Assembly (NCBI GenBank): GCA_048938105.1
Contig: JBHLMN010000011.1
Coordinates: 128,001-192,000, forward strand
Source of the DNA: Promethearchaeota archaeon
GTDB taxonomy: Archaea; Asgardarchaeota; Heimdallarchaeia; Hodarchaeales; Hodarchaeaceae
Direction: 5' to 3'
DNA length: 64,000 nt
The notes under the pieces were generated by a model. That model ran no database searches. It was given only the letters and a program-made list of their open reading frames with translations, and had not been told where the DNA came from. Shown piece after piece: positions 1-64,000 of the stretch (positions are counted from its first letter, which is position 1; each line of letters opens with the position of its first letter). The position numbers and the translations under genes were made by a program.

Positions 1-1
1 G

Positions 2-313
2 TTAAATGGTGATCCTGTTTTCAAATCTCTTAAAGACCTTCCAGAACCAGTTGATGTAGTTATTGTTGTTCATAAGAAAGAAATAACAATTGAAATTGTG
101 AAGGAAGCATCTACACTAGACCCGAAACCAGCGATCTGGTTTATGCCAAGAACTGATTCAAAGGAAAGCATTGCGATTTGTGAAGAAAATGATATGAAAT
201 ATGGAATGTCCTGTCTCATGGGCCACAGAGCCATTCCTGGATTCAAACGCTTTATCAATGGTCACTGGTGGCATTCTAAAGTTGGTGGAATGAATCGAAT
301 TCCTAAACAATAA
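2..313 (+). CDS. CoA-binding protein (YccU-like), 5'-truncated by window edge
   Basis: Frame from nt 2 reads LNGDPVFKSLKDLPEPVDVVIVVHKKEITIEIVKEA...AIWFMP...SCLM, matching the YccU pattern (SLxDLPxxVDxV...W...C). The ORF track starts it at an internal GTG (98). Confidence 0.8.
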   Translation, partial: LNGDPVFKSLKDLPEPVDVVIVVHKKEITIEIVKEASTLDPKPAIWFMPRTDSKESIAICEENDMKYGMSCLMGHRAIPGFKRFINGHWWHSKVGGMNRIPKQ

Positions 314-337
314 GCTCTTCTATAGGAGGAATTCCCT

Positions 338-772
338 TTGAGGATCCTTATTGTTTATTATTCCCAATCAGGAAATACAAAGAAAGTTGTAGACTTAGTT
401 AAAGAACGTTTAAAAGCTCTTAATCATGATGTAACAGTGAGAAATGCTCTAACTGCAAGGCCAGAACAAGTTTTAGAAAGTGACTTGGTTCTTATTGGCA
501 CTCCTGTCCACGGTTACATTTTATTTGGTCAGAGGCCTACAAAAGAAGTCTCAGAATTTCTAGAGCAATTACCTCAAGATCTCAAAGAAAAACCAGCTAT
601 AGGATTTGCTACATATCTATTTTTCCCTTCTAGAGCATTAAATCCTATTAAAAGAGCAATTGAGGCTCGAAATGGAAAAATAATAGGACTAATCGCGCAA
701 AGAAGGACAAAGAAGAGCATTTTAATGAAAGAAATTGTTGGTTGTATTCAACAACAAGAAGTTAAGGAATAA
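338..772 (+). CDS. Flavodoxin family protein
   Basis: ILIVYYSQSGNTKKV FMN phosphate-binding loop; DLVLIGTPVH. Confidence 0.85.
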   Translation: MRILIVYYSQSGNTKKVVDLVKERLKALNHDVTVRNALTARPEQVLESDLVLIGTPVHGYILFGQRPTKEVSEFLEQLPQDLKEKPAIGFATYLFFPSRALNPIKRAIEARNGKIIGLIAQRRTKKSILMKEIVGCIQQQEVKE

Positions 773-774
773 CA

Positions 775-1815
775 TTGAAATCTTGGGATCCAAAAGTACT
801 GAAGGAATTTGACAAGGAGTCAGACCTCTGTTTGATTACAGGGGCATGTGGTTTTGTTGGATCACATCTAGTTGATATACTAGTTTCTCAGAATATTCCA
901 GTCCGTGCTACTGATCTTCCAAACGCAACACGGGAATATTTACCTCCTTCTGAAAAAGCAGAGTTCATACCAGTGGATCTCACGCAACCTCAAGAAATTA
1001 AAGGGTTGTTAAAAGGAGTTACTAAAATATTTCACCCTGCAGGAATCTTTCGTTTTAGTGCTCCTACAAAATTGTTGTATAAAGTCAATGTTGAAGGTAC
1101 AACGAATCTTCTGTCGGCAGCTCTCTCTGAAAACATTTCTCATTTTGTGAATTGGAGTACAGCAATGGTCTATGGGACTTTAGAATATACACCTGCAGAT
1201 GAGAACCATCCAATTAAACCTGAAGATCCTTATTCTGAATCTAAATGGATTCAAGAACAAATAGCACAATCTTATTTCGAGGAAAATGGATTACCAGTGA
1301 GTATTTTAAGGCCAACAGCGATTTATGGACCTAGATCTTTATATGGAACATCAAATGCGATAATAGCTCTAGTCAATGGAGAAATATTTGGTATACCTGG
1401 GAATGGAAAGACAATCCAACATCATGTTCATGTAAATGATGTTGTTAGAGCTGCCCTTTTCTTGTCATGTAAGAAGAATACAGTGGGAGAGGTTTTCAAT
1501 GTAGCGGATGATGTCCCAATCTCAATTGAAGATTCATTTCGAATAATAACTGAACTAATAGAGAAGAAACCTCCCAAACTCCACTTCCCAAAATGGTTAG
1601 TTTACCTTTATGGCTATTTTGACCGATTTTGGAATAAACTACTAAGAAAAACTAGCTTATTTGAAAAAACTTCGTTAAGGTTACTCTTTTCAGACCATAT
1701 TTTTGATAATTCTAAGTTGAAGAACCTTGGATTCCAATATGAAATCCCGAGTTTTAAAGAAGGTATTGAAACAACACTTCTTTGGTATAAGCAGCATAAA
1801 TATATCCAATTTTAA
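775..1815 (+). CDS. NAD-dependent epimerase/dehydratase (extended SDR, 3-beta-HSD-like)
   Basis: TGACGFVG Rossmann motif, YSESK catalytic YxxxK, LRPTAIYGP, HVNDV. Confidence 0.9.
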   Translation: MKSWDPKVLKEFDKESDLCLITGACGFVGSHLVDILVSQNIPVRATDLPNATREYLPPSEKAEFIPVDLTQPQEIKGLLKGVTKIFHPAGIFRFSAPTKLLYKVNVEGTTNLLSAALSENISHFVNWSTAMVYGTLEYTPADENHPIKPEDPYSESKWIQEQIAQSYFEENGLPVSILRPTAIYGPRSLYGTSNAIIALVNGEIFGIPGNGKTIQHHVHVNDVVRAALFLSCKKNTVGEVFNVADDVPISIEDSFRIITELIEKKPPKLHFPKWLVYLYGYFDRFWNKLLRKTSLFEKTSLRLLFSDHIFDNSKLKNLGFQYEIPSFKEGIETTLLWYKQHKYIQF

Positions 1816-2132
1816 TTTTCTTTTATCATTGTTTCTCTCAATCCTAATAATTCTCCTATAACTATAAAGAGAGGTTCAAGTCCGAATAGAACTGATGCTA
1901 ATAGAGGTTCAAAATCATCTATTGATAATCCAAGAAAGTTAAAAGGAATTATCATGTATTCTTTGCTTCCAGGGATAACATTAAACCAAAGCATCATGCC
2001 ACCAACTTGAAATACGAACAGAATAATAAGTCCGAGAGACCAATTTATTTTCTGGGTGATTTGATGCCTCCTTGTTAAATTTCCTAGTACTATTCCGCAA
2101 ATGAAAAGAAAAGGAAGATCAAAAGCAAACAT
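1812..2132 (-). CDS. Small hypothetical membrane protein
   Basis: 106 aa, about 3 hydrophobic helices, ATG start, fills the gap between convergent genes. Confidence 0.6.
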   Translation of the reverse strand: MFAFDLPFLFICGIVLGNLTRRHQITQKINWSLGLIILFVFQVGGMMLWFNVIPGSKEYMIIPFNFLGLSIDDFEPLLASVLFGLEPLFIVIGELLGLRETMIKEN

Positions 2133-2259
2133 AATTGACTCATCTGACCAATGTCTAGAGAGATTATACTATGAACATATTAACCTTACTAAAAAGTGTT
2201 TTTATAATCAAGAACTAAGGCCTTTTTACTGAAAAATAGCTAATGATAGGGAATATCAT

Positions 2260-2901
2260 ATGGAAGCTTGGAATAATGCCTGGAAAACAGAGAAAGGAAG
2301 GGCACATTGGATAGAACCTGATCCATTCATTGTTACCCTGCTACCTAGATTTAAAAAGGAAGGGATTAGAAGGATTCTTGATCTTGGTTTTGGCATAGGC
2401 CGTCACGCTATATATTTTGCGAAGAAAGAATTTGATGTGTATGGAATAGATCCAAGTAGTTCTGGTCTTAAATTCGCAATGAAGTGGGCTGAACAGGAGA
2501 AAATAACTCTAAAATTAATAATAGGTGATATGAACCATATACCATTTATTAATGATTTTTTTGATCTAATTATTGCATGGAATGTTATATATCATGGTAC
2601 TGCTAAAATTATTCATGAAACCCTTAATGAGATAATAAGATGCCTAAAAATCGATGGCTATCTACTTTGTACATTAATATCAACTAAACACAATAAATAT
2701 AGGCTTGGAGAAGAAATTGAGAGAAATACATTTGTGATAGGAGAAGAAGCAGAGAAATCTCATCCTCATCACTATTTTAACAAACAAGAGATAAAGCGAT
2801 ATTTAAGGGGGTTTACTCATATAATATGTGATGACAAAGAGCAGTTTTATCCTGAATTATATCATTGGTACATTTTAACAAGGCTTGGGTCGAAATTTTA
2901 A
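2260..2901 (+). CDS. Class I SAM-dependent methyltransferase
   Basis: ILDLGFGIGRH motif I, VYGID, GDM..IPF..DFFDLII. Confidence 0.9.
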   Translation: MEAWNNAWKTEKGRAHWIEPDPFIVTLLPRFKKEGIRRILDLGFGIGRHAIYFAKKEFDVYGIDPSSSGLKFAMKWAEQEKITLKLIIGDMNHIPFINDFFDLIIAWNVIYHGTAKIIHETLNEIIRCLKIDGYLLCTLISTKHNKYRLGEEIERNTFVIGEEAEKSHPHHYFNKQEIKRYLRGFTHIICDDKEQFYPELYHWYILTRLGSKF

Positions 2902-3044
2902 GGGTAAATACTACCAGGAATTTACAAATAATATAGCTGCAACGATCCAATTGTTAATTGATCATGCAACATTAAGGACAGAAAATATTGCCAAAGCAAA
3001 AACAGAAATAAGTTGCTACTATTAGATGTTCAATAGGGATCAAA

Positions 3045-3947
3045 ATGTTAACAGGAATCCATTTTCTCCTTACAATGAGTTGTAATTTTGAATGTGATCA
3101 TTGTTTTTTATATTGTAGCCCAAATTTCGAGGGTACTTTTACCCTGAACCAATTGAGAACTGTCCACGATGAATTGAAAAAAATTGGGACAATAGAAATG
3201 GTTTATTATGAAGGTGGTGAACCATTCCTTTTTTACCCCCTCATGTTAGAAGGAATCAAAATGTCTCGTGAGATGGGATTCAAAACTGGGGTAGTAACTA
3301 ATTCTTATTGGGCAACATCTGAGGAAGATGCTGCACTATGGTTGAAACCTCTCTTAGACCTAGGAATCTCGGATGTTAGTGTAAGTAATGATGTCTTTCA
3401 TCACGGAGAAGTTAAAATAAATCCTGCTACAAGAGCCTTAGCGGCTATGAAGCAATTAGACATAGCAGGGGGCGATATATGCATCCAAGAACCTACATTA
3501 GATATTGCTAAGACTCAAGAGAAAGGAGAACCAGTAATTGGTGGGGGAGCGATGTTTAGAGGAAGAGCAGTTGATAAATTAATTACTGATGAATTACCTA
3601 GAAAAAACTGGGAAGAATTTACAGAATGTCCTCATGAGGAATTAGAAACTCCAGCTAGAGTTCATCCCGATCCTTTTGGTAATGTCCATATCTGTCAAGG
3701 ACTTAGTATGGGGAATATGTGGAAAACTCCCCTCTCAGAGCTAGTGAAGAATTATGATGCCAGCTCACATCCTATATGTGGACCATTAGTCAAAGGAGGG
3801 CCAGCGGAGCTAGCAAGAGAATACCAAGTTGAACATGAAGATACTTATGTAGACGCGTGTCACTTCTGTTACTTGCTTCGTAAGTCACTACTTGACAAAT
3901 TCCCTGAATATTTGACTCCTAAGCAAGTGTATGGATTAAACCAGTGA
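3045..3947 (+). CDS. Radical SAM protein
   Basis: CNFECDHC (CxxxCxxC), EGGEPF, VTNSYWA, C-terminal Cys (ECPH...HICQG...ACHFC). Confidence 0.9.
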   Translation: MLTGIHFLLTMSCNFECDHCFLYCSPNFEGTFTLNQLRTVHDELKKIGTIEMVYYEGGEPFLFYPLMLEGIKMSREMGFKTGVVTNSYWATSEEDAALWLKPLLDLGISDVSVSNDVFHHGEVKINPATRALAAMKQLDIAGGDICIQEPTLDIAKTQEKGEPVIGGGAMFRGRAVDKLITDELPRKNWEEFTECPHEELETPARVHPDPFGNVHICQGLSMGNMWKTPLSELVKNYDASSHPICGPLVKGGPAELAREYQVEHEDTYVDACHFCYLLRKSLLDKFPEYLTPKQVYGLNQ

Positions 3948-4063
3948 TTCTGTAAAAACATTCCAAAAAAAACTCAAAATCCCCTATATTATCTTAATAT
4001 ATTAGTAAAGTTCAAAAGAGTTCACATCATTCTTCGGGTGAACTGAAAAAATGAATACACATA

Positions 4064-5140
4064 TTGCTATTTGAAGGAATATTATTGCTTAAAGATTTCG
4101 AGGGGTACTTTTTAAATAAAGAAATGAAAACCTACTTCGAGAACTTTAAGTTATATACCTTACAAATGGAAATTAATCAAAAATGTCAACAGAATTGCAT
4201 CTATTGCTATGCTCGTGAGTCACGTGGAGAGGAAATGAACCCAGATTTCATTAAAAGTATTCTCGATGATGCTGCAGACATGGAAGTAAGAAAAATTGAG
4301 TGGTTGGGAGGTGATTGTCTCCTTCATTCCTCATGGGAGGAATTAATGGCATATAGTAAATATGAATATGGACTTATTAACAATATCTGGACCAGTGGAA
4401 ATCAACTCAAAAAATTGTCCGTAGCAGAAAAAACAGTCGAATTATCAAGTGATGGAGGCTTTATTTCCGTCCATCTAGATTCAATCAACCCAGAAATATA
4501 TAGTAAACTCACCAATGGGAACATTCAATATCTAGAGGATACAATGAAAGGAATTGAAAATCTTATAAACTTAGGAAAACCTCCTTCAGAGATATTAAAT
4601 TGCTTAGCATTAACAGGACTCCAAGTAGGAGAAGATTTTAAAAACACAGTACATTACTTCCACGAAAAATTCGGAATACCAGTTACGTTCATAAGCTATA
4701 AACCCACTAGCAAAGATTCCCGTTTATTAATCACGCCTCAACAAATAAGGGAAGCAGAGAGAGAAAAAACTGATATTTGTTTTGGTTCTGATGTACCAAT
4801 CATTCCTCAATGTGTCTCTAAATTTTATTGTGGAACAACAGCATCAATAATACCAGAGGTGGATGACCCAACTACAGGAAATCTAACAGTCTGTTCACGA
4901 ATTCGACAGTCGTTTGGAAAACTCAAATTTGGCCAGTCTTTCAAAGACCAGTTTAATAAAATCAAAGACATACTATTGACGAGAAAACTCAAGGACGTCA
5001 TCAACCTTCCGAAGGATTGTCAACAATGTAAATACAATAATATTTGTTGGGGGTGTCGTAGTAATGCCTGGTATTACGCAGGGGATGTATTTGTTGGAGA
5101 TCCTAGATGCTGGAGACGACTTAAGGATGTTCAGATCTAA
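4064..5140 (+). CDS. Radical SAM/SPASM domain protein
   Basis: CQQNCIYC; C-terminal SPASM-type C...C...CQQCKYNNICWGCRSNA...DPRC. The start may be ATG 4124. Confidence 0.9.
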   Translation: MLFEGILLLKDFEGYFLNKEMKTYFENFKLYTLQMEINQKCQQNCIYCYARESRGEEMNPDFIKSILDDAADMEVRKIEWLGGDCLLHSSWEELMAYSKYEYGLINNIWTSGNQLKKLSVAEKTVELSSDGGFISVHLDSINPEIYSKLTNGNIQYLEDTMKGIENLINLGKPPSEILNCLALTGLQVGEDFKNTVHYFHEKFGIPVTFISYKPTSKDSRLLITPQQIREAEREKTDICFGSDVPIIPQCVSKFYCGTTASIIPEVDDPTTGNLTVCSRIRQSFGKLKFGQSFKDQFNKIKDILLTRKLKDVINLPKDCQQCKYNNICWGCRSNAWYYAGDVFVGDPRCWRRLKDVQI

Positions 5141-6020
5141 TTTTTCTTCAAAAATTCATGAAGAACCTGAAATAAAACCTAACTTTGAAAATTCAGCAGT
5201 ATATAGAATTCATAAAAAAATCAGGAGGAATAGACGAGAATATAAGATCTTTGGAAGAAAAGAACAAGAATTAATGAGTGCAAATGGAGGGTGGAGGACT
5301 TTTGTAAAAGGGTTGATTTTTCTTGGGAATTCCTTACGAATTTTCCTGATAGTTTTGGCAATCATTATCATTGAAACCATTAATCCATATGGAAATTTGA
5401 TTCCCATCAACATTAAAATATATGAATTAAATCCCTTTTTGAATGAAAAATTTATTTTTATTGTGATCCCTACTATTATAATACCTGCTGTGTTGATTCT
5501 TACTGGCGTAATACTATTATTAGATGTATCTATTTTTACAATTCAAGACCATAATAGATTATCAATTGGTGAAATCAGAGGAAATATTCCTTTGTTTGGT
5601 CGAACAAATTGGAAAGTTTTTGGTTTTTCGAAAAAAAATCAGGCTTTTGTGAGACTCCCTGGCTTTAAAATCCTTGAGAAATCAACTTTATTTCATATAG
5701 GCAAAATAGAAACTCCAATTGGATTGTACAAAGCTACTGTGCCATTGAAAATATTACCAACAGATGAATTCAAGGGATATTATGTACCAACTAAGTGTGA
5801 TATCACTGATTCAAATAATAATCTTTGTTTTACAGTTACCTGGGTTAAATATAAACCATTTTTAAGGCAAGTTATAGAATATAGAATTGATTCTCCTATC
5901 CCTATGAGCCCGTTTCTTACTTTTACCATATCAGTATGCCTTATTGAGAAATTCTTAAGTAACTATGAGAATTATGATTTTTCTCAAAGTAATACTTATG
6001 GACTAGATTCATTTCAATAA
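5127..6020 (+). CDS. Hypothetical membrane protein, possible LURP-one/scramblase (tubby-C-like) fold
   Basis: Likely ATG at 5127 overlapping the upstream stop; two TM segments followed by beta-rich FTIQDHNRLSIGEIRG...NWKVFG and a terminal hydrophobic helix. Confidence 0.5.
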   Translation: MFRSNFSSKIHEEPEIKPNFENSAVYRIHKKIRRNRREYKIFGRKEQELMSANGGWRTFVKGLIFLGNSLRIFLIVLAIIIIETINPYGNLIPINIKIYELNPFLNEKFIFIVIPTIIIPAVLILTGVILLLDVSIFTIQDHNRLSIGEIRGNIPLFGRTNWKVFGFSKKNQAFVRLPGFKILEKSTLFHIGKIETPIGLYKATVPLKILPTDEFKGYYVPTKCDITDSNNNLCFTVTWVKYKPFLRQVIEYRIDSPIPMSPFLTFTISVCLIEKFLSNYENYDFSQSNTYGLDSFQ

Positions 6021-6151
6021 AGTCTAACATTATATAGAGTTTCGAGGAGATTCAGGGAAATTTAGTCAGCTGCGAAAAAATTGAAGAATCCTAAAAACAT
6101 TGAAAAAAATTTGATAATCAAGTCATAAATAATACTTGCAGAACAGCAAGA

Positions 6152-9100
6152 TTGGAGCTATTAATCTTGTCCCATCAGCTCTTAAGGGAATCAAGAACCA
6201 GTCATACTACTCCAATTCCGCGTTATATAGGCATTAATATTGGCTCATTAACGATAAAAAGGGTTATTATTGAGCCATATAATATTTCAGTAGATATAAC
6301 ATCTCACAATGGTCTTCCACTTGAAATCTTAAATGACTATTCTAAAGAGATTGGATTTTTTGGCATATCTGGTAAGATCGGTCATATTTCAGAACCAGCA
6401 GCTATTGAAAGAGCACTAAAAGAATTACAAATATCGTGTGACGCTATAATTTCTCTAGGGGCGGAAGTATTCGTGTTATATCTGGTAAATAAAAAAAATG
6501 AGATTTTCAACGTTATCTCACACAATAAATGCGCGGCGGGAAGTGGAGAGTTTTTGTCTCAACAACTTACAAGAATGAAACTATCACTTGAAGATGGGAT
6601 TCCATTAGGATATAAAGGAAAAACTATTCCATTAGCTTCACGCTGTTCTGTACACTGTAAGACAGATATTACTCACAAACTAAATCGTAACGAGGCTACA
6701 AAAGCCGATATTATCTATTCTGTCATTAATAGTATGGTGTGTAAAGTCATTGCTTTAATAGAAAAAAGCCAGTACCAAGTATCTCGAATCCTATTAATAG
6801 GGGGTGGAGTAAAAAATAAGCTATTGATAAAACTTATTCAACAGCAGCTCTTAAGAAAAACATTGATTACTGTACCCGAGAGCATATATTTTGAAGCTTA
6901 TGGAACTGCACTGCTAGTTCAAGACGATCCTAAATTTAAGTCTCCTCATGTGTCAGTAACGCGAACATTTGAAAATTTACCTCCTCTATCTCAATTTCAA
7001 GATTTAATAACTATTAAACAGGCATCAAAAAATCCAAATGCTCCTGGCCCATATATCCTCGGCATTGATGGTGGCTCAACAACAACTAAAGCAGTTATTC
7101 TATCTAAAACTACCAATGAAATCGTTGCTTCTCATTATATGAGAACTGATGGTGATCCTATTCAAGCTACCAGGGATTGTCTAGCAACGATAATCCAAAA
7201 TCATTCTGACTTTCCCATTATAGCTATTGGTACAACAGGCTCCGCTCGCAAGATCATTGGCGCTTTTACTAGAAGTACTTGTGTTATCAATGAAATTTCA
7301 GCGCATGCGCGAGGTGCAGTAGAATTTAATCCCACAGTGGACACGATTTTTGAAATCGGCGGCCAAGATTCAAAGTATATATTTCTTAATCAATCTGTAC
7401 CAATATCTTATGCTATGAATGAAGCATGTTCAGCTGGTACTGGAAGCTTTATTGAAGAAGCAGCTAAAGGGGATCTTAATCTAGATGTTCATAAGATAGC
7501 CAATGTTGCATTTTCTGCACAAGCTCCGGTAAAGTTTAAAGATAATTGTGCGGCGTTTATAAATACTGATATTAGAACAGCTTTACAAGAGGGATATAGC
7601 CAGGCAGATATTGTTGCTGGAGTTATTTACTCCATTGTTAACAATTACTTAATTAAAGTAAAGGGAAAACGTCGTGTTGGCAAGATTATTTTCTTCCAAG
7701 GGGGGGTTGCATTAAACTTAGCCATTTCAAATGCATTTGCTTATGCAACACAACGCCCGATTATTGTACCACCATTCCCAGAACTAATGGGAGCGTATGG
7801 TATCGCATTATTAACAAAAGAGCGACTAGAAAAAGGAAATATTACTAAAGTAAATGTCAACCTCTCTACTTTTATACAAAGATCTTTTCACAAAGTAGGA
7901 AATTTTACTTGTCAATCGTGTACAAACCAATGTATTATTGATAGATTAGAAGTTGATGGAAAAAAATATCCTTTTGGTGGGCGATGTAGCCGATGGGAGC
8001 GAGAATGGCAACAAAAAAGAGCTAGTAGAGAGATTACAGACTATACTCAGCAAAGAAATGACTTCTTATTGAAACAAGAAACAACCACTCTTCCGTCAAA
8101 TGTTCGAGGAACAGTAGGAATTCCAAGAGCGTTAATGAACCATTCACTTTTTCCATTGTTTAACACTTTCTTTAGAGAATTAGGATTTGAAGTAGTACTT
8201 TCTGACACATCACTAAAGGGATCAGAAATAACTGATTCTGCTTTTTGTTACCCCATTGAGATAGCTCACGGAGCCGTCTTTGATCTCATCAATAATAAAA
8301 ATATAGATTTGATTTTTATTCCACATATACAAAAAATGCCTACTTACAAAAAAAACCATGATCATACGCATCTTTGTTATTTTAACCAAGGATTTCCCTA
8401 TATTGCTCAACAAAAATTTGAAGACTCAGCTGTTGAGTTTCTTACTCCAACCTTAAATTTTAGTGGAGGATATACCTCTACTACAGGTTTAATTTCCCTA
8501 TATAATGAGTTAAATGTCACTAAATCAGAAGCTCAAAGTGCATATACTAAAGCTGTTATTCGACAACAAAAAATTGAAAGTGAATTACAAAAAATGGGTA
8601 TGCAAGCTCTACAGAAGGTTATTAACGATTCAAATGACTTGGGAGTCATCCTTGTAGGACGTAGTTACAATGCATTCCCTCCTGAAACATCAATGAATAT
8701 TTCAAAAAAACTGACCAGCCAAGGAATTACAGTTATCCCATTCGATTGTTTAGAACGATATGATAATGAGGAAAATTTCTGGTATTTCAGTAATTTAATC
8801 ATGAATGCTGCTACACTCTCAATCAGATTTCCAAATATTTTTTTACTTTACATTTCGAATTTCAGTTGTGGAATAGATGCTTTCACTCAATTCTTTTTAC
8901 ATAAGGAATTAGGTGAAAAACCATATCTACTACTAGAAATTGATTCTCACACAGCAGACGCAGGTATATTCACACGAGTTGAAGCTTTTATTGAAATTAT
9001 CCGTAATTATTCAAAACAACACGTATCAGTAAAGAAAACACAATTTAATCCCAGCAAAGTTGTTTTCAGAAGCAGCAAAGCATATGTATCAACAAATAAT

Positions 9101-10339
9101 GGCGAATTACTTCCTATAACTGACCCTCGTGTTAAAATTTATTTTCCAGCCATAAGCAAATATCATACCCAAGCAATTGCTATGGTACTCCGTTGGAAAG
9201 GAATCCATGGATATGAAGCTGAGACACCAAATGATGAAATCTTAAGCTTAGGGAAAAAAAATGTGACTGGGAAAGAATGTGTTCCTTTACCAATCACCAT
9301 TGGCCAAATGCTATCAGCACATAAACAAAGAAAGTCTAATGAAGTGGTAGGATTCTACATGCTTGAGGCAGGGGCACCATGCGTGATTATTGCCTATAAA
9401 CGATTTTTCAACCAAGTTATCACTGAAAATAACCTTAAAAATCTCTTTATATTTGACCCACAAGCATCAGATAATTATTATGGCTTTGGGAATTCATTAT
9501 TAATGTCTATACCATTAGGATTAGTGCTAGCTGATTTGGTTAACGAGATAAAATCAGCATTATTGGTTGTAAGCCCAGAAAGTTTACCACTTTTTGAAGA
9601 GCATTGGGACGAGTTGATAACAAACTCAACAACCAAAAGAGAGTTCAACAAACAACTCAAAAGATTTATTCAACGATTATCAGAATATCCTTGTTCTAAA
9701 AGACCTAGTCAATGTCCAAGAGTTTTAATGACTGGAGATTTCTTTTTTCGGTTTGATGAGTTCTTAAAACAATCGATCGATGAGATTTATGCACGAAATG
9801 GTATTGTCATAAAAAATGTTGATGTAACTGAACTTGCACTGTTTGCACTTCATGATAATTTGCGAAGAATGGCACAAGACTGGAATAAAAATCCTGAAGG
9901 ACTAAAAACTGTGATATTCGCACTTGTGAATTATAAAGATAAAGGTAAAAAATACCTCTCCTTCTTGACTGGTTTTAAAATCCTCCAACGAACTGAAAAC
10001 AAACTCCGCAAAGAATTTGAAAAGACTGGTTTATTGTTTGCAGAGAAAAATCATGTTTACAATATTTTAAACTTTGGAAAGGATTATATTACTCCAAATA
10101 TTGTTGGTGAAGCCATTATTACCATTGGTAAGTCCATTGAAGCAAGTATCCAAAAATATGCTGGTGTAATTGTCATTGGCCCATTTAATTGTATGGCATT
10201 TCGTGTTTCTGAAGGGATTTTAAAACCTATGACAAAAAAATTAGGAATCCCGTTTTTGTTCTATGAAGCTGACTGTTCTCCAATTCCAAGCACATTATTA
10301 CGTCAGATTCAAGTACATATTCACCAAGCCACGCGTTAA
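6152..10339 (+). CDS. Fused acyl-CoA dehydratase activase (2x BadF/BadG/BcrA/BcrD ATPase + DUF2229/dehydratase-like)
   Basis: GINIGSLTIK...KCAAGSGEF...SRCSVHCKTD; GIDGGSTTTK...EIGGQDSK...NEACSAGTGSF; CxxCxxxC linker; GIPRAL, CYPIEIAHG, NFSCGIDAF, EIDSHTADAG, GPFNCM. Confidence 0.9.
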   Translation: MELLILSHQLLRESRTSHTTPIPRYIGINIGSLTIKRVIIEPYNISVDITSHNGLPLEILNDYSKEIGFFGISGKIGHISEPAAIERALKELQISCDAIISLGAEVFVLYLVNKKNEIFNVISHNKCAAGSGEFLSQQLTRMKLSLEDGIPLGYKGKTIPLASRCSVHCKTDITHKLNRNEATKADIIYSVINSMVCKVIALIEKSQYQVSRILLIGGGVKNKLLIKLIQQQLLRKTLITVPESIYFEAYGTALLVQDDPKFKSPHVSVTRTFENLPPLSQFQDLITIKQASKNPNAPGPYILGIDGGSTTTKAVILSKTTNEIVASHYMRTDGDPIQATRDCLATIIQNHSDFPIIAIGTTGSARKIIGAFTRSTCVINEISAHARGAVEFNPTVDTIFEIGGQDSKYIFLNQSVPISYAMNEACSAGTGSFIEEAAKGDLNLDVHKIANVAFSAQAPVKFKDNCAAFINTDIRTALQEGYSQADIVAGVIYSIVNNYLIKVKGKRRVGKIIFFQGGVALNLAISNAFAYATQRPIIVPPFPELMGAYGIALLTKERLEKGNITKVNVNLSTFIQRSFHKVGNFTCQSCTNQCIIDRLEVDGKKYPFGGRCSRWEREWQQKRASREITDYTQQRNDFLLKQETTTLPSNVRGTVGIPRALMNHSLFPLFNTFFRELGFEVVLSDTSLKGSEITDSAFCYPIEIAHGAVFDLINNKNIDLIFIPHIQKMPTYKKNHDHTHLCYFNQGFPYIAQQKFEDSAVEFLTPTLNFSGGYTSTTGLISLYNELNVTKSEAQSAYTKAVIRQQKIESELQKMGMQALQKVINDSNDLGVILVGRSYNAFPPETSMNISKKLTSQGITVIPFDCLERYDNEENFWYFSNLIMNAATLSIRFPNIFLLYISNFSCGIDAFTQFFLHKELGEKPYLLLEIDSHTADAGIFTRVEAFIEIIRNYSKQHVSVKKTQFNPSKVVFRSSKAYVSTNNGELLPITDPRVKIYFPAISKYHTQAIAMVLRWKGIHGYEAETPNDEILSLGKKNVTGKECVPLPITIGQMLSAHKQRKSNEVVGFYMLEAGAPCVIIAYKRFFNQVITENNLKNLFIFDPQASDNYYGFGNSLLMSIPLGLVLADLVNEIKSALLVVSPESLPLFEEHWDELITNSTTKREFNKQLKRFIQRLSEYPCSKRPSQCPRVLMTGDFFFRFDEFLKQSIDEIYARNGIVIKNVDVTELALFALHDNLRRMAQDWNKNPEGLKTVIFALVNYKDKGKKYLSFLTGFKILQRTENKLRKEFEKTGLLFAEKNHVYNILNFGKDYITPNIVGEAIITIGKSIEASIQKYAGVIVIGPFNCMAFRVSEGILKPMTKKLGIPFLFYEADCSPIPSTLLRQIQVHIHQATR

Positions 10340-10504
10340 AGGTTATAAATCAAAAAAGGATAAATTCCAAAGAAATCAATAATTTAGTCATCATTATCAA
10401 ATATTCATTCAATATAGTTCAATAACATATTATTTATCGTAATAAATTCAAAATAGAGCCAAATAAATTTGTACGACTTAAATGAATAAGGAGATAGAAA
10501 GATT

Positions 10505-11062
10505 ATGCAAGACAAAATTATCACTATTTTGAATAAAACAGCTACAGGCAGTAAGAAAGAACGAATTCTCCTGACACCTATTGGAGGAGGAGCCTTTATC
10601 ATCTTTAGTTTATCTTTAATTTTAATTTCTCTTGTGATAGACGAAGTATTGTGTTTTCCTAGACTCCTTCTCAAGCCAAACAATCTACTGATATCAATAC
10701 CTATTATCACACTAGGATTATTTTTAATAGTATGGTCATCCTTGCTTTTCGCTAAAGCGAAAGGAACACCTGTACCTCTTTCTCCTCCTAAAAAGCTAGT
10801 AAATACTGGACCCTATACTTATATTAGAAATCCAATTGTGGTGGGTTATATCTTGATATTTTGGGGGATTGGATTTTTATTAGAATCAATTTCTCTTATA
10901 ATTTTCATCACTCCAATATTCTTTCTACTTCTTATTCTAGAGATAAAACTGATCGAAGAACCAGAATTAGAGAAACGTCTGGGAAAAGAATACTTGGATT
11001 ATAAGAAAAGAGTCCCCATGTTCATTCCAAGGTTGAAAAGGAAAATCAAGAAATTATCGTGA
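10505..11062 (+). CDS. Isoprenylcysteine carboxyl methyltransferase/PEMT family membrane protein
   Basis: GTPVP..PPKKLVNTGPYTYIRNP, EEPELEKRLGKEYLDYKKRVPMFIP. Confidence 0.88.
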   Translation: MQDKIITILNKTATGSKKERILLTPIGGGAFIIFSLSLILISLVIDEVLCFPRLLLKPNNLLISIPIITLGLFLIVWSSLLFAKAKGTPVPLSPPKKLVNTGPYTYIRNPIVVGYILIFWGIGFLLESISLIIFITPIFFLLLILEIKLIEEPELEKRLGKEYLDYKKRVPMFIPRLKRKIKKLS

Positions 11063-11462
11063 GGAATAATAATCATGGAGTCAATATTAATACTAAAACA
11101 AATGTTGAAACTATAACCACGATGATTATTGCTACAGTTAGTAATAGGTGCTTCAAAGTAGTTTAGCCAGATTTTATAGTTTGTCTTACGATAGAAATAA
11201 GGACAGTGCCCTCTTTCGATATAATCTCTAGGTAAATGAATAATCAAGAAAATTAATCTAACTTGAAATGAAAATCAAAAAAATAAAATCAGGATAAAAT
11301 TATAAAATATGATAATTAGGATTCGTATCTTAGACCTAAAAACCAGGAATACGAAGGAACTGGTTTTTGCAGGTAAAATAATGAAAACAATGTTGTCTTA
11401 TATTACATTTGTAGATAATAAAGATCTGGGAACAATTTACCTTCTTAAGGAAAGAAATCTAA

Positions 11463-12356
11463 ATGGAAAGACGAGGGATTGTATTTTGTCTGGTGATGGG
11501 AGTATTTCTAACCTATTTTTTGCCAACTAATGCAGGAGTAGCAGAAATACAGGACAGACTCCTTCTAGCTAGCACATTCTACGAGCTAGGATATGAAACA
11601 ACAAAGACATATCATCGAGGTGGATCATTGACATTAAATGTGAACTGCTCTGGATCTACTTTTGGTTTATATTCGGCAAAAATTAATCTACATTTTACGG
11701 GGGAAGATAGCTATTATTACTATCGGATAAATGGGGGAACTGAACAATCTGGGGGAGCAAAACCAGGATGTGAATTCTTTACTGGATGGCAAGAAAGGTC
11801 TCTTGAACCTGGTTTCTTCCGAGAGGGAAATAACAGCCTCCAAATTCTTGTTTATAACTGTCCGATAAGTGATCAAACATCAAGTCTAAATAAATATCTA
11901 ATCATCCTGCCAGATTCGTATATCGAGATTTATGATGCCTCAGCAACAGAAAGTAATTCACTGTCTGAATCTTTAACCACTACCATAACAGTCGTATCTT
12001 CGGAAACTTCTGTCTTGTCTTCTTCCATAGATGGGTTTATAGGGGGATTAATAGTAGGTGCAGTCTTGACTGGAGGCATTTTAGCTGGGTGGTATTTTTT
12101 ATACTCTAAAAGAAATGGAATGAAAGCTCCTGCCAAACGATTCGTCTCACGAATCCCAATAAACCATATCTGTAGTATCTGTAAGCAAAATATTATGACA
12201 GATCAGCTGATCGAGTGTCCTAATTGCCAAAACGCATTTCATGAAACCCACTTCGCCGAAGCCATTAAAACGACGGGCCAATGTCCGATCTGTAAGAGTA
12301 ATATCATTACCATGGATAGTGGGTACACTACATGGTCACAGGAAAATGATAAATAA
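11463..12356 (+). CDS. Type I membrane protein with C-terminal RING-like zinc finger
   Basis: N-terminal signal peptide, beta-rich ectodomain, S/T-rich stalk, Gly-rich TM helix, basic stop-transfer, then CSIC-x11-CPNC-x4-H-x2-H-x10-CPIC. Confidence 0.75.
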   Translation: MERRGIVFCLVMGVFLTYFLPTNAGVAEIQDRLLLASTFYELGYETTKTYHRGGSLTLNVNCSGSTFGLYSAKINLHFTGEDSYYYYRINGGTEQSGGAKPGCEFFTGWQERSLEPGFFREGNNSLQILVYNCPISDQTSSLNKYLIILPDSYIEIYDASATESNSLSESLTTTITVVSSETSVLSSSIDGFIGGLIVGAVLTGGILAGWYFLYSKRNGMKAPAKRFVSRIPINHICSICKQNIMTDQLIECPNCQNAFHETHFAEAIKTTGQCPICKSNIITMDSGYTTWSQENDK

Positions 12357-12399
12357 CAAAAAAAGGCTAAATCATTAAGAAATGTGCCCAATCTAGCGT

Positions 12400-13437
12400 A
12401 TGGATTCCCCAATCAATGAACTGGTTCTTCTAATGGAATATAAAGACCTTGAGAACTGTAAATTGTGTGCCTGGGAATGTGGAGTCGATCGCTTAGCAGG
12501 GGAACAGGGAGTCTGTATGATGGGGCTTCCAGAAGTAGCCAGCTGCCAACTTCACCCTGCTCCACCACAATCATACACTGTGTTCATGTGTGGATGTCCC
12601 TTCAAGTGCCTCAATTGTCAGAACTGGCAAATCGCTCACTATCCAGTCATCCAAAGCCCGATGAAGGGAATGGTTAATCCTGAACATATTGCTCGAATTG
12701 GGGTTCAAGCAATAAATTCTAGTGCTGGCCAACTTATTGGTGCAGACCGATTCTTTTTCAGTGGCGGTTCTCCGACTGTTGCTCTCCCTTGGATTGAAGA
12801 TGTTGTTCGATATGTTAAAACTATTGATCCTAAAATGAAAATTAATTTTGATACGAATGGTTTCCCCTCTAGGAGGAGTTTTCAACGGATTCTCTCCTTT
12901 TCGGACTCATTAACATTTGACATTAAAGCCTACAATGATGAAGTTCATCGAGCTTTAACTGGCGCGCCAGTGGAGCCTGTGTTAGCTAATGCGGAGGAAA
13001 TGGCCAGACATAGAGATCAGTTATGGGAGTTTAGAGTCTTAGTTATACCAAGAATCGTTGATCTCCCAGAAATTCAAGCTATAATGGAATTCATTGTCAG
13101 TTTAGATGAAACATTACCAACGTCTCTTCTCACATTCCGTCCCAATTATTGTTTAGATATCCATCTGGGAGCATCAAGGAAATTAATGGAAGAAGCCGTG
13201 AATCTTGCTCGAAAGATAGGGTTAGAAAACGTTCATTGGGCAGGTTTTTTGAATATTCCTGGTGAAAATCCTTCTGTTCCCCCACACTTTGTAGCTAAAT
13301 TTACCCATCAACATGCAGCTGTTGCAGCCTTTTATGCACAACGAGCTGGGTGTGTAAGAATCCAACGGAATTGTGGAAAGTGTGACTCTAATCTTTCTTG
13401 TGATTTGAAGGGCTATATCCCTCATCAAAGTACTTAA
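12400..13437 (+). CDS. Radical SAM protein, PflA/PflX-like activating-enzyme family
   Basis: N-terminal CKLCAWECGVDR...GVC, GCPFKCLNCQNWQI, SGGSPT, DTNGF, DIKAY..EVHRALTG. Confidence 0.85.
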   Translation: MDSPINELVLLMEYKDLENCKLCAWECGVDRLAGEQGVCMMGLPEVASCQLHPAPPQSYTVFMCGCPFKCLNCQNWQIAHYPVIQSPMKGMVNPEHIARIGVQAINSSAGQLIGADRFFFSGGSPTVALPWIEDVVRYVKTIDPKMKINFDTNGFPSRRSFQRILSFSDSLTFDIKAYNDEVHRALTGAPVEPVLANAEEMARHRDQLWEFRVLVIPRIVDLPEIQAIMEFIVSLDETLPTSLLTFRPNYCLDIHLGASRKLMEEAVNLARKIGLENVHWAGFLNIPGENPSVPPHFVAKFTHQHAAVAAFYAQRAGCVRIQRNCGKCDSNLSCDLKGYIPHQST

Positions 13438-13461
13438 ACCATCATTGACCAGGCTAGTTAC

Positions 13462-14355
13462 TTAAAAGAATTCTTTTAATTTAACGACAATTTCTTTTAT
13501 AGGATCTAATTTATTTAATGTGTAAAAATGGAGGCCTGGTGCACCTCCCTCAAGAAGTTCAACACATTGGTTGATAGCAATCTCAATTCCTTTTCTCTCA
13601 GTTGTCTTTAGGTCGTCCTCTAACGGCCCAAAGATGTCATGGAAACGCTGAGGGATGGTAGCTCCACAAAAGGCGCAAAAATTCTTTAAATTCTTGAAGT
13701 TGAAAACTGGAAGGATACCTGGAATAACTCTATTATTGATACTTATTTTGTGAAGACGATCCACATAATCAAAGTAGTCTTTGTTTTCATAGAACAGCTG
13801 TGTGATAATAAACTCACCCCCATGTTCTATCTTATTCTTTAGATATTTAATATCAATCTCCTTGCTTAGAGCTTCAGGATGGCCTTCTGGAAATCCTGCA
13901 ACTCCACAAGAAAAATAATTGCCATAGAATTCTGATACAAGATCACAAAGCTGATAAGCGTACTCTAAACCATTGGGTGTAGGTTTCCACGTCTTAACAC
14001 CCTTGGGTGGGTCACCCCGTAGTGCAAGAATATTGACTATCCCATTAGCTTTCATTGTATCCAGTATATCAATCAGATCTTGTTTGGAATGTCCAACACA
14101 TGTTATGTGGTGAATGGTAGGTATGTTAAAACGAGTTTGAAGTTCAGTGGTGATCTCCATTGTTTTATCCCGTGTACTACCTCCCGCGCCATAGGTGACT
14201 GATATAAAATCGGCTCCAAGTTTTACAAGTTCACCTACTACATGAAAAAAGGAATCTAATTCAAATTGTTTTTTGGGAGGAAAGAACTCAAATGAAAGAG
14301 TTATTTCTTTTTGTTTGAAAATATCAATTATCTTCTGTATTCGCATAAGTTTCAA
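13462..14355 (-). CDS. metF: Methylenetetrahydrofolate reductase
   Basis: SFEFFPPK, SVTYGAGGS, HITC, LALRGDPP, AGFPEGHP, ITQLFY, PGILP, GLHFYTLN. Confidence 0.95.
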   Translation of the reverse strand: MKLMRIQKIIDIFKQKEITLSFEFFPPKKQFELDSFFHVVGELVKLGADFISVTYGAGGSTRDKTMEITTELQTRFNIPTIHHITCVGHSKQDLIDILDTMKANGIVNILALRGDPPKGVKTWKPTPNGLEYAYQLCDLVSEFYGNYFSCGVAGFPEGHPEALSKEIDIKYLKNKIEHGGEFIITQLFYENKDYFDYVDRLHKISINNRVIPGILPVFNFKNLKNFCAFCGATIPQRFHDIFGPLEDDLKTTERKGIEIAINQCVELLEGGAPGLHFYTLNKLDPIKEIVVKLKEFF

Positions 14356-14462
14356 CTATGATACCAAGAATAATTCCCAAAAAAAAACACTGCAACTTAA
14401 AACTTGTTGCTAGTTTTAATAATTAAAATCTAGTTAAGCTTAATATCAGGTAATAGGCAATT

Positions 14463-15620
14463 TTGGATGTTAGGATAACAATGGAAGATGTATTGAGCGA
14501 TTTCCCAACCATTGAGGAAGTTAATTATCTGAGTACTGCCAGTATAGGGTTAGTTCCGAATCCTGTGATCGAAAAAACTAATGATTTCTTTGTAGAGATG
14601 GCTCGAGGGGGAACTTTAGCTTTAGATGAGGAAACAGAGGTTAATATTTATGATAATCTAAGAACTGAAGGAGCTAAGCTTTTTGGTTGTGAACCAAGAG
14701 ATGTTGCTGTCTTCAACAGCGTTTCTGAATCTCTTAATACTATAGCTTGGAGTTTAGAATTGAAAGAAGGAAAGATTATCTCAACAAACATTGAATTTCC
14801 AAGTGTCACTTATCCTGGGATAAGGCTAGCAGAACAAAGAAACATTCAGGTGGAGTTAATACCAGCGGTTAATTGGGTAATTTTGACTGATGATTTATTA
14901 AAAGCAATTGATGATAGTACTAAAGTTGTTTTTCTGTCTCATGTTGAATTTATCACGGGTCAACAATTCGATTTAAAGGAGATTTCAAATCAGGCCCATG
15001 AATATGGCGCACTAGTAGTTGTAGATGGAATTCAAGCAGCTGGCTATGTTCCGCTTAATATGAAAGAATTAAATATCGATGTGTATATCACTGGGAGCTA
15101 CAAATGGTTATTAGCTCCATTTGGAACAGCAATTACCTACATCTCAAAGAACTTATGTGAAACATTGAGACCAGCTTTTGTTGGCTGGCGGACGTCTGAG
15201 AATATGTGGGATTTCAACCCAATGGAATTAAAATATGCAACTACTGCTAGGAAGTTTGAATACAGCACAAGCGCGTATGGGGTTAAGATTGGACTTGCAG
15301 AATCAATCAATTATTTACTTCAGATCGGTATCAAGAGTATCCAAACTCATAACATGAAATTAATTGATATTCTATTGCAAGAACTCAGCTTAATTGAAGG
15401 GATAAAAATTATTTCACCAGAGTGTCGTGGGTCAATCGTAACTTTCACAATTGAGGGAAAAGAGAGTAAGGAAATTAACGAGAAATTACGTTCATTAAAG
15501 AGACCTATCGAGCTGACAATAAGACAGAATATGATTCGAGTATCACCACACATTTATAATACTGAAGAAGACATTATAGATTTTGTAACAAACCTAAAAC
15601 AGATAATTAGAGACCTATGA
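14463..15620 (+). CDS. PLP-dependent aminotransferase class V fold enzyme
   Basis: YLSTASIG, EFPS, VDGIQAAG, GSYKWLLAPFG (PLP Lys), IRVSPHIYN; no desulfurase catalytic Cys loop. Confidence 0.88.
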   Translation: MDVRITMEDVLSDFPTIEEVNYLSTASIGLVPNPVIEKTNDFFVEMARGGTLALDEETEVNIYDNLRTEGAKLFGCEPRDVAVFNSVSESLNTIAWSLELKEGKIISTNIEFPSVTYPGIRLAEQRNIQVELIPAVNWVILTDDLLKAIDDSTKVVFLSHVEFITGQQFDLKEISNQAHEYGALVVVDGIQAAGYVPLNMKELNIDVYITGSYKWLLAPFGTAITYISKNLCETLRPAFVGWRTSENMWDFNPMELKYATTARKFEYSTSAYGVKIGLAESINYLLQIGIKSIQTHNMKLIDILLQELSLIEGIKIISPECRGSIVTFTIEGKESKEINEKLRSLKRPIELTIRQNMIRVSPHIYNTEEDIIDFVTNLKQIIRDL

Positions 15621-15676
15621 AAAATATGTCTCTTTACAGATTCTATAACGATAAACGAATGGTTTCTTGCTGAAAT

Positions 15677-16126
15677 CTAAAGAATGAATTCTTTAGGTAA
15701 AAGTTCTTTGAGTTTAACAATCTTCTGCAACTCTTTATGAAAATACTCAAGGGTTGATTCCTTGAGAGCCTCTTCAAGAGTAACCCACTTGTATTCGGAA
15801 TGTTCCCAACTTAATTTCACTTCTCCTTCAAGATATTTCACCCAATAATAGATAAAGACCATGGGAACCTCTTGGCCACCTCTATAGAAACATGAAGTAG
15901 CGATTGGCATAACAACTTGAGCTTCAATTCCTACTTCTTCTTCTATCTCACGTAAAACTCCATTCTCGGGATTCTCATCCCTCTCTAGTCTTCCTGTGAC
16001 TGGTTCCCAAGTGTTTGGTGCAAAATCCTTATTGGAAGACCTTTTGAGAATTAAGAAGTGATTATTTTTCTCTATTATTGCAGCTAATCCAACATAGAAT
16101 GTTTTCATGATATCCACTTTCTTCAC
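15677..16126 (-). CDS. NUDIX hydrolase
   Basis: Nudix box GRLERDENPENGVLREIEEEVGI; LSWEHSEYKWV. Confidence 0.9.
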   Translation of the reverse strand: MKKVDIMKTFYVGLAAIIEKNNHFLILKRSSNKDFAPNTWEPVTGRLERDENPENGVLREIEEEVGIEAQVVMPIATSCFYRGGQEVPMVFIYYWVKYLEGEVKLSWEHSEYKWVTLEEALKESTLEYFHKELQKIVKLKELLPKEFIL

Positions 16127-16243
16127 TCTACATTGACTTAAGTTAAGAATAATGTTTTTATGCTTTTATGAGAAGATGTCCAAGTTGAAAAATCACCTTC
16201 TATCATTAATTTGAAAGGTACCTGACTAGGAGATATATCAAAA

Positions 16244-17656
16244 ATGGATCTTGTTGATTTTCGTAATAATGCACACCGAATAGTAGACTGGATGGTAAAT
16301 TATCTAGAAACAGTAGAGAAATATCCTGTGAAATCCCAAGTAAAACCTGGAGAGATAATCAATAAACTACCGTTAGAAGCACCAACTACCGGTGAAGACT
16401 TCGAGAAAATTTTCACTGATTTTGAAGAATTAATAATACCTGGAATAACTCATTGGCAGAGTCCTAATTTCTTTGCTTATTTTCCCGCTAATAGTTCTCA
16501 TGCCTCAATTTTAGCAGAAATGCTGATGACAACTCTGGGCGCTCAATGCATGAGCTGGGAAACATCTCCAGCAGCAACTGAATTAGAAGAACGAGTTATG
16601 GAATGGTTACGGGATATGATCAGTTTACCCAAGGATTTCAGTGGAGTGATCCAGGACACCGCTTCAACATCAACAACCTGCTCTCTGTTAACAGCTCGAG
16701 AACAGCTCACTAATTATGAAATTAACTCAACAGGGATGAATGATAAGGGTATCTTAACAGCATACTGTTCTACTGAAACCCATTCAAGTATTGAAAAAGC
16801 AGTTAAAATAATTGGAATAGGTAAGGAGAACTTAAGGAAAATACCTGTGGATGAAAACTATGCTCTGCAATCAGAAGCCTTGAAAGAAGCTATCGAATCA
16901 GATATTAGTAATGATCTGAAACCAATGGCTGTCATCGCCACAATTGGGACAACGGGTTCTACAGCAATTGATCCCTTAAAAAAAATAGGGGAAATCTGTT
17001 CAAAACATAAGATCTGGTTACATGTTGACGCAGCATTGGCTGGAACTGCACTACTCTTACCAGAATACCAATGGATGATTGAGGGAATCGAATATGCAGA
17101 TACTTTTGTGTTCAATCCGCATAAATGGATGTTTACTAATTTTGACTGTTCTGCATATTTTATTAAAGATCCAAGGGCCTTAGTTCAAACTTTTGAGATC
17201 TTACCGGAGTATCTCAAAACTAAAGCAGAGGGAGTGAAGAATTTTCGAGACTGGGGATTGCAATTAGGCCGACGGTTTCGAGCTCTTAAACTGTGGTTTG
17301 TGATTAGACACTTTGGAATAGAAGGATTACAACAAAAAGTTAGATTTCATATCAATCTTGCGAAATCTTTAAGCCAAAAAATTGAACAATCACCGAATTT
17401 TGAATTATTAGCTCCAGTTCCTCTGAATACAATCTGTTTTAGATATAATCCACCTACTATCGATGTTGAAGAGGAATTAAATCGATTGAATGAAGAATTA
17501 ATGCATCGATTGAATAATACAGGAAAACTCTATATGACTCATACAAAATTAAATGGAAAATACACCCTCAGACTCGTCACAGGGCAAACATACACCCAAG
17601 AAAAGCATGTAAACCAAGCATGGGCGTTAATACAAAAAGAAATACAGAAACTGTAG
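16244..17656 (+). CDS. Aromatic-L-amino-acid decarboxylase family (group II PLP decarboxylase)
   Basis: PGITHWQSPNFFAYFP, SPAATELE, HSSIEKA, WLHVDAA, NPHKW, DWGLQLGRRFRALKLW. Confidence 0.93.
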   Translation: MDLVDFRNNAHRIVDWMVNYLETVEKYPVKSQVKPGEIINKLPLEAPTTGEDFEKIFTDFEELIIPGITHWQSPNFFAYFPANSSHASILAEMLMTTLGAQCMSWETSPAATELEERVMEWLRDMISLPKDFSGVIQDTASTSTTCSLLTAREQLTNYEINSTGMNDKGILTAYCSTETHSSIEKAVKIIGIGKENLRKIPVDENYALQSEALKEAIESDISNDLKPMAVIATIGTTGSTAIDPLKKIGEICSKHKIWLHVDAALAGTALLLPEYQWMIEGIEYADTFVFNPHKWMFTNFDCSAYFIKDPRALVQTFEILPEYLKTKAEGVKNFRDWGLQLGRRFRALKLWFVIRHFGIEGLQQKVRFHINLAKSLSQKIEQSPNFELLAPVPLNTICFRYNPPTIDVEEELNRLNEELMHRLNNTGKLYMTHTKLNGKYTLRLVTGQTYTQEKHVNQAWALIQKEIQKL

Positions 17657-17661
17657 CTTCA

Positions 17662-18714
17662 TTATGAGAATTTTACCCGTAATTGCGTTGCAAGAGCTTC
17701 AGGGGATTTAACAAGAATCTCTGTTCCTAAAAGTTTCTGTAAAAAGTAATCATCAGTACGATAATTCTCATATACATTCGATCGAGAGATAATTCGAACA
17801 CTAATCCAGAACCATTCTTCTTCCTTGTCTAGTGAGCCTGAAAAGATGGTAAAATTAAAAGTGGAACAGCCGTTTTCTTCATAGAAAGAAAGAATATTTG
17901 AGATTCCTTCACCGAGAGACAAGGTATCCATATGAGACAATTGGAGAAAATTATTTTTGCCTAAGACAATTCCTTGGACTTCATTACTTCCTAATGGCGA
18001 GAAAGAAGTGATCCATTCAATATCTCCAGTTCTTCCAATGTATCGTTCAGCAGAGGTTTTTTCTAACTCAATCAGATCTTCCCAGTAATTCGAGTGGTTT
18101 TTCTTGTAATACTGATGAGATCCTTTAAGCATTCTATTCAAGAATGTATAAGGAACATCTCCACCTAAAACTTGAATGTGTGGGTGAATAGCGCTAGCAC
18201 CAGCGGGAAATAAATAGTTACAATTTATTGTCATATAACTAGGAGACTGTTTAACGGAAAATACACGTCGAATGAATTCCACACAGGCCTGAATCCCATC
18301 AACAAGTATTTTGGGAGTAAAATCACTTAAATTTAAATAGTGAGCGTGAGTGAGAGCACATACCGCATGATATTCAGAAAGGGGAAAAAGATTAGGAAAA
18401 AGAGTAGCTTCACCAACAGATATCCTTCCCTCGGGGAGAAGCTCTGATGAATACTTAGGAGTGACCTTTTTTACTTTTTGAGGACACATAAAACAATTAG
18501 CTTGACTTTCTTGGGCTATTTCTTGAATCAAACTCTGATCTGTTTCACCAAAAAACATCTTCACCTTATCTTCCAGCACTTTTCCAACAATACTTAGAGT
18601 TCCAGTCAATGGATCTTGACGATGTTCAATTAGGTGAATATCCTCTTGAAAACCTTTTAGGGGATTGAGAAATTTAGACTCTTTTCTAATGTATTTAAAA
18701 TGAATTTTTGTCAA
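17662..18714 (-). CDS. Galactose-1-phosphate uridylyltransferase-like (HIT superfamily)
   Basis: EHRQDPLTG, CFMCP, FPNLFP, AGASAIHPHIQ (HxHxQ). Confidence 0.8.
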   Translation of the reverse strand: MTKIHFKYIRKESKFLNPLKGFQEDIHLIEHRQDPLTGTLSIVGKVLEDKVKMFFGETDQSLIQEIAQESQANCFMCPQKVKKVTPKYSSELLPEGRISVGEATLFPNLFPLSEYHAVCALTHAHYLNLSDFTPKILVDGIQACVEFIRRVFSVKQSPSYMTINCNYLFPAGASAIHPHIQVLGGDVPYTFLNRMLKGSHQYYKKNHSNYWEDLIELEKTSAERYIGRTGDIEWITSFSPLGSNEVQGIVLGKNNFLQLSHMDTLSLGEGISNILSFYEENGCSTFNFTIFSGSLDKEEEWFWISVRIISRSNVYENYRTDDYFLQKLLGTEILVKSPEALATQLRVKFS

Positions 18715-18808
18715 TTCTATCTATTTCCTGTGTTATTTTTAATAATCCTCAGATTATTCTGAAAATATAAAGTGGAATTTTTAAGCTATTAGAAATAATC
18801 TTCTTTGA

Positions 18809-18972
18809 GAAAAATATTTATCACAATCTAGTTCAATTCTAGCAGTAAAAGAAAATACACAAAGTGATCCTTCAAGGATGAAACGCCAGGGTTTGAAACT
18901 ATCTTAGTAATTCTAGGACTATTCAGTCTAATAGCCATAATAAGGCGATGGCAAAGAAAGAACATACTATAA
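18809..18972 (+). pseudogene. Orphan PGF-CTERM sorting-signal relic (3' end of a lost surface-protein gene)
   Basis: 18871-18972 translates FKDETPGFETILVILGLFSLIAIIRRWQRKNIL*. An in-frame TGA sits at 18865 and there is no start codon. An S/T-rich linker (SQSSSILAVKENTQSDPS) lies just upstream in a shifted frame. Confidence 0.7.
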
Positions 18973-19026
18973 TTATACCAGAGAGTATATCAAGTCTGGG
19001 TTCTGTAAATTTACAAAATGGAACCC

Positions 19027-22000
19027 TTATATCCTCTTTTTTCTTTTTAGAATCTTCATAGAGCTTAATATAGTAATTACAAATAGAACTAGGATATATT
19101 CGAAACCTGAAGCACTTACCTTTATTGGTTCCGATACAGATTCTTCACCCACAATTATCACGAGAACTTCATCGCTTGCAACGTTTCCAGACGTATCCAT
19201 GACTTCTAATTCTATATTATGGGCACCGATTGCCCAACCTACTATGTACAGCGTGATTTCGTCTTCAGTCCAACTTTCTTCACGAATGACTGTACCATTC
19301 CGTTTAATAGTGAGACTTGCAGGATGAAGGTCAAATACATCCCAAGTAATGTATGCACCTTCGTCTCCACTAACGAATCTACAATCAGCAACTCGAGTAA
19401 TGGTTGGAGCAGTTGTATCAACAACTAATACGTAACTTGTACAACTATAAGAGAGCCCCTGTTGATCCTGTACAATGAGAATATACGTATGATTCCCCAT
19501 TATAAGCCCATCTACAGAAACAATTAAGGTGGTTGTTTCAAGCGGCCCTGAATCTTCTAATTCTCCATCGAGGTACAATGAATAGCTATGAGGGTTCGCT
19601 TCAAGAATTTCATAGACAAGCGAATTTCCAGTAGTTCCTTCAGAAAAAATAAGGTGGGGTGGAGCCTGTATATAGGGAGCAGCATAATCAGTCACCGTTA
19701 CTATGATTGTATCTCTACCTATATTCCCAGATTCGTCATAAGCTAACAGAGTATAATTATATTCTTCTGGAGAATAATCAGTTATTCTCATGAAGACCAC
19801 TGGTAGTTTATCCTTTAAGCTACCTTCGTCAACTTTTTCATCATTACAATAAACTTCAAAGCGATCCAGATGATGTTCAATTATTAACCATTCAAACCAA
19901 TCTGGAGCTGAAAATGGATCAAATTGATATGATTTTAAGGGCCAGACATAAGGTGCTATAACATCATTTACTGTGACTTCAACTGATGAGTAGTCTGTAT
20001 TACCACTAGTATCATTAACTTCGATTTTGAAAGTGAACTTTCCTGCTGTAAGGCTTGATTTGGGAATTGTAATATTATTGGAAGCTGATCCCCATCTATC
20101 TTCGATCACTAATTGACCATCACGATATATTCGATAATAACCTGGATTCAAATCCTCAACTTGCCAGAATGGCAAAACAGTGTCCGATAAATTATGTTCA
20201 AAGACTGTAAAATCACTAGGTTCACTAAGAAATGTAGGAGCATCAATATCACGGAATTGATATGTCCAAGGATATGTGTTACTATTATTGGCTAAATCAA
20301 AGATAGTCAACTCAATCTCATTATCCCCAATAAGTAAGGGAAGTTCATCAGAATAGAAAATCAATGGTTGATCAGATTGCCATGTTCCCTCAACTTCAAG
20401 AACTGAATTGATCCATAATTTATAATGGCTGGGGTATGAATCTGTTACAATAATAGAAAGATTTTCATTACGAGATTGATATCCTAAAGAACTTGGAAGT
20501 GGACTTGTAAATGTTGGAATTAGATTATCATTTGATGTAATTGTAACAAGAATCGTAGAAGAAGCAGAGTTATTATTAAAATCTTGTATAAATAATGTAA
20601 AATTATAAACACCAGTCGTCAATGATCCAGGTTCTATTGGACATTCTATATGCCATAGTGGTTCTTCCCCAGCCCTTTGATACACTTTGTAATCATCTGA
20701 TAGAAGAAGAGGATTCCCATTTAAGAAAATTGTAGCATTCCATAAAAATTCTTCTGTACAATCCCAATGAAGATGTTGGGTGAATTTAAAGTTCTCTGGA
20801 AACTCTAGATCCAAGCTAGGCCCGATAATAGGTGATATATAATCAGTGGCGGTTATATTTACCCACAATTCAGTTGAAGCAATATTATCATTGGTATCAT
20901 TAAACACTAATGTTATATTATGTAATCCTTCCATTAATTGATTTGAACCTGTTACAGGAACTTGAATTAAGTCGTCACTTGTCCAATTATAACTCGTGAA
21001 TGGAGAATTGTCAATAAAGATCTCTAGTTTATGAGGCCACTCATCATGAGCTATAACAGCTAATCCATGTGTTAAAGAGGAAGTTGGGTAGGTAACTAGT
21101 TTAGAAGGATCACGTGGGAAGAGATGGGTGATACCAGGTGGTACATAATCTGGGGCATATACTGCAATAGATACATCACTCCCATGGAATATAGCAGTTT
21201 CTCCACTTCTTGTTGAGATTAAAAGAATACGAAAGTCATATGTTCCTTCTGGAACATCATCAGGGTTGGATATTCTTAATGTAACAATAACCTTATCTAT
21301 GTCCATTGGCGCGATAGTCGTTGTGTTTTTGGGAATTATGAGATAATCATTCCAACCATCTGAAGCTATTATAAATGAATCAGGTACATTACCAAGATTT
21401 TTTACTTCTAGAGTGAAGTTTATTTCCCAATCTGCAAACATCACGGTATTATTCGGCCAAATAGCCGATTCAGCGTTATATGCTTCTGAGAAGTTAAGGT
21501 AAACTGTCTTTGTACGAGAAATTGTTGGAGATCGTACATTAGAAGCCTTGATTTCAAGTTCATAGAGGCCTGGAGATGGATAGATATCCTCTAAACTAAA
21601 TGAAAAACCAATTTCTCCATTATAATAATAACCCGATCCACTACCATAAGGATCCACAGAATGAACGTCTTTCCATGTGTAATTAGAGTCTCCAAGATTT
21701 AAAATAGCATTAGTTTTAATAGTATCATTCATATTACCGTTGTTTCTACCATAATACCCTATTAAAACATCTTCACCAGCTTGCACTTGAATGATTTCTG
21801 AAGTTCCTTGTTCAAGGTCAAAACTAAAGTCGACAAGCTTAGGAACAGTTAAGGAAGCAGTTTTTGTGACAGTTGCATCAGTTAATTGAAAATGCTCCTT
21901 AGCTAAACTAGTAGCGGAGATAGTAAAATCAACATCACCAGGGGGTACAGAAATCTGCTCTGGAGGGGAAACAACAAGATGGGCTGATGTCGGATAAGAA

Positions 22001-23667
22001 CCAATGTTATAGTAGGGGTCAGTCCGACCAACAAAGTCATAAGTGTAACCTGGAGGTAATTCAGAAACATCTAATTTAATTATATCTGATTTACCATAAT
22101 CATTCCACATGGAAATATCATACATCTGATCATAAGGACGTATATTTGAAAGAACATCGAAACTTGAACGACTGGTCTCGCTAACCTGCATAGAAAAATC
22201 ATAGACATCTGATGACTCATAAGATACACCTGGAATCGAAAAAGAATCGTTGGAGCCTATTTGAATTGGAGCGTCTGGGTTATAATAAGTAAATCCTGGA
22301 AGATCAAATTCCCAGGAGGGTAACCATTCGCTAAATGGTATTCTTATGTAGGGCTTTGATCCAGTAACAGGATTAGGTATTTTAAGATCGTCGAAATGAA
22401 ACCATAAATTAGGAACAGACCGTATTCGGTGGACATTTAAGACGAAATCATCAATATCAAGTGATAGAAGTTGATTTGTAGAAGTGTTTACCCTGAAATC
22501 GATACTTCGGGTTTCATTTGCTTCAGTCCAAATGATAGGTTTTTCTGGACCACCGTCGACTGTCAAACTAGCCGTGATAATTGATTTATCTAACGTTATA
22601 TAGCCGAAACCAATCCCAAATGAACAAATTTCATCAAGAATGAGCGTGTAAATTCCCCCTTTGTCTCGGATAAGATATGAGATATCGATACTCCCGGGAA
22701 TATCAATTCTAGCTTCTCCTTCTCCAATTGGAGTAGTATAGTCATTAAATTCATGATAGTCATAAAAAATAGCGTTTACAGAGGCTAACACGAACCATTC
22801 CCATTTTGGAGGTTGAGGAATTGATTCCTCAACCCAAACATACCCAGTAACCCATTTCCACCAATCTTTTATCTTGAACGACTTCTTGACCAGTTGTGTA
22901 AGAGGTGGTTGTGGGAATAAAAATGTGGCTAAAAACCAGAGATTTAGATTTTCAATGTCAACTTTTACTTCAAATTCATGGAAGGTGGGATCGTCATAAG
23001 GGATGAGGGTGCAGTTTAGTGTATGAGTTGTGCCTTGAATGACTTCTTTCGGATATTGCACCTTTAATATCACCGGAAAACAGAAGTTAAATTTTACGAG
23101 AAACTTACCTGTTACCATAAATTTTAATTTTGGGTGTTCTGTACGAATATGCTTCGTTATAGATTTATCTAGATCTATTTTCCATCTATACCCAATTATT
23201 ATCTCCTCTTCTGCTGACAACATCTCAGGTTCAAACCCATCTTCAAGTTTAGAACGAATTGGAATGGTGATGTCTTGAAAACCAGAAGAGTTAGACCCCA
23301 TAATTGTTATTTCAGGTTTTCCCATTGTAGAGTGGTCTATTGAGTAACCATTGGTGTCTTCTTCATCATTAAAATCTAAGGTGTAATCATCAAGAAGTAT
23401 ATTTTCGACCATTTCTTGATAATTTAATCCTTCCATGGAATTTGAAAGAAACGAAACGTCTTGAGGATCCCAAGTTTCCATTATAAGATCGGTAATCTCG
23501 TTTTCCGTTTGAGTTTCATCTGTAAAGTCATCCAAAATGGATTCTATCTCTTTTGCTGTAATTATAGGATTTGTCTGTTTTTTCGCCCCTACTCCTCCTA
23601 ATTGAATGAGTAATAGGACTAGTAAGAAAATACCCCATGGTATTTTATTTAACTTGAATTTAATCAC
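19027..23667 (-). CDS. Giant cell-surface protein with many Ig-like (DxxAP) repeats and C-terminal CTERM anchor
   Basis: Signal peptide; NxGNxxD (CARDB/NEW3-like) modules; about 7 repeats of DxxxP...W...D..P..Y.I..NG...G.W...G.Y.F....D..GN; ends ASGF-TM-KRKKRI. Confidence 0.85.
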   Translation of the reverse strand: MIKFKLNKIPWGIFLLVLLLIQLGGVGAKKQTNPIITAKEIESILDDFTDETQTENEITDLIMETWDPQDVSFLSNSMEGLNYQEMVENILLDDYTLDFNDEEDTNGYSIDHSTMGKPEITIMGSNSSGFQDITIPIRSKLEDGFEPEMLSAEEEIIIGYRWKIDLDKSITKHIRTEHPKLKFMVTGKFLVKFNFCFPVILKVQYPKEVIQGTTHTLNCTLIPYDDPTFHEFEVKVDIENLNLWFLATFLFPQPPLTQLVKKSFKIKDWWKWVTGYVWVEESIPQPPKWEWFVLASVNAIFYDYHEFNDYTTPIGEGEARIDIPGSIDISYLIRDKGGIYTLILDEICSFGIGFGYITLDKSIITASLTVDGGPEKPIIWTEANETRSIDFRVNTSTNQLLSLDIDDFVLNVHRIRSVPNLWFHFDDLKIPNPVTGSKPYIRIPFSEWLPSWEFDLPGFTYYNPDAPIQIGSNDSFSIPGVSYESSDVYDFSMQVSETSRSSFDVLSNIRPYDQMYDISMWNDYGKSDIIKLDVSELPPGYTYDFVGRTDPYYNIGSYPTSAHLVVSPPEQISVPPGDVDFTISATSLAKEHFQLTDATVTKTASLTVPKLVDFSFDLEQGTSEIIQVQAGEDVLIGYYGRNNGNMNDTIKTNAILNLGDSNYTWKDVHSVDPYGSGSGYYYNGEIGFSFSLEDIYPSPGLYELEIKASNVRSPTISRTKTVYLNFSEAYNAESAIWPNNTVMFADWEINFTLEVKNLGNVPDSFIIASDGWNDYLIIPKNTTTIAPMDIDKVIVTLRISNPDDVPEGTYDFRILLISTRSGETAIFHGSDVSIAVYAPDYVPPGITHLFPRDPSKLVTYPTSSLTHGLAVIAHDEWPHKLEIFIDNSPFTSYNWTSDDLIQVPVTGSNQLMEGLHNITLVFNDTNDNIASTELWVNITATDYISPIIGPSLDLEFPENFKFTQHLHWDCTEEFLWNATIFLNGNPLLLSDDYKVYQRAGEEPLWHIECPIEPGSLTTGVYNFTLFIQDFNNNSASSTILVTITSNDNLIPTFTSPLPSSLGYQSRNENLSIIVTDSYPSHYKLWINSVLEVEGTWQSDQPLIFYSDELPLLIGDNEIELTIFDLANNSNTYPWTYQFRDIDAPTFLSEPSDFTVFEHNLSDTVLPFWQVEDLNPGYYRIYRDGQLVIEDRWGSASNNITIPKSSLTAGKFTFKIEVNDTSGNTDYSSVEVTVNDVIAPYVWPLKSYQFDPFSAPDWFEWLIIEHHLDRFEVYCNDEKVDEGSLKDKLPVVFMRITDYSPEEYNYTLLAYDESGNIGRDTIIVTVTDYAAPYIQAPPHLIFSEGTTGNSLVYEILEANPHSYSLYLDGELEDSGPLETTTLIVSVDGLIMGNHTYILIVQDQQGLSYSCTSYVLVVDTTAPTITRVADCRFVSGDEGAYITWDVFDLHPASLTIKRNGTVIREESWTEDEITLYIVGWAIGAHNIELEVMDTSGNVASDEVLVIIVGEESVSEPIKVSASGFEYILVLFVITILSSMKILKRKKRI

Positions 23668-26600
23668 TTATAAAACCTCCTTTTTTCTCTAGCTCTACGT
23701 CTTGTTGCTACAATCAATAATAAAAGAGGAATAATAAAAAGGAATTCAAATCCTGGAGCAGATTGAGCTTTAGTTATGGTAGCAGTAACATCATCGAATG
23801 CGAAGTTCCCCGATACGTCGTAAACAACGCACCGAAAATGATATGTCCCCTCGCTATATTCAGATAGGTCTAGCGTAATATCTTCGCCAGACCAGCTACC
23901 ACTTTTTATGACTCCGCCATCTGGGAGTAAGAGAATTTCAAATCGTGAAGGATTATCATCAGAAACAACCCAGGTAATATTTATTTCGTGACCTACAGGA
24001 AAATCGTAATCAGGAAGTAACAAAATCGTCGGTGGCGAGTTATCTCCTGTAACCGTCACATGAACGGTTTGGGAAGTAGATTGGTCGTAAATATCCCAAG
24101 CTTTGATTACTATCACATAAGAACCAATATCCAAACCATCTAATGAATAAATAACTTGTCTATTTGGAATAACCCATATAACTTCCATGATAATTACCCC
24201 ATCTTGAGATATTGAGAAAGCTTTAGGATGTTCATCAAAAATATAGAATATTAGGGAGTTACCAATTGTGCCATGAGAAAATTCAACATCTGGTTGTTGA
24301 GAAATCAGAGGTGCTTCAATGTCAATCTCACTCCCTTTTACCACTCTTACAAGAACTTTACTTGAGGCATTGTTTCCTGCTTGATCCCAAACCGTTAAAG
24401 TAAATTCCCAAGTTCCTAGGGGGAGAGAAGTAAAATAATATTGAACAAGACCACTCTTAGTATAATCTTGAACAAGAACTAATGTACCATTTCGATGGAT
24501 CATGAAAAATTGAGGATTTTCATCATATACTTCCCAAATGATGATGCCATAGATATTTTCGGCAATCCTTAAGTCTGCAGGATGGCTTATTGTTGGTGAG
24601 GTAATATCAGGCAATAGAGGGAAAACTGTCACAGTTGTACTAGCAGAGAAATTATTCAGTTCAAGATCCCACAATGTGAGAGTAACTACCCAGATGCCAA
24701 TATCTAAGCCATCTACTGATGTTGTAATATTTTCCCCACGCCAAGGGCTATAAAGAAGTTCAGTACCATTGATGACTGTTCTAAATGCATAGGGATGATC
24801 ATCAGAGCAGTACCATGTTAAATTGTGGCCCGTTGACCCTTCTTCATATTCAATAGGATTGGGAGGAATAATTGTTGGTTGAGTACTATCTGGAACCTTA
24901 TGAAACACTGTAATAAATACAATACTAGAGTTATAATTTCCAGCTTCATCATATATGGTGCAGTTATATTTATATGTGCCTGCAGTCAAATTATCGAGTG
25001 ATATTTCAATATCATTACCAATCCAAGCTTGATCATAAATTTTGGTCTCATTCTCCCAGACTGTTGACCACCAAGGAGACCGATCGTCGGATCCAGACCA
25101 GACAATTGAATAACCGATATTACCCTCTTCAAAGCTAATATTATCAGGAGAAGAAATCCAGGGTGGAGTCTCATCAGGAGTAAGAGGAAGTACAGTGACC
25201 CATACTTCGTCGGATGTTCTCCTTCCGAAAATATTCTGAACAACACAAGTAAAGTTGTGTTTACCTTCTTGTAATCCATCTAGAGGCACAATAATTGAAT
25301 CATCATAGTCGATGTCTTGTTGATAAATTGAATTATTTCGATAAACTGTATAGTTTGAAGGATAATCATCAACTATTGTCCAAAGAATAGTCCTACCGGT
25401 CGAACCAAAGAATATAGGAAAATCACTTGGGCCTGTGATAATAGGGTAAACATTAAGAATTGTAAAAGAGTTATCAGATGTATCCAAACTATTTAATGTC
25501 CCATCACTTGCATTAACAAGGATCTGATAAGTATCTCCATTTGGTACTGTCCGTGTATCCCAATCATAACTCGTTTCGGTCAACCCCTTCACAAATTCGA
25601 CCCAATCAGATCCATCCCAGTAAGAAAGATTATAGGTCAAAGGATCTCCATCAGCGTCACTAGCAGTCCAGGTTACGGTCTCAATTCCCATCAACATTTC
25701 ACCACCATTGGGATAGAGGACTGTTACAACAGGAGGATCAGGATTATTAATTGTAAAGGAGGCATCGGAGGTATCACTACCAATCAATGCTCCATCACTT
25801 GCATTAACTAGGATCTGATAGAAATTCCCATCTAGAACCATCAATGTGTCCCAGTCATAACTTGTGCTGGTCAATCCCGTTATTAATTCAATCCAATTTG
25901 ATCCATCCCAGTAGGAGATATTAAAATGCAAGGAATCCCCATCAGCATCGCTTGCGGTCCAAGTAATAGTCTCAAATCCCATCAAAGTTTCACCACCATT
26001 GGGGTAGATGACTGTAACGATAGGAGCATGGGGATTATCAATGGTAAACACTGCATCAGACTCGTCTTGCTCACTCAGTCTCCCATCATTCACTATGACA
26101 CGAATTTTATAGTTAGCACCATCTGGCACCGTCATAGTATCCCAGTCATAACTTGTGCTGGTCAATCCCATTATTAATTCGATCCAATTTGATCCATTCC
26201 AGTAAAAGAGATCAGATGTTAAGGAATCCCCATCGGGGTCACTCGCGGTCCAGGAAATGGTAATGGTTCCACTTAGCATTTCGCCACCATTGGGATAGGT
26301 GAGACTTACTGTTGGGAGTTGTTCTGCTGTCAACCACTCAATAATGTTCGACGCTAGAATCTCATTATCACTATCATATAAATTGATGGTTCCATCACCA
26401 TCTGTGTCACTATTACTCCACAAATAACCTGCTCCAGGATATACAACTAGTCTTCCTGTACCTGCGATCCCTGAATCAAAAGCACTTATCACGGAAACTC
26501 CTGATGCTGTAGAATCATTCCCCCAAAATTTAGCAGTCCCATCAGTATCACACTTTATGAGGGGGATTTCCTCTGAGGGAGTAGATTCAAAGAAGCTGGG

Positions 26601-27182
26601 GGCATACATTTCTACCCGAGACACCCCCTGCGTTATCGCATGAGAAAGGATGTTCGTATCATTAAAGATCACATAATTTTGGTTCCCACCAGCATAATCA
26701 TTAGTATCATAAATCCAGTCATCCCATCCTAACGGAAGAGTTCCATATCCGAATAGATCCCATAATAAGTCATTGGTAAAAGCACCATACTCAGCAGGTC
26801 CGCTTATTATTAGCAAACTACCTCCAGACTGAAGCCACGCTTTAATTGCACTGTGTTCGGCGGAAGTATAATTAAAGATTTGTGTTGGAGCTGTAATAAC
26901 CAGGACATCAGCTTCGTTCAATACTGAAGCGTTAATGACATCACCCGAACCAAGTGTATCAACAATGTACCCATCGTTTTGCAGCATGGCAGCAAACTGA
27001 GAGTAGCTAGAGGAAATAGGCAAGTATGGATTATGAGCTTCATCGAAGAGAATCAACCCCTTGGCTCCTGGCGGGAGTACTGTACTGTTAGCTTGAGAGA
27101 ACGTAAGTGAAGTAATTAAAAAAATTATAAAAACTAAATATTGCTTAATAATTGGTATTTTACTCATTCTTTCATACCTCAA
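23664..27182 (-). CDS. Large cell-surface protein: DUF4350/GldG-like N-domain, 3 PNGGE repeats, Ig-like repeats, PGF-CTERM
   Basis: Signal peptide; LILFDEAHN...DVLVI...GGSLLI; three YPNGGE..WTASD.DGD..WDT repeats; ends APGF-TM-RRRAREKRR. Confidence 0.85.
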   Translation of the reverse strand: MRYERMSKIPIIKQYLVFIIFLITSLTFSQANSTVLPPGAKGLILFDEAHNPYLPISSSYSQFAAMLQNDGYIVDTLGSGDVINASVLNEADVLVITAPTQIFNYTSAEHSAIKAWLQSGGSLLIISGPAEYGAFTNDLLWDLFGYGTLPLGWDDWIYDTNDYAGGNQNYVIFNDTNILSHAITQGVSRVEMYAPSFFESTPSEEIPLIKCDTDGTAKFWGNDSTASGVSVISAFDSGIAGTGRLVVYPGAGYLWSNSDTDGDGTINLYDSDNEILASNIIEWLTAEQLPTVSLTYPNGGEMLSGTITISWTASDPDGDSLTSDLFYWNGSNWIELIMGLTSTSYDWDTMTVPDGANYKIRVIVNDGRLSEQDESDAVFTIDNPHAPIVTVIYPNGGETLMGFETITWTASDADGDSLHFNISYWDGSNWIELITGLTSTSYDWDTLMVLDGNFYQILVNASDGALIGSDTSDASFTINNPDPPVVTVLYPNGGEMLMGIETVTWTASDADGDPLTYNLSYWDGSDWVEFVKGLTETSYDWDTRTVPNGDTYQILVNASDGTLNSLDTSDNSFTILNVYPIITGPSDFPIFFGSTGRTILWTIVDDYPSNYTVYRNNSIYQQDIDYDDSIIVPLDGLQEGKHNFTCVVQNIFGRRTSDEVWVTVLPLTPDETPPWISSPDNISFEEGNIGYSIVWSGSDDRSPWWSTVWENETKIYDQAWIGNDIEISLDNLTAGTYKYNCTIYDEAGNYNSSIVFITVFHKVPDSTQPTIIPPNPIEYEEGSTGHNLTWYCSDDHPYAFRTVINGTELLYSPWRGENITTSVDGLDIGIWVVTLTLWDLELNNFSASTTVTVFPLLPDITSPTISHPADLRIAENIYGIIIWEVYDENPQFFMIHRNGTLVLVQDYTKSGLVQYYFTSLPLGTWEFTLTVWDQAGNNASSKVLVRVVKGSEIDIEAPLISQQPDVEFSHGTIGNSLIFYIFDEHPKAFSISQDGVIIMEVIWVIPNRQVIYSLDGLDIGSYVIVIKAWDIYDQSTSQTVHVTVTGDNSPPTILLLPDYDFPVGHEINITWVVSDDNPSRFEILLLPDGGVIKSGSWSGEDITLDLSEYSEGTYHFRCVVYDVSGNFAFDDVTATITKAQSAPGFEFLFIIPLLLLIVATRRRAREKRRFYK
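25445..26317 (-). repeat. Three tandem 291-bp (97-aa) intragenic repeats
   Basis: The ccattggg (PNG) motif recurs at 25705, 25996 and 26287, exactly 291 bp apart. Long near-identical DNA stretches are shared, e.g. cccagtcataacttgtgctggtcaatccc in two units. Boundaries are approximate. Confidence 0.9.
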
Positions 27183-27793
27183 GAGACGAATTCCAAAAAA
27201 TACTTATTTTTCCCGATTTTAAAAAACAATGAACTGAGAATATTTTGCTCCCAGATTAATCTTCTATAATACTTAAATTTTGATAGAAATCCTTTAATAT
27301 CTCTATTCAATACTAATACCAGCAAAAATTCTTTTCACTAAGTCAAAATCACGGAGAAAATCAAAAATTAACAAAATTGACACCGAACAAGTGATATAGT
27401 TCTTAATCCCCGTCATGTACCTCCTTATTTGGCATCGAAACAAAGAACCCTCAACCATATTATAGAGAGATAATTTATTTTATTACTTAATGAAACGCGT
27501 ACCTTTTGTACTTTGATTATTAAATATTTTTCCAAATGACTCAGGAAAAAGTCACTCGAATGATAGAGATAATGTGATGGTAAAGAAGGATATACATTAA
27601 ATACCCTATAGAATTACCATATTGGTACGATAATCATGGATATTAATGAAATAATTCGAAAATATAATATAACAAGTTAGTTTGAAAAAAGAGGGGGAAT
27701 TATTGAAGAATCTCTCATTTTGGGAGATTATAAGCGATTTTGATAACTATATTTTCAGATTATTAACTCCATTTAGAAAGGTTGATGTAAATA

Positions 27794-28186
27794 ATGATCA
27801 ATGTTGAATTATCAATTTTTCAAATCATAAGTATAGGAATCTTTGGATTCATTTTCGGGTTATTTGAAATGATGACAAATGGGTTGTATCTGTTAACAAA
27901 GAATTATGAGCTACCAAAAAAACAACACGGAAAAGAATTACCTGCGGACGCGAGTACCTCAGAAATAAAACATAAAGTCATACAAATGATGATTCTTGGA
28001 ATATTTCTTGTCATAATAGCTATCATCGCTACTGTAATATCTCCTCAGCTATTTGTGGTGGGAGCAACAGCAATATTGGTAAGTGGATTAATCGATTATG
28101 GGAAATATAGAAAAAAAGACATGTTCATTGTATGGATTGGTCTAGCGAGTATTTGTGGTCTTTTCTCACTGATTCATACCGTTTAA
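27794..28186 (+). CDS. Hypothetical membrane protein
   Basis: 130 aa, about 4 TM helices, KKQHGKELP loop. Confidence 0.7.
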   Translation: MINVELSIFQIISIGIFGFIFGLFEMMTNGLYLLTKNYELPKKQHGKELPADASTSEIKHKVIQMMILGIFLVIIAIIATVISPQLFVVGATAILVSGLIDYGKYRKKDMFIVWIGLASICGLFSLIHTV

Positions 28187-28253
28187 ACTTCAAAGATGGC
28201 TTGGATAATATAGTGGGATTCGAAATCATGAAAAGCATTAGATTGCCTGACAT

Positions 28254-28508
28254 TTATCGTAAGGTATAATAACAACGACGTAAGTCCATCATGTCAGGAA
28301 TTTGACCGATTAACCCCGCATCCTTCAAATCACGAAGAGCATAGCGAACAGTCCGTGTAGAATATTTAGTTTGTTCTGTAATATCTTTAAACCGCATTTG
28401 TTTACCCGCTAATATTATGTTATACACCTTTTTAGATGAAGGAGGCATGTTTACAAACAATTTATTATTCATCGCCAATACATTAGCCATCGTAACGAAA
28501 CCAACCAA
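28254..28508 (-). CDS. Small winged-helix (MarR-like) transcriptional regulator
   Basis: MPPSSKKVY...DI...T.YSTRTVRYALRDLKDAGLI...D.RRCYY, an archaeal wHTH pattern; the true start may be a downstream ATG. Confidence 0.8.
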   Translation of the reverse strand: MVGFVTMANVLAMNNKLFVNMPPSSKKVYNIILAGKQMRFKDITEQTKYSTRTVRYALRDLKDAGLIGQIPDMMDLRRCYYTLR

Positions 28509-28526
28509 TTCTTATGTGTTAGAAAA

Positions 28527-28570
28527 ATGATCTCAGATGCTGAGAATATGATCTCACTGGTATATATATA
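28527..28570. promoter_or_regulatory. Candidate operator plus TATA element between divergent wHTH genes
   Basis: TCTCAG-atg-CTGAGA inverted repeat (28531-28545), ATGATCTCA direct repeat (28527, 28548), TATATATATA at 28561-28570. Confidence 0.35.
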
Positions 28571-28659
28571 ATTAACGATACATGAAAAGATGGTCGCATA
28601 CATAGAAACTGTTATATCATTCTTTTTGTATTGATTATGAATGGAGAGCCCTAATTCTC

Positions 28660-29367
28660 ATGACGAAATCTGACACTAGTTCCCATCAAAACAAGTACCA
28701 AGATATTATTAATTACAAACCTGAAGTTCTAAAAATCATTAGTGATGAAGAAACCCTCAAACTCCTTTCAGACATCAATTACGAGAATGTGATGAGAATT
28801 TTAAGGAAAAAACCTATGACTGTTCAAGAGATCACAAAGGCTTTCAATATTATAGCTAAAACTTGTAGTAAGACTGAAAAGAAATCTGATAAATCAATTT
28901 ACCGTTATTTAAAGGTTCTTGAAGAGAAGAGGATGGTTGTTACCGCTGGTCAACGTGTGGTTATGGGTAAGACTGCTACTGAGAAGTTATACATGCCGAC
29001 TGCTCGTATCTTTCAACGAAAAGACATTGATTGGCAATCAGAAAGAGGTAAACAATGGGCAAACCGATTTGCTATTCTCATGCGTTATATGATCGAAGAT
29101 GATGGTCATGAACTATCTCTAAGTTGTATTCAGGAATTCTTTGAGAAGCTGACTAAAGGTAAAATAGAGGCTCTTGAAAGATTAGTTGAATCTGCTTCTG
29201 ACGAAACATTACAGCATATCAATGAAGGTGAATGGGAGGAGTTAGTTGAATTTGTTGATTGGGTATACATCTTTGGGTCATTGATGAGTCAACCTGAATT
29301 ATTGAATCAGTTAAATGACTGTTTTACAAAATCCACACAAGGAGATTCACACAACAGAACCATATGA
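28660..29367 (+). CDS. ArsR-like winged-helix domain protein (paralog 1)
   Basis: ILRKKPMTVQEI...KSDKSIYRYLKVLEEKRMV...G.RV..GKTATEKLY..TAR. Confidence 0.8.
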   Translation: MTKSDTSSHQNKYQDIINYKPEVLKIISDEETLKLLSDINYENVMRILRKKPMTVQEITKAFNIIAKTCSKTEKKSDKSIYRYLKVLEEKRMVVTAGQRVVMGKTATEKLYMPTARIFQRKDIDWQSERGKQWANRFAILMRYMIEDDGHELSLSCIQEFFEKLTKGKIEALERLVESASDETLQHINEGEWEELVEFVDWVYIFGSLMSQPELLNQLNDCFTKSTQGDSHNRTI

Positions 29368-29386
29368 AATACTAAAGTTGATTCTC

Positions 29387-30076
29387 ATGACGAAATCTGG
29401 CCAACCGCAACAAAACAAGAAGTATCAAGATATTATCGATTATAAACCAGCAATTCTAAAGGTTCTAAGCGATGAAAAGACATTGAAGATGCTTGAGAAT
29501 CCCAATTACGAATTAATTATCCCAATTCTAAGGAAAGGAGCAATGACCGTTCAGGAAATTACAAATGCTTTCAACAATATAGCAGAAAAGTCTGATACTC
29601 TTGAAGTGAAGTCAGATAAATCAATTTATCGCTATTTAAAAGCTCTTGAGAAGCTAGGAATCGTAGCTACAGCCGGTCAGCGTGTAATCTTGGGAAAAAC
29701 CGCTAGTGAAAAATTATACATGCGTACAGCCCGTGTATTCGAATTGAGGTTCAAATATATTGATTGGATGGGAGAAGAAGGAAATGAATGGGCTGAACGG
29801 TTCGGTACATTAGTTGGCCTTATGCTAAACATCAAACAGACCCCCTCTCTAAAATGTATCCAGGAATTTTTTGCTAAGTGGAATAGCGCAAGATCCACTG
29901 CAACTGAGAAACTGGCTTCAATCGTTCCCGATGATGAAATGGAAATTATAACAACATGTGACTTACGGGAATTGTCAGAAATTTTTGCCCGAGTATACAT
30001 CTTCAGTACACTAATGAATGATCCAAAGTTGTTGCAAGAACTTCGTATGTGTTTCAAAAATAGAAAGAAAGACTAA
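29387..30076 (+). CDS. ArsR-like winged-helix domain protein (paralog 2)
   Basis: Same motifs as 28660; ATG at 29387 chosen because attctcATGacgaaatctg is identical at both gene starts. Confidence 0.8.
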   Translation: MTKSGQPQQNKKYQDIIDYKPAILKVLSDEKTLKMLENPNYELIIPILRKGAMTVQEITNAFNNIAEKSDTLEVKSDKSIYRYLKALEKLGIVATAGQRVILGKTASEKLYMRTARVFELRFKYIDWMGEEGNEWAERFGTLVGLMLNIKQTPSLKCIQEFFAKWNSARSTATEKLASIVPDDEMEIITTCDLRELSEIFARVYIFSTLMNDPKLLQELRMCFKNRKKD

Positions 30077-30119
30077 AAGAATAGTCATCTTTGAAGGGAG
30101 GTGAGGTTGTTACTCAATC

Positions 30120-30776
30120 ATGAAGGGTAAATCAGATACTAATGCTTGGAAAGAGTATTCTTTCCGCTTTTATATTCAACGACTTCAATATTTTGAAATT
30201 AAAATTTTAGGATTCAAACTATTAGTATTCCTATTAATACTTGGTAATCTATGGGGAGCTTTCATTGGTTTTATATACTATTTTGAAGTAATTGGGCTTA
30301 CTCAATATTCCCCCATCCTATGGATATTAATACCTGACTGTCCTATGGCCGCATTATTGTTATTGGGAGTATATATTCAATTTGATAATCAACGTTTTTC
30401 TAATTTTAATTTTTTTGTATTCATCCAAGGTATTCGTGCAGCCATCATTACTTATCTGATTATATTAAACTTTGGGTCACTAGATATTGAAGTTGTGGTA
30501 ATCGGCCACTTTTTGTTACTTATTCAAGCAGTGGCTATATTACCTTTATTGTTAAATCTAAAATATACTAAAGGAACACTTGTTACTATTGGAATTACAT
30601 TATTCAACGATATATCTGATTTTTTCGGAATAATAGGAATAACTGAGCCTACTTTAGCCCAGCTACCTACTATTCAACCATTATTCTCTCCCTTTGTAAC
30701 CATAGTTTTCGGGTTAGACATCTTTCTCATTCTTGTTGGTTTGGTTTTTGCTAGATTCATGAGTCAAGAGAATTAG
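30120..30776 (+). CDS. DUF1405 family membrane protein (YpjA/LhaT-like)
   Basis: NL.G..IG..YY...W.LIPDCPMA signature, GH, FNDISDFFG...P; polytopic. Confidence 0.75.
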   Translation: MKGKSDTNAWKEYSFRFYIQRLQYFEIKILGFKLLVFLLILGNLWGAFIGFIYYFEVIGLTQYSPILWILIPDCPMAALLLLGVYIQFDNQRFSNFNFFVFIQGIRAAIITYLIILNFGSLDIEVVVIGHFLLLIQAVAILPLLLNLKYTKGTLVTIGITLFNDISDFFGIIGITEPTLAQLPTIQPLFSPFVTIVFGLDIFLILVGLVFARFMSQEN

Positions 30777-30860
30777 AAAATCTCTAATTGCTATGATACT
30801 ACAATTTTAAGGCGATAATTATTTAGATTAACAGCTTTTGTATTTTTTCTTGAATATTTT

Positions 30861-31841
30861 ATGGCAGCGCAACAAAATATTGTCCAAGAGCTTTTAGATA
30901 AGCTTTTTCAGGCAATTGTCACCTTTCTCAGGGAAATAGCGAATCCTATCAGCTTTATTGACAAGTATTTCATCTCAGAGGAAGGTTATAATATCTACAA
31001 CACTATTGTGTATACTACGATTGGAATACTTGCTATATTCCTAATTGGAAAAATAATTTTCCGTATAAATCAAAAGGGTTTTGAACGATGGGGAGAAGAT
31101 CATTTTATACCAGTTCAAATGGATTTAGAGTTTTTTGTTTCTATTTTACCGTATATCTTCATCGGTTCCACATTACGCGCTCTGCAAGATATTGCAGATC
31201 AAGATAAGATTATCTCTCCCTATGAGATTTTTGGGCTCCGTCTTTTTGTTACACCATACGTTTACGTCATCACTATCCTATTAACCTTAACTATTGGACT
31301 TATATCAATTTTTATCTCGCAAGAATATCTGCAAAATCTACAGCGATTTTCAAATTGGAGGTTCACCTTTCTATCGATTGGAATAATAATTGAAATCGTT
31401 TTATTCTTCCCAATTATTTTCCTGTTAACAGATCCTTATTACATCGGTGGTGGCTTAATTATTTTAGTCTTATCAGGCATTTTCGGGGTATTATTCTATC
31501 TTGTATCAACTCAGCTTTCGCAACGTTATATTCCTGAAGCTGTAGTAAGACGAGAGGAGATATTAACGATGATAACACAAATGTTTGATGCTTTTAATAC
31601 CGTCATTGCTATAGAATTCTTTAATTATCAGGAGAAACATTATTTACCTTCTATTCTATTTAATACCCCGTTTGGAGCTTGGCCTTTCTTATTGTTAAAA
31701 TTTACTTTGATTTTATTATTTATTTATGCAGTTAGAGGGCTTGACAAAGAAGATACGCAAAACTGGTTACTATGGGTTGTGTTCTTACTTGGTCTAGCTA
31801 CTGGAACACGGGACTTTCTTCGGCTAGTAACCAATACCTGA
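30861..31841 (+). CDS. DUF63 family membrane protein (archaeal lipoprotein lipidation Ali-like)
   Basis: GYNIYNTIVY, PYIFIGSTLRALQD, FVTP.VY, QMFDAFNT, YQEKHYLP, LGLATGTRDFLR. Confidence 0.85.
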   Translation: MAAQQNIVQELLDKLFQAIVTFLREIANPISFIDKYFISEEGYNIYNTIVYTTIGILAIFLIGKIIFRINQKGFERWGEDHFIPVQMDLEFFVSILPYIFIGSTLRALQDIADQDKIISPYEIFGLRLFVTPYVYVITILLTLTIGLISIFISQEYLQNLQRFSNWRFTFLSIGIIIEIVLFFPIIFLLTDPYYIGGGLIILVLSGIFGVLFYLVSTQLSQRYIPEAVVRREEILTMITQMFDAFNTVIAIEFFNYQEKHYLPSILFNTPFGAWPFLLLKFTLILLFIYAVRGLDKEDTQNWLLWVVFLLGLATGTRDFLRLVTNT

Positions 31842-31869
31842 ACTACAGAAATCAAGGAAAGAACATTAA

Positions 31870-32421
31870 TCAGTCTGTTGTTTCGAGTTGTGATTCTATC
31901 TCCTTAGGTAATCCTCTAAAATAAGTGAGTAATAGATATACTTGTCCTCGATGATATTGTTCATGATCATAAAACGCCTCTAGCAATTCATAGACTTTCA
32001 TTTCTTCGCCCCAAGGAGCTTGCACCTTTTTTTCATAAGCTGCATTTGGAGAATCGAGTAATATTTTTGTTTCTTTTTCAGTAGTTGAAGCAAGCTCTTT
32101 TAATCGTTCCAAACCAACATGATTAGCTTCTTCTAACCTAAAAAATCTATTTCCTACCCATTGTGCTGGGACAGCCTCAGCGATTTGAGGGCTTTGGAGA
32201 TTAAAACTTTGATGTATATATCGTATCTCCGACGCGAGCATATGACGGATAATTTCATCGATAGCCCACTGATAGGGTTTTGGTCTTGTGATTATCCATT
32301 TTTCTTCTACCTCTGATTTACTTAGTTCATTCCACATTATTGAATGCTGGTTCTCAATGCGTTCATATCTTTTCTTCCAAATAATTTTGTATTCATTAAT
32401 TGGTTTAATCTTCATCACCAA
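31870..32421 (-). CDS. DinB family protein
   Basis: W.IDEIIRHMLASE...HEQYHRGQV..LL. Confidence 0.85.
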   Translation of the reverse strand: MVMKIKPINEYKIIWKKRYERIENQHSIMWNELSKSEVEEKWIITRPKPYQWAIDEIIRHMLASEIRYIHQSFNLQSPQIAEAVPAQWVGNRFFRLEEANHVGLERLKELASTTEKETKILLDSPNAAYEKKVQAPWGEEMKVYELLEAFYDHEQYHRGQVYLLLTYFRGLPKEIESQLETTD

Positions 32422-32502
32422 ACCTATAAATCATATCCTTCTTGATTCTCAAACAGTCATTTTTTATTTAGTTTCTATTCAAAAGAACTGAAATTATCTA
32501 AA

Positions 32503-33072
32503 TCAGGTTTCTATCACTGGATTATATTCTGATTCATCCATTGAAAAAGTCCAAGCTATTGCCTCTTTACATGTTCTAACATGTGGAGGCACACGTAAAA
32601 TGTAAGTTTCTCTAGTGGTTGAATCTTGAACCTTAACTACCATTAATGGCTCTTGATCTTTCCTAATTCGTAAAAGTAATAACTCTGATTCCCCATCAGT
32701 GTGTATTATAGTTCCACCTAACTCCTCAACGAATCTTTTATAACCAAAATTTGATAGAAGGATTCTGCGGATTTCTACATTGCTGCATTTCAGAATATCT
32801 CTGGCTTTCAGCTCTTCCTTAAAGAATAGGAGATAGTCCTTAATAATATTCTGAATCCATTGTTCATCAAATGAAGTACACTTCTTTACGAAAAAGCTTT
32901 TCCAGCTACTAATACGCTTCCCTTTCTTGTCGTACCAATGAACTTTCCCACTTCGTTCTATACCAAAGCTTTCATTTTGCTGAAGCCACAGGACTCCTCG
33001 CCATAAGCGGGATGGTATAAGTGTTTCATTATCTACGAGAGTTTTCAGTGATTCTTTTAGCTTTTTATCCAT
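32503..33072 (-). CDS. DUF6745 domain protein
   Basis: NVEIRR...GY.RF, EPL..VKV.DSTT...Y.LRVPP...TC.EAIAWTF...EY.P..ET; ATG at 33072 directly follows the upstream stop. Confidence 0.85.
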   Translation of the reverse strand: MDKKLKESLKTLVDNETLIPSRLWRGVLWLQQNESFGIERSGKVHWYDKKGKRISSWKSFFVKKCTSFDEQWIQNIIKDYLLFFKEELKARDILKCSNVEIRRILLSNFGYKRFVEELGGTIIHTDGESELLLLRIRKDQEPLMVVKVQDSTTRETYILRVPPHVRTCKEAIAWTFSMDESEYNPVIET

Positions 33073-33073
33073 T

Positions 33074-33382
33074 CTAATCCATAACCCATTGTGACGATTC
33101 GGTTTCTGGATCATATTCTCGCTGACGAATCACCTCATAGATTCCAGGTTCTAAATCGATCGTTGCATGTTCTTCATGAACCAAAGTCGCTCCTTTGCTG
33201 GCTTTAACAAATAACTGATCACCTGATGTTTGCGACCAAAACCTGAATACTTCTCCGTCCATAATTCTATGAGCGTGGCCAGTAGCTTCTCCTTCAAGAA
33301 TTACATCACTTTTAACACTCTTAGCTCGTTTTGGCAGTGATTTGACTTTTTTTAGTAAAAGATCTCCTTGTCTGACTATCAA
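33074..33382 (-). CDS. Conserved RQGD...GE.TGHAH...HEEH...RQREY protein (usual partner of DUF6745)
   Basis: RQGDL, LEGEATGHAH, LVHEEHATIDLEPGIYEVIRQREYDP...VMD. Confidence 0.85.
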   Translation of the reverse strand: MIVRQGDLLLKKVKSLPKRAKSVKSDVILEGEATGHAHRIMDGEVFRFWSQTSGDQLFVKASKGATLVHEEHATIDLEPGIYEVIRQREYDPETESSQWVMD

Positions 33383-33533
33383 TTTCTCTCACACTACTTT
33401 TTATTTATGATTTTCAGAGAAATTTAGAAATATTTTTGATTTTTTCTCTTCATTCACACTAGAATGAAATAATAGAGAAAATCAATCGTATAGCAGGTCT
33501 TAGGAAGTTCACAGCTTTACAATTCATACATTT

Positions 33534-34439
33534 TTAATCCGAAAATACACAGGGAAGAATTATATTAATAGAATTTTGAGTCATCCATAAGCGGCTATTG
33601 AAATAGGAGGTAAAAAATCGAAGATAATGTGCTACCAAGGGAAACCCTTGAGTTGAAGTCAATAGAAAATTATTTGGAACATTGAAGCTAACCCCAACGG
33701 AAAATTTATTTATTATCTCTACCTCAAGAGTGAGAGGGACTCCCTGAAGCCATGTTAGCAGTGTAGAAAAGATATTATCTGGAAAATGAGAGCTACCCCA
33801 AATTTCAGGATTAGAAGTATCATAATTGTCTGTGGTCAAAGATGAAACCATATTGAATTGTGAACCAGTAGAATTTCGAAGATAATAGAAACTGGTTCTA
33901 AGAACTTCTGATAACGAAATAGGATATAGATTTGGAGGTTTGAGGAGTAATTGAATTAAATCAGAGACAATAATTGTCAAAATCTTTTGTCGGTATGCTG
34001 CACGACTAAACCTTTGTACAACTTTTTGATCCATAGATTCCATACTTCTCAATAGATAATGGCTCAAATCCATTAAAAGAGAGCTAGTACGTAACTCGTA
34101 AGTGAGGTCATCAACCCAATTTTCAATGATTGAAGAAAGGGGGGGTAGGATTGAGGAATAAAAGATTTTATAGGACTTAAGGGATATTGAATGAAGGTCT
34201 AGATGTAGTGAAAAAAGAGTTTTATTGCTAATTAATCGAGTACTAGGATGAATTCCAGTCATTTGGGCAAATGTTTGAGTAAAATAAAAAACATCATCAT
34301 GATCCGTTGAAAGAATAATAAAAGGATTGAAAGGTTGAGAGTAAATAGTAGAAATATTATTTCTTCGATATACCTCTTTCATCCATAACGGAGTATTTAT
34401 ATGTCGATCATTAGTTACATTTGAATCATTGTTTTTCAT
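33534..34439 (-). CDS. Degenerate sensor histidine kinase-like protein (pseudokinase)
   Basis: PAS-like start (STDHDDVFYFTQTFAQMTG), H-box-like DLTYELRTS with His replaced by Tyr, IVSDLIQL, PISLSEVL, eroded N-box, terminal RLW...INIILP. Confidence 0.5.
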   Translation of the reverse strand: MKNNDSNVTNDRHINTPLWMKEVYRRNNISTIYSQPFNPFIILSTDHDDVFYFTQTFAQMTGIHPSTRLISNKTLFSLHLDLHSISLKSYKIFYSSILPPLSSIIENWVDDLTYELRTSSLLMDLSHYLLRSMESMDQKVVQRFSRAAYRQKILTIIVSDLIQLLLKPPNLYPISLSEVLRTSFYYLRNSTGSQFNMVSSLTTDNYDTSNPEIWGSSHFPDNIFSTLLTWLQGVPLTLEVEIINKFSVGVSFNVPNNFLLTSTQGFPLVAHYLRFFTSYFNSRLWMTQNSINIILPCVFSD

Positions 34440-34566
34440 AGTATTTACTCTCGATTATACTAGAAAACCTACAAGATCATTTACATTTCTAGAAAACTTT
34501 CTCGCGGATTATGAGGATTCACAAGATTGTATTTTTTCATCTCATAAAGAGCTTTTTATTGAACCT

Positions 34567-36495
34567 TCAAGAATATTTGTATTTGAGGATTGATCGTTTT
34601 CTAATCAAAATAAATGCAGCAAGAGAAAACACAGAGAATAACCCAAATCCAGGTATTCTAGTAGTGGTTGATTTTTTTGATGATGTAATTGCGCTAGTGA
34701 CAGTCCTAGTTTTTATGCCAACTTGCTTTAATAACTCTGTGAATGATTTAACAGCGCTTACAGCTTCTTTCGCTTGAATAAAAGAATCAGAGAAATTCAT
34801 CGCTTTAATAGAAGCCCAAGATTTCTCAATTTTTGTAACAACTTCTTGATTTTTATTAATCACCGCTTCAGGTGAAGTGAACGAATAAATTCCTCTCAAG
34901 GTCTCATATTTATCAATTGTTTCAAAAAGTAACTGTTGTGCCAATAATGATTGCAGCCAATCTTTTTCAAACTTGCTGAAGTAGCTATTGACTGTATAAT
35001 AACTCATTATTGAATCAATAAAATCACCACACCAATATTCATTATGGTGAGGATGTGAAAATCCTAATGTGTGACCAGCTTCATGAATAATTACATCTGT
35101 AATTCCATTTTTCGGAACAGCAGGCGTAACGGATGTATCCATAAGTCTCTCCCATTGATAACCGATCAATTGCCATCCCATCCCACCTAAACCACCAAAT
35201 CGTGTCCCATCATAGCTCATTACTGATCCATTCAACAGGAATACCAAGGTTGGAAAATTTATCCCATCAGGATGAATATCAACAAATTCATCTAAATTTT
35301 GGGATAAATAATCAAAAACTGATTGAGGAGAACCTTCGGTTATTTCAATTTGGTTATAATCCTCAAACTGCTTTGATGCTAATTTGAATAATTTTTGAAT
35401 AAAAGGGTAGTTTTCAAGAGAATACCAATGAACATTGACTTGAATATTAAAAAAAGGCAACAGATCTGTGATAGCTTCTCGAATATTATCTTTATTAACC
35501 ACGAATTCCAAATCCTCCCTCTCATATAAAGAAGAACCTCGTGTGAAATTCTCAACTATCGCAATTTCAAAATAGTAATTTTCGTCAGTTGGGGCAATAG
35601 ATAAGTAGGGACAGATCATAATATCATTTTTGAATAAATCATAGATAAAGTTATTTAGATATTCCTCTAAGGAGCTATCTGTTGAGTGAAATGTTTCGTA
35701 ATGGGCAATATAATCCTCCAAATCCTCAAGTACATAATTATTGTAAACAGAGAAGCTCTGCCAATAATAATCTGTATTCATCCAATCAAAATACCAAATG
35801 ACATCTAAAGCGGAGGGATCAAAAAAAAGGATCCTAACATCACCATCTCCACCCCATCCAGCTACAGGGCGATCGGTTAGACCATTATAGTCACTAAACC
35901 AGCTTTTAGATTTTTGCCCTGTATCCATATCAATTTCTGATATATCAAACCAATGTTCGGTCATTCCTATATCTAATATGCTTAAGTTCAAGAAATAAAT
36001 GCCATACGTCCAGCCATCATCAGGAATTTCTATGGGGGGATTATCATTCAAATAATTCTGGACTAATGTAGCATTTATTGAAACACCAGATCTATCATAA
36101 AAAATGTCTGATTTGATTCCATCAGTGGGATCAATATTATCCTCCTCTAATAATGTTATATTCAAAGCAGAGGTAACTCCACTAAAATTAGCGATGGTAT
36201 TGATATAATCAAGAAAATCAAGATAGTAATCGTTATTAGAGGAGATGATTTTCTTATGTATTAATATATCATATTCAGGTAAGAGATCGCTATAATTTGA
36301 GTAAATATCATATGTTCCATCTAAGTGGATTATCCTGTTAATATCTAAAATATCTTGATCATAACCTATAAACACTAAATTGATGTTTATGTCAATTTTT
36401 CTTGTTTGATAGGATGCTATAACATAACTCAAAGGATTAAGTAAACTATAAGTTACAGTAAGAAAAAATATGATCCAAAATGAAGCCTGTTTCAT
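34567..36495 (-). CDS. Surface-anchored metzincin zinc metalloprotease with PGF-CTERM
   Basis: Signal peptide; HEAGHTLGFSHPH and SIMSY Met-turn; S/T linker followed by IPGF-TM-RKR. Confidence 0.88.
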   Translation of the reverse strand: MKQASFWIIFFLTVTYSLLNPLSYVIASYQTRKIDININLVFIGYDQDILDINRIIHLDGTYDIYSNYSDLLPEYDILIHKKIISSNNDYYLDFLDYINTIANFSGVTSALNITLLEEDNIDPTDGIKSDIFYDRSGVSINATLVQNYLNDNPPIEIPDDGWTYGIYFLNLSILDIGMTEHWFDISEIDMDTGQKSKSWFSDYNGLTDRPVAGWGGDGDVRILFFDPSALDVIWYFDWMNTDYYWQSFSVYNNYVLEDLEDYIAHYETFHSTDSSLEEYLNNFIYDLFKNDIMICPYLSIAPTDENYYFEIAIVENFTRGSSLYEREDLEFVVNKDNIREAITDLLPFFNIQVNVHWYSLENYPFIQKLFKLASKQFEDYNQIEITEGSPQSVFDYLSQNLDEFVDIHPDGINFPTLVFLLNGSVMSYDGTRFGGLGGMGWQLIGYQWERLMDTSVTPAVPKNGITDVIIHEAGHTLGFSHPHHNEYWCGDFIDSIMSYYTVNSYFSKFEKDWLQSLLAQQLLFETIDKYETLRGIYSFTSPEAVINKNQEVVTKIEKSWASIKAMNFSDSFIQAKEAVSAVKSFTELLKQVGIKTRTVTSAITSSKKSTTTRIPGFGLFSVFSLAAFILIRKRSILKYKYS

Positions 36496-36545
36496 AGATC
36501 CACCAGATTTACTTGTTTTTTATTTAAAACTATTAGTACCACTGT

Positions 36546-37865
36546 TTAAATATATTGAAGTAGAGAATTAGGGTACTGTTGTTTTATCTGTCGAAATACT
36601 ATACAAGCAGGATATAAAATAATCAGCCCAATAATCCAGACAACAAAGGTTACAATGAGGGAAAACAAAAACGCGTTTGCGAATATTTTAACCAATAAAG
36701 TATAATGTGTTGTTTCACCAAACAAAATGACGCTCATTAGAAAAGGTACGGCCCCATAAAGGAGTAAATGAACACTATAAAAAAATAGTGGTGTAGATCC
36801 GAATAGAACAATTGGAAAAGTCCCCTTTTGAAACCATTCCTGATCCTGAAAATAGAATGCCAAAGAAAGAACGAGGCACATACCACCAAGAGTCCAAAGA
36901 AGGAAACCAATACTCGGAGGGTATTTTGCCAAAAGAAAAAAAGTCTGTATTGTGAAAGCATCTGATCTTAAAACACCATTAGCTTCCCAAATTCCCAGAT
37001 AGTTAATTGGCCACCCTTGTAAGAGTCTCAAGATGAAGAAAACTACAATAGTAACACTTCCAGCTACCGCGAGGTGTTTTGCAATGAGATGATTGTCTTC
37101 TGGTATTTTTTGTTTTCGCAACCAATGACCAAAAACAAAACCTAAACCCATAACTCCAAGCCACGGATCAAGTGGGTACAAACCATTAGGCCAGTTTGGC
37201 CAAAACGAGACTGTTAAAAGATAATCTCGGATACCTGTTGGTAACTGGTTAAAAATGATCCCCCAATAAAATATGGACATTTCTCTTCCTGAAAGCCCCA
37301 TTATGAAACTATCAATAAGAGGTTCCATGAATAGAAACAGGGAAAAACCCAATATGATTTTCCATGAAAGATTACGAGCAAAAGCAAAGATGATGAATCC
37401 AACCCCTAAAAGAGCAAGGACACCAAAATAAAAGGGAGCAGCATGGAAAGCCCAAGCAATGACAGTCCATTCAATCAGTAACAAAATTAATCCACGAATG
37501 ACAAGATGTTTAGTTATTTCACTTTGAGGAACGCCTTTTTCTAAGCGCCTTGCTTCAAAAAGTACTATAGAAGTGCCAGCCAAGAAAATAAAAGTCGGAG
37601 CACACCAGTGCGTCACAAAACGAACCAAGAAATTAAGAAGATCACCTCCATACTCTGGACGGAAGAAATTTGTAAAAGCACCTGCTTCTTCACTCCAGGA
37701 TGTTAATCCAGCACCAGTCCTACCTAGTCTTCCTACGTTCCAGAAAGTTGACGCATGATCAAGAGCCATTAAAATGATGGCTAGTCCACGAACAAAATCA
37801 ATTGCAGCAATACGAGGAGTCGAAACAGCTTGTGCTATCCGTTCATTATCAATCAGGTTTGACAT
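36546..37865 (-). CDS. DUF1624/HGSNAT-like membrane acyltransferase
   Basis: RIAAIDFVRGLAIILMALDH, THWCAPTFIFLAG, RGLIL, KYPPS, PLFFYSVH. Confidence 0.88.
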   Translation of the reverse strand: MSNLIDNERIAQAVSTPRIAAIDFVRGLAIILMALDHASTFWNVGRLGRTGAGLTSWSEEAGAFTNFFRPEYGGDLLNFLVRFVTHWCAPTFIFLAGTSIVLFEARRLEKGVPQSEITKHLVIRGLILLLIEWTVIAWAFHAAPFYFGVLALLGVGFIIFAFARNLSWKIILGFSLFLFMEPLIDSFIMGLSGREMSIFYWGIIFNQLPTGIRDYLLTVSFWPNWPNGLYPLDPWLGVMGLGFVFGHWLRKQKIPEDNHLIAKHLAVAGSVTIVVFFILRLLQGWPINYLGIWEANGVLRSDAFTIQTFFLLAKYPPSIGFLLWTLGGMCLVLSLAFYFQDQEWFQKGTFPIVLFGSTPLFFYSVHLLLYGAVPFLMSVILFGETTHYTLLVKIFANAFLFSLIVTFVVWIIGLIILYPACIVFRQIKQQYPNSLLQYI

Positions 37866-38130
37866 GTTTCCTCACCGATTATTAGAATAGACTGTTTTAG
37901 GATATTCGTTATCTTTTTTGATAGAATATATATTGAAGAAGTGAAACTATTTTTTGAAAGTTTGGATAGCGGAATTGATAAAGCAGGAGTTTCAATCATT
38001 ATTTGATACAGTCTGAAATAGGATTCGGAAAAATTAAGAGAAAAGAGATTCAAAGCATTTGAGTCAATTCCAATTCATAGACTTCAATGAAATAAGTTAA
38101 ATATCAGATTAAGCTCAAAATGCTCTATAT

Positions 38131-39770
38131 ATGAAGTTGAAATTCTTGTTTTTCAGAAGGTCTATGGGAAAGTTCTTTGTATTATTCATCTTGGTTACAC
38201 TATTCCATCCATGGATAATACAAAAATCATTAAATAGCACACCCAAGACTGTACAACAAGGTAAATTATCTAAATTCAATATTATAAACAAAATGAACAA
38301 TGTAGAGGACGACCTTGAGAATGTTCTTTCTATCACTCGTCATGATCCAGCAACAGTCCAAGAAGGGTTGACAATATTCGGTGTGTGGCGAGTAACGAGT
38401 CCTACTGTTGAAAATTTTTTGGACTCAATGATTATCATTACAGATATGGAAGGAAATGTTAAATCTTCACTACAATTCCCCCATATGAAGGGATTGTCTG
38501 GGATCCAGAATTCATCAATTCCACCACTTTTATCTATATTCTGACATCGAACAGCTTACAACTTTATAATATTCAAACAAAAAAGAGCGAAATCCTTCCT
38601 ATCTCTCCTGGTCATCATGATGTGGAATATAATCCTATTTCTGACACATTTCTTACTGTATATTTCACACATTATGGATACTATGAGGATAAACCCTTAC
38701 TATTTGATGATATATATGAACATGATCGTGATGGGAATGTAATTTGGTTCTGGAACAGCAGCAGCCACATCCCATTCAATGAAACAGAATTTACTAAAGA
38801 AGCGTTTCTTGAACGATTCCAATGGACTCACGCTAATACTATCTTCTGGGACATTGAGGATCATGCTATCTACTATAATTGTAGACACTTAGATACTTTT
38901 TATAAAATAGATTACCCCAGTGGTGAGATTCTTTGGTCAGCTGGAAGATTAGGTAATTTAAGGCTGTTTGACAAACAGGGGAACGAAAAACAGTGTTTAT
39001 TCTATCATAGTCACGCTGTGGAAGTAATTAGCCCCAACCATTACATTATTTTTGATAATGATTATTTTAATATCACTAGGGAAAACCCTAGAGAAGCAAC
39101 AGGTGTTTCTCGTATGATCGAAGTCGTTGTTAATGAAGAATCAAAGACAATGAACGAAACATGGTCGTGGTCAGCGCCAACAGATTATTTTGGGGAAGTT
39201 TGGGGAGATGCTGACCGTTTGCCAAATGGAAATCGGTTGGGAACTTTTGGTGTTCCTGACCATCCTGCTTATATTACTGAAGTAGACCCACAGGACAATA
39301 TCGTCTGGGAACTAGCACTTGAACAAGCTAAATGGGATTATTTAGGAATTTATAATGCTGATCGGTTTTTTGAAGCTCCTTTAGTAGAAGTGGATCAAAC
39401 AGAGTACACAACTACCCCAGATGATGATTTAGTGTTCCAAGTTAAAGTATGGGATACTTTTAACACTAGGATAACTAGAAAAGGAACATTACGTATAGAA
39501 GAGAAGGATAAGGTCTTAAAATCAATTGAATTCGAATTTCAACCCCACTGGCAAGAAACTCTCATTAATGTAAGTATCTTTGATCTTGGAAATAATGAAC
39601 GAACATTAACTCTTTCCATAACGAATGAAGATGACCTCAGTACTAAGATACCCATCGTAGTCAATGGAGGATCAGAGGATGCATCATTCGCGATTAAGAC
39701 TGTTGTAGTTGGTCTTATTTCTTTAGCTTCAATACAAATAATCAGAAGAAAGAAAAAAATAACTTATTAA
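38131..39770 (+). pseudogene. Aryl-sulfate sulfotransferase (ASST) with C-terminal TM anchor, split by a +1 frameshift
   Basis: Removing one C from the C5 run at 38478-38482 joins ...LQF to PYEGIVWDPEFINSTT...GHHDVEYNP. ASST motifs HHD, THAN, R.LDT, HSH, FDN, WGDADRLPNGN. May be a sequencing error. Confidence 0.8.
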
Positions 39771-40059
39771 AAGTTCTAGATCATAAAAAAAAGGAATAAT
39801 CATACTTAATCCAATTAAGACATCTTCCAATAAAATTATCACCCAAGCTCCCATAACACATATACCTTGGAAGTGGAATCCCTGAAGTTTGAGATCTGAT
39901 AGAATGAGCGTCTTTAATGACTTTTTTTCGTTCATTATCAATAGAATTCAACAAAAAATAATTAAGAATTTGAAGGGCAATACCGTTCTAAGATTAACTG
40001 GAAAAATATCCTATAAAAAAGGGAAAATTAAAACTCTAACTAAATAAGAAGGAAGATTT

Positions 40060-40905
40060 ATGCATCACAATCGAAGATTAAAGGAATTAGTTGGCATTAT
40101 TGGTACTGGAAAAATGGGGAGCGCGCTTATTAGAGGATTATTAAAAGAAAACCTAGTGGAACCTGATCAAATATTTGCGTACGATATTTTATATGAAGAT
40201 CTTATGGAATTGGTCAAAGAAACTGGGATAAATGCAGCATTGAATAATCTACAGATAGTTGAACAATGCAGCATCATTTTTATCTGTGTTAAACCTCAAG
40301 TATTTGAGACTACTCTTCAAAAACTCCAGACCCACTTCACTAACGATCATTTAGTTATATCGATTGCTGCAGGAGTTCCTTTAATGACTATTGAAAGATT
40401 AACTGGGAAGGCACGATGTGTTCGTATAATGCCAAATATGCCATTTCAGGTAGGAGAAGGTGCAGCAGGTTATAGTTTAGGAACCAGAAATGACAATCGA
40501 GACTCAGAAATTGTAGAACTTGTATTTGGCTCTTTAGGAAAGGTGTTTCAATTTCCTGAACACTTATTAGATGCAGTTACAGGACTTTCAGGTACAGGTC
40601 CTGCTTATGTATTTGTTTTTATAGAAGCATTAGCTGATGGAGGAGTTTTAGCTGGATTATCTCGCCGTGAGGCTCTCATTTTGAGTGCACAAACCGTAAT
40701 GGGCTCTGCTAAACTACTTCTGGAACAAAACGTGCATCCAGGAGTATTAAAAGATGCTATTATGTCTCCAGGTGGTACCACAGCTTCAGCATTACAATTA
40801 ATGGAAGCACGTGGTTTTCGTTCCATTTTAATTGATGCTGTGGAAGCTGCAACTAAAAAATCACAATTTTTAGGCCAAAATAATCTATTATTATCTGATC
40901 GTTGA
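40060..40905 (+). CDS. proC: Pyrroline-5-carboxylate reductase
   Basis: GIIGTGKMG, VKPQ, SIAAGV, RIMPN, AVTGLSGTGPAY, SPGGTT. Confidence 0.95.
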   Translation: MHHNRRLKELVGIIGTGKMGSALIRGLLKENLVEPDQIFAYDILYEDLMELVKETGINAALNNLQIVEQCSIIFICVKPQVFETTLQKLQTHFTNDHLVISIAAGVPLMTIERLTGKARCVRIMPNMPFQVGEGAAGYSLGTRNDNRDSEIVELVFGSLGKVFQFPEHLLDAVTGLSGTGPAYVFVFIEALADGGVLAGLSRREALILSAQTVMGSAKLLLEQNVHPGVLKDAIMSPGGTTASALQLMEARGFRSILIDAVEAATKKSQFLGQNNLLLSDR

Positions 40906-41044
40906 TCAACGAATGGAACTGGATTCTTATTTAGGTTGTATCATGGTTCGCACCGCTCACGGTCACCTCTCATCGAAAGAAGAAGATTCGTGTTTATATT
41001 TACGCAAAATATAATTTAATATCTTTATATCAGCTAAATAAATG

Positions 41045-42172
41045 TTAAGTACTCCTTATTTCAATATGTTTTACTTTTTCGATCCAAAAAGAGCCATGAA
41101 AGTTTTTTGCCACAATGCGAAGCCCAATCTCTGTTGATGTCATAATTATTGCTCTATCGTTATCGATTTCTTCTCCACTGAATTCTACTTGGTAACCATC
41201 AGAAGCACTTAATTGAACTATAAAATGCTCAGTTTTAGGTTGAGCACGCTCTACGATAAAATATAAGGGGACTCCAGTATAGTTCTTTGTGGGAATATAG
41301 GTGACATCACCAGTTAAATTCGCTTCAACTGTTATCTGTAAATCAAGGAAATCTGAATGATAGTAAGTGTATGGATTAAATACATCTCCAGATACTTCTG
41401 CAGAATAACGGTTTTGAACGGTTAGGAAATAAAACACACCAATTTCGATTAGTACTATGACTATAATTATAATTATTCTCAGTATTTGGATTTGTTTCAG
41501 CTGATTAGGATCAGTCGGAGTCTTTCTCCAATTCAATATTGAAGATCTTTCAAAAAGTTTCCAAGTAGAGATTGACAAGAGCCCTCCAAGAAAAAAACCT
41601 GAAATAAAGCTTAAAAAACCGATAAAAACGATAAATAATAGCGGAATTTGAAAATTAAAGAAGAGTATCTGCTGAATAATGACATTTGATAAGCTAGAAA
41701 AACCTGCAGCTAAAGATAGAACAAATTTGTTTTGTGTTGATAAAAATACGATGATTAAAATCTCAATAATAAGTCCTTGAGTTCCAGATAAGACCACTAC
41801 TAATATTCCATGAGCACTACCAGTAAAAAATTCAACAAATCCTTTTAAAATCCCTGCCATTAATGCGGTACCAACTTTTTGTTTTGTTAAGAGATAAATT
41901 AAGACTATCCAAAAAACATGCATCCCACTCAAAATCTGTCCCCCCCCAAACGGAAGTCCAACTATATGATTGAGTAAATTCCCTAAATATCCGATAAATG
42001 TGCTAGAAATTCCTCCCAATGCACTGAATAAGGCTATGATTACTAAATCACTCGTCTCATAATAACGAGTTGATTTTTTTCTCTTCTTTACTAGGTTCCC
42101 GTTGATCCAAGGGATTTTTGTTGTATGAAGGGGTTCAGGGATCTGTATTTTGGCTTCTTTCTCTTCTTCCAT
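41045..42172 (-). CDS. ECF transporter S component fused to a C-terminal molybdopterin-oxidoreductase-like domain
   Basis: DLVIIALFSALGG...GGQILSG.HVFW...K.GTAL..G...G.VEF..G..HG...QGLIIE (YkoE/CbrT-like S unit), an extra TM, then V.GDV.NP...YTGVPL...ASDGY...LRIVA...FWIEKV..IEI. Confidence 0.8.
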   Translation of the reverse strand: MEEEKEAKIQIPEPLHTTKIPWINGNLVKKRKKSTRYYETSDLVIIALFSALGGISSTFIGYLGNLLNHIVGLPFGGGQILSGMHVFWIVLIYLLTKQKVGTALMAGILKGFVEFFTGSAHGILVVVLSGTQGLIIEILIIVFLSTQNKFVLSLAAGFSSLSNVIIQQILFFNFQIPLLFIVFIGFLSFISGFFLGGLLSISTWKLFERSSILNWRKTPTDPNQLKQIQILRIIIIIVIVLIEIGVFYFLTVQNRYSAEVSGDVFNPYTYYHSDFLDLQITVEANLTGDVTYIPTKNYTGVPLYFIVERAQPKTEHFIVQLSASDGYQVEFSGEEIDNDRAIIMTSTEIGLRIVAKNFHGSFWIEKVKHIEIRST

Positions 42173-42174
42173 TT

Positions 42175-43758
42175 TTATCGTTCCAAAACTCGTAAAGATT
42201 TAACATATTTCACCCATCGATACCCCGCTGAAGGCCAAATATGGAACCCTTCACCCAATGGAGAGGTGGCTTGACAATCATCATTACTGTACGCGCCATC
42301 AGGAGCCAGAAATACTATTCGAAAGCCATCAATCCATTCAGGCACAAAAGTTTCATTGTAAGAATAGGCAAGTATCATATCACCTTGAATAAATTTCCAA
42401 GAATTATTAGGAAAGATTACTGGGTAACTAAAATTCTGAATTAACCCATCCCACGCTTCGATCTCTAAGATATGATTAGGGGTCATTCCTCCCACAGTCT
42501 CCAAGAGATCTCCTATTAAAACCCCCTTATATTCACCATAAGATCGCCAATTGCCATATTGGTTTTGAAAACTGCAATACCCACTCATTAAGCGAAATTC
42601 TAATTGTAAATCGGATATAGAAATAATATTGACAGATTGATTTTTAATTATCTCAATATCTGTAAGAGAGATTTTCTTTTTAAATTCTATTGGATTAACT
42701 GACCAATTTAACCATTTATTATCAAAGGTTATCTCAAGATAGTGATGAAACCCTCCCAATTCTTTAGATTCATGTAAAGCAGCCCCACCACCACCAGATG
42801 TTATAAAATGTATATTTTCACGAATAGTATAATTATAGATATGAATATGACCAGAAAGAACAATTTTGACATTATTTTGGGTAAAAATCTTTAATAATAA
42901 CTCACTTTGAGAATTATTTAAGAAATCATGCTCTTTTGAAGCACGAGGGTCGAATAAGGGAGTATGTGTAAAGATTATTTTTGGATATGTTGAGTAAATA
43001 TTAAAAGATTCTAAGAGAAAATCCATAGTAGACGATGTTAAAGATCCTGTTGATGAATCAAGCGAAATAAAGAGGAAATTTCCATATTTAAAACAATAAT
43101 TTGATTCACCAAAATGTTTTTGATATTGGATGCTAGAATTTTCGAATTTTATATCATGATTTCCAGGGGTAAAGAATACAGGCGCTGTAGAATTTCTCGT
43201 TATCTGTTGAACCTCATGAAATTGAAGAGGAGTGCCAAATGAAGTTATATCACCCAAATGAACGAGAAAAGAATAAGAATCATTGTTTAATTGACGGGTT
43301 AAGGTTTTATATTTATGATAAAACCCTTGAGTGTCCCCTATAGCAGCTATCTTAAAAATGTCGTCCTGAATATCATTTTTTAGCACAATTTCTCGCTCTT
43401 GCTGAGGTTTACATAAAATTTTTAACGAAAGAAATGTAAAATTATAAACAGAATATTTTTCTTGATCCAACAATCCGTAAATTGTAAGATGTTCCGTTTG
43501 AATATTAGAAATTGATATATTTAGTGTTTTTTTTCTTTCTATTTTTATAGAACTGAACGATAAATTAAATCCTTGGTTCCAAATAAGAGCCTCTCTCGAG
43601 GTGGGATTATAATCTAATAATGTACCGCCATTGATTTTAAATGGAAAATCAGTTGAATATTCTGAATCTTCCCAGAGAAGAAATAAAAAGAGAAAAGAAA
43701 GACTAAGAGATAAGATAAGTATTACTGAAAGACTTAATCCTATTACCCTTTTATTCAC
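42175..43758 (-). CDS. Membrane-anchored metallophosphoesterase fused to a molybdopterin-oxidoreductase-like domain
   Basis: N-terminal TM; calcineurin-like motifs GDTQ, HLGDI, PGNHD, THTP, GHIH; C-domain YKGV.I.DLL...AWDG...MILAY..N...GFRIVF...RWVKYV. Confidence 0.85.
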   Translation of the reverse strand: MNKRVIGLSLSVILILSLSLSFLFLFLLWEDSEYSTDFPFKINGGTLLDYNPTSREALIWNQGFNLSFSSIKIERKKTLNISISNIQTEHLTIYGLLDQEKYSVYNFTFLSLKILCKPQQEREIVLKNDIQDDIFKIAAIGDTQGFYHKYKTLTRQLNNDSYSFLVHLGDITSFGTPLQFHEVQQITRNSTAPVFFTPGNHDIKFENSSIQYQKHFGESNYCFKYGNFLFISLDSSTGSLTSSTMDFLLESFNIYSTYPKIIFTHTPLFDPRASKEHDFLNNSQSELLLKIFTQNNVKIVLSGHIHIYNYTIRENIHFITSGGGGAALHESKELGGFHHYLEITFDNKWLNWSVNPIEFKKKISLTDIEIIKNQSVNIISISDLQLEFRLMSGYCSFQNQYGNWRSYGEYKGVLIGDLLETVGGMTPNHILEIEAWDGLIQNFSYPVIFPNNSWKFIQGDMILAYSYNETFVPEWIDGFRIVFLAPDGAYSNDDCQATSPLGEGFHIWPSAGYRWVKYVKSLRVLER

Positions 43759-43801
43759 TTGTCATACTCCCAAGGCTCTAATTTTACTATTATTACCCCA
43801 C

Positions 43802-45781
43802 CTAATTGGGAATGATAAGTATCTCTGCTATCGCATAGATCATCCTACTTGACTTAAATCCTAATCCGATCAAACGGAGTGGGGTATGCTTCTCATCTAA
43901 TAAAACACCGTTTCGCCTATAAGCAAGGATGATAGATTTATTATATGCAATCATTTGGCTGTCAAAATTTTTTGAATAGCCATCTTGAGCTTTAACCTGA
44001 ACTATATATCCTGTTGAAGCTAAATCGTCATTAAAATCATAATTAAACCCAGAATAGTGCGTTCCGCTGTCACCTCCGTCAAAAATGGCAACTATGACAT
44101 ATAATGGGATCCCAACATAGGTTACATCCTTATCATCTTCAATAATTGTCAGAGAAGATTTGTGATGTTTACAACTGACTATAGTCAAATATTCTTCAGC
44201 AGTTAATACAGCTGTATAACTTGAATTAATTTGGTTTGTTAAACTAATTGTCCAATGGAGAGTTGTTGTCGGGATATCGGTGATGATAATTGATTCTATT
44301 TTACTGATCCATTGATCCATTGAAAGATCTGGTGATACCAACCTTACAGGAAACTCATCCTCGGGTAATGGGAGATTGTTTTTAACATGCGCTAAAATTA
44401 AGGAATTATTTCGAGTTGTAATTGATGATGGAAGAGTTAAATTCGTTCCATCTGATGAAAAAATAGTAACATTGTATCCTTGAGCTGCCAGAGAGTCATT
44501 GAATGTATAATGTTCACTACCATCATCTCCATCAACCATAGAGAGAGCGATCCACAAAGGCATACCTTCATAGGTAATTATTCGGCCAGCCTCAGAGTAA
44601 GTATGACTAACATTGTGAACATGATCTCCACAATAAACCACAGAATTGAAATCATCAAGACCAATGGATGTCTGAGAGACACCAGATAAAGTTATTGACC
44701 AGTCCGTAATACCTGATCCTATTATTATTGTTTTAACATATTTTACCCAAAAATGACCCTCAGAAATAGGCCCTCCGGGACCAAGATAACCCATTCTAAA
44801 AGGTCCACCATAATCGCTTTGAAGCGGTTCCCCATTTTCTTCATAAATTAATGTTAATGTGAGGTTTTCAAGTCCCCCATGGCCAATTTCAACTCCATTT
44901 TCGTCGAAAAGGGGAACATTTCCAAAGATTTGCGATTTAGTAAAAGTAAAATTATAAAAATCAATAGGTACAACCTTCATGGAAAAATTAGATGAAAAAT
45001 CAAGTAAGAGATCTAAAGCAGCAGTCATGTTTACTCCTTTGTAATTGTATGGTCCAACAATAACCCCTGTTGTCTTCAAAAATGCCCCCGAAGCCTCGAT
45101 AGAAGGAAGAAGTTGTAATTGAGAATGAGACAATGTAAATTTTTCATTAGGAGTTTCAAATGTGACTTTTTCATTTTCTCTGATAAATTCCAGTTTAGTA
45201 ACCCATTTTGCCCAACGAACACTGGCAGCTGCATCCTTGTATTCTAATGATGCTGTTTTCCGTTGATCTTCCGTAGAATATTCCTCATCTGAGGGAAGAA
45301 AAACTATTCGTAACCCATCTTCCCATTTAGGGACTTTTGTATCGTTGAATTCATATGCTAAAATCATCTTTCCTTGAATTCCTTCCCATTCTGACGAGGG
45401 GTAAATGTTTTCATAAGTGAAGATTTGTGTATAATCATCTTCAGAAGTGACAGTCAATATATCACCCTGTTGAATTCCACCGACTTCTTCGGCTAAATCA
45501 GAGATTGGAACACCTCTATAAACCCCATTATGACGCCAATTCCCAAATGAATTCTGACATTTACTTGTTCCACTAATAGATGTTAACTCTTTTATATCTG
45601 TGAGAGTGAATTCTTTAGATTCCCCTGAGACTCCCAGTACTGTCAATCCAATTTCCTGGGTCATTTCTGGTTCAGTACAACCAGAAAGCAATCCAATCAA
45701 TAGAAGCAAAAAACTGATTATTATAATAGACTTAAACCTCAAACTAGGTTCACCTATCATTTTCCTACTAAAAATTAACAC
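43802..45781 (-). CDS. Lipoprotein with four tandem molybdopterin-oxidoreductase (sulfite oxidase)-like domains
   Basis: Lipobox LLSGC (Cys35; alternative start ATG 45760). Four ~150-aa units each with Y.G[VMI].[LIM], xxD[GDF][YT], [IL][LT]A/IY..N, [PG][LFV]R[LIM], W.K.V-type end. Confidence 0.8.
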   Translation of the reverse strand: MLIFSRKMIGEPSLRFKSIIIISFLLLLIGLLSGCTEPEMTQEIGLTVLGVSGESKEFTLTDIKELTSISGTSKCQNSFGNWRHNGVYRGVPISDLAEEVGGIQQGDILTVTSEDDYTQIFTYENIYPSSEWEGIQGKMILAYEFNDTKVPKWEDGLRIVFLPSDEEYSTEDQRKTASLEYKDAAASVRWAKWVTKLEFIRENEKVTFETPNEKFTLSHSQLQLLPSIEASGAFLKTTGVIVGPYNYKGVNMTAALDLLLDFSSNFSMKVVPIDFYNFTFTKSQIFGNVPLFDENGVEIGHGGLENLTLTLIYEENGEPLQSDYGGPFRMGYLGPGGPISEGHFWVKYVKTIIIGSGITDWSITLSGVSQTSIGLDDFNSVVYCGDHVHNVSHTYSEAGRIITYEGMPLWIALSMVDGDDGSEHYTFNDSLAAQGYNVTIFSSDGTNLTLPSSITTRNNSLILAHVKNNLPLPEDEFPVRLVSPDLSMDQWISKIESIIITDIPTTTLHWTISLTNQINSSYTAVLTAEEYLTIVSCKHHKSSLTIIEDDKDVTYVGIPLYVIVAIFDGGDSGTHYSGFNYDFNDDLASTGYIVQVKAQDGYSKNFDSQMIAYNKSIILAYRRNGVLLDEKHTPLRLIGLGFKSSRMIYAIAEILIIPN

Positions 45782-45811
45782 CTGATAGTATATATTTTGA
45801 TAAAATCAGGT
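45780..45811. promoter_or_regulatory. Inverted repeat at the 5' end of the operon (candidate operator)
   Basis: ACCTGAT-N18-ATCAGGT enclosing a TATATA tract. Confidence 0.25.
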
Positions 45812-46061
45812 CGAAGGGATGGTATTGAATTGAGATTTATTAAATTATTTAAGACCAAGTTCTTTTACTCCGACAACACTTAATTCTATCCTTAAAATTT
45901 ACCTTTCAACATGTTAAAGAACATACTTGATCAAATAGAATAAATTATCTAATTGATGATTCTTAGGTTATTTAAATCGACCCTGTTGAGAGGAATATCT
46001 TTAAAATGGAGAAGTATAGCAGAAAAATTCAAAATCTAAACAATAAAGGAGAATGTAAGAT

Positions 46062-46334
46062 ATGGTATATGATATAAAATTGAAAGTAATAAAACAAGAA
46101 GGGTATTGCAACGCAGGACATGAATTAGGGGACGAAATATTCATTTCTTTTGAGAAGAACAAGATAAAAGGGAAAATATGTTTACATGCCTTATATTCGG
46201 TGTTACCAAAAGTATATGCTATGGCATATGGTGCTGAATTTCCATGGTTGGAAGAGCCAGATGTAAATACACACGCGTGTCCTGACGCCCAGAATCCTTT
46301 AGTCTTCGAAGTAAGAAGAATCAGAAAAACTTAA
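46062..46334 (+). CDS. TIGR04076 family protein
   Basis: KVI...G.C.AGH..GD...G.IC..A...P...G..FPW...CPD..NP..FE. Confidence 0.85.
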   Translation: MVYDIKLKVIKQEGYCNAGHELGDEIFISFEKNKIKGKICLHALYSVLPKVYAMAYGAEFPWLEEPDVNTHACPDAQNPLVFEVRRIRKT

Positions 46335-46349
46335 TCGCTGTATCACTCG

Positions 46350-47543
46350 TTATAGAACAGGCTCAATTTTCGATTTAATAATTATCCCACGTTTGTTCAG
46401 TTCCCTTTCAAAAATGTCAAATTGGACGTCATTCACAGGAGAAAGAATTCCTTTTTTGGTAATTTGGCCATTTCCTACCATTTGTGCACCAATACTTACT
46501 GTATAACCGACTGTACGACTCATTGCAGTGAAACCTGTTTTTAAATCACGTTTATCAACTAATTGATAGATTATTCGAGTCTTTTTGCCTTGTTTCTTGC
46601 CAACAACCTCAATATGTAATATAGCAAGATCTCTTTCATTTGCTTCTAATTGAAGGTGGGGTGCAAGAATTTTAGCAAGGAATGTTCGTCGGTTAATTTT
46701 TGTACCATCAATCTCAATTTGTTCATTATCTAAAAGGTGAAGATCCACAACCTTTTTCCAAAATGAGCAATGGCCAGGCCAGCGCATTGTATACCTCCCC
46801 ATTTGTTTAATTGATTTGAACTTTTTAGATTTTTCTTCAATACCAATTGATTGGAGGTATTGGAGAGCATCCCCATTTGGAAATGCTTCTAATGTTCCAA
46901 TATCCTCAATATTAATTTCATGGATATTTTCTGAATTAAATATTTCATTTTCTTTTATTGTAACAATTTCACCATTCCTAATTATTCTACTCTTACGAAA
47001 ATAGGTATGCAATACTCCTTCAAAACTCCAGGTGACTTTATATTTCAATGGATTATTAGCAGCTTCCAAAGTAGGAATACCAGCACCATAACTATTTATA
47101 ACTTCGATGTCTTCCAATCCTTTAATTGCTTGTCCTAGTAGTACAAGATCTATTCCTGGATCTAATCCAAATTCAGGTAAAACTGTGATTCCTTTACGTT
47201 TAGCTTCTCCTTCTAAAGCCCTTATTTGGGGAGTAACAGAAAGAGTATTGATTAAGTTTAAACCAAATTTGACTGCAGAAATCGCAATTCTCTCCAAGAA
47301 CGGTATAGGGAGTAAATCAATAACAATATCAGGCTTTAAAGACATTAGCTGGTTGATATGATCTTGATTATTTGCATCTAAGAATTCACACCGTACTTTG
47401 GAATATTGGTTATGTTTCACCAATTGTTTTAGTGTATTGATTTCTTTATCTGCAGCAATGATCTCACTTATAGAATCACTATTTACAAGGTCATGGAGTG
47501 CAACTTTGCCTTGTAAACCAACACCAAGAAGGAGAACTTTCAT
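46350..47543 (-). CDS. Saccharopine dehydrogenase / lysine 6-dehydrogenase family
   Basis: LLGVGLQG, GLDPGID, NPLKYKVTWS.EG, LEAFPNG, TMRWPGH, TAMSRTVG. Confidence 0.9.
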   Translation of the reverse strand: MKVLLLGVGLQGKVALHDLVNSDSISEIIAADKEINTLKQLVKHNQYSKVRCEFLDANNQDHINQLMSLKPDIVIDLLPIPFLERIAISAVKFGLNLINTLSVTPQIRALEGEAKRKGITVLPEFGLDPGIDLVLLGQAIKGLEDIEVINSYGAGIPTLEAANNPLKYKVTWSFEGVLHTYFRKSRIIRNGEIVTIKENEIFNSENIHEINIEDIGTLEAFPNGDALQYLQSIGIEEKSKKFKSIKQMGRYTMRWPGHCSFWKKVVDLHLLDNEQIEIDGTKINRRTFLAKILAPHLQLEANERDLAILHIEVVGKKQGKKTRIIYQLVDKRDLKTGFTAMSRTVGYTVSIGAQMVGNGQITKKGILSPVNDVQFDIFERELNKRGIIIKSKIEPVL

Positions 47544-47638
47544 AGGTGCGATTTCTGAGAATTCTTTTAAAAATGATTTTTCTAAGAACTCTTAACATTT
47601 CTTCAAAAGAAAGCTTCTAAAAAAAAAACTTAAACAGA

Positions 47639-48328
47639 ATGATCAGGGATGAACCCATGATAGAATCCATCAGGAAAATGATTCATTTTCTATTATTTTA
47701 CCCAATATATTATTACATTTGGTTTAATTTGCTGGGAAAAGATCTCTTAAAAAATTCGCTATTAATACTTATTATAATAATCTTTTTCGGAATAAACTTG
47801 CTAGATATTGCTATAAGACCAATGAGTGACCCCGAAGAGCTTAAAGATAAATATACTATAATAATATTACTCTTTTTCCTTGGTGGGCCTTTGATTTTGT
47901 TACTAGCGTTTTATGAAAATCAGGCAATCATTTCTCAATATCTACCAATTTATGATAATCTTCTAGTAAGCTATTTGGGAATAATATTAATGATAATAGG
48001 TGGGATAATTATGCTGAGTAGCCGATATTATCTGAATAAGTATAGCTACGGTGGGGGATCATTATCGGAGGAAAAAGAACAGACATTACTCACGAAAGGC
48101 ATGTTTAAAATCATTAGACATCCAATCTATGCAGGAGGATTAATAGTTACAATTGGATTGGAATTGGCTTTTCGAAGCCTGATTATATTATCTCTCCATA
48201 CAATAATTTTTTTTATAATATTTCGTGATCGAATGAAACGTGAAGAAATAGTATTACTCAACAAATTTGGAGACGAATATAGAGAGTATATCAATAAAAC
48301 GAAGAGATTAATACCATACATCTATTAA
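47639..48328 (+). CDS. Isoprenylcysteine carboxyl methyltransferase family membrane protein
   Basis: L.T.G.FKIIRHPIYAG, R...EE..L...FG.EY..Y...T.RLIP.IY. Confidence 0.88.
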   Translation: MIRDEPMIESIRKMIHFLLFYPIYYYIWFNLLGKDLLKNSLLILIIIIFFGINLLDIAIRPMSDPEELKDKYTIIILLFFLGGPLILLLAFYENQAIISQYLPIYDNLLVSYLGIILMIIGGIIMLSSRYYLNKYSYGGGSLSEEKEQTLLTKGMFKIIRHPIYAGGLIVTIGLELAFRSLIILSLHTIIFFIIFRDRMKREEIVLLNKFGDEYREYINKTKRLIPYIY

Positions 48329-48370
48329 ACTTCTACATGCTGTCAGATTGTTTGAGTTGAATACACTGAA

Positions 48371-49153
48371 ATGATGAGGATTCAAAAACTTATAACAACG
48401 ACGATACAACATTTAATGAAATATCCAAACATAGGAAAAGCCTGTGCGAATTTTTTTGGATACATAGAAGTTCCCATATTAGAATTCAGAAGAGTAGTTG
48501 ACAAATATTTCCGGCCAGGATTCTATAATCAAACAAGTCCAGTTTATAGTCGTTTTTATGGAAGTAGAATTATCCCGATCAAGACAGCATTAGAAGGAAC
48601 CTACACTATTTCACCAACAGAAGAAATCCTTGAAATAATTAAGAGAATTCCAGTATTAGCAATAGGTTATTGTTATTGTCGAACGATTTACCAAAATTGT
48701 AATAATCCAAAATGGACTTGTATTCACGTTGGAAAAGCCAAAAAATTATCTGAAATTAGTAAAAAAACACCTCTGAGATCAAGTAATTACGAGGAAGTTG
48801 AAAAAATCCTTCGAAAAGCTGATGAATTAGGTTTGGTTCATCAATTGATTACGGCTCCCAATAAAAATTATTTCTATGTCATTTGTAACTGCTGCCCTTG
48901 TTGTTGCACTGTGTTACGAACCGCCAAACGCATATCTAATAGAAGTATGATAATAAAAAGCCACTTTATTGCAGTCCAGGATGAAAATAAATGTAAAAAC
49001 TGTAAAGTGTGTGTCAGTCGGTGTTATTTTAACGCAAGAGTTATAATTAATGATAAAATGAAGTTTTATCAAGAGAATTGTGTCGGATGTGGATTATGTG
49101 TAAGCTCTTGTAGTCATGATGCGATAGAATTAAAACGACGAAGAAGTATATGA
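48371..49153 (+). CDS. 4Fe-4S binding protein
   Basis: CYCR...C...C, GLVH, ICNCCPCCC, two ferredoxin motifs CKNCKVCVSRC and CVGCGLCVSSC. Confidence 0.9.
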   Translation: MMRIQKLITTTIQHLMKYPNIGKACANFFGYIEVPILEFRRVVDKYFRPGFYNQTSPVYSRFYGSRIIPIKTALEGTYTISPTEEILEIIKRIPVLAIGYCYCRTIYQNCNNPKWTCIHVGKAKKLSEISKKTPLRSSNYEEVEKILRKADELGLVHQLITAPNKNYFYVICNCCPCCCTVLRTAKRISNRSMIIKSHFIAVQDENKCKNCKVCVSRCYFNARVIINDKMKFYQENCVGCGLCVSSCSHDAIELKRRRSI

Positions 49154-49164
49154 AGATGAGCTTA

Positions 49165-49185
49165 AATTCAGCCGAGGGCTGAATT
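49165..49185. terminator. Perfect 9-bp hairpin downstream of the 4Fe-4S gene, between convergent genes
   Basis: AATTCAGCC-gag-GGCTGAATT. Confidence 0.45.
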
Positions 49186-49298
49186 ATCGTTTATTAATTA
49201 TATGGGTGATGAAACATTAGTAACAGTTACAGCCAAGAGAATTTCTGTAATCGAGAAAAGTATTATTTTTGATTTATCTAACTCCTCAAGACGAGAAA

Positions 49299-50117
49299 TT
49301 ATGCCCGATTTTGGAGAGAAGACTGGGAGGAAAGATGTTTTAGTCCCCAGACAATGATCACAATAGCAATTGAAATTCCAGCGGCGGAAAATATGATATT
49401 AATTGCTTCGGAGAACGTGAGGGCGGCACCAAGCATAAGAATGCCTAATCCAATAGCCAAGAAAAATAACGGATCATGAGAGGATTGAAGGGAAAAATAG
49501 TAGGTTAAAATCAAAGCAACTATCACAAAACCAACAGGAAAAATAATGTCTATAGCCCCTTCGATTATCATAGAAAGACCAATTGTGAGAATAGAAAAGG
49601 CAATCGCCACATAAAACGACGGATGACGAGAAGACTCAAGAGAGTAATAATATACAAGAGTCACTCCAACCGCTACAAAACCAGTGGGGAGAATAATATG
49701 AGTAGCGCCTTCAATCATTAAAGAAATCCCAATTGTTAATATACCAAATATAATTGCTATAAAAAAGGAAAAATCACGAGAGGATTGACGGGAGGCGAGA
49801 AAGACACTAGCTATACCAAAGACCATGAACATCAAAGGAAGAACAATATCAATGGAATCAGGAATAAGAGTCGATATGGAAAATGCGATTATACAAATTC
49901 CAGCCGCTAAGGCAACATAATAACTGAGTTGGGTCTTTTGTTGTGGGGACAACCGACGAAATATGAGAGGTTCGCGTACAAGCTGCTGACGGGCTTGTTT
50001 CTTCAATATTTCAGTCTCACTGAGAGCTGATTGAGTAATATGTAAATTACTACCACACACGGAACAAAATATTGATCCATCCTCATTTTTAGAACCACAT
50101 TTTTCACAGAAAACCAT
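49299..50117 (-). CDS. Zinc-ribbon domain membrane protein with ~50-aa two-TM repeats
   Basis: FCEKCGSKNEDGSIFCSVCG; four repeats with 150-bp DNA periodicity (49471/49621/49771). Confidence 0.8.
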   Translation of the reverse strand: MVFCEKCGSKNEDGSIFCSVCGSNLHITQSALSETEILKKQARQQLVREPLIFRRLSPQQKTQLSYYVALAAGICIIAFSISTLIPDSIDIVLPLMFMVFGIASVFLASRQSSRDFSFFIAIIFGILTIGISLMIEGATHIILPTGFVAVGVTLVYYYSLESSRHPSFYVAIAFSILTIGLSMIIEGAIDIIFPVGFVIVALILTYYFSLQSSHDPLFFLAIGLGILMLGAALTFSEAINIIFSAAGISIAIVIIVWGLKHLSSQSSLQNRA

Positions 50118-50388
50118 ATTCAGGACTCCTTACAAGTTATTTCAAGAAATAATAGCTTGAAAAGGTTATATAAGCCACAGTAGACATTAATCAACGTTAA
50201 TTTAAAAGACCTAATTTAAAGGCAATCATAATCCCTCAATTCAATTCTAATACTGAAAAAAGATTATTAAATCATGAATATTCGTCAGATAATTCTGACC
50301 ATATAAGAAATAGTGAAATGAATTCATTTCTTCTATCAAATTCACTACATTTATATAAAAAAAGATCCGTTATTTCGTTAATACTTAT

Positions 50389-51282
50389 ATGGAGGCTAAC
50401 AGTATGAGTAATGATTCTGAAGAAAGAATAAACGAAGATGATATTTCCATCATTAGAGTATTTATTACCAAACATTCACTCATTTTATTCTTTCTCCTAA
50501 GTTATCTACTCATGTTTCTACCCGTAGTCTTAATATTTTTTAGATTTTTACCTCTTTTAGATTCATTGTTTTTCTTAATTGCAATATGGAGTCCAACAAT
50601 TTCCGCTGTATTTCTTATAGGAATAATTAATGGCCAGATTGGCATCAGGAAGCTTTTCAATGGATGGTTCATTTGGAAAGTTTCCTTGTTCTGGTATTTT
50701 GCTGCTGTTATACTTATTCTAGGACCATTTATTGTTGCATTAATTACTATTCTCTTGGGGGAGGAACCAACAGGAATAGATCCAAGTATGACCATACCTA
50801 CATTAGTGCTAGCTTTGATAGTTACTATTCACAACGGCCCTTTGTGTGAAGAAACAGGTTGGCGAGGTTTCGCTCTACCAAAAATAGAATCAAGGTATGG
50901 AGCTCTGGGAGCTAGCGTTATTTTAGGAATTTTATGGGCATTTTGGCATCTCCCATTATATTTAATCGAGGAGCGAATAAATTTCGTTATATTTGTGCCA
51001 TTATGTTTAGCAATTACAATATTAATGACTTGGGCTTATAACAATACAAATGGGAGTCTATTTATTACATTTCTATTCCATTTTTGCTTTAATTTTAGTG
51101 CTGGCTGGATTACAGGCTATTTAGGCTTAATGGAACCAATGCTGTATTATATTAGCGGAGGAGTAATGATTTCAATATATGTTATTTTGATTATCCTAGT
51201 TGAAAAACCTGCTAAGTTCTCAAGAAAACCAGCTTCAGAACTACCATTTTTATTTGATACGAATTTATTAGGATCTTTCTGA
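50389..51282 (+). CDS. CPBP (Abi/Rce1-like) intramembrane glutamic protease
   Basis: EETGWRGFALP, WAFWHLP, NNTNGSL...FH...N. Confidence 0.92.
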   Translation: MEANSMSNDSEERINEDDISIIRVFITKHSLILFFLLSYLLMFLPVVLIFFRFLPLLDSLFFLIAIWSPTISAVFLIGIINGQIGIRKLFNGWFIWKVSLFWYFAAVILILGPFIVALITILLGEEPTGIDPSMTIPTLVLALIVTIHNGPLCEETGWRGFALPKIESRYGALGASVILGILWAFWHLPLYLIEERINFVIFVPLCLAITILMTWAYNNTNGSLFITFLFHFCFNFSAGWITGYLGLMEPMLYYISGGVMISIYVILIILVEKPAKFSRKPASELPFLFDTNLLGSF

Positions 51283-51368
51283 GGAATTTTTGTTTCTAAC
51301 ATGATATATACTGTAGATACACTTCCTGTTAGCAAGGAAATCTGAGCTTTCCCCTACAATAAAAAGGA

Positions 51369-51692
51369 TCAATCACGTTCGGCCTTTGATAGTTCCAAAG
51401 CAGTGCCTCGAATGCAATAATAGTCCCAGCGGAGAGACATAGTCTTTGTTATAGGGCATTGACCGCATAAACAGCCCTTTTGCTCCTTTATGACCGAGCT
51501 TTTCCCTAAAGCACAAAATGCGAGAGCTGTTTCTCCTGTTCCTTGATTGGTTGGGCATTTACTGCAATAATCTTTGCAGATATACAATACATTCTCAGAT
51601 GCTCTCTCCCGATCTGTATCAGACATAACAGCCAACATCTTAAATTTCTCTTCAAATGTGGCTGTAGGGAATCTTTCATCGTTATTTGTCAT
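51369..51692 (-). CDS. DUF2769 domain Cys-rich protein
   Basis: C...C..CPT...FC..GKS...GCLC..CPI...L...YYC..G. Confidence 0.8.
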   Translation of the reverse strand: MTNNDERFPTATFEEKFKMLAVMSDTDRERASENVLYICKDYCSKCPTNQGTGETALAFCALGKSSVIKEQKGCLCGQCPITKTMSLRWDYYCIRGTALELSKAERD

Positions 51693-51793
51693 TTAAAACA
51701 CTCATTTTTAATCAGGTCGAAATATATCTTTCTAAACATGAAAATATACCTTTAAACAAAGAAACCAAACTTATAGACGAGAATAGTGATTGC

Positions 51794-51815
51794 TTTCACA
51801 TGAATTCGTGTGAAA
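51794..51815. promoter_or_regulatory. Near-perfect 22-bp palindrome (candidate metal-regulator operator)
   Basis: TTTCACATGAATTCGTGTGAAA, between divergent DUF2769 and CDF-like genes. Confidence 0.45.
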
Positions 51816-51931
51816 ATTTAAATGGATTTGTCATGAACAAATCTTGCATATGAATGAAACTATACTATTCATAAGTTATCATATCTTTCTGTGAAATATA
51901 CTTATTTATCTAAAAGAAAAGGGATGTCTGT

Positions 51932-53665
51932 TTGTTGTTGAAAGAGATATGGCAAACGTCTTATTTACGCCCGATTTTGATTTATTTAATCATTTCTGTT
52001 AGTATAATTACAATTGAGATAATATTCATAGGTGAAATCTTTTGGGGATTTTGGATATCTTGGTTAGGGTCATTTTTTGTTGCACGCTATGCATTAAAAG
52101 CCCTAGATGAACTGTTCAATCAATTTCATGTTACAAATAAACTCAGGAATTTAATAAATCCCTGGATGTTTGCGATTGTTGTATTCATATATTTCAGTTT
52201 GATTACTTTTACTGGATATTTTACTGGAACTGAAGGATCTGCTGCTATTATCAGTAACGTTCTTCTTATGATTTTTATTTTTTTAATAATTATTTCTATT
52301 AATCCAGCAATCCGGATATTTGCAGTAGCATTTCATCGACGGAAGACTGAAATTTTTCCCATTAATCGAATCGAATATGCTGCCATGCGCTGTTTAAAAA
52401 CTGGTGATTACAGTTTTCTGAATTTAAAGAAAAAACTGAAAAATATTTTCAATATTTTCATTCCAAACTTGTATTTTGACGATGAGACATCAGCAGCAGC
52501 GATTTATCATTTATGTGGCCTTCGGTATGCTGACATTAAAGATAATATTGTTTCATTAACTCAAGATGGAAAAGAACAAATTTTAATCTGGGAAGAGACA
52601 TTAGAAACACACGATGAAGGTTTTAAAAGGATATTAAATAGTCAAAGTGTTTTAATCAGATCTTTCACATTTTTGTTAGCCCTAAGCCTTCTAAAGATCT
52701 TTATTGGCTTTTTCAATTCAGAATCATTATTCGTTGATGGATTTGAGAATTTCCTCGATGTTATAGCAGTAGTTTTAATTAGTTTAGGTATTAAATACGA
52801 TAAAGAGAAAATGGTAAACATCATTATTGCTGGACTAATGTCATTTACAGCGATAACGCTTTTTTATGATTCTTTCTTATTGTTATTTCAGCCAGAACCT
52901 ATTTCTAATTCAATTATTATTATTAGTATTTCTATCATTTCGATTTTTTTGAATACATACCTTCGTACTTTAAAAAATTTCGTAGGGAAAAAGAATCGTA
53001 ACTCCTCTCTTGTTGCTAGTGCCATTGATAGTAAAATTAATATTTATATATCTCTAGGTGTGATAATAGGGGCTTTATGCTCAGATTTTGGAACATCCTT
53101 TAATATTCCCGAACTTTATTACTTAGACGCCATAATAGCAATTATTATTACGTTCTTTATTGTGAAGGAGGTCTTTGAGATTATTACAGAATTCATAACA
53201 GGACAAGAAGAGGAGATAGATTATGAGAGTTTTCAAATGAGATATGAACAGACGTTTGAGGAATATATCAGTAAATGGATAATATCAATCCTTTATAAGG
53301 GCGAAGATGGTGAATTTTCACCTGAGCGATTAAATCAGCACTTTCAAAATTCATTGAAAAAAGGCGAAGAGATATATTCGGACTTCGCTCACTTTGGGTT
53401 ATACATTTTTCAGGAAAAAGGGATAGGCTTTATAATCAACAAATTACTTGATCAGAAGTTAATTAATTTATCACAAGAAAAAAAATTAGCAATTACTGAG
53501 AAAGGTAAGTATTTGTACAAAGAATTTTATTCTAAACAACTTATAGAGGATATAGTAGATCCTTTTGATTTTTTCTTTGAATATGAGTACGATATTAGTA
53601 ATTTATTTAAAAGAAAGAAAGAAGTTCAAACGAAATTTGGAACACAGATCCCTGTAACATCTTAG
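51932..53665 (+). CDS. Cation diffusion facilitator-like transporter with extra TM and wHTH-like domains
   Basis: LKIFIGFFNSESLFVDGFENFLD, SSLVASAIDS, YLDAIIAIII (CDF TM core) flanked by SLTQDGK and AITEKGK wing-like segments. Confidence 0.7.
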   Translation: MLLKEIWQTSYLRPILIYLIISVSIITIEIIFIGEIFWGFWISWLGSFFVARYALKALDELFNQFHVTNKLRNLINPWMFAIVVFIYFSLITFTGYFTGTEGSAAIISNVLLMIFIFLIIISINPAIRIFAVAFHRRKTEIFPINRIEYAAMRCLKTGDYSFLNLKKKLKNIFNIFIPNLYFDDETSAAAIYHLCGLRYADIKDNIVSLTQDGKEQILIWEETLETHDEGFKRILNSQSVLIRSFTFLLALSLLKIFIGFFNSESLFVDGFENFLDVIAVVLISLGIKYDKEKMVNIIIAGLMSFTAITLFYDSFLLLFQPEPISNSIIIISISIISIFLNTYLRTLKNFVGKKNRNSSLVASAIDSKINIYISLGVIIGALCSDFGTSFNIPELYYLDAIIAIIITFFIVKEVFEIITEFITGQEEEIDYESFQMRYEQTFEEYISKWIISILYKGEDGEFSPERLNQHFQNSLKKGEEIYSDFAHFGLYIFQEKGIGFIINKLLDQKLINLSQEKKLAITEKGKYLYKEFYSKQLIEDIVDPFDFFFEYEYDISNLFKRKKEVQTKFGTQIPVTS

Positions 53666-53746
53666 TTCAGTCAATGGAGCGATTATATAAAGTAAAAGAT
53701 AGAAATATTAAATTAACAGTCTCAAACCTTTTAGAAATGATGGAAT

Positions 53747-54700
53747 ATGACCCCTGAAATTACTCCCTCTGAGCCAGAAATTGATAAGGTTGAATTAGAA
53801 AAAAAGGGTTTAGCTTTCTACAACTGGGCAAAAAAGAATATTAAGAAACAACAACACAAGTCCACAATCTCCAAGTATAAAAGAGGATTAGAGTGGGATG
53901 AAAAACAATTAAATGGAACTGAAACTGTAGAAGATATTAATTCGGAATTTACTCCTAAGAAGACAATAATAGACATTAAAGAAAAACGATTTCGAACACG
54001 ATTTTCGCATTTCTCACTTCGTACATTACTTCCAACGATAAGTCTTTCTATTGCTATTACTGCTCCAATCACTTTTCCTTGGTTATTTGAATTCATAATA
54101 CCCGATATATTGACAATTATCCCGCCTTTTCTGGCAAATATTATAAAAGATATAATTAATTTCATTCAGTCCTTTCTGACGATGTTCTCTTGGGTTGAAC
54201 CAATAATTGATTTCTTCATGCAGATTGCAGCTACTTTTAATCCATTTTTGGTTTATATGGCTATAATGTATATTCTAAACTCAACAGAAATTGTACATGA
54301 TGAACATTATGAAGACCCACTAGCTGATCCTTCTAATATACCTTCATCAGCAGATTTTTTCGCTTCTGACTTTCAAATGAAATTTAATTTGAGTTTCTCT
54401 GAGATTGCAGTTTTCCTTTTTCTAATCTCATTCTTTATTTCATTGTTTTTAGTAATAAGACGAGAAAAATGGTTATTGTATGAATTTTTAACTACAAAAG
54501 ACGAAAATAAATATTTGGAAGAGATTGAAAAAGCTTTTATTGGTTACTATAAGGATAAAGGGTATGAGGAAGTCAACTACATCAAAAGTAGATTCTCTGA
54601 ATCACCAAAATTGAATTTTCTTGCCTATTTAGTGAAATTCAGTCCAATTTTTTCCTTTGTTATTCCAGTAGTATTAGCAGTAATCTTTTTGATTCTCTAA
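53747..54700 (+). CDS. Hypothetical membrane protein
   Basis: 317-aa ORF with a charged N-terminus and 4-5 hydrophobic segments. Confidence 0.65.
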   Translation: MTPEITPSEPEIDKVELEKKGLAFYNWAKKNIKKQQHKSTISKYKRGLEWDEKQLNGTETVEDINSEFTPKKTIIDIKEKRFRTRFSHFSLRTLLPTISLSIAITAPITFPWLFEFIIPDILTIIPPFLANIIKDIINFIQSFLTMFSWVEPIIDFFMQIAATFNPFLVYMAIMYILNSTEIVHDEHYEDPLADPSNIPSSADFFASDFQMKFNLSFSEIAVFLFLISFFISLFLVIRREKWLLYEFLTTKDENKYLEEIEKAFIGYYKDKGYEEVNYIKSRFSESPKLNFLAYLVKFSPIFSFVIPVVLAVIFLIL

Positions 54701-55103
54701 TAGTAGTAAGAAAACAGGGAAAAGACTTGATATGAGGGTACTCAACTTTAGGTTAACATATAGGAAGTCGTGATAGCTAAAATTATACCAGAGAGAAAGA
54801 TGAAGTGAGTCCTAATCATATAACAGACCTATATAAGAGATAACAATTCCAGTGGCAATGAAAAATCCAGAAAAAAGATTAGCTTAACAGTTTTTACCAA
54901 ACTTTAATCTAGTTTTGCTAAGTTGTCTGATAACTCTTCTTGTTTATATTCATTAAGCAATCTAGGTATGAATCTCCATTTCTTTTACCTTAGTTCTAGT
55001 ATGAATAGATTTTAAGCTGGAAAAATGAGTATTCTTGTGGATTCCTGAAGTTTTTTTCCAATCTGAATCAGCTTTTAATTCAATGACCTGAAAGTCGTAT
55101 GCT

Positions 55104-55628
55104 TCAATTTACTTTATTATTAATAATTGTATTTACTAGTAAGGCTAATTTATGAAAAGCCTTCTCCACATTTTCACCTGTCAGAGCTGAAGTACTGAAG
55201 TGATCTCCAATATTTGAATGATGTTTTAAAAAATCCTTCACATCATGATATGAGACTGCCACCGATTCTCTCAAATCTACTTTATTTCCGATCAGAATTA
55301 AAGGAATTTCCCCTGCAACGTCTTGGATATCCTCTATCCATGAGGCTCGAAGATTATCTAGAGTTTTAGGTAATGTGAGGTCGAATACCAAGAAAGCCCC
55401 TTGTGTGCCATTGAAAAATCTTTGTCGAAATTTGCGAAACGATGTCTGGCCTGCGACATCCCAGATTTGTAACAATACTTCATAATTATCGACAATTAAC
55501 TGCTTTATATATATTTTAACACCTATTGTTGCTTTGTAATCACCTGTAAAGTATCCAGTAACAAAACGATTGATTAATGAGGTCTTACCAACACCTTCAT
55601 CTCCCGCTAGTACGATTTTATAGTTCAT
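55104..55628 (-). CDS. Rab-like small GTPase
   Basis: G1 GDEGVGKT, G2 YKATIG, G3 WDVAGQ, G4 NKVD, G5 TSAL. Confidence 0.93.
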   Translation of the reverse strand: MNYKIVLAGDEGVGKTSLINRFVTGYFTGDYKATIGVKIYIKQLIVDNYEVLLQIWDVAGQTSFRKFRQRFFNGTQGAFLVFDLTLPKTLDNLRASWIEDIQDVAGEIPLILIGNKVDLRESVAVSYHDVKDFLKHHSNIGDHFSTSALTGENVEKAFHKLALLVNTIINNKVN

Positions 55629-55986
55629 TATAATCCCCTTACATTCATTTAACGATTCTCAGAAGTTGTCTAATCTTCTCATCACCATATCTAAACTGAA
55701 TTTCATTTTATTAAACTATTTTTCATTTGTTTAAAATGTAATTACAAAAATCCAAACAAATAGCCTTTATAACATCTCCAGTTAATTCTTATGCTGAAAG
55801 AACATCGTTTATCAATCAACCTTCTATACACTAATATAATCTTGAGTTATATGACTACTTCTGTATGTTTTGACTTAAATTATAACATATATCCCAAAAT
55901 GTTAGGTATTAAATAACACATTTGTATGAATATCATAATCAGATATAAGATTTGCAGAAAAATAACTCTAGATAAAAAAATTCGCT

Positions 55987-56403
55987 CTATATATTCTTAA
56001 ACTTTCTCGCAGTTAAGACAAGCTCCTTAATGTCGGATGGTAATTTTTTATTTTGCCGTGATGTTTCTTCAACCGCTGATTTACCAACATTTTTCGCAGC
56101 TTTCAAAGCATATAAGACTGCTACTAATGAATGGTCTGCCATATGAGCAGTAGCAACAATGTGTCCAACAGAACGTGCTACTGTGATTGCTCCTAATGAA
56201 GCTTTTTGCGTCACCCACAGAAGTATTTCCTCGAATCCACCCCTTAGCCACATTTAGAGCTTTATTTAGTCTTTCATCTATTTTTTCACCGAAAAAATAC
56301 AATACATGCTCTGCACAATCGCATACCCATTTAATTAAATGATCATGCTGCGTTTTTTTAGAGGCCCACCGCGATGTTTTGCACTAAATCGTTTATCTCG
56401 CAT
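55987..56403 (-). pseudogene. Imm5-like putative immunity protein, two frameshifts
   Basis: MRDKRFSAKHRGGPLKK / QHDHLIKWVCDCAEHVL...ERL..AL.VAK.W..G..SVGDA / KASLGAI.VARSVGH.VATAHMADH. The shifts lie in the A7 (56353-56359) and A5 (56203-56207) runs. Confidence 0.75.
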
Positions 56404-56469
56404 TTTCGCTTTTCTCTGCTTCGTTTCCAATACCGTTAAATCTTTTAAAATTAGGTATAATCTTAATTA

Positions 56470-57249
56470 ATGAGAGTGTTTAAAGTGACCGTTAGTAAAC
56501 CTAGAATGTTTCTTAAATTATTAAGATTATGGTTATGGTCCATCCTAAAACGAGGCTGGTACCTCCCAGAGATTTCAGAAATTACTGCTGATGAGCTATT
56601 CGATCGCATGAATTCTAATAGTCTTCCATTATTATTTGATCTTCGGGATCAAGTAGAATTTTATGGTAATGGAGAATACAAATATGAAAAATATGGACAC
56701 ATACCGAATTCTAAATGGATCCGCCTTATGGAACTCTCATCCCAACTCAAGGAGCTTCAAGAATTTAAAAACAATGAAATAGTCACGATTTGTCAGGGTG
56801 GAGGGATGTCTTTGGTAGCAGTCCAAATTATGGTTGAAGCAGGATTTACTGATGTTAAGAGTTTAAAGGGCGGAATTAAAGGTTGGAAAAAGCAAGGATA
56901 TCCCCTTATTAGAACAACTGAAGATGTACTTCACCTTGCGGATATTAAAATTGGTTCTTTCCAAGAGAATTCTAAAATAATTGAAGAAAATCTCCCTTTG
57001 GGTATAAAATATAGTGGTCAAGTCGATTATAGTATAGATGCTCGTGGTTTAAGCTGTCCTCAGCCTATTATGAGATCTGTAAAAGTGATGAGGAAACTAA
57101 AAATTGGTCAAGTCTTTGAAATTCTAACAACTGATCCTGGTAGTAAAGCTGATATTCCTGCTTGGATCCGTTCTACTGGACAAGAACTCTTATCATTTGA
57201 AGAATTTGATACTAAAGAATTCCGTTTTCTTGTTAAGCGAATGAAATAA
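56470..57249 (+). CDS. Rhodanese-TusA fusion sulfurtransferase
   Basis: DLR...GHIP, active-site ICQGGGMS, LKGGI..W; TusA DARGLSCPQP...TTDPGS..DIPAW. Confidence 0.9.
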   Translation: MRVFKVTVSKPRMFLKLLRLWLWSILKRGWYLPEISEITADELFDRMNSNSLPLLFDLRDQVEFYGNGEYKYEKYGHIPNSKWIRLMELSSQLKELQEFKNNEIVTICQGGGMSLVAVQIMVEAGFTDVKSLKGGIKGWKKQGYPLIRTTEDVLHLADIKIGSFQENSKIIEENLPLGIKYSGQVDYSIDARGLSCPQPIMRSVKVMRKLKIGQVFEILTTDPGSKADIPAWIRSTGQELLSFEEFDTKEFRFLVKRMK

Positions 57250-57446
57250 AAGTAAAAATCAATTGGTAGTGTGAAAATCTTACTATCTTAAGATATAACA
57301 TGATCAATTTCTTATCACAGAGTCAATGTTAAACAATTAGAATAAATCCCTAAAAAGTATGTTATGGCGATGTTACGTACTCATTAACCACCCAAAAAGT
57401 ATAGGGATAAAGAGAGAGAAAAAGTAGCAACCAAGGGGATCAATAC

Positions 57447-58013
57447 ATGGAATTACTAAAAATTATCCTGATAGGAGATGGGTCAGTGGGAAAAACCTCA
57501 ATCCGTGAACGTTATCTAGGACAGGGGTTTCCCATGCAATATTTACCTACATTAGGAGCAGATTTTTCAGTAAAAGATGAGATAATCGATGGGGAAAAGA
57601 TAAGCTTCCAAATCTGGGATCTTGCAGGGCAACCTGTCTTTGAGACGATCAGAAAGATGTACTATCGAGGCGCAAGAGGTGCTTTCATTGTATGTGATGT
57701 TAGTAATCCTGAATCAGTGATGAATATACATAATTGGGTAGATGAATTGTGGAGAAATAATGGGCATGGGCCAATTCCATTTGTGATTCTAGGAAACAAG
57801 ATAGACCTAAGATACACTGGAAAGTACTGTATACCAGATCAAACGTTACAAGGAATAGCTAGAGGAATAACAATAACAATAGGGGAAGCATTACAGTTTA
57901 AGGTGACCTATTTACCTACTAGTGCTAAAACAGGAGAAAATATCACTCAGGCGTTCAAACAGCTAGGAATGCAAGTAGCATCACACAAAATGTATCATTC
58001 ACAATATGCATAA
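57447..58013 (+). CDS. Rab-like small GTPase
   Basis: GDGSVGKT, YLPTLGADF, QIWDLAGQ, YYRGA, GNKID, TSAKTG. Confidence 0.93.
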   Translation: MELLKIILIGDGSVGKTSIRERYLGQGFPMQYLPTLGADFSVKDEIIDGEKISFQIWDLAGQPVFETIRKMYYRGARGAFIVCDVSNPESVMNIHNWVDELWRNNGHGPIPFVILGNKIDLRYTGKYCIPDQTLQGIARGITITIGEALQFKVTYLPTSAKTGENITQAFKQLGMQVASHKMYHSQYA

Positions 58014-58208
58014 AGTGCCTTTAAAAATGCCCATTCGAGACGATTGGAGCTTTTATTCGAAATAAATGACTTAGAAAACCTAGGAAAACTCTTTTCACTC
58101 CCAGAAAAGACATCATTGATAATAGTATGTCAAACCTTACAAACATTGTTTCTTGAATTGAAGCTATTTATCGATATTAGAACTCCATATGTAAAAAGGA
58201 TGAAATAA

Positions 58209-59186
58209 ATGGAAAAAACTAGTAATGAAAAAAAGAAAATGACAGCAGTAGCATGGACAGGTTATGGATCACCAGAGGTTCTTAAACTTGAAAGAATAGA
58301 TATACCTACTCCCAAGAACAACGAAGTTCTAATAAAAATATATGCAACAACAGTGCACAGAGGAGATACGAGAATGCGCAAGCTAGATGTTGGAGGCTCT
58401 TTTTTTGCTCCTCTTTTGGCGCGGATATATTTTGGTATCAGAACGCCTAAGATGAGATTAGGCATGGAACTAGCTGGAGAGATAGTGGAAGTTGGAACAG
58501 ATGTTACCAAATTTAAGATTGGTGACAAAGTATGGGCAACTACTCTGTGGTCTGGTTTTGGAGGATATGCAGAATATAAGACAATGAAAGAAGACAAAGA
58601 ACTTACTTTAATGCCAACTAATATGACTTTTGAAGAAGCTGCAGTTATCCCTGCTGGAGGAATTACCGCATTAGGAATTATCAAAATGGCAAACATCCAG
58701 AGAGGACAAAAAATGCTCATTTATGGTGCTTCTGGAAGTGTAGGAGCATTTGCTGTTCAACTTGCTAAATCACTCGGTGCTGAAGTTACTGGAGTATGTA
58801 GTACTTCAAACTTAGAATTAGTAAAATCTCTAGGTGCAGATAAAGTGATTGATTACAAAACCACTGATTTCACTGACTTAAATGAAACCTATGATGTCAT
58901 CTTTGATGCTGTCAATTTATTTAAAGGCGATTATAAGAAATCATTAAAAGAAACAGGAATCTATCTTAATGTTGATAAGTCTTCAGATAAAATAAAGAAA
59001 AAAGATGCGCTTCCCCTTCTTAAAGATCTCAAAAAAATTTGTGAGGTTGGAAAGCTAAAAGCAGTGATCGATAGAACCTATAATTTGGATCAAATTGTCG
59101 AAGCTCATCGTTATGTAGATACTGGAAGAAAGAAAGGAAATATAGTTGTTACTGTTGTGGGGGGAAAATCAGACATACAGTTTTAA
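58209..59186 (+). CDS. Zn-independent MDR-family NAD(P)-dependent oxidoreductase (quinone reductase-like)
   Basis: YGSPEVL, LGMELAG.IV.VG, IYGASGSVG..AVQLAK, AH.YV..G.KKG.IV. Confidence 0.9.
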   Translation: MEKTSNEKKKMTAVAWTGYGSPEVLKLERIDIPTPKNNEVLIKIYATTVHRGDTRMRKLDVGGSFFAPLLARIYFGIRTPKMRLGMELAGEIVEVGTDVTKFKIGDKVWATTLWSGFGGYAEYKTMKEDKELTLMPTNMTFEEAAVIPAGGITALGIIKMANIQRGQKMLIYGASGSVGAFAVQLAKSLGAEVTGVCSTSNLELVKSLGADKVIDYKTTDFTDLNETYDVIFDAVNLFKGDYKKSLKETGIYLNVDKSSDKIKKKDALPLLKDLKKICEVGKLKAVIDRTYNLDQIVEAHRYVDTGRKKGNIVVTVVGGKSDIQF

Positions 59187-59217
59187 TCTTATAGAGAGAA
59201 CCTCATAGAAGGAAGAT

Positions 59218-59433
59218 TTGAACAATTATGATAGTATCTACCTCTGGTCTTTTGGATCCACGAGAATTGTTAACAACACTTTCTTTAATGATGGTATTTA
59301 TTTAAGTTCATATAACTCTACTAAAGAGGAATTACTTTCTTATACAGGTATGAGTAATTCGATTAAAGACCTTCCTTTGTGGTATTTCCCCATAGATCTT
59401 AAAGTTCTAATAGGAGAAAAAAGTAATCAGTAA
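59218..59433 (+). pseudogene. Fragment of a NosD/beta-helix surface protein
   Basis: NNYDSIYL...TRIVNNTFFNDGIYL...N.I.D.PL.YF resembles parallel beta-helix repeats; no signal peptide and truncated. Confidence 0.4.
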
Positions 59434-59533
59434 ACCCATGATTAACGGTATCATAGCTGTTAGAATTTATGGCTGTTACTTCACGAAGGGAAATGAAGGT
59501 TTAATTACATAATTAATTGCTATAGGCTATTGT

Positions 59534-60511
59534 TTATACTGATTTACGACGTCTAATGCTGAAGAGGAGTAAGCCAAAGATAATAAGAAACAAAAATATT
59601 CTGAATAACATTGCATTATCGATAATTGGTGTAAAAACAGGTGAAGAAAAACTACTCGTGTCTATTTCACTTGTAGAAAAAGGACTGATCTCTGTTGGAT
59701 TAACATCAGAATAGGAAAGATAGATGTCTCCTTCGCCATTATCGTTGCAGAAATTTTTAGTTCGAGTCACAAAACTAGAGTCAAGGAGAGAAATACCATA
59801 CTCACCATTGTTGTTGCAGGTGTTGTTTGTGAGAGTCGAAAAACCAGAAGAAATAAGAGTGATACCAGATTCATCATTATTGTTACAGGTGTTGTTGGCT
59901 ACTGTGGAAGAACCAGATGCGTAAAGGGTGATTCCATCCAAATTGTCTTTACAGGTGTTGTTAGTAAGAGTCGAAAAAGGAGAATCTCCAAGTATGATTC
60001 CATCACCAATATTATTGTTGCAAGTATTGTTGGCCACAATGGAAGATCTAGAACTGTAAAGATAGATACCAGCGACACCATTGTTGTTACAGATGTTGTC
60101 GAGAATAGTAGGAGTTCCAGCGGTAACATCTTCCACAATAATACCATGATTTGTTGCACTATCAATCCAACAATTCTGGACGCAAAAATGTTTCGTTGTT
60201 CCTCTAATAGAGATTCCGTGAGTTGAAGACCCTGTGATATTCCAGTTAGCAAGTAAATATGGGTCATTAATCAATCCTATACCACTAACTGCAATAACAG
60301 CTAAGTCACTATCATTATTGACAGTAATCGGGGCATGATACGAATAGCCCTTAGTAATTGATCGATTAACCGAATTGAATCTAGGTTCTGGATTCTTTTG
60401 TTTAGCTTCAACACTCTGGTAGAGCATTTTTAATCCAGAACTGATGAGTAATAAACCGATTAACATAGAAAAGATGATTTTTCTATTACATATCCTTTCC
60501 CACATCACCAA
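59534..60511 (-). CDS. Right-handed parallel beta-helix (NosD-like) surface protein with C-terminal TM anchor
   Basis: HAPI.VN.DSDL...G.G..DPY...WNI; ~23-aa repeats GI.L..S..ST..NNTC.NN; S/T linker, TM, RRRK. Confidence 0.88.
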   Translation of the reverse strand: MVMWERICNRKIIFSMLIGLLLISSGLKMLYQSVEAKQKNPEPRFNSVNRSITKGYSYHAPITVNNDSDLAVIAVSGIGLINDPYLLANWNITGSSTHGISIRGTTKHFCVQNCWIDSATNHGIIVEDVTAGTPTILDNICNNNGVAGIYLYSSRSSIVANNTCNNNIGDGIILGDSPFSTLTNNTCKDNLDGITLYASGSSTVANNTCNNNDESGITLISSGFSTLTNNTCNNNGEYGISLLDSSFVTRTKNFCNDNGEGDIYLSYSDVNPTEISPFSTSEIDTSSFSSPVFTPIIDNAMLFRIFLFLIIFGLLLFSIRRRKSV

Positions 60512-60716
60512 TCAATCACTCAGTAGAAAAAACAACTATAAATAGAATCACTGAGAGTTAAAAAATTTTCGCTGCTTTTCCAGTTATCTTATTTTTCTAG
60601 CCCAAGCTCTAGTCTTACTCAATGTTCCTTTTCAGATTGTTAGGTGGTGATCCAAACACAAGTTCCTCTCCCATTATTTCACATCAAAGGAGTAAGCATT
60701 ATACACATATCACTTG

Positions 60717-62180
60717 TCAAGTGACATTCTCTCCAAAGAATGCCTCCAAGTCGTTAAGTAAGAATTCTAGTGCTTTTTCCTTTATTTTCTCCATAGTTAC
60801 GGAATCAGTAGTTTCTTCTGCGAACTCGACTAGAAGATTAAGTTTACCAGAACATGTCACTACTCCTAGAACCAGATCAACAAGAGCTAATGGAAATCCT
60901 CCGCCTGGATTAAATATCAATCTATCTAATTCTAATGATCCATATGTTCTCGGAAAATCTAATCGAGTAAGGTTTGTAATAGCCATTCCGAGAAAAGGTT
61001 TGTCTAGTGAATCCATCTTCTGTCTTTTGAGAATTGAGGAAACAACATCATCTTGCTTACTGAAAGTAGTGAGTTTATCATAGCGTGGAGAATCTGAAGA
61101 AACATATCTTCCAATCATTTTGAATCCTAGTGATTCTAAAATAGCTGGATCAAGATAGCACCAGGTCAAGGGTTCCTTGAAAAGATCTTTATTTGTGTAC
61201 CGGTTTTTTAGAGTCTGATTTAATTTTCGTGCATTTTCCCAGAAACTCTTTTTCTCATTGTACTTGAAATCATGAGTGATACCACTCGCAAAATAACCCA
61301 TAGCTTCTCCACTTGGAGTTTGAAGTCGATCTCTTATACTACCAGCGACCATAACATTGGAATTAACTTTATTGCCTTTAATGATAGACTGAGCAGCTAT
61401 AAAGGCAGACATCAATGCTGTATTTATGGTAACTCCTTCTTTTTTACATTTAGCAACTAAAGTGAAAGTATCAGTTTCTGAAAGTTCAACAGAGATCATT
61501 TGATGGGTAAAGGTTTTCCAATAAGCTTCATTAAGGCTTTCATAATCTATTTGATTGAAAAATATCGGATTACTAGCCCATTTCTTATTAATCCTATTGA
61601 TGAAATATTTGACAATTCGATTCATAGAGACTTTTTGAGGAAAATTATCTTCATCAAAAGGAACAGGGTTGGGTAAAACTTCCACCTCTTGAGTGGGATT
61701 TCCAAGGTATGTCATAATATCTCTTGTAAGATAAGCCAAAGACATTCCATCACATATAATATGGTGGCAGACCATCAATAACTCTGAAACGGATTTTGAA
61801 TTAACAAGAATAAAACGAATAGCTGGACGTTCTTCAAATTGGAACGGTATCTTACATGATTGATAATATATAGACTTCCAGTGTTCTGGGGATTCTCGAG
61901 AGATAATGGTTATAGGAATTTCTTTTATTCCATCAGAGGAAAACCATGGTGTACCAGAGTCATCGATATGGATACGTACTCGCAGATTAGCATGCCTTTG
62001 TTGTGCTTTCTTAATAGCATCTTTTAGGGAAGATTCAGAAACTTCTCCTTTAATCCGAGCGATCATGGTAACTATAGAATAGGGAGAATGACTGAAAATT
62101 CGTTCCAATGGAGTAATCTTTCTATAAATCTGATCGATTTTTTCTAATGTCGTAATTTTCTCTGAATTCATGCTTTTCAC
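60717..62180 (-). CDS. Stand-alone condensation-domain (PapA5/alcohol acetyltransferase-like) acyltransferase
   Basis: RH.NLR..I, HHIICDGMS (HHxxxDG), C...GVTIN.AL.A, TNL.R. Confidence 0.85.
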   Translation of the reverse strand: MKSMNSEKITTLEKIDQIYRKITPLERIFSHSPYSIVTMIARIKGEVSESSLKDAIKKAQQRHANLRVRIHIDDSGTPWFSSDGIKEIPITIISRESPEHWKSIYYQSCKIPFQFEERPAIRFILVNSKSVSELLMVCHHIICDGMSLAYLTRDIMTYLGNPTQEVEVLPNPVPFDEDNFPQKVSMNRIVKYFINRINKKWASNPIFFNQIDYESLNEAYWKTFTHQMISVELSETDTFTLVAKCKKEGVTINTALMSAFIAAQSIIKGNKVNSNVMVAGSIRDRLQTPSGEAMGYFASGITHDFKYNEKKSFWENARKLNQTLKNRYTNKDLFKEPLTWCYLDPAILESLGFKMIGRYVSSDSPRYDKLTTFSKQDDVVSSILKRQKMDSLDKPFLGMAITNLTRLDFPRTYGSLELDRLIFNPGGGFPLALVDLVLGVVTCSGKLNLLVEFAEETTDSVTMEKIKEKALEFLLNDLEAFFGENVT

Positions 62181-62435
62181 AACTTTACCATTTTGAGCGA
62201 TGGAAAATCATAGAACTGTACCGTTACTGTTCGTAATGAGAATTGAAGGTTAATTGCCTTCCAAATTCTTTTTGTTAATAATTTTTACTGAATTAATAAA
62301 TCAATTTCATCCATATTGCACACAAAAAAAAATATAAATATGTAATAACCAACATTAAAAGAGGTGTTATTCACTAATTTTGAATAGTTGAATTCTATAA
62401 TGGGAAATACAATCTACAAGAAAAAGTGAGCTTTT

Positions 62436-64000
62436 ATGACCTTCAAGAGCACAAAAAATCAATACTTAAAATTAATTATTCTTTTATTTATTTTTACTTC
62501 GATTTTTCAATTTATAACCTCCGCTAATCACCCGATTACAAAAAATTATTATGCGTCAGATCTAGGGGTTCGAACTGATCTGAAATTATTTTCAAATAAA
62601 GCTACTTCAAATTCTAATCAATGGACGATTATGGCAATTGTTAATGCTGAAGCGATATTTGGAGAACATGCTGCTTTGGATTGTTTACAAGAACTTGAAG
62701 ATGGCTTTATACTCGGTTCAGGTATTGAAGTTGTTGCTTTAGTTGATCGTATCCCTGGTTATGACAGTTCAAATGGTAATTGGACAAACTCGCGCTATTA
62801 TCATATTGTTCCAGATAATGACACAAGAGTAATTAGTTCCGAGCTCATTCAGGAATACAATGAATTAAACCTTGGTAATCCTAATACTTACAGAAATTTT
62901 GTACTTTGGGCTCAAAGTACATATCCTGCTGAAAAATATGCTCTCACCTATATCGGCCATGGTGGTGCGGTAAGTGGCTTTAGTTTTGATATTTCTAACC
63001 AGGATCATCTAACTCTCGATGAATTTCAGCAAGCAATGTCTGGCCTCTATGTGGATGTTGTTGTTCTTGATTCATGTAAAATGGGTACTCTTGAACTGGC
63101 CTATGAATCTCGTACATTCACAGATTATATTGTATTTTCCGAGCAATTTTCTGTAACGGAAGGCCTTGATTACAAAGCTTTTATTGAAGAATTATGTAAC
63201 AAACCTTCAATGGAACCTTTAGAATTAGCAGAAATTATAGCTCGTACATCTCTGGAATGGTACACATGGAAATGGGATCTTACACATTCAGTGGTAAATT
63301 GCTCTGCACTTACACCATTTGTTAATGAACTGTCAAAACTTTCAGTCGAATTAAACAATCTCCTTCCACAAGAAATAACTAGAATAGCAGATATTAGATT
63401 ATCCGCATATTCACTTGATCATTCTTACTTAGATTTAGGATCATTTCTAAATACCCTCCATTACAATTTTAGCAATAATATATTGATTCAGGATCTCACA
63501 CAATCATTAATTGAGCTTTATGATGATATTATTCTATTCAATTATGTAGATGCTTATGCTCAAAACGCTACAGGATTAACCATTTTCTATCCGCAAGATG
63601 CTAAGTCATTAACGAACATATTTGATTTATCCAGCTATATGAATGCAACAAATTTCTTAGATTTTGATTCTCTAGATTTCCTTAGAGATTGTCTCTGGGA
63701 TGAATTTTTGTATAAATATTTACTAAATGCTCCATTAGTAAAAGAACAATTTGTACCAATTGTTAACATTGAGCCGGAAACTCCTATCAATGTCGATATC
63801 TCCCCTGAATATTCCTCGAGAAAATACAAAATCGAAATCAATACTCCCACTGCTTATCATTTTACTCTAGATGTACAAGATGGTGATCCTAGAATGACCG
63901 TCGAAAAGTCTACTTCAGGTGGACATAGCCTAGGACACCTAGGATATCTGTTTTCCGATGTGCAAAATCCTGAACAAGATATATCTGAAGATATTGTTCA
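62436..64000 (+). CDS. Secreted clostripain-family (C11) cysteine peptidase, 3'-truncated by window edge
   Basis: Open frame from ATG 62436 to the window end, absent from the ORF track because it has no stop. Signal peptide, WTIM, VDR.PGYD, ELNLGNP, YPAEKYAL, catalytic GHG (His at 62958) and LDSCKM (Cys at 63075). Confidence 0.88.
   Translation, partial: MTFKSTKNQYLKLIILLFIFTSIFQFITSANHPITKNYYASDLGVRTDLKLFSNKATSNSNQWTIMAIVNAEAIFGEHAALDCLQELEDGFILGSGIEVVALVDRIPGYDSSNGNWTNSRYYHIVPDNDTRVISSELIQEYNELNLGNPNTYRNFVLWAQSTYPAEKYALTYIGHGGAVSGFSFDISNQDHLTLDEFQQAMSGLYVDVVVLDSCKMGTLELAYESRTFTDYIVFSEQFSVTEGLDYKAFIEELCNKPSMEPLELAEIIARTSLEWYTWKWDLTHSVVNCSALTPFVNELSKLSVELNNLLPQEITRIADIRLSAYSLDHSYLDLGSFLNTLHYNFSNNILIQDLTQSLIELYDDIILFNYVDAYAQNATGLTIFYPQDAKSLTNIFDLSSYMNATNFLDFDSLDFLRDCLWDEFLYKYLLNAPLVKEQFVPIVNIEPETPINVDISPEYSSRKYKIEINTPTAYHFTLDVQDGDPRMTVEKSTSGGHSLGHLGYLFSDVQNPEQDISEDIV

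Follow-up and report, generated by a model that had tools for sequence, protein, structure and literature searches.

The question raised by this locus is whether two neighbouring genes for polytopic membrane proteins in a Hodarchaeales genome, one of the DUF1405 family and one of the DUF63 family, serve the same pathway of lipoprotein maturation. The first enzymes of archaeal lipoprotein formation, AliA and AliB, came to light only recently, and to our knowledge no enzyme has yet been assigned as the archaeal lipoprotein signal peptidase or N-acetyltransferase. The original prediction for this DNA, made from the sequence and from published work, held that the adjacency points to DUF1405 as the missing N-acetyltransferase and suggests an Asgard lipoprotein pathway.

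The literature behind it was confirmed. AliA and AliB are required for lipoprotein lipidation in Haloferax (PMC12462473; bioRxiv 10.64898/2026.03.08.710431), and the current Pfam name of PF01889, the DUF63 model, is AliA_AliB. The Bacillus DUF1405 protein YpjA, or LhaT, N-acetylates lipoproteins from acetylated heptaprenylglycerol, and an in vitro reconstitution that used the acetylated carrier as donor showed it to act on a lipoprotein substrate (PMC12345273). Halocyanin was reported in 1994 to be both N-acetylated and archaeol-modified, as cited in both the Haloferax and the Bacillus work. Komazin et al. 2025 had already suggested that archaea, too, may use the LhaT pathway (PMC12345273, Discussion). 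The prediction is supported in part, and the new element is the physical linkage of the AliA and DUF1405 genes only, since the idea of an archaeal LhaT is already published.

The gene pair and its lipobox neighbour

The window, meaning the whole stretch of 64,000 nucleotides that was analysed, contains the features collected in Table 1. The predicted co-directional neighbours with DUF1405 and DUF63 signatures hold up in profile searches, with a score of 45.3 bits over profile positions 1-138 of 160 for PF07187 and 122.2 bits over positions 3-266 of 269 for PF01889, each against a cut-off of 25. The IPDCP motif lies at residues 71-75 of the DUF1405 protein, and the DUF1405 gene comes first, separated from the AliA gene by a spacer of 84 nt. 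Each family has one match in the 5.85 Mb Hodarchaeales genome, and NCBIfam models matched neither protein.

Table 1. Positions of the gene pair, the candidate promoter and the candidate substrate in the window
Feature	Position	Strand	Remarks
DUF1405 / YpjA-LhaT family polytopic membrane protein	30120-30776	+	218 aa; PF07187 match
AliA-type DUF63 protein, candidate lipoprotein archaeol (thioether) transferase	30861-31841	+	326 aa; PF01889 match
AT-rich block AAGGCGATAATTATTTAGATTAA, candidate TATA/BRE-type promoter for AliA	30809-30831	+	conservation
Lipobox protein, candidate substrate	43802-45781	-	LLSGC after K/R n-region and hydrophobic h-region

AliA has two conserved arginines, both of which are replaced by histidine in AliB (PMC12462473). 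R106 and R317 of the window DUF63 protein align with the Arg/Arg of two haloarchaeal AliA-type sequences, as against the His(Tyr)/His of two AliB-type sequences, where the haloarchaeal references were sorted by score pattern and tree position and not by name. D110, H260 and R321 are likewise AliA-like in the alignment. In the tree the window protein falls into a clade of Asgard AliA sequences (support 96/90) placed among the AliA proteins of DPANN and Euryarchaeota. It lies outside AliB, which forms a separate long branch with haloarchaeal AliA, and, judged by its sequence, is AliA-type. It shares with H. volcanii AliA (HVO_2859, arCOG02177) the Pfam family, both arginine columns and the non-AliB tree position, and differs in belonging to a separate Asgard clade and to a genome without an AliB paralogue. 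Recent horizontal transfer of the gene pair from Euryarchaeota was rejected because the Asgard AliA proteins form a clade of their own. A published survey describes few Asgard lipoproteins and names arCOG02177 only in Euryarchaeota and DPANN (PMC12462473).

The lipobox protein that had been noticed in the same window is present. Its true start is likely Met8, at position 45760, from which it reads MIGEPSLRFKSIIIISFLLLLIGLLSGC followed by TEPE. Across 10 genomes of the genus, all 10 homologues examined (40-80% identity) retain the lipobox cysteine, within (L/F)SGC or LAGC. About four convincing lipobox proteins are encoded in the genome, and a genome-wide count of Cys at +1 gave 11 against 6.0 expected, no clear enrichment. 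The idea of a large Asgard lipoproteome was rejected because this enrichment was not found, and the suggested Asgard lipoprotein pathway draws its support from a handful of lipobox proteins. We know of no N-acetylated Asgard lipoprotein that has ever been observed.

Recurrence of the pair among archaea

The DUF1405 gene immediately precedes the AliA gene in 3 of the 14 genomes of the window's genus that have both, all in one subclade and in the same order and strand (the window, L011/L015/L082 and L012/L017=G138). In L012 the pair is kept with flanks unlike those of the window, and the two genes lie apart in the other 11 of the 14 genomes. The same arrangement is found in both genomes (2/2) of a second, distant Asgard clade, with a gap of 11 nt in L014 and an overlap of 11 nt in L123. 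The DUF1405 proteins of these two genomes are 53% identical to each other and each 30-35% identical to that of the window, and the genes of the pair are kept at 53-63% protein identity. The apparently split AliA of L014 is not a pseudogene, as the break is a 10-N scaffold gap, and a word-indexed protein search found no relatives of the L014 DUF1405. Depositor labels conflict: some MAGs clustering with Hodarchaeales are labelled 'Hermodarchaeota' or 'Odinarchaeota', and the labels were left aside. Cluster names were uninformative on taxonomy.

By a rough estimate, two given genes are immediate neighbours by chance at about 4e-4 per genome (about 5000 genes), which gives about 0.04 chance adjacencies over the roughly 90 lineages examined. 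Two separate Asgard clades with the same order and orientation were seen, so the adjacency is beyond chance. It is also phylogenetically narrow: adjacency was found in 0/52 genomes of Halobacteriota, where the nearest pair lies 14 kb apart, in 0/24 archaeal loci outside Asgard (mostly DPANN), and in no further case among 25 other metagenome loci. The proposed DUF63-DUF1405 synteny is found in one subclade of the genus and in the second Asgard clade, is missing from most Hodarchaeales, and is not general among archaea.

Whether the window pair forms a transcriptional unit was judged from the spacer. The AAGGCGATAATTATTTAGATTAA block, which precedes the AliA start by about 30-52 nt, is common to the window, L015 and L017, and it also precedes AliA in L124, a sister lineage without DUF1405, with 80% identity over 136 nt. 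The block may be AliA's own promoter, and a scan of the window for bacterial-type promoters and terminators, with models unsuited to archaea, gave background levels. AliA appears to have its own conserved promoter-like block, and the two genes of the window are neighbours that probably do not form a strict operon. The overlapping genes of the second clade are probably co-transcribed.

Co-occurrence of the families, which the prediction had also raised, is suggestive within Asgard and uninformative in Halobacteriota overall. In a sample of 150 genomes from the Asgard phylum, DUF1405 was found in no genome outside the window's genus, and AliA in a single one outside it. All 14 AliA-positive genomes of the genus have DUF1405, three have DUF1405 only and three have neither (Fisher p ~0.02, uncorrected for phylogeny). 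In Halobacteriota AliA is near-universal (192/201), which makes the comparison uninformative there; DUF1405 is found in 76/201. DUF1405 is present in 28 of the 30 Halobacteriota genomes with at least two DUF63 matches (the AliA+AliB pattern) vs 48 of the 171 others. Haloferax volcanii, a control genome, has both families.

This distribution also bears on a reading in which the two genes are unrelated neighbours, a credible if not probable account in which DUF1405 would be an acyl or acetyl transferase or hydrolase of the ATGY type acting on another extracytoplasmic acceptor (lipid, glycan or protein) and the adjacency would reflect local genome history. The many genomes with separated genes and the rarity of DUF1405 relative to AliA in Halobacteriota favour it, as does L124, whose version of this RadA-AliA locus has undergone a clean loss of DUF1405 while AliA and the upstream block stayed; no DUF1405 remnant was found in the L124 gap. 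The DUF1405 gene of B3_Heim is monocistronic with unrelated genes around it, and Hodarchaeales can have as many as three DUF1405 paralogues, a hint of several acceptors. Other uses of the acetyl carrier have been raised, and some bacteria have PcrB/LhaT orthologues but are without acetylated lipoproteins (PMC12345273), so the DUF1405 family may have other acceptors. Against independent functions stand the same order and orientation in the second clade, where overlapping genes persist at 53-63% protein identity, the retention of the pair with altered flanks in L012, the co-distribution of the families within Asgard, and the activity on lipoproteins of the one DUF1405 enzyme whose biochemistry has been characterised.

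The DUF1405 protein and its candidate active site

The candidate catalytic pair of the DUF1405 protein is C74, inside the IPDCP motif, with H130. Of 52 aligned sequences, 45 have Cys and 7 have Ser in column 74, 51 retain H130, and all 52 retain D73, D167 and Y54. The ATGY proteins were defined by a variable nucleophile on TM2 and an invariant His on TM4 (bioRxiv 10.1101/2022.07.06.498872), and the DUF1405 protein has both a Cys/Ser column and a near-invariant His. The AF2 model (pLDDT 91.8, pTM 0.89) has an N-terminal helix and six long helices; C74 is at the start of helix 74-86 and H130 is within helix 123-138, which in our reading would correspond to TM2 and TM4. With the AF2 helices oriented by the positive-inside rule, both residues would be in the outer-leaflet half of the membrane. 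A phmmer search with the window protein returned only 12 representative relatives.

The two invariant aspartates, D73 and D167, would allow DUF1405 to be read as an Lsp analogue, the as yet unassigned signal peptidase of archaeal lipoproteins, and a place beside a lipid transferase would suit that role; no archaeal Lsp is known to us. We regard this as highly improbable, as DUF1405 is missing from most AliA-bearing Halobacteriota, the characterised member of the family is an acetyltransferase in B. subtilis, which has its own Lsp (PMC12345273), and AliB is the cleavage candidate suggested by the Haloferax work (bioRxiv 10.64898/2026.03.08.710431).

Among solved structures, the best VIA-align match of the model is TMEM164 (9lw1_A; Z 8.6, rmsd 5.5, 176/218 residues), which is not clearly above the 8.2-8.4 of unrelated helical bundles, and Foldseek gave no significant match to the PDB. 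The DUF1405 protein has in common with TMEM164, AIG1, GPC1 and YwaF the variable nucleophile and the invariant His, and may share their six-TM core, at about 10% sequence identity. The substrate-bound state of TMEM164 in this top match and the lipid substrates of all the other ATGY branches (with a phospholipid transacylase in TMEM164, a lipid hydrolase in AIG1 and an acyltransferase in GPC1; bioRxiv 10.1101/2022.07.06.498872) would suit a lipid-side role, in which DUF1405, working before or beside AliA, for instance remodels or deacylates the AliA lipid donor or by-product, or acetylates a glycerol-lipid head group, and leaves the protein N-terminus unmodified. Gene context could be read the same way, since Asgard AliA repeatedly adjoins a Metallophos phosphoesterase gene and euryarchaeal AliA adjoins lipid-metabolism genes (PMC12462473). 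We consider such a role unlikely, given a structural match not clearly above background and the in vitro activity of LhaT on a lipoprotein with the acetylated carrier. Archaeal ether lipids, moreover, have few movable acyl groups for transfer.

Among the closest known systems is LhaT of B. subtilis (PMC12345273), which like the window protein matches PF07187, has about 200 aa, a six-helix membrane core and the Cys/Ser and His residues. The window protein differs in its distant match to the family model and in its archaeal host, where lipoproteins would carry AliA-attached archaeol in place of Lgt-attached diacylglycerol and the donor would probably be a C20, not a C35, prenylglycerol. Family-level homologues of the donor enzymes are also present in the window genome. 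A Maa/YvoF-family acetyltransferase, assigned at family level (E 7e-57 to solved Maa structures), is encoded on contig C39, and there is a PcrB/GGGPS homologue with a PcrB-family match of 52 bits, GGGPS being universal in archaea. The Mac-domain enzyme is found in only 4/150 Asgard genomes, yet each of the three genomes of the genus that show the adjacency has it; 12 genomes of the genus have DUF1405 and no Mac-domain acetyltransferase.

Gene context offers a further parallel. In B. subtilis yvoF lies within the lgt cluster (hprK-lgt-yvoD-yvoE-yvoF), and B. anthracis has a lhaT-lit operon (PMC12345273), so that lipidation and N-terminal tailoring genes stand together, as here. The bacterial clusters pair Lgt with the donor-loading YvoF, or LhaT with Lit, whereas in the window the LhaT homologue itself is paired with AliA, the analogue of Lgt. 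The AliA neighbours named in PMC12462473 (IMP-family, GldA, SpoIIM and a metal-binding protein) are absent at this locus, where DUF1405 is found instead.

A possible route of lipoprotein maturation

Taken with moderate genomic support, the sequences make DUF1405 and AliA a plausible two-step lipoprotein maturation pair. That the two proteins carry out consecutive steps in the maturation of lipobox lipoproteins at the outer side of the membrane is, in our judgement, an evenly balanced proposition. From family membership, conserved residues and the recurrent adjacency in two Asgard clades we infer the following donor, substrate and enzymatic steps. Exported precursors, among them the LLSGC protein of the window, would have an archaeol-type lipid placed on their lipobox cysteine by AliA, and the signal peptide would be removed between the two steps by another enzyme. 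A GGGPS/PcrB-family enzyme and a Maa/YvoF-family acetyltransferase would make an acetylated polyprenylglycerol carrier in the cytoplasm. With H130 serving as base, C74 of DUF1405 would accept the acetyl group of this carrier, and DUF1405 would then hand it on to the alpha-amino group freed on the lipidated cysteine. The broader proposal, that archaeal DUF1405 proteins are the enzymes that N-acetylate lipidated cysteine termini, as reported for halocyanin, downstream of AliA via an acetylated prenylglycerol carrier, we advance tentatively, with a little less than even confidence.

The linkage is sporadic and appears, from the sequences compared, to be a clue to the archaeal acetylation enzyme and not proof. 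In the literature searched, no earlier genomic-context evidence ties the archaeal lipid transferase to the sole known family of lipoprotein N-acetyltransferases. The gene pair turns a passing suggestion of the Bacillus paper into a concrete experiment in Haloferax volcanii, and AliA, together with a small conserved lipoproteome, is now recorded in Hodarchaeales as well. Hodarchaeales are among the closest known archaeal relatives of eukaryotes. If the proposed roles are true, these archaea would run a complete lipobox lipoprotein pathway, and their tailoring enzyme would share its superfamily with the eukaryotic proteins TMEM164, AIG1 and GPC1.

The gene pair and its families

Both family assignments made in the original prediction hold. 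In a search of the whole genome (5.85 Mb, 65 contigs), PF07187 (DUF1405, the LhaT/YpjA family) and PF01889 (DUF63, now named AliA_AliB by Pfam) have one match each, and the two genes lie in the same direction with an 84-nt spacer between them. Proteins closely homologous to the window's carry Hodarchaeota or Hodarchaeales labels (Heimdallarchaeia, Asgard).

Features of the DUF1405-DUF63 region and the lipobox protein in the window
Feature	Position	Strand	Remarks
Two tandem paralogous HTH genes	28660-30076		ArsR-like, weak Pfam; directly upstream of DUF1405
DUF1405 protein, 218 aa	30120-30776	+	PF07187, 45.3 bits (cut-off 25)
DUF63 protein, 326 aa	30861-31841	+	PF01889, 122.2 bits
DinB-family gene	31870-32421	convergent	downstream of AliA
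Lipobox protein	43802-45781	-	LLSGC

LhaT (YpjA) is a DUF1405 protein with six transmembrane segments that, together with PcrB and YvoF, brings about N-acetylation of Bacillus subtilis lipoproteins via an acetylated heptaprenylglycerol carrier (PMC12345273). Lipoprotein lipidation in Haloferax needs AliA (arCOG02177), the main thioether-archaeol transferase, and AliB (arCOG02178), which is possibly tied to signal-peptide cleavage (PMC12462473; bioRxiv 10.64898/2026.03.08.710431). N-acetylation of halocyanin was described in 1994 work cited by the LhaT paper and the AliA paper alike. These sources confirm all three literature points of the original prediction.

The tandem HTH pair also precedes the related locus L011 and the AliA locus of the complete Hodarchaeales genome CP070695.1 (L003), which lacks DUF1405 there. 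For the window's second HTH frame an internal Met is the probable start, which makes the apparent overlap of 53 nt likely spurious. A conserved spacer block, AAGGCGATAATTATTTAGATTAA, is common to the window, L015 and L017, and precedes AliA in L124 as well, a sister of the DZ1M type whose RadA-AliA locus cleanly lacks DUF1405. Since the block is kept there although DUF1405 is gone, AliA of the window's genus is probably transcribed from a promoter of its own.

Residues and fold

When the window DUF63 protein was aligned with haloarchaeal AliA-type and AliB-type sequences, R106 and R317 fell in the two columns where AliA has Arg and AliB has His (or Tyr), and D110, H260 and R321 were AliA-like too; judged by these columns, the protein is AliA-type. 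Among 52 aligned DUF1405 sequences, Y54, D73 and D167 are invariant and H130 is kept in 51; at position 74, within the PDCP motif, 45 sequences have Cys and 7 have Ser. The pattern at position 74 and H130 fits the rule for the ATGY superfamily, a variable nucleophile with an invariant His (bioRxiv 10.1101/2022.07.06.498872). Ser replaces the Cys in haloarchaeal and some other DUF1405 homologues (L074, L075, L081, L013 and L009), and Tyr replaces the near-invariant His in one Hodarchaeales paralogue (L010, CP070695.1), which may be inactive.

The AF2 model of the DUF1405 protein is confident (pLDDT 91.8) and had no match in the PDB by Foldseek; VIA-align ranked TMEM164 first (9lw1_A, Z 8.6 over 176 residues), a score not clearly above helical-bundle noise. 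Judged by the helix map and the basic N-terminus, C74 and H130 would lie in the membrane's outer half, as acetyl transfer on the extracytoplasmic side would require.

Linkage of DUF1405 and AliA

Among 20 sampled genomes of the window's genus, AliA was found in 14 and DUF1405 in 17, including 14/14 of those with AliA, and the genes adjoin only in the window's genome (G000), G357 and G138. The same pair occurs at L011, L015 and L082, and also at L012 and L017 (G138). The flanks of L012, RadA on the upstream side and an acyltransferase on the downstream side, are unlike those of the window; the pair therefore persisted through rearrangement. AliA-adjacent copies form a terminal clade of the DUF1405 tree (support 97/87). 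In CP070695.1, AliA sits in the same HTH...DUF6745 context, but the place of DUF1405 is taken by methyltransferase, Kelch and NUDIX genes, and the DUF1405 copies lie ~0.8 Mb from AliA; B3_Heim-type genomes have an Arf-Metallophos-AliA arrangement with DUF1405 elsewhere. Such sporadic and easily lost linkage speaks for unrelated neighbours, a serious rival explanation although we consider it less likely than not.

Several Asgard lineages (L004:4510-6975, L005:4537-6963, L123:3591-6031, L014:12265-15742) have AliA next to a Metallophos phosphoesterase and an Arf/Ras-like small GTPase; in B3_Heim-type genomes 2 nt separate the end of the Metallophos gene from the start of AliA. CP070695.1 (G363) holds a second, partial DUF63 match (C1:353184-353495, 112 bits, 150-aa open frame, profile 170-269 only), possibly a fragment or else a truncated paralogue.

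What tells against unrelated neighbours is the recurrence of the arrangement in a second, deeply separated Asgard clade (L014 and L123). There DUF1405 and the first AliA gene are 11 nt apart in L014 and overlap by 11 nt in L123; in this clade the two genes are probably co-transcribed. Each locus has a divergent second paralogue, AliA2, and between the two loci DUF1405 proteins are 53% and AliA2 proteins 63% identical; the window's DUF1405 protein shares only 30-35% identity with theirs. The DUF1405 tree and the AliA tree both place this clade as sister to the Hodarchaeales clade or grouped beside it. The two AliA paralogues (~32-36% identical) stand in a divergent arrangement around DUF1405 (L014:6191-9728, L123:4967-8050). 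A 233-aa polytopic frame with no Pfam match (L014 7241-7942, -) abuts the AliA2 start and could be a further pathway component, e.g. a peptidase candidate. Depositor labels in the titles of L012, L014 and L017 clash: MAGs with an AliA 78% identical to the window's are called 'Hermodarchaeota', and the label is 'Odinarchaeota' for L014 but 'Hodarchaeales' for its relative L123.

The synteny suggested as a test across archaea was found in these two Asgard clades and not in the loci searched elsewhere; its absence from Euryarchaeota and DPANN suits unrelated neighbours. With an HMM that detected Methanocellales, Thermococci, Nanoarchaeia, Micrarchaeia and haloarchaeal AliA at 39-90 bits as controls, DUF1405 had no AliA within ~10 kb at any of 24 non-Asgard archaeal loci (mostly DPANN), at the bacterial loci or at 25 additional loci from metagenomes. 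Adjacency was likewise absent from 52 Halobacteriota genomes (42 by listed coordinates and 10 checked individually), where the closest pairs lie 14 kb and then 48-69 kb apart.

Co-occurrence gives a suggestive picture in Asgard. Neither family is common in a sample of 150 Asgard genomes, and the two come together in the window's genus: six genomes have DUF1405, all of that genus, and five have AliA above cut-off, four of them of that genus. Across 201 Halobacteriota genomes (DUF1405 in 76, AliA in 192) it is uninformative overall, with AliA in 72/76 DUF1405-positive vs 120/125 DUF1405-negative genomes. DUF1405 occurs in 28/30 Halobacteriota genomes with at least two DUF63 matches (the AliA+AliB pattern) vs 48/171 others, a grouping that is one class with cases that are not independent.

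Candidate substrates, putative donor pathway and a possible common role

The lipobox protein noticed earlier in the window is real, reading ...RFKSIIIISFLLLLIGLLSGC followed by TEPE. Its Cys, in [LF]SGC or LAGC, is kept in 10/10 homologues (10 genomes, 40-80% identity), which argues for a functional lipobox in this family. The N-terminus, GEPSLRFKS...[LF]SGC, is strongly conserved across the genus (L111-L119). A regular-expression census of the genome gave 11 Cys at +1 vs 6.0 expected, with ~4 convincing lipobox proteins (contigs C36, C49 and C56, and the window's). The predicted lipoproteome is thus small, in agreement with the few lipoproteins predicted in Asgard (PMC12462473), which again suits unrelated neighbours.

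The genome has a PcrB/GGGPS match, expected in any archaeon, and an O-acetyltransferase assigned at family level to Maa/YvoF (C39:155.8-156.4 kb; L108:1117-1707, -). Mac-domain enzymes occur in 4/150 Asgard genomes and in 5/20 of the window's genus, including all three adjacency genomes; 12 DUF1405-bearing genomes of the genus are without one.

Family membership and residues fit lipoprotein maturation, and bacteria also cluster lipidation with N-tailoring genes. Together with the recurrence in two Asgard clades, these points lead us to favour a common role of DUF1405 and AliA in lipoprotein maturation, a reading that we judge about equally likely to prove right or wrong. DUF1405, LhaT and candidate acetyltransferases go unmentioned in both AliA papers (PMC12462473; bioRxiv 10.64898/2026.03.08.710431). 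The hypothesis that archaeal lipoproteins are acetylated by LhaT homologues is not new; what is new, within the searchable literature, is the connection of AliA with the LhaT family.

Follow-up and report, generated by a model that had tools for sequence, protein, structure and literature searches.

A candidate ECF-type importer of the tungsten/molybdenum cofactor, with a SUOX-fold capture module, in a Hodarchaeaceae genome

Introduction

A three-gene locus from an archaeon of the family Hodarchaeaceae combines a lipoprotein, an anchored phosphoesterase and a transporter S component, all of which carry domains of the SUOX/PruR fold. The locus is a real observation; its role as the capture half of a cofactor importer is a strong, unproven candidate. 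The original prediction, made from the sequence alone, read the genes as a system to scavenge and import the Mo/W cofactor, and this reading is supported by the fold of the domains, the co-occurrence with AORs, the exclusion of moaC and moeA, and a riboswitch in related loci. From genomic evidence, we hold with good confidence that the system would be a group I ECF transporter for metal-loaded W- or Mo-molybdopterin, or its dephospho form. In the literature searched (subscription papers fell outside its scope), we found no prokaryotic Moco importer.

Anatomy of the locus

The genes lie within a window of 64 kb, the whole stretch of DNA that was analysed. As first described, they are closely linked on the minus strand, and the ORF coordinates agree with gaps of 43 bp (lipoprotein/phosphoesterase) and 2 bp (phosphoesterase/S fusion). 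The features are as follows:

43802..45781, minus strand: lipoprotein with four SUOX/PruR-fold domains without the Cys ligand (659 aa; lipobox LSGC)
45179..45652, minus strand: lipoprotein domain L1 (aa 44-201; 42% identity with the phosphoesterase-fused domain)
44714..45172, minus strand: lipoprotein domain L2 (aa 204-356)
44276..44704, minus strand: lipoprotein domain L3 (aa 360-502)
43805..44254, minus strand: lipoprotein domain L4 (aa 510-659; duplicate of L3, 30%)
42175..43758, minus strand: anchored calcineurin-like metallophosphoesterase (527 aa; catalytic part aa ~134-340)
42178-42645, minus strand: SUOX-like domain at the phosphoesterase C-terminus (aa 372-527)
41045..42172, minus strand: YkoE-fold ECF S component fusion (375 aa; S part aa 37-214)
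aa 222-253 of the S fusion: extra TM helix between the S part and the SUOX-like domain
41048-41410, minus strand: SUOX-like domain at the S-fusion C-terminus (aa 255-375)

The likely true start of the lipoprotein ORF is the TTG at 45742, giving 646 aa. Pfam finds four PF00174 (Oxidored_molyb) stretches in the lipoprotein (E 2e-19), Metallophos and a weak PF00174 (E 0.1) in the phosphoesterase gene, and PF09819 (YkoE-type S component), above cut-off, in the S fusion; the sixth, S-fused domain has no Pfam match. The proposed split of six domains (4 + 1 + 1) over the three proteins is borne out by Pfam, structure models and a family profile, which recovers exactly six domains in three genes, a partly circular result since the same domains seeded the profile. 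The description of one ~150-aa domain occurring six times holds for the copy number; the copies are divergent (about 20-42% identity). In addition, the motif set ascribed to all six is incomplete in the S-fused copy, which is shorter (about 120 aa) and has no LAYxxNG. The nearest homologues come from Ca. Hodarchaeota/Hodarchaeales.

All three proteins are predicted to face outwards, in line with the extracytoplasmic placement first suggested. The signals are the lipobox, the single N-terminal membrane anchor of the phosphoesterase, the seventh TM helix of the S fusion and an excess of N-glycosylation sequons. There are 13 sequons in the phosphoesterase (~2.5 per 100 aa) and 12 in the lipoprotein (~1.8), a three- to five-fold excess over soluble ORFs (0.54 per 100 aa). 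No ATPase or T gene and no riboswitch were found inside the 64-kb window, nor any excess of promoters or terminators there.

A SUOX-like fold with no conserved metal-ligand cysteine

Searches with single sequences (the S protein against the genome, L1 by phmmer against the PDB) returned no relatives, and profiles were required. A profile from all six domain types finds SorA at E 2.5e-12 and PruR at E 3e-7. The AlphaFold model of the S fusion matches, over its last 120 residues, SorA (2blf; Z 15.2, rmsd 2.0, 123 aligned) and PruR (7rkb; Z 13.5), and the lipoprotein structure model also matches SUOX enzymes and PruR. Structure comparison and profile therefore agree with the SUOX-like fold originally proposed; for the phosphoesterase-fused domain, the fold is assigned via its identity to L1 and not via a model of its own. 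A complex prediction for the S fusion with L1-L2 scored 0.29 against a mark of 0.32.

In SUOX enzymes, the Arg of PLRL and the Lys of WVK contact the MPT phosphate. The family has both motifs in common with these enzymes (SorA 2BLF, SoxC, MsrP/YedY and sulfite oxidase), together with Y/WxGVxL, DG, LAY and the Moco-binding fold itself. Unlike them, it has no conserved Mo-ligand Cys, no dimerisation domain and no redox partner gene. In the Mo-ligand zone, 27 of 466 family domains (6%) carry a Cys, so the position is not conserved; the two canonical SUOX enzymes of the same genome have it. As for other residues, C75 of L1 is Tyr or Phe in homologues, L3 has a conserved C384/H389 pair upstream of the hairpin and away from the SUOX Mo-ligand position, and L4 has C535 and H538 and lacks the conserved Trp. 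This pterin-site Trp is kept in five of the six domains.

The closest known non-enzymatic member of the fold, PruR (7KOM, 7KOS, 7KP2, 7RKB; PMC11194511), was overlooked in the original prediction. It is the sole characterised Cys-less SUOX-fold protein, and it binds simple pterins, not Moco, through Asn102, Tyr104 and Trp160 (PMC11194511). Like PruR, the domains described here are (by prediction) secreted, non-enzymatic and Cys-less, and they share its Asn/Asp, Tyr and Trp pterin-stacking positions (the family xDGY aligns with PruR NDY, Asp replacing Asn). PruR, however, consists of one domain, acts in signalling together with DcpA-type sensors and binds non-Moco pterins, whereas these domains stand in tandem or are fused to transport or hydrolase proteins; no DcpA-type sensor gene was found in the homologous loci examined. 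They also keep PLRL and WVK as in SorA, where PruR has GPFWL, and in the sequence alignment they have no PW motif and a longer hairpin.

The S component and its relation to YkoE

The S-fusion model has the six-helix ECF-S fold and matches YkoE (5edl) at Z 23.4. The thiamine pocket of YkoE comprises Tyr46, Trp49, Glu77, Gln95 and Asp131 (PMC5037267). By sequence alignment, the family keeps two of these five, Glu77 and Gln95, which are the residues reading the pyrimidine edge; Trp49 is replaced by an invariant His, Tyr46 by Ser or Ala, and Asp131 by Gln. This pattern would suit another ligand that presents an aminopyrimidine edge, for example a pterin.

Like YkoEDC, the group I thiamine/HMP importer of Bacillus subtilis (5EDL; PMC5037267), the system has the S fold with Glu77/Gln95, a fused double ATPase, a dedicated T gene and riboswitch control. 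Unlike YkoEDC, its seventh TM helix bears a SUOX-fold domain that faces outwards in the predicted topology, its module includes predicted surface capture proteins and a phosphoesterase, its riboswitch is of the Moco/Wco type in place of TPP, and it tracks the loss of moa, not of thiC. The system thus departs from YkoE, from the SUOX enzymes and from PruR on some of the defining features of each. It would act in the manner of the vitamin-type group I ECF importers, the class to which it belongs, with transport itself predicted from its components.

The rest of the transporter

GTDB genomes hold 383 relatives of the S fusion. Among the best 80 of these 383 loci, the operon typically runs from one or more surface proteins, of 2-8 domains, through the phosphoesterase, the S fusion and the double ATPase to T; the domain-S fusion is found in nearly all, the ATPase adjoins S in most, and the T component is present in 64. 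The original prediction missed the dedicated ATPase and T genes. Their orthologues in this genome are on contig C36 (C36:8866-11126), unlinked from the S gene, with 69% and 76% identity to congeners and ECF_ATPase models above cut-off. The C36 site, between a nucleotidyltransferase gene and thyX, is the ancestral one: congeners carrying the system have the whole operon there, and in the two congeners with moaC the same site is empty. The window therefore contains the capture part of a group I ECF module, displaced from the rest. The neighbouring nucleotidyltransferase and a 171-aa gene (Hodarchaeales) were rejected as parts of the system, being present in MoaC-positive congeners too.

Cofactor users and cofactor makers

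The genome (a MAG of 5.85 Mb, 99% complete, 7% contaminated) has about 17 genes for Mo/W-cofactor enzymes. There are 13 AORs, two clusters of XDH type, accompanied by a MocA-like cytidylyltransferase (score 137 bits, under the cut-off of 186), and two membrane-anchored, Cys-containing SUOX-family enzymes; no DMSOR-family enzyme was found. MoaA, MoaC, MoaE and MoeA have no match in the genome, and tblastn with the MoeA1, MoeA2, MoaC, MoaB and MoaE of one congener gave nothing, while the neighbour genes of these queries match at 45-74%. TupA/WtpA queries likewise had no match; a PBP_like_2 hit on contig C27, considered as TupA, proved to be PstS. By its gene content, the organism is apparently a Mo/W-cofactor auxotroph. 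With MoaA/C/E, MoeA and TupA/WtpA all unmatched, known biochemistry implies that it would need the pterin with the metal already inserted, and the loss of the insertase together with the lack of a TupA/WtpA match points to a metal-loaded imported species.

The same pattern recurs across 200 Asgard genomes (at least 85% complete), all of them MAGs and, being related, not independent of one another. The S fusion is carried by 54 (52 full length, two cut by contig ends), each with at least four AORs. MoaC is found in 0/54 carriers versus 85/146 others, and MoeA in 1/54 (on a 3-kb contig) versus 86/146. Because Fisher tests inflate significance among kin genomes, weight was placed on within-genus splits: the division between S fusion and MoaC is repeated inside five genera, a recurrence that speaks against one event passed on by descent. 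At the family level, the S fusion occurs in 37 and MoaC in 17 others of the 56 genomes of one family; the corresponding numbers are six and one of seven in a second, and nine and two of 13 in the host family, Hodarchaeaceae. ThiC is absent from all three of these families (0/13, 0/56 and 0/7), in carriers and non-carriers alike. In a sample of the class Thermoplasmata, MoaC occurs in four of 27 carriers (one copy broken) versus 82 of 124 others. Archaeal operons of this type, in keeping with the distribution originally foreseen, co-occur with AORs and largely exclude moaC and moeA, with few exceptions.

Riboswitches and neighbouring genes

Seven Bacillota loci have a Moco riboswitch (RF01055) directly upstream of the operon (53-69 bits; cut-off 36), at a distance of 86-183 nt in the six with a clear start; two pairs are close relatives, leaving about five independent cases. 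These relatives have 34-39% identity to the locus described here. All seven riboswitches have no P3 stem, a variant tied to the tungsten cofactor (Regulski et al., PMC2408646). The 19 loci scanned contained no riboswitch for TPP, cobalamin (B12) or FMN. Co-occurrence with another cofactor pathway had been named at the outset as grounds for abandoning the Mo/W reading; the loci instead point to Moco/Wco. Among 12 Bacillota carriers, 11 retain MoaC, a pattern consistent with salvage under product repression. Genes associated with the domain also favour the Mo/W reading: four Thorarchaeia operons enclose a gene of the DMSOR family, and one archaeal protein has two such domains joined to ModA/WtpA in a modABC-ModE operon.

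The phosphoesterase and a linked kinase

The metal-ligand motifs of the phosphoesterase are GDTQG, GD, GNHD, H and GHIH, and the five motifs (GD[ST]QG, GD, GNHD, H, GHxH) are intact in about 50 loci. The first has Gln where His is expected, and the nearest solved relative, a weak match, is GpdQ. The enzyme is optional: of 81 loci examined, 50 have it. Also optional is an APH-like kinase, found next to 34 of the best 80 of the 383 loci, in three phyla; in one Asgard family, 36 of the 37 carriers have it after the S fusion, and its Lokiarchaeia relatives adjoin tupABC-moa clusters. This linkage suggests that the cofactor is dephosphorylated and then rephosphorylated. No orthologue of the kinase was found in this genome (best match 28 bits) or in any of the 14 genomes of the host family. 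Since this genome has a MocA-like gene and no such kinase, either its phosphoesterase would take off a nucleotide, with phosphorylated cofactor imported, or an unrelated kinase would act.

Proposed mechanism and alternative readings

In the mechanism we propose, the SUOX-fold domains of the lipoprotein would bind and protect cofactor shed from the enzymes of other cells. The anchored phosphoesterase, its substrate held in its own SUOX-fold domain, would trim the nucleotide (GMP/CMP) or the terminal phosphate, and the S-fused domain would concentrate the cofactor above the S-component pocket. The double ATPase and T encoded on C36, orthologous components of the system, would power import. Inside the cell, the cofactor would mature the 13 AORs and also the XDH-family enzymes, the latter by way of the MocA-like cytidylyltransferase that the genome has kept. 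In lineages whose operon is accompanied by the APH-like kinase, that enzyme would put the phosphate back, a step for which the host family has no such kinase. The main cargo is more likely to be the tungsten form, given the AORs and the P3-less riboswitch, and the XDH and SUOX enzymes of the genome suggest that Mo is carried too. Free Moco is unstable, which was counted against uptake of the cofactor. Also counted against it were the genomic or predicted nature of all the support, the binding of simple pterins and not Moco by PruR, the riboswitch being one of relatives and not of this window, the optional status of phosphoesterase and kinase, and the Asgard genomes that have AORs with neither MoaC nor the S fusion.

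An unlikely alternative is that the cargo is metal-free, damaged or oxidised molybdopterin, or a tungstate/molybdate complex, which other enzymes complete inside the cell. It would suit the unconserved Mo-ligand Cys (27/466), the lack of a detected oxyanion transporter in the genome, and the archaeal fusion of two such domains to ModA/WtpA. MoeA is lost with MoaC, however, so that known enzymes could not mature a metal-free pterin, and the metal alone is no substitute for missing pterin synthesis.

Less likely still is a PruR-like uptake of simple pterins (neopterin phosphates, or folate/methanopterin precursors), on which the phosphoesterase and kinase would act. PruR ranks among the top structural neighbours, the family retains its pterin-binding positions, and neopterin phosphates suit extracellular dephosphorylation. 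Yet this leaves both the within-genus mutual exclusion with moaC/moeA and the Moco/Wco riboswitch without explanation, and the SUOX-type PLRL/WVK motifs and longer hairpin stand against the GPFWL and shorter hairpin of PruR. We give a similarly small chance to the view that the domains are extracytoplasmic chaperones or redox proteins for exported Moco enzymes, with the ECF part moving other cargo or exporting. The two anchored, Cys-containing SUOX enzymes of the genome and the conserved Cys/His of L3/L4 would be in keeping with such a role; it would still leave the cytoplasmic AORs without cofactor, and it sits poorly with an S fusion in nearly all of the best 80 loci, ATPase and T adjoining. 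Finally, an ordinary YkoEDC-type thiamine/HMP importer with an accessory phosphatase and kinase is very improbable: the YkoE fold and Pfam family, the kept Glu77 and Gln95 and the carriers without ThiC agree with it, but ThiC is equally absent from non-carriers of the three split families, Trp49, Tyr46 and Asp131 are replaced, and the scanned loci yielded Moco riboswitches and none for TPP.

Implications

Import of the metal-loaded cofactor would give the Asgard archaea a parallel to an animal. The uptake of Moco from the diet by C. elegans shows that the cofactor, when bound to protein, is stable and can be obtained from another organism (bioRxiv 10.1101/2020.10.08.332338); the worm case is eukaryotic and works without an ECF system. 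Somewhat less firmly than for the transporter itself, we consider it probable that many Hodarchaeales, Thorarchaeia and Hermodarchaeota and some Thermoplasmata are auxotrophs that import the intact metal-pterin of their neighbours by a dedicated ECF system, with trimming at the surface and mostly with a dephospho-molybdopterin kinase. If so, the W/Mo cofactor would be a cross-fed vitamin, like B12, and a new substrate class for ECF transporters. A large family whose members at present bear the annotation of molybdopterin oxidoreductases would gain a function, and the culture of Asgard archaea a candidate missing nutrient. This locus adds the split module, a predicted capture set of six domains and a lineage that has MocA without the kinase. 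A defined importer with its binding domains and trimming/kinase pair would make Moco transport directly testable, and stable Moco-binding domains may be of use in cofactor delivery.

Other uptake routes probably exist, since about 58 Asgard genomes have AORs and neither MoaC nor the S fusion. In 23 of these, from two families, the same Cys-less domain occurs in other contexts, and in one of the two families it adjoins an SBP-dependent ABC operon.

Asgard family f3

Asgard family f3, from the same class as the source genome, includes AOR-rich, MoaC-less genomes without the S fusion (loci L108, L109, L111, L112 and L113). These loci encode an anchored Cys-less SUOX-fold protein with one or two domains, whose gene is flanked by an ABC exporter pair on one side and by a divergent operon for an SBP, a 1060-aa permease and an ATPase on the other; the domain was not found in the two MoaC-positive f3 members. 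Possibly, the SUOX-fold protein and the SBP/permease/ATPase operon constitute a second, ABC-type cofactor importer.

SUOX-fold proteins in other settings

At L001:8001-13685, the first gene of a modABC-ModE operon encodes a fusion in which a ModA/WtpA protein carries two SUOX-fold domains, both Cys-less.

At a Bacillota locus (L004:4222-9765), genes for SLH/Fn3 surface proteins that also contain this domain precede the S-fusion operon, as does a MotA/ExbB and DUF2149 pair.

In the window's lipoprotein (43805-44704), C384/H389 of the third SUOX-like domain and C535/H538 of the fourth are kept in homologues, and could form a Cys2His2 metal site or a disulfide linking both domains.

The source genome keeps two Cys-containing SUOX enzymes although it lacks Moco synthesis; both are apparently exported:

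L094:4527-5330, membrane-anchored
L095:6049-7086, membrane-anchored

APH-like kinase in Lokiarchaeia

Two Lokiarchaeia loci carry the kinase, a candidate dephospho-molybdopterin repair kinase, beside tupABC-moaC-moaA-moaD-moaE-moeA-moaB-moeA:

L121:13767-14600, APH-like kinase
L122:5734-6567, APH-like kinase

Other S components and window genes

An S-only paralogue of the S fusion, present in several congeners too, is followed downstream by genes for an M6-type protease and for a RuBisCO-family protein resembling form IV:

L086:8789-9478 (G000, contig C14), S component without SUOX-fold domain

Anoxynatronum has a further Moco riboswitch (L081:15260-16040); the gene under its control, which precedes one of the XDH family, encodes an ECF S component of another type (PF12822).

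Elsewhere in the window, an arylsulfotransferase-like gene (38131-39770) appears split into two ORFs of 137 and 382 aa, and a gene pair (32503-33382) encodes a QGD/HxH protein of 102 aa together with a partner of 203 aa that has a DUF6745-like motif at its end.
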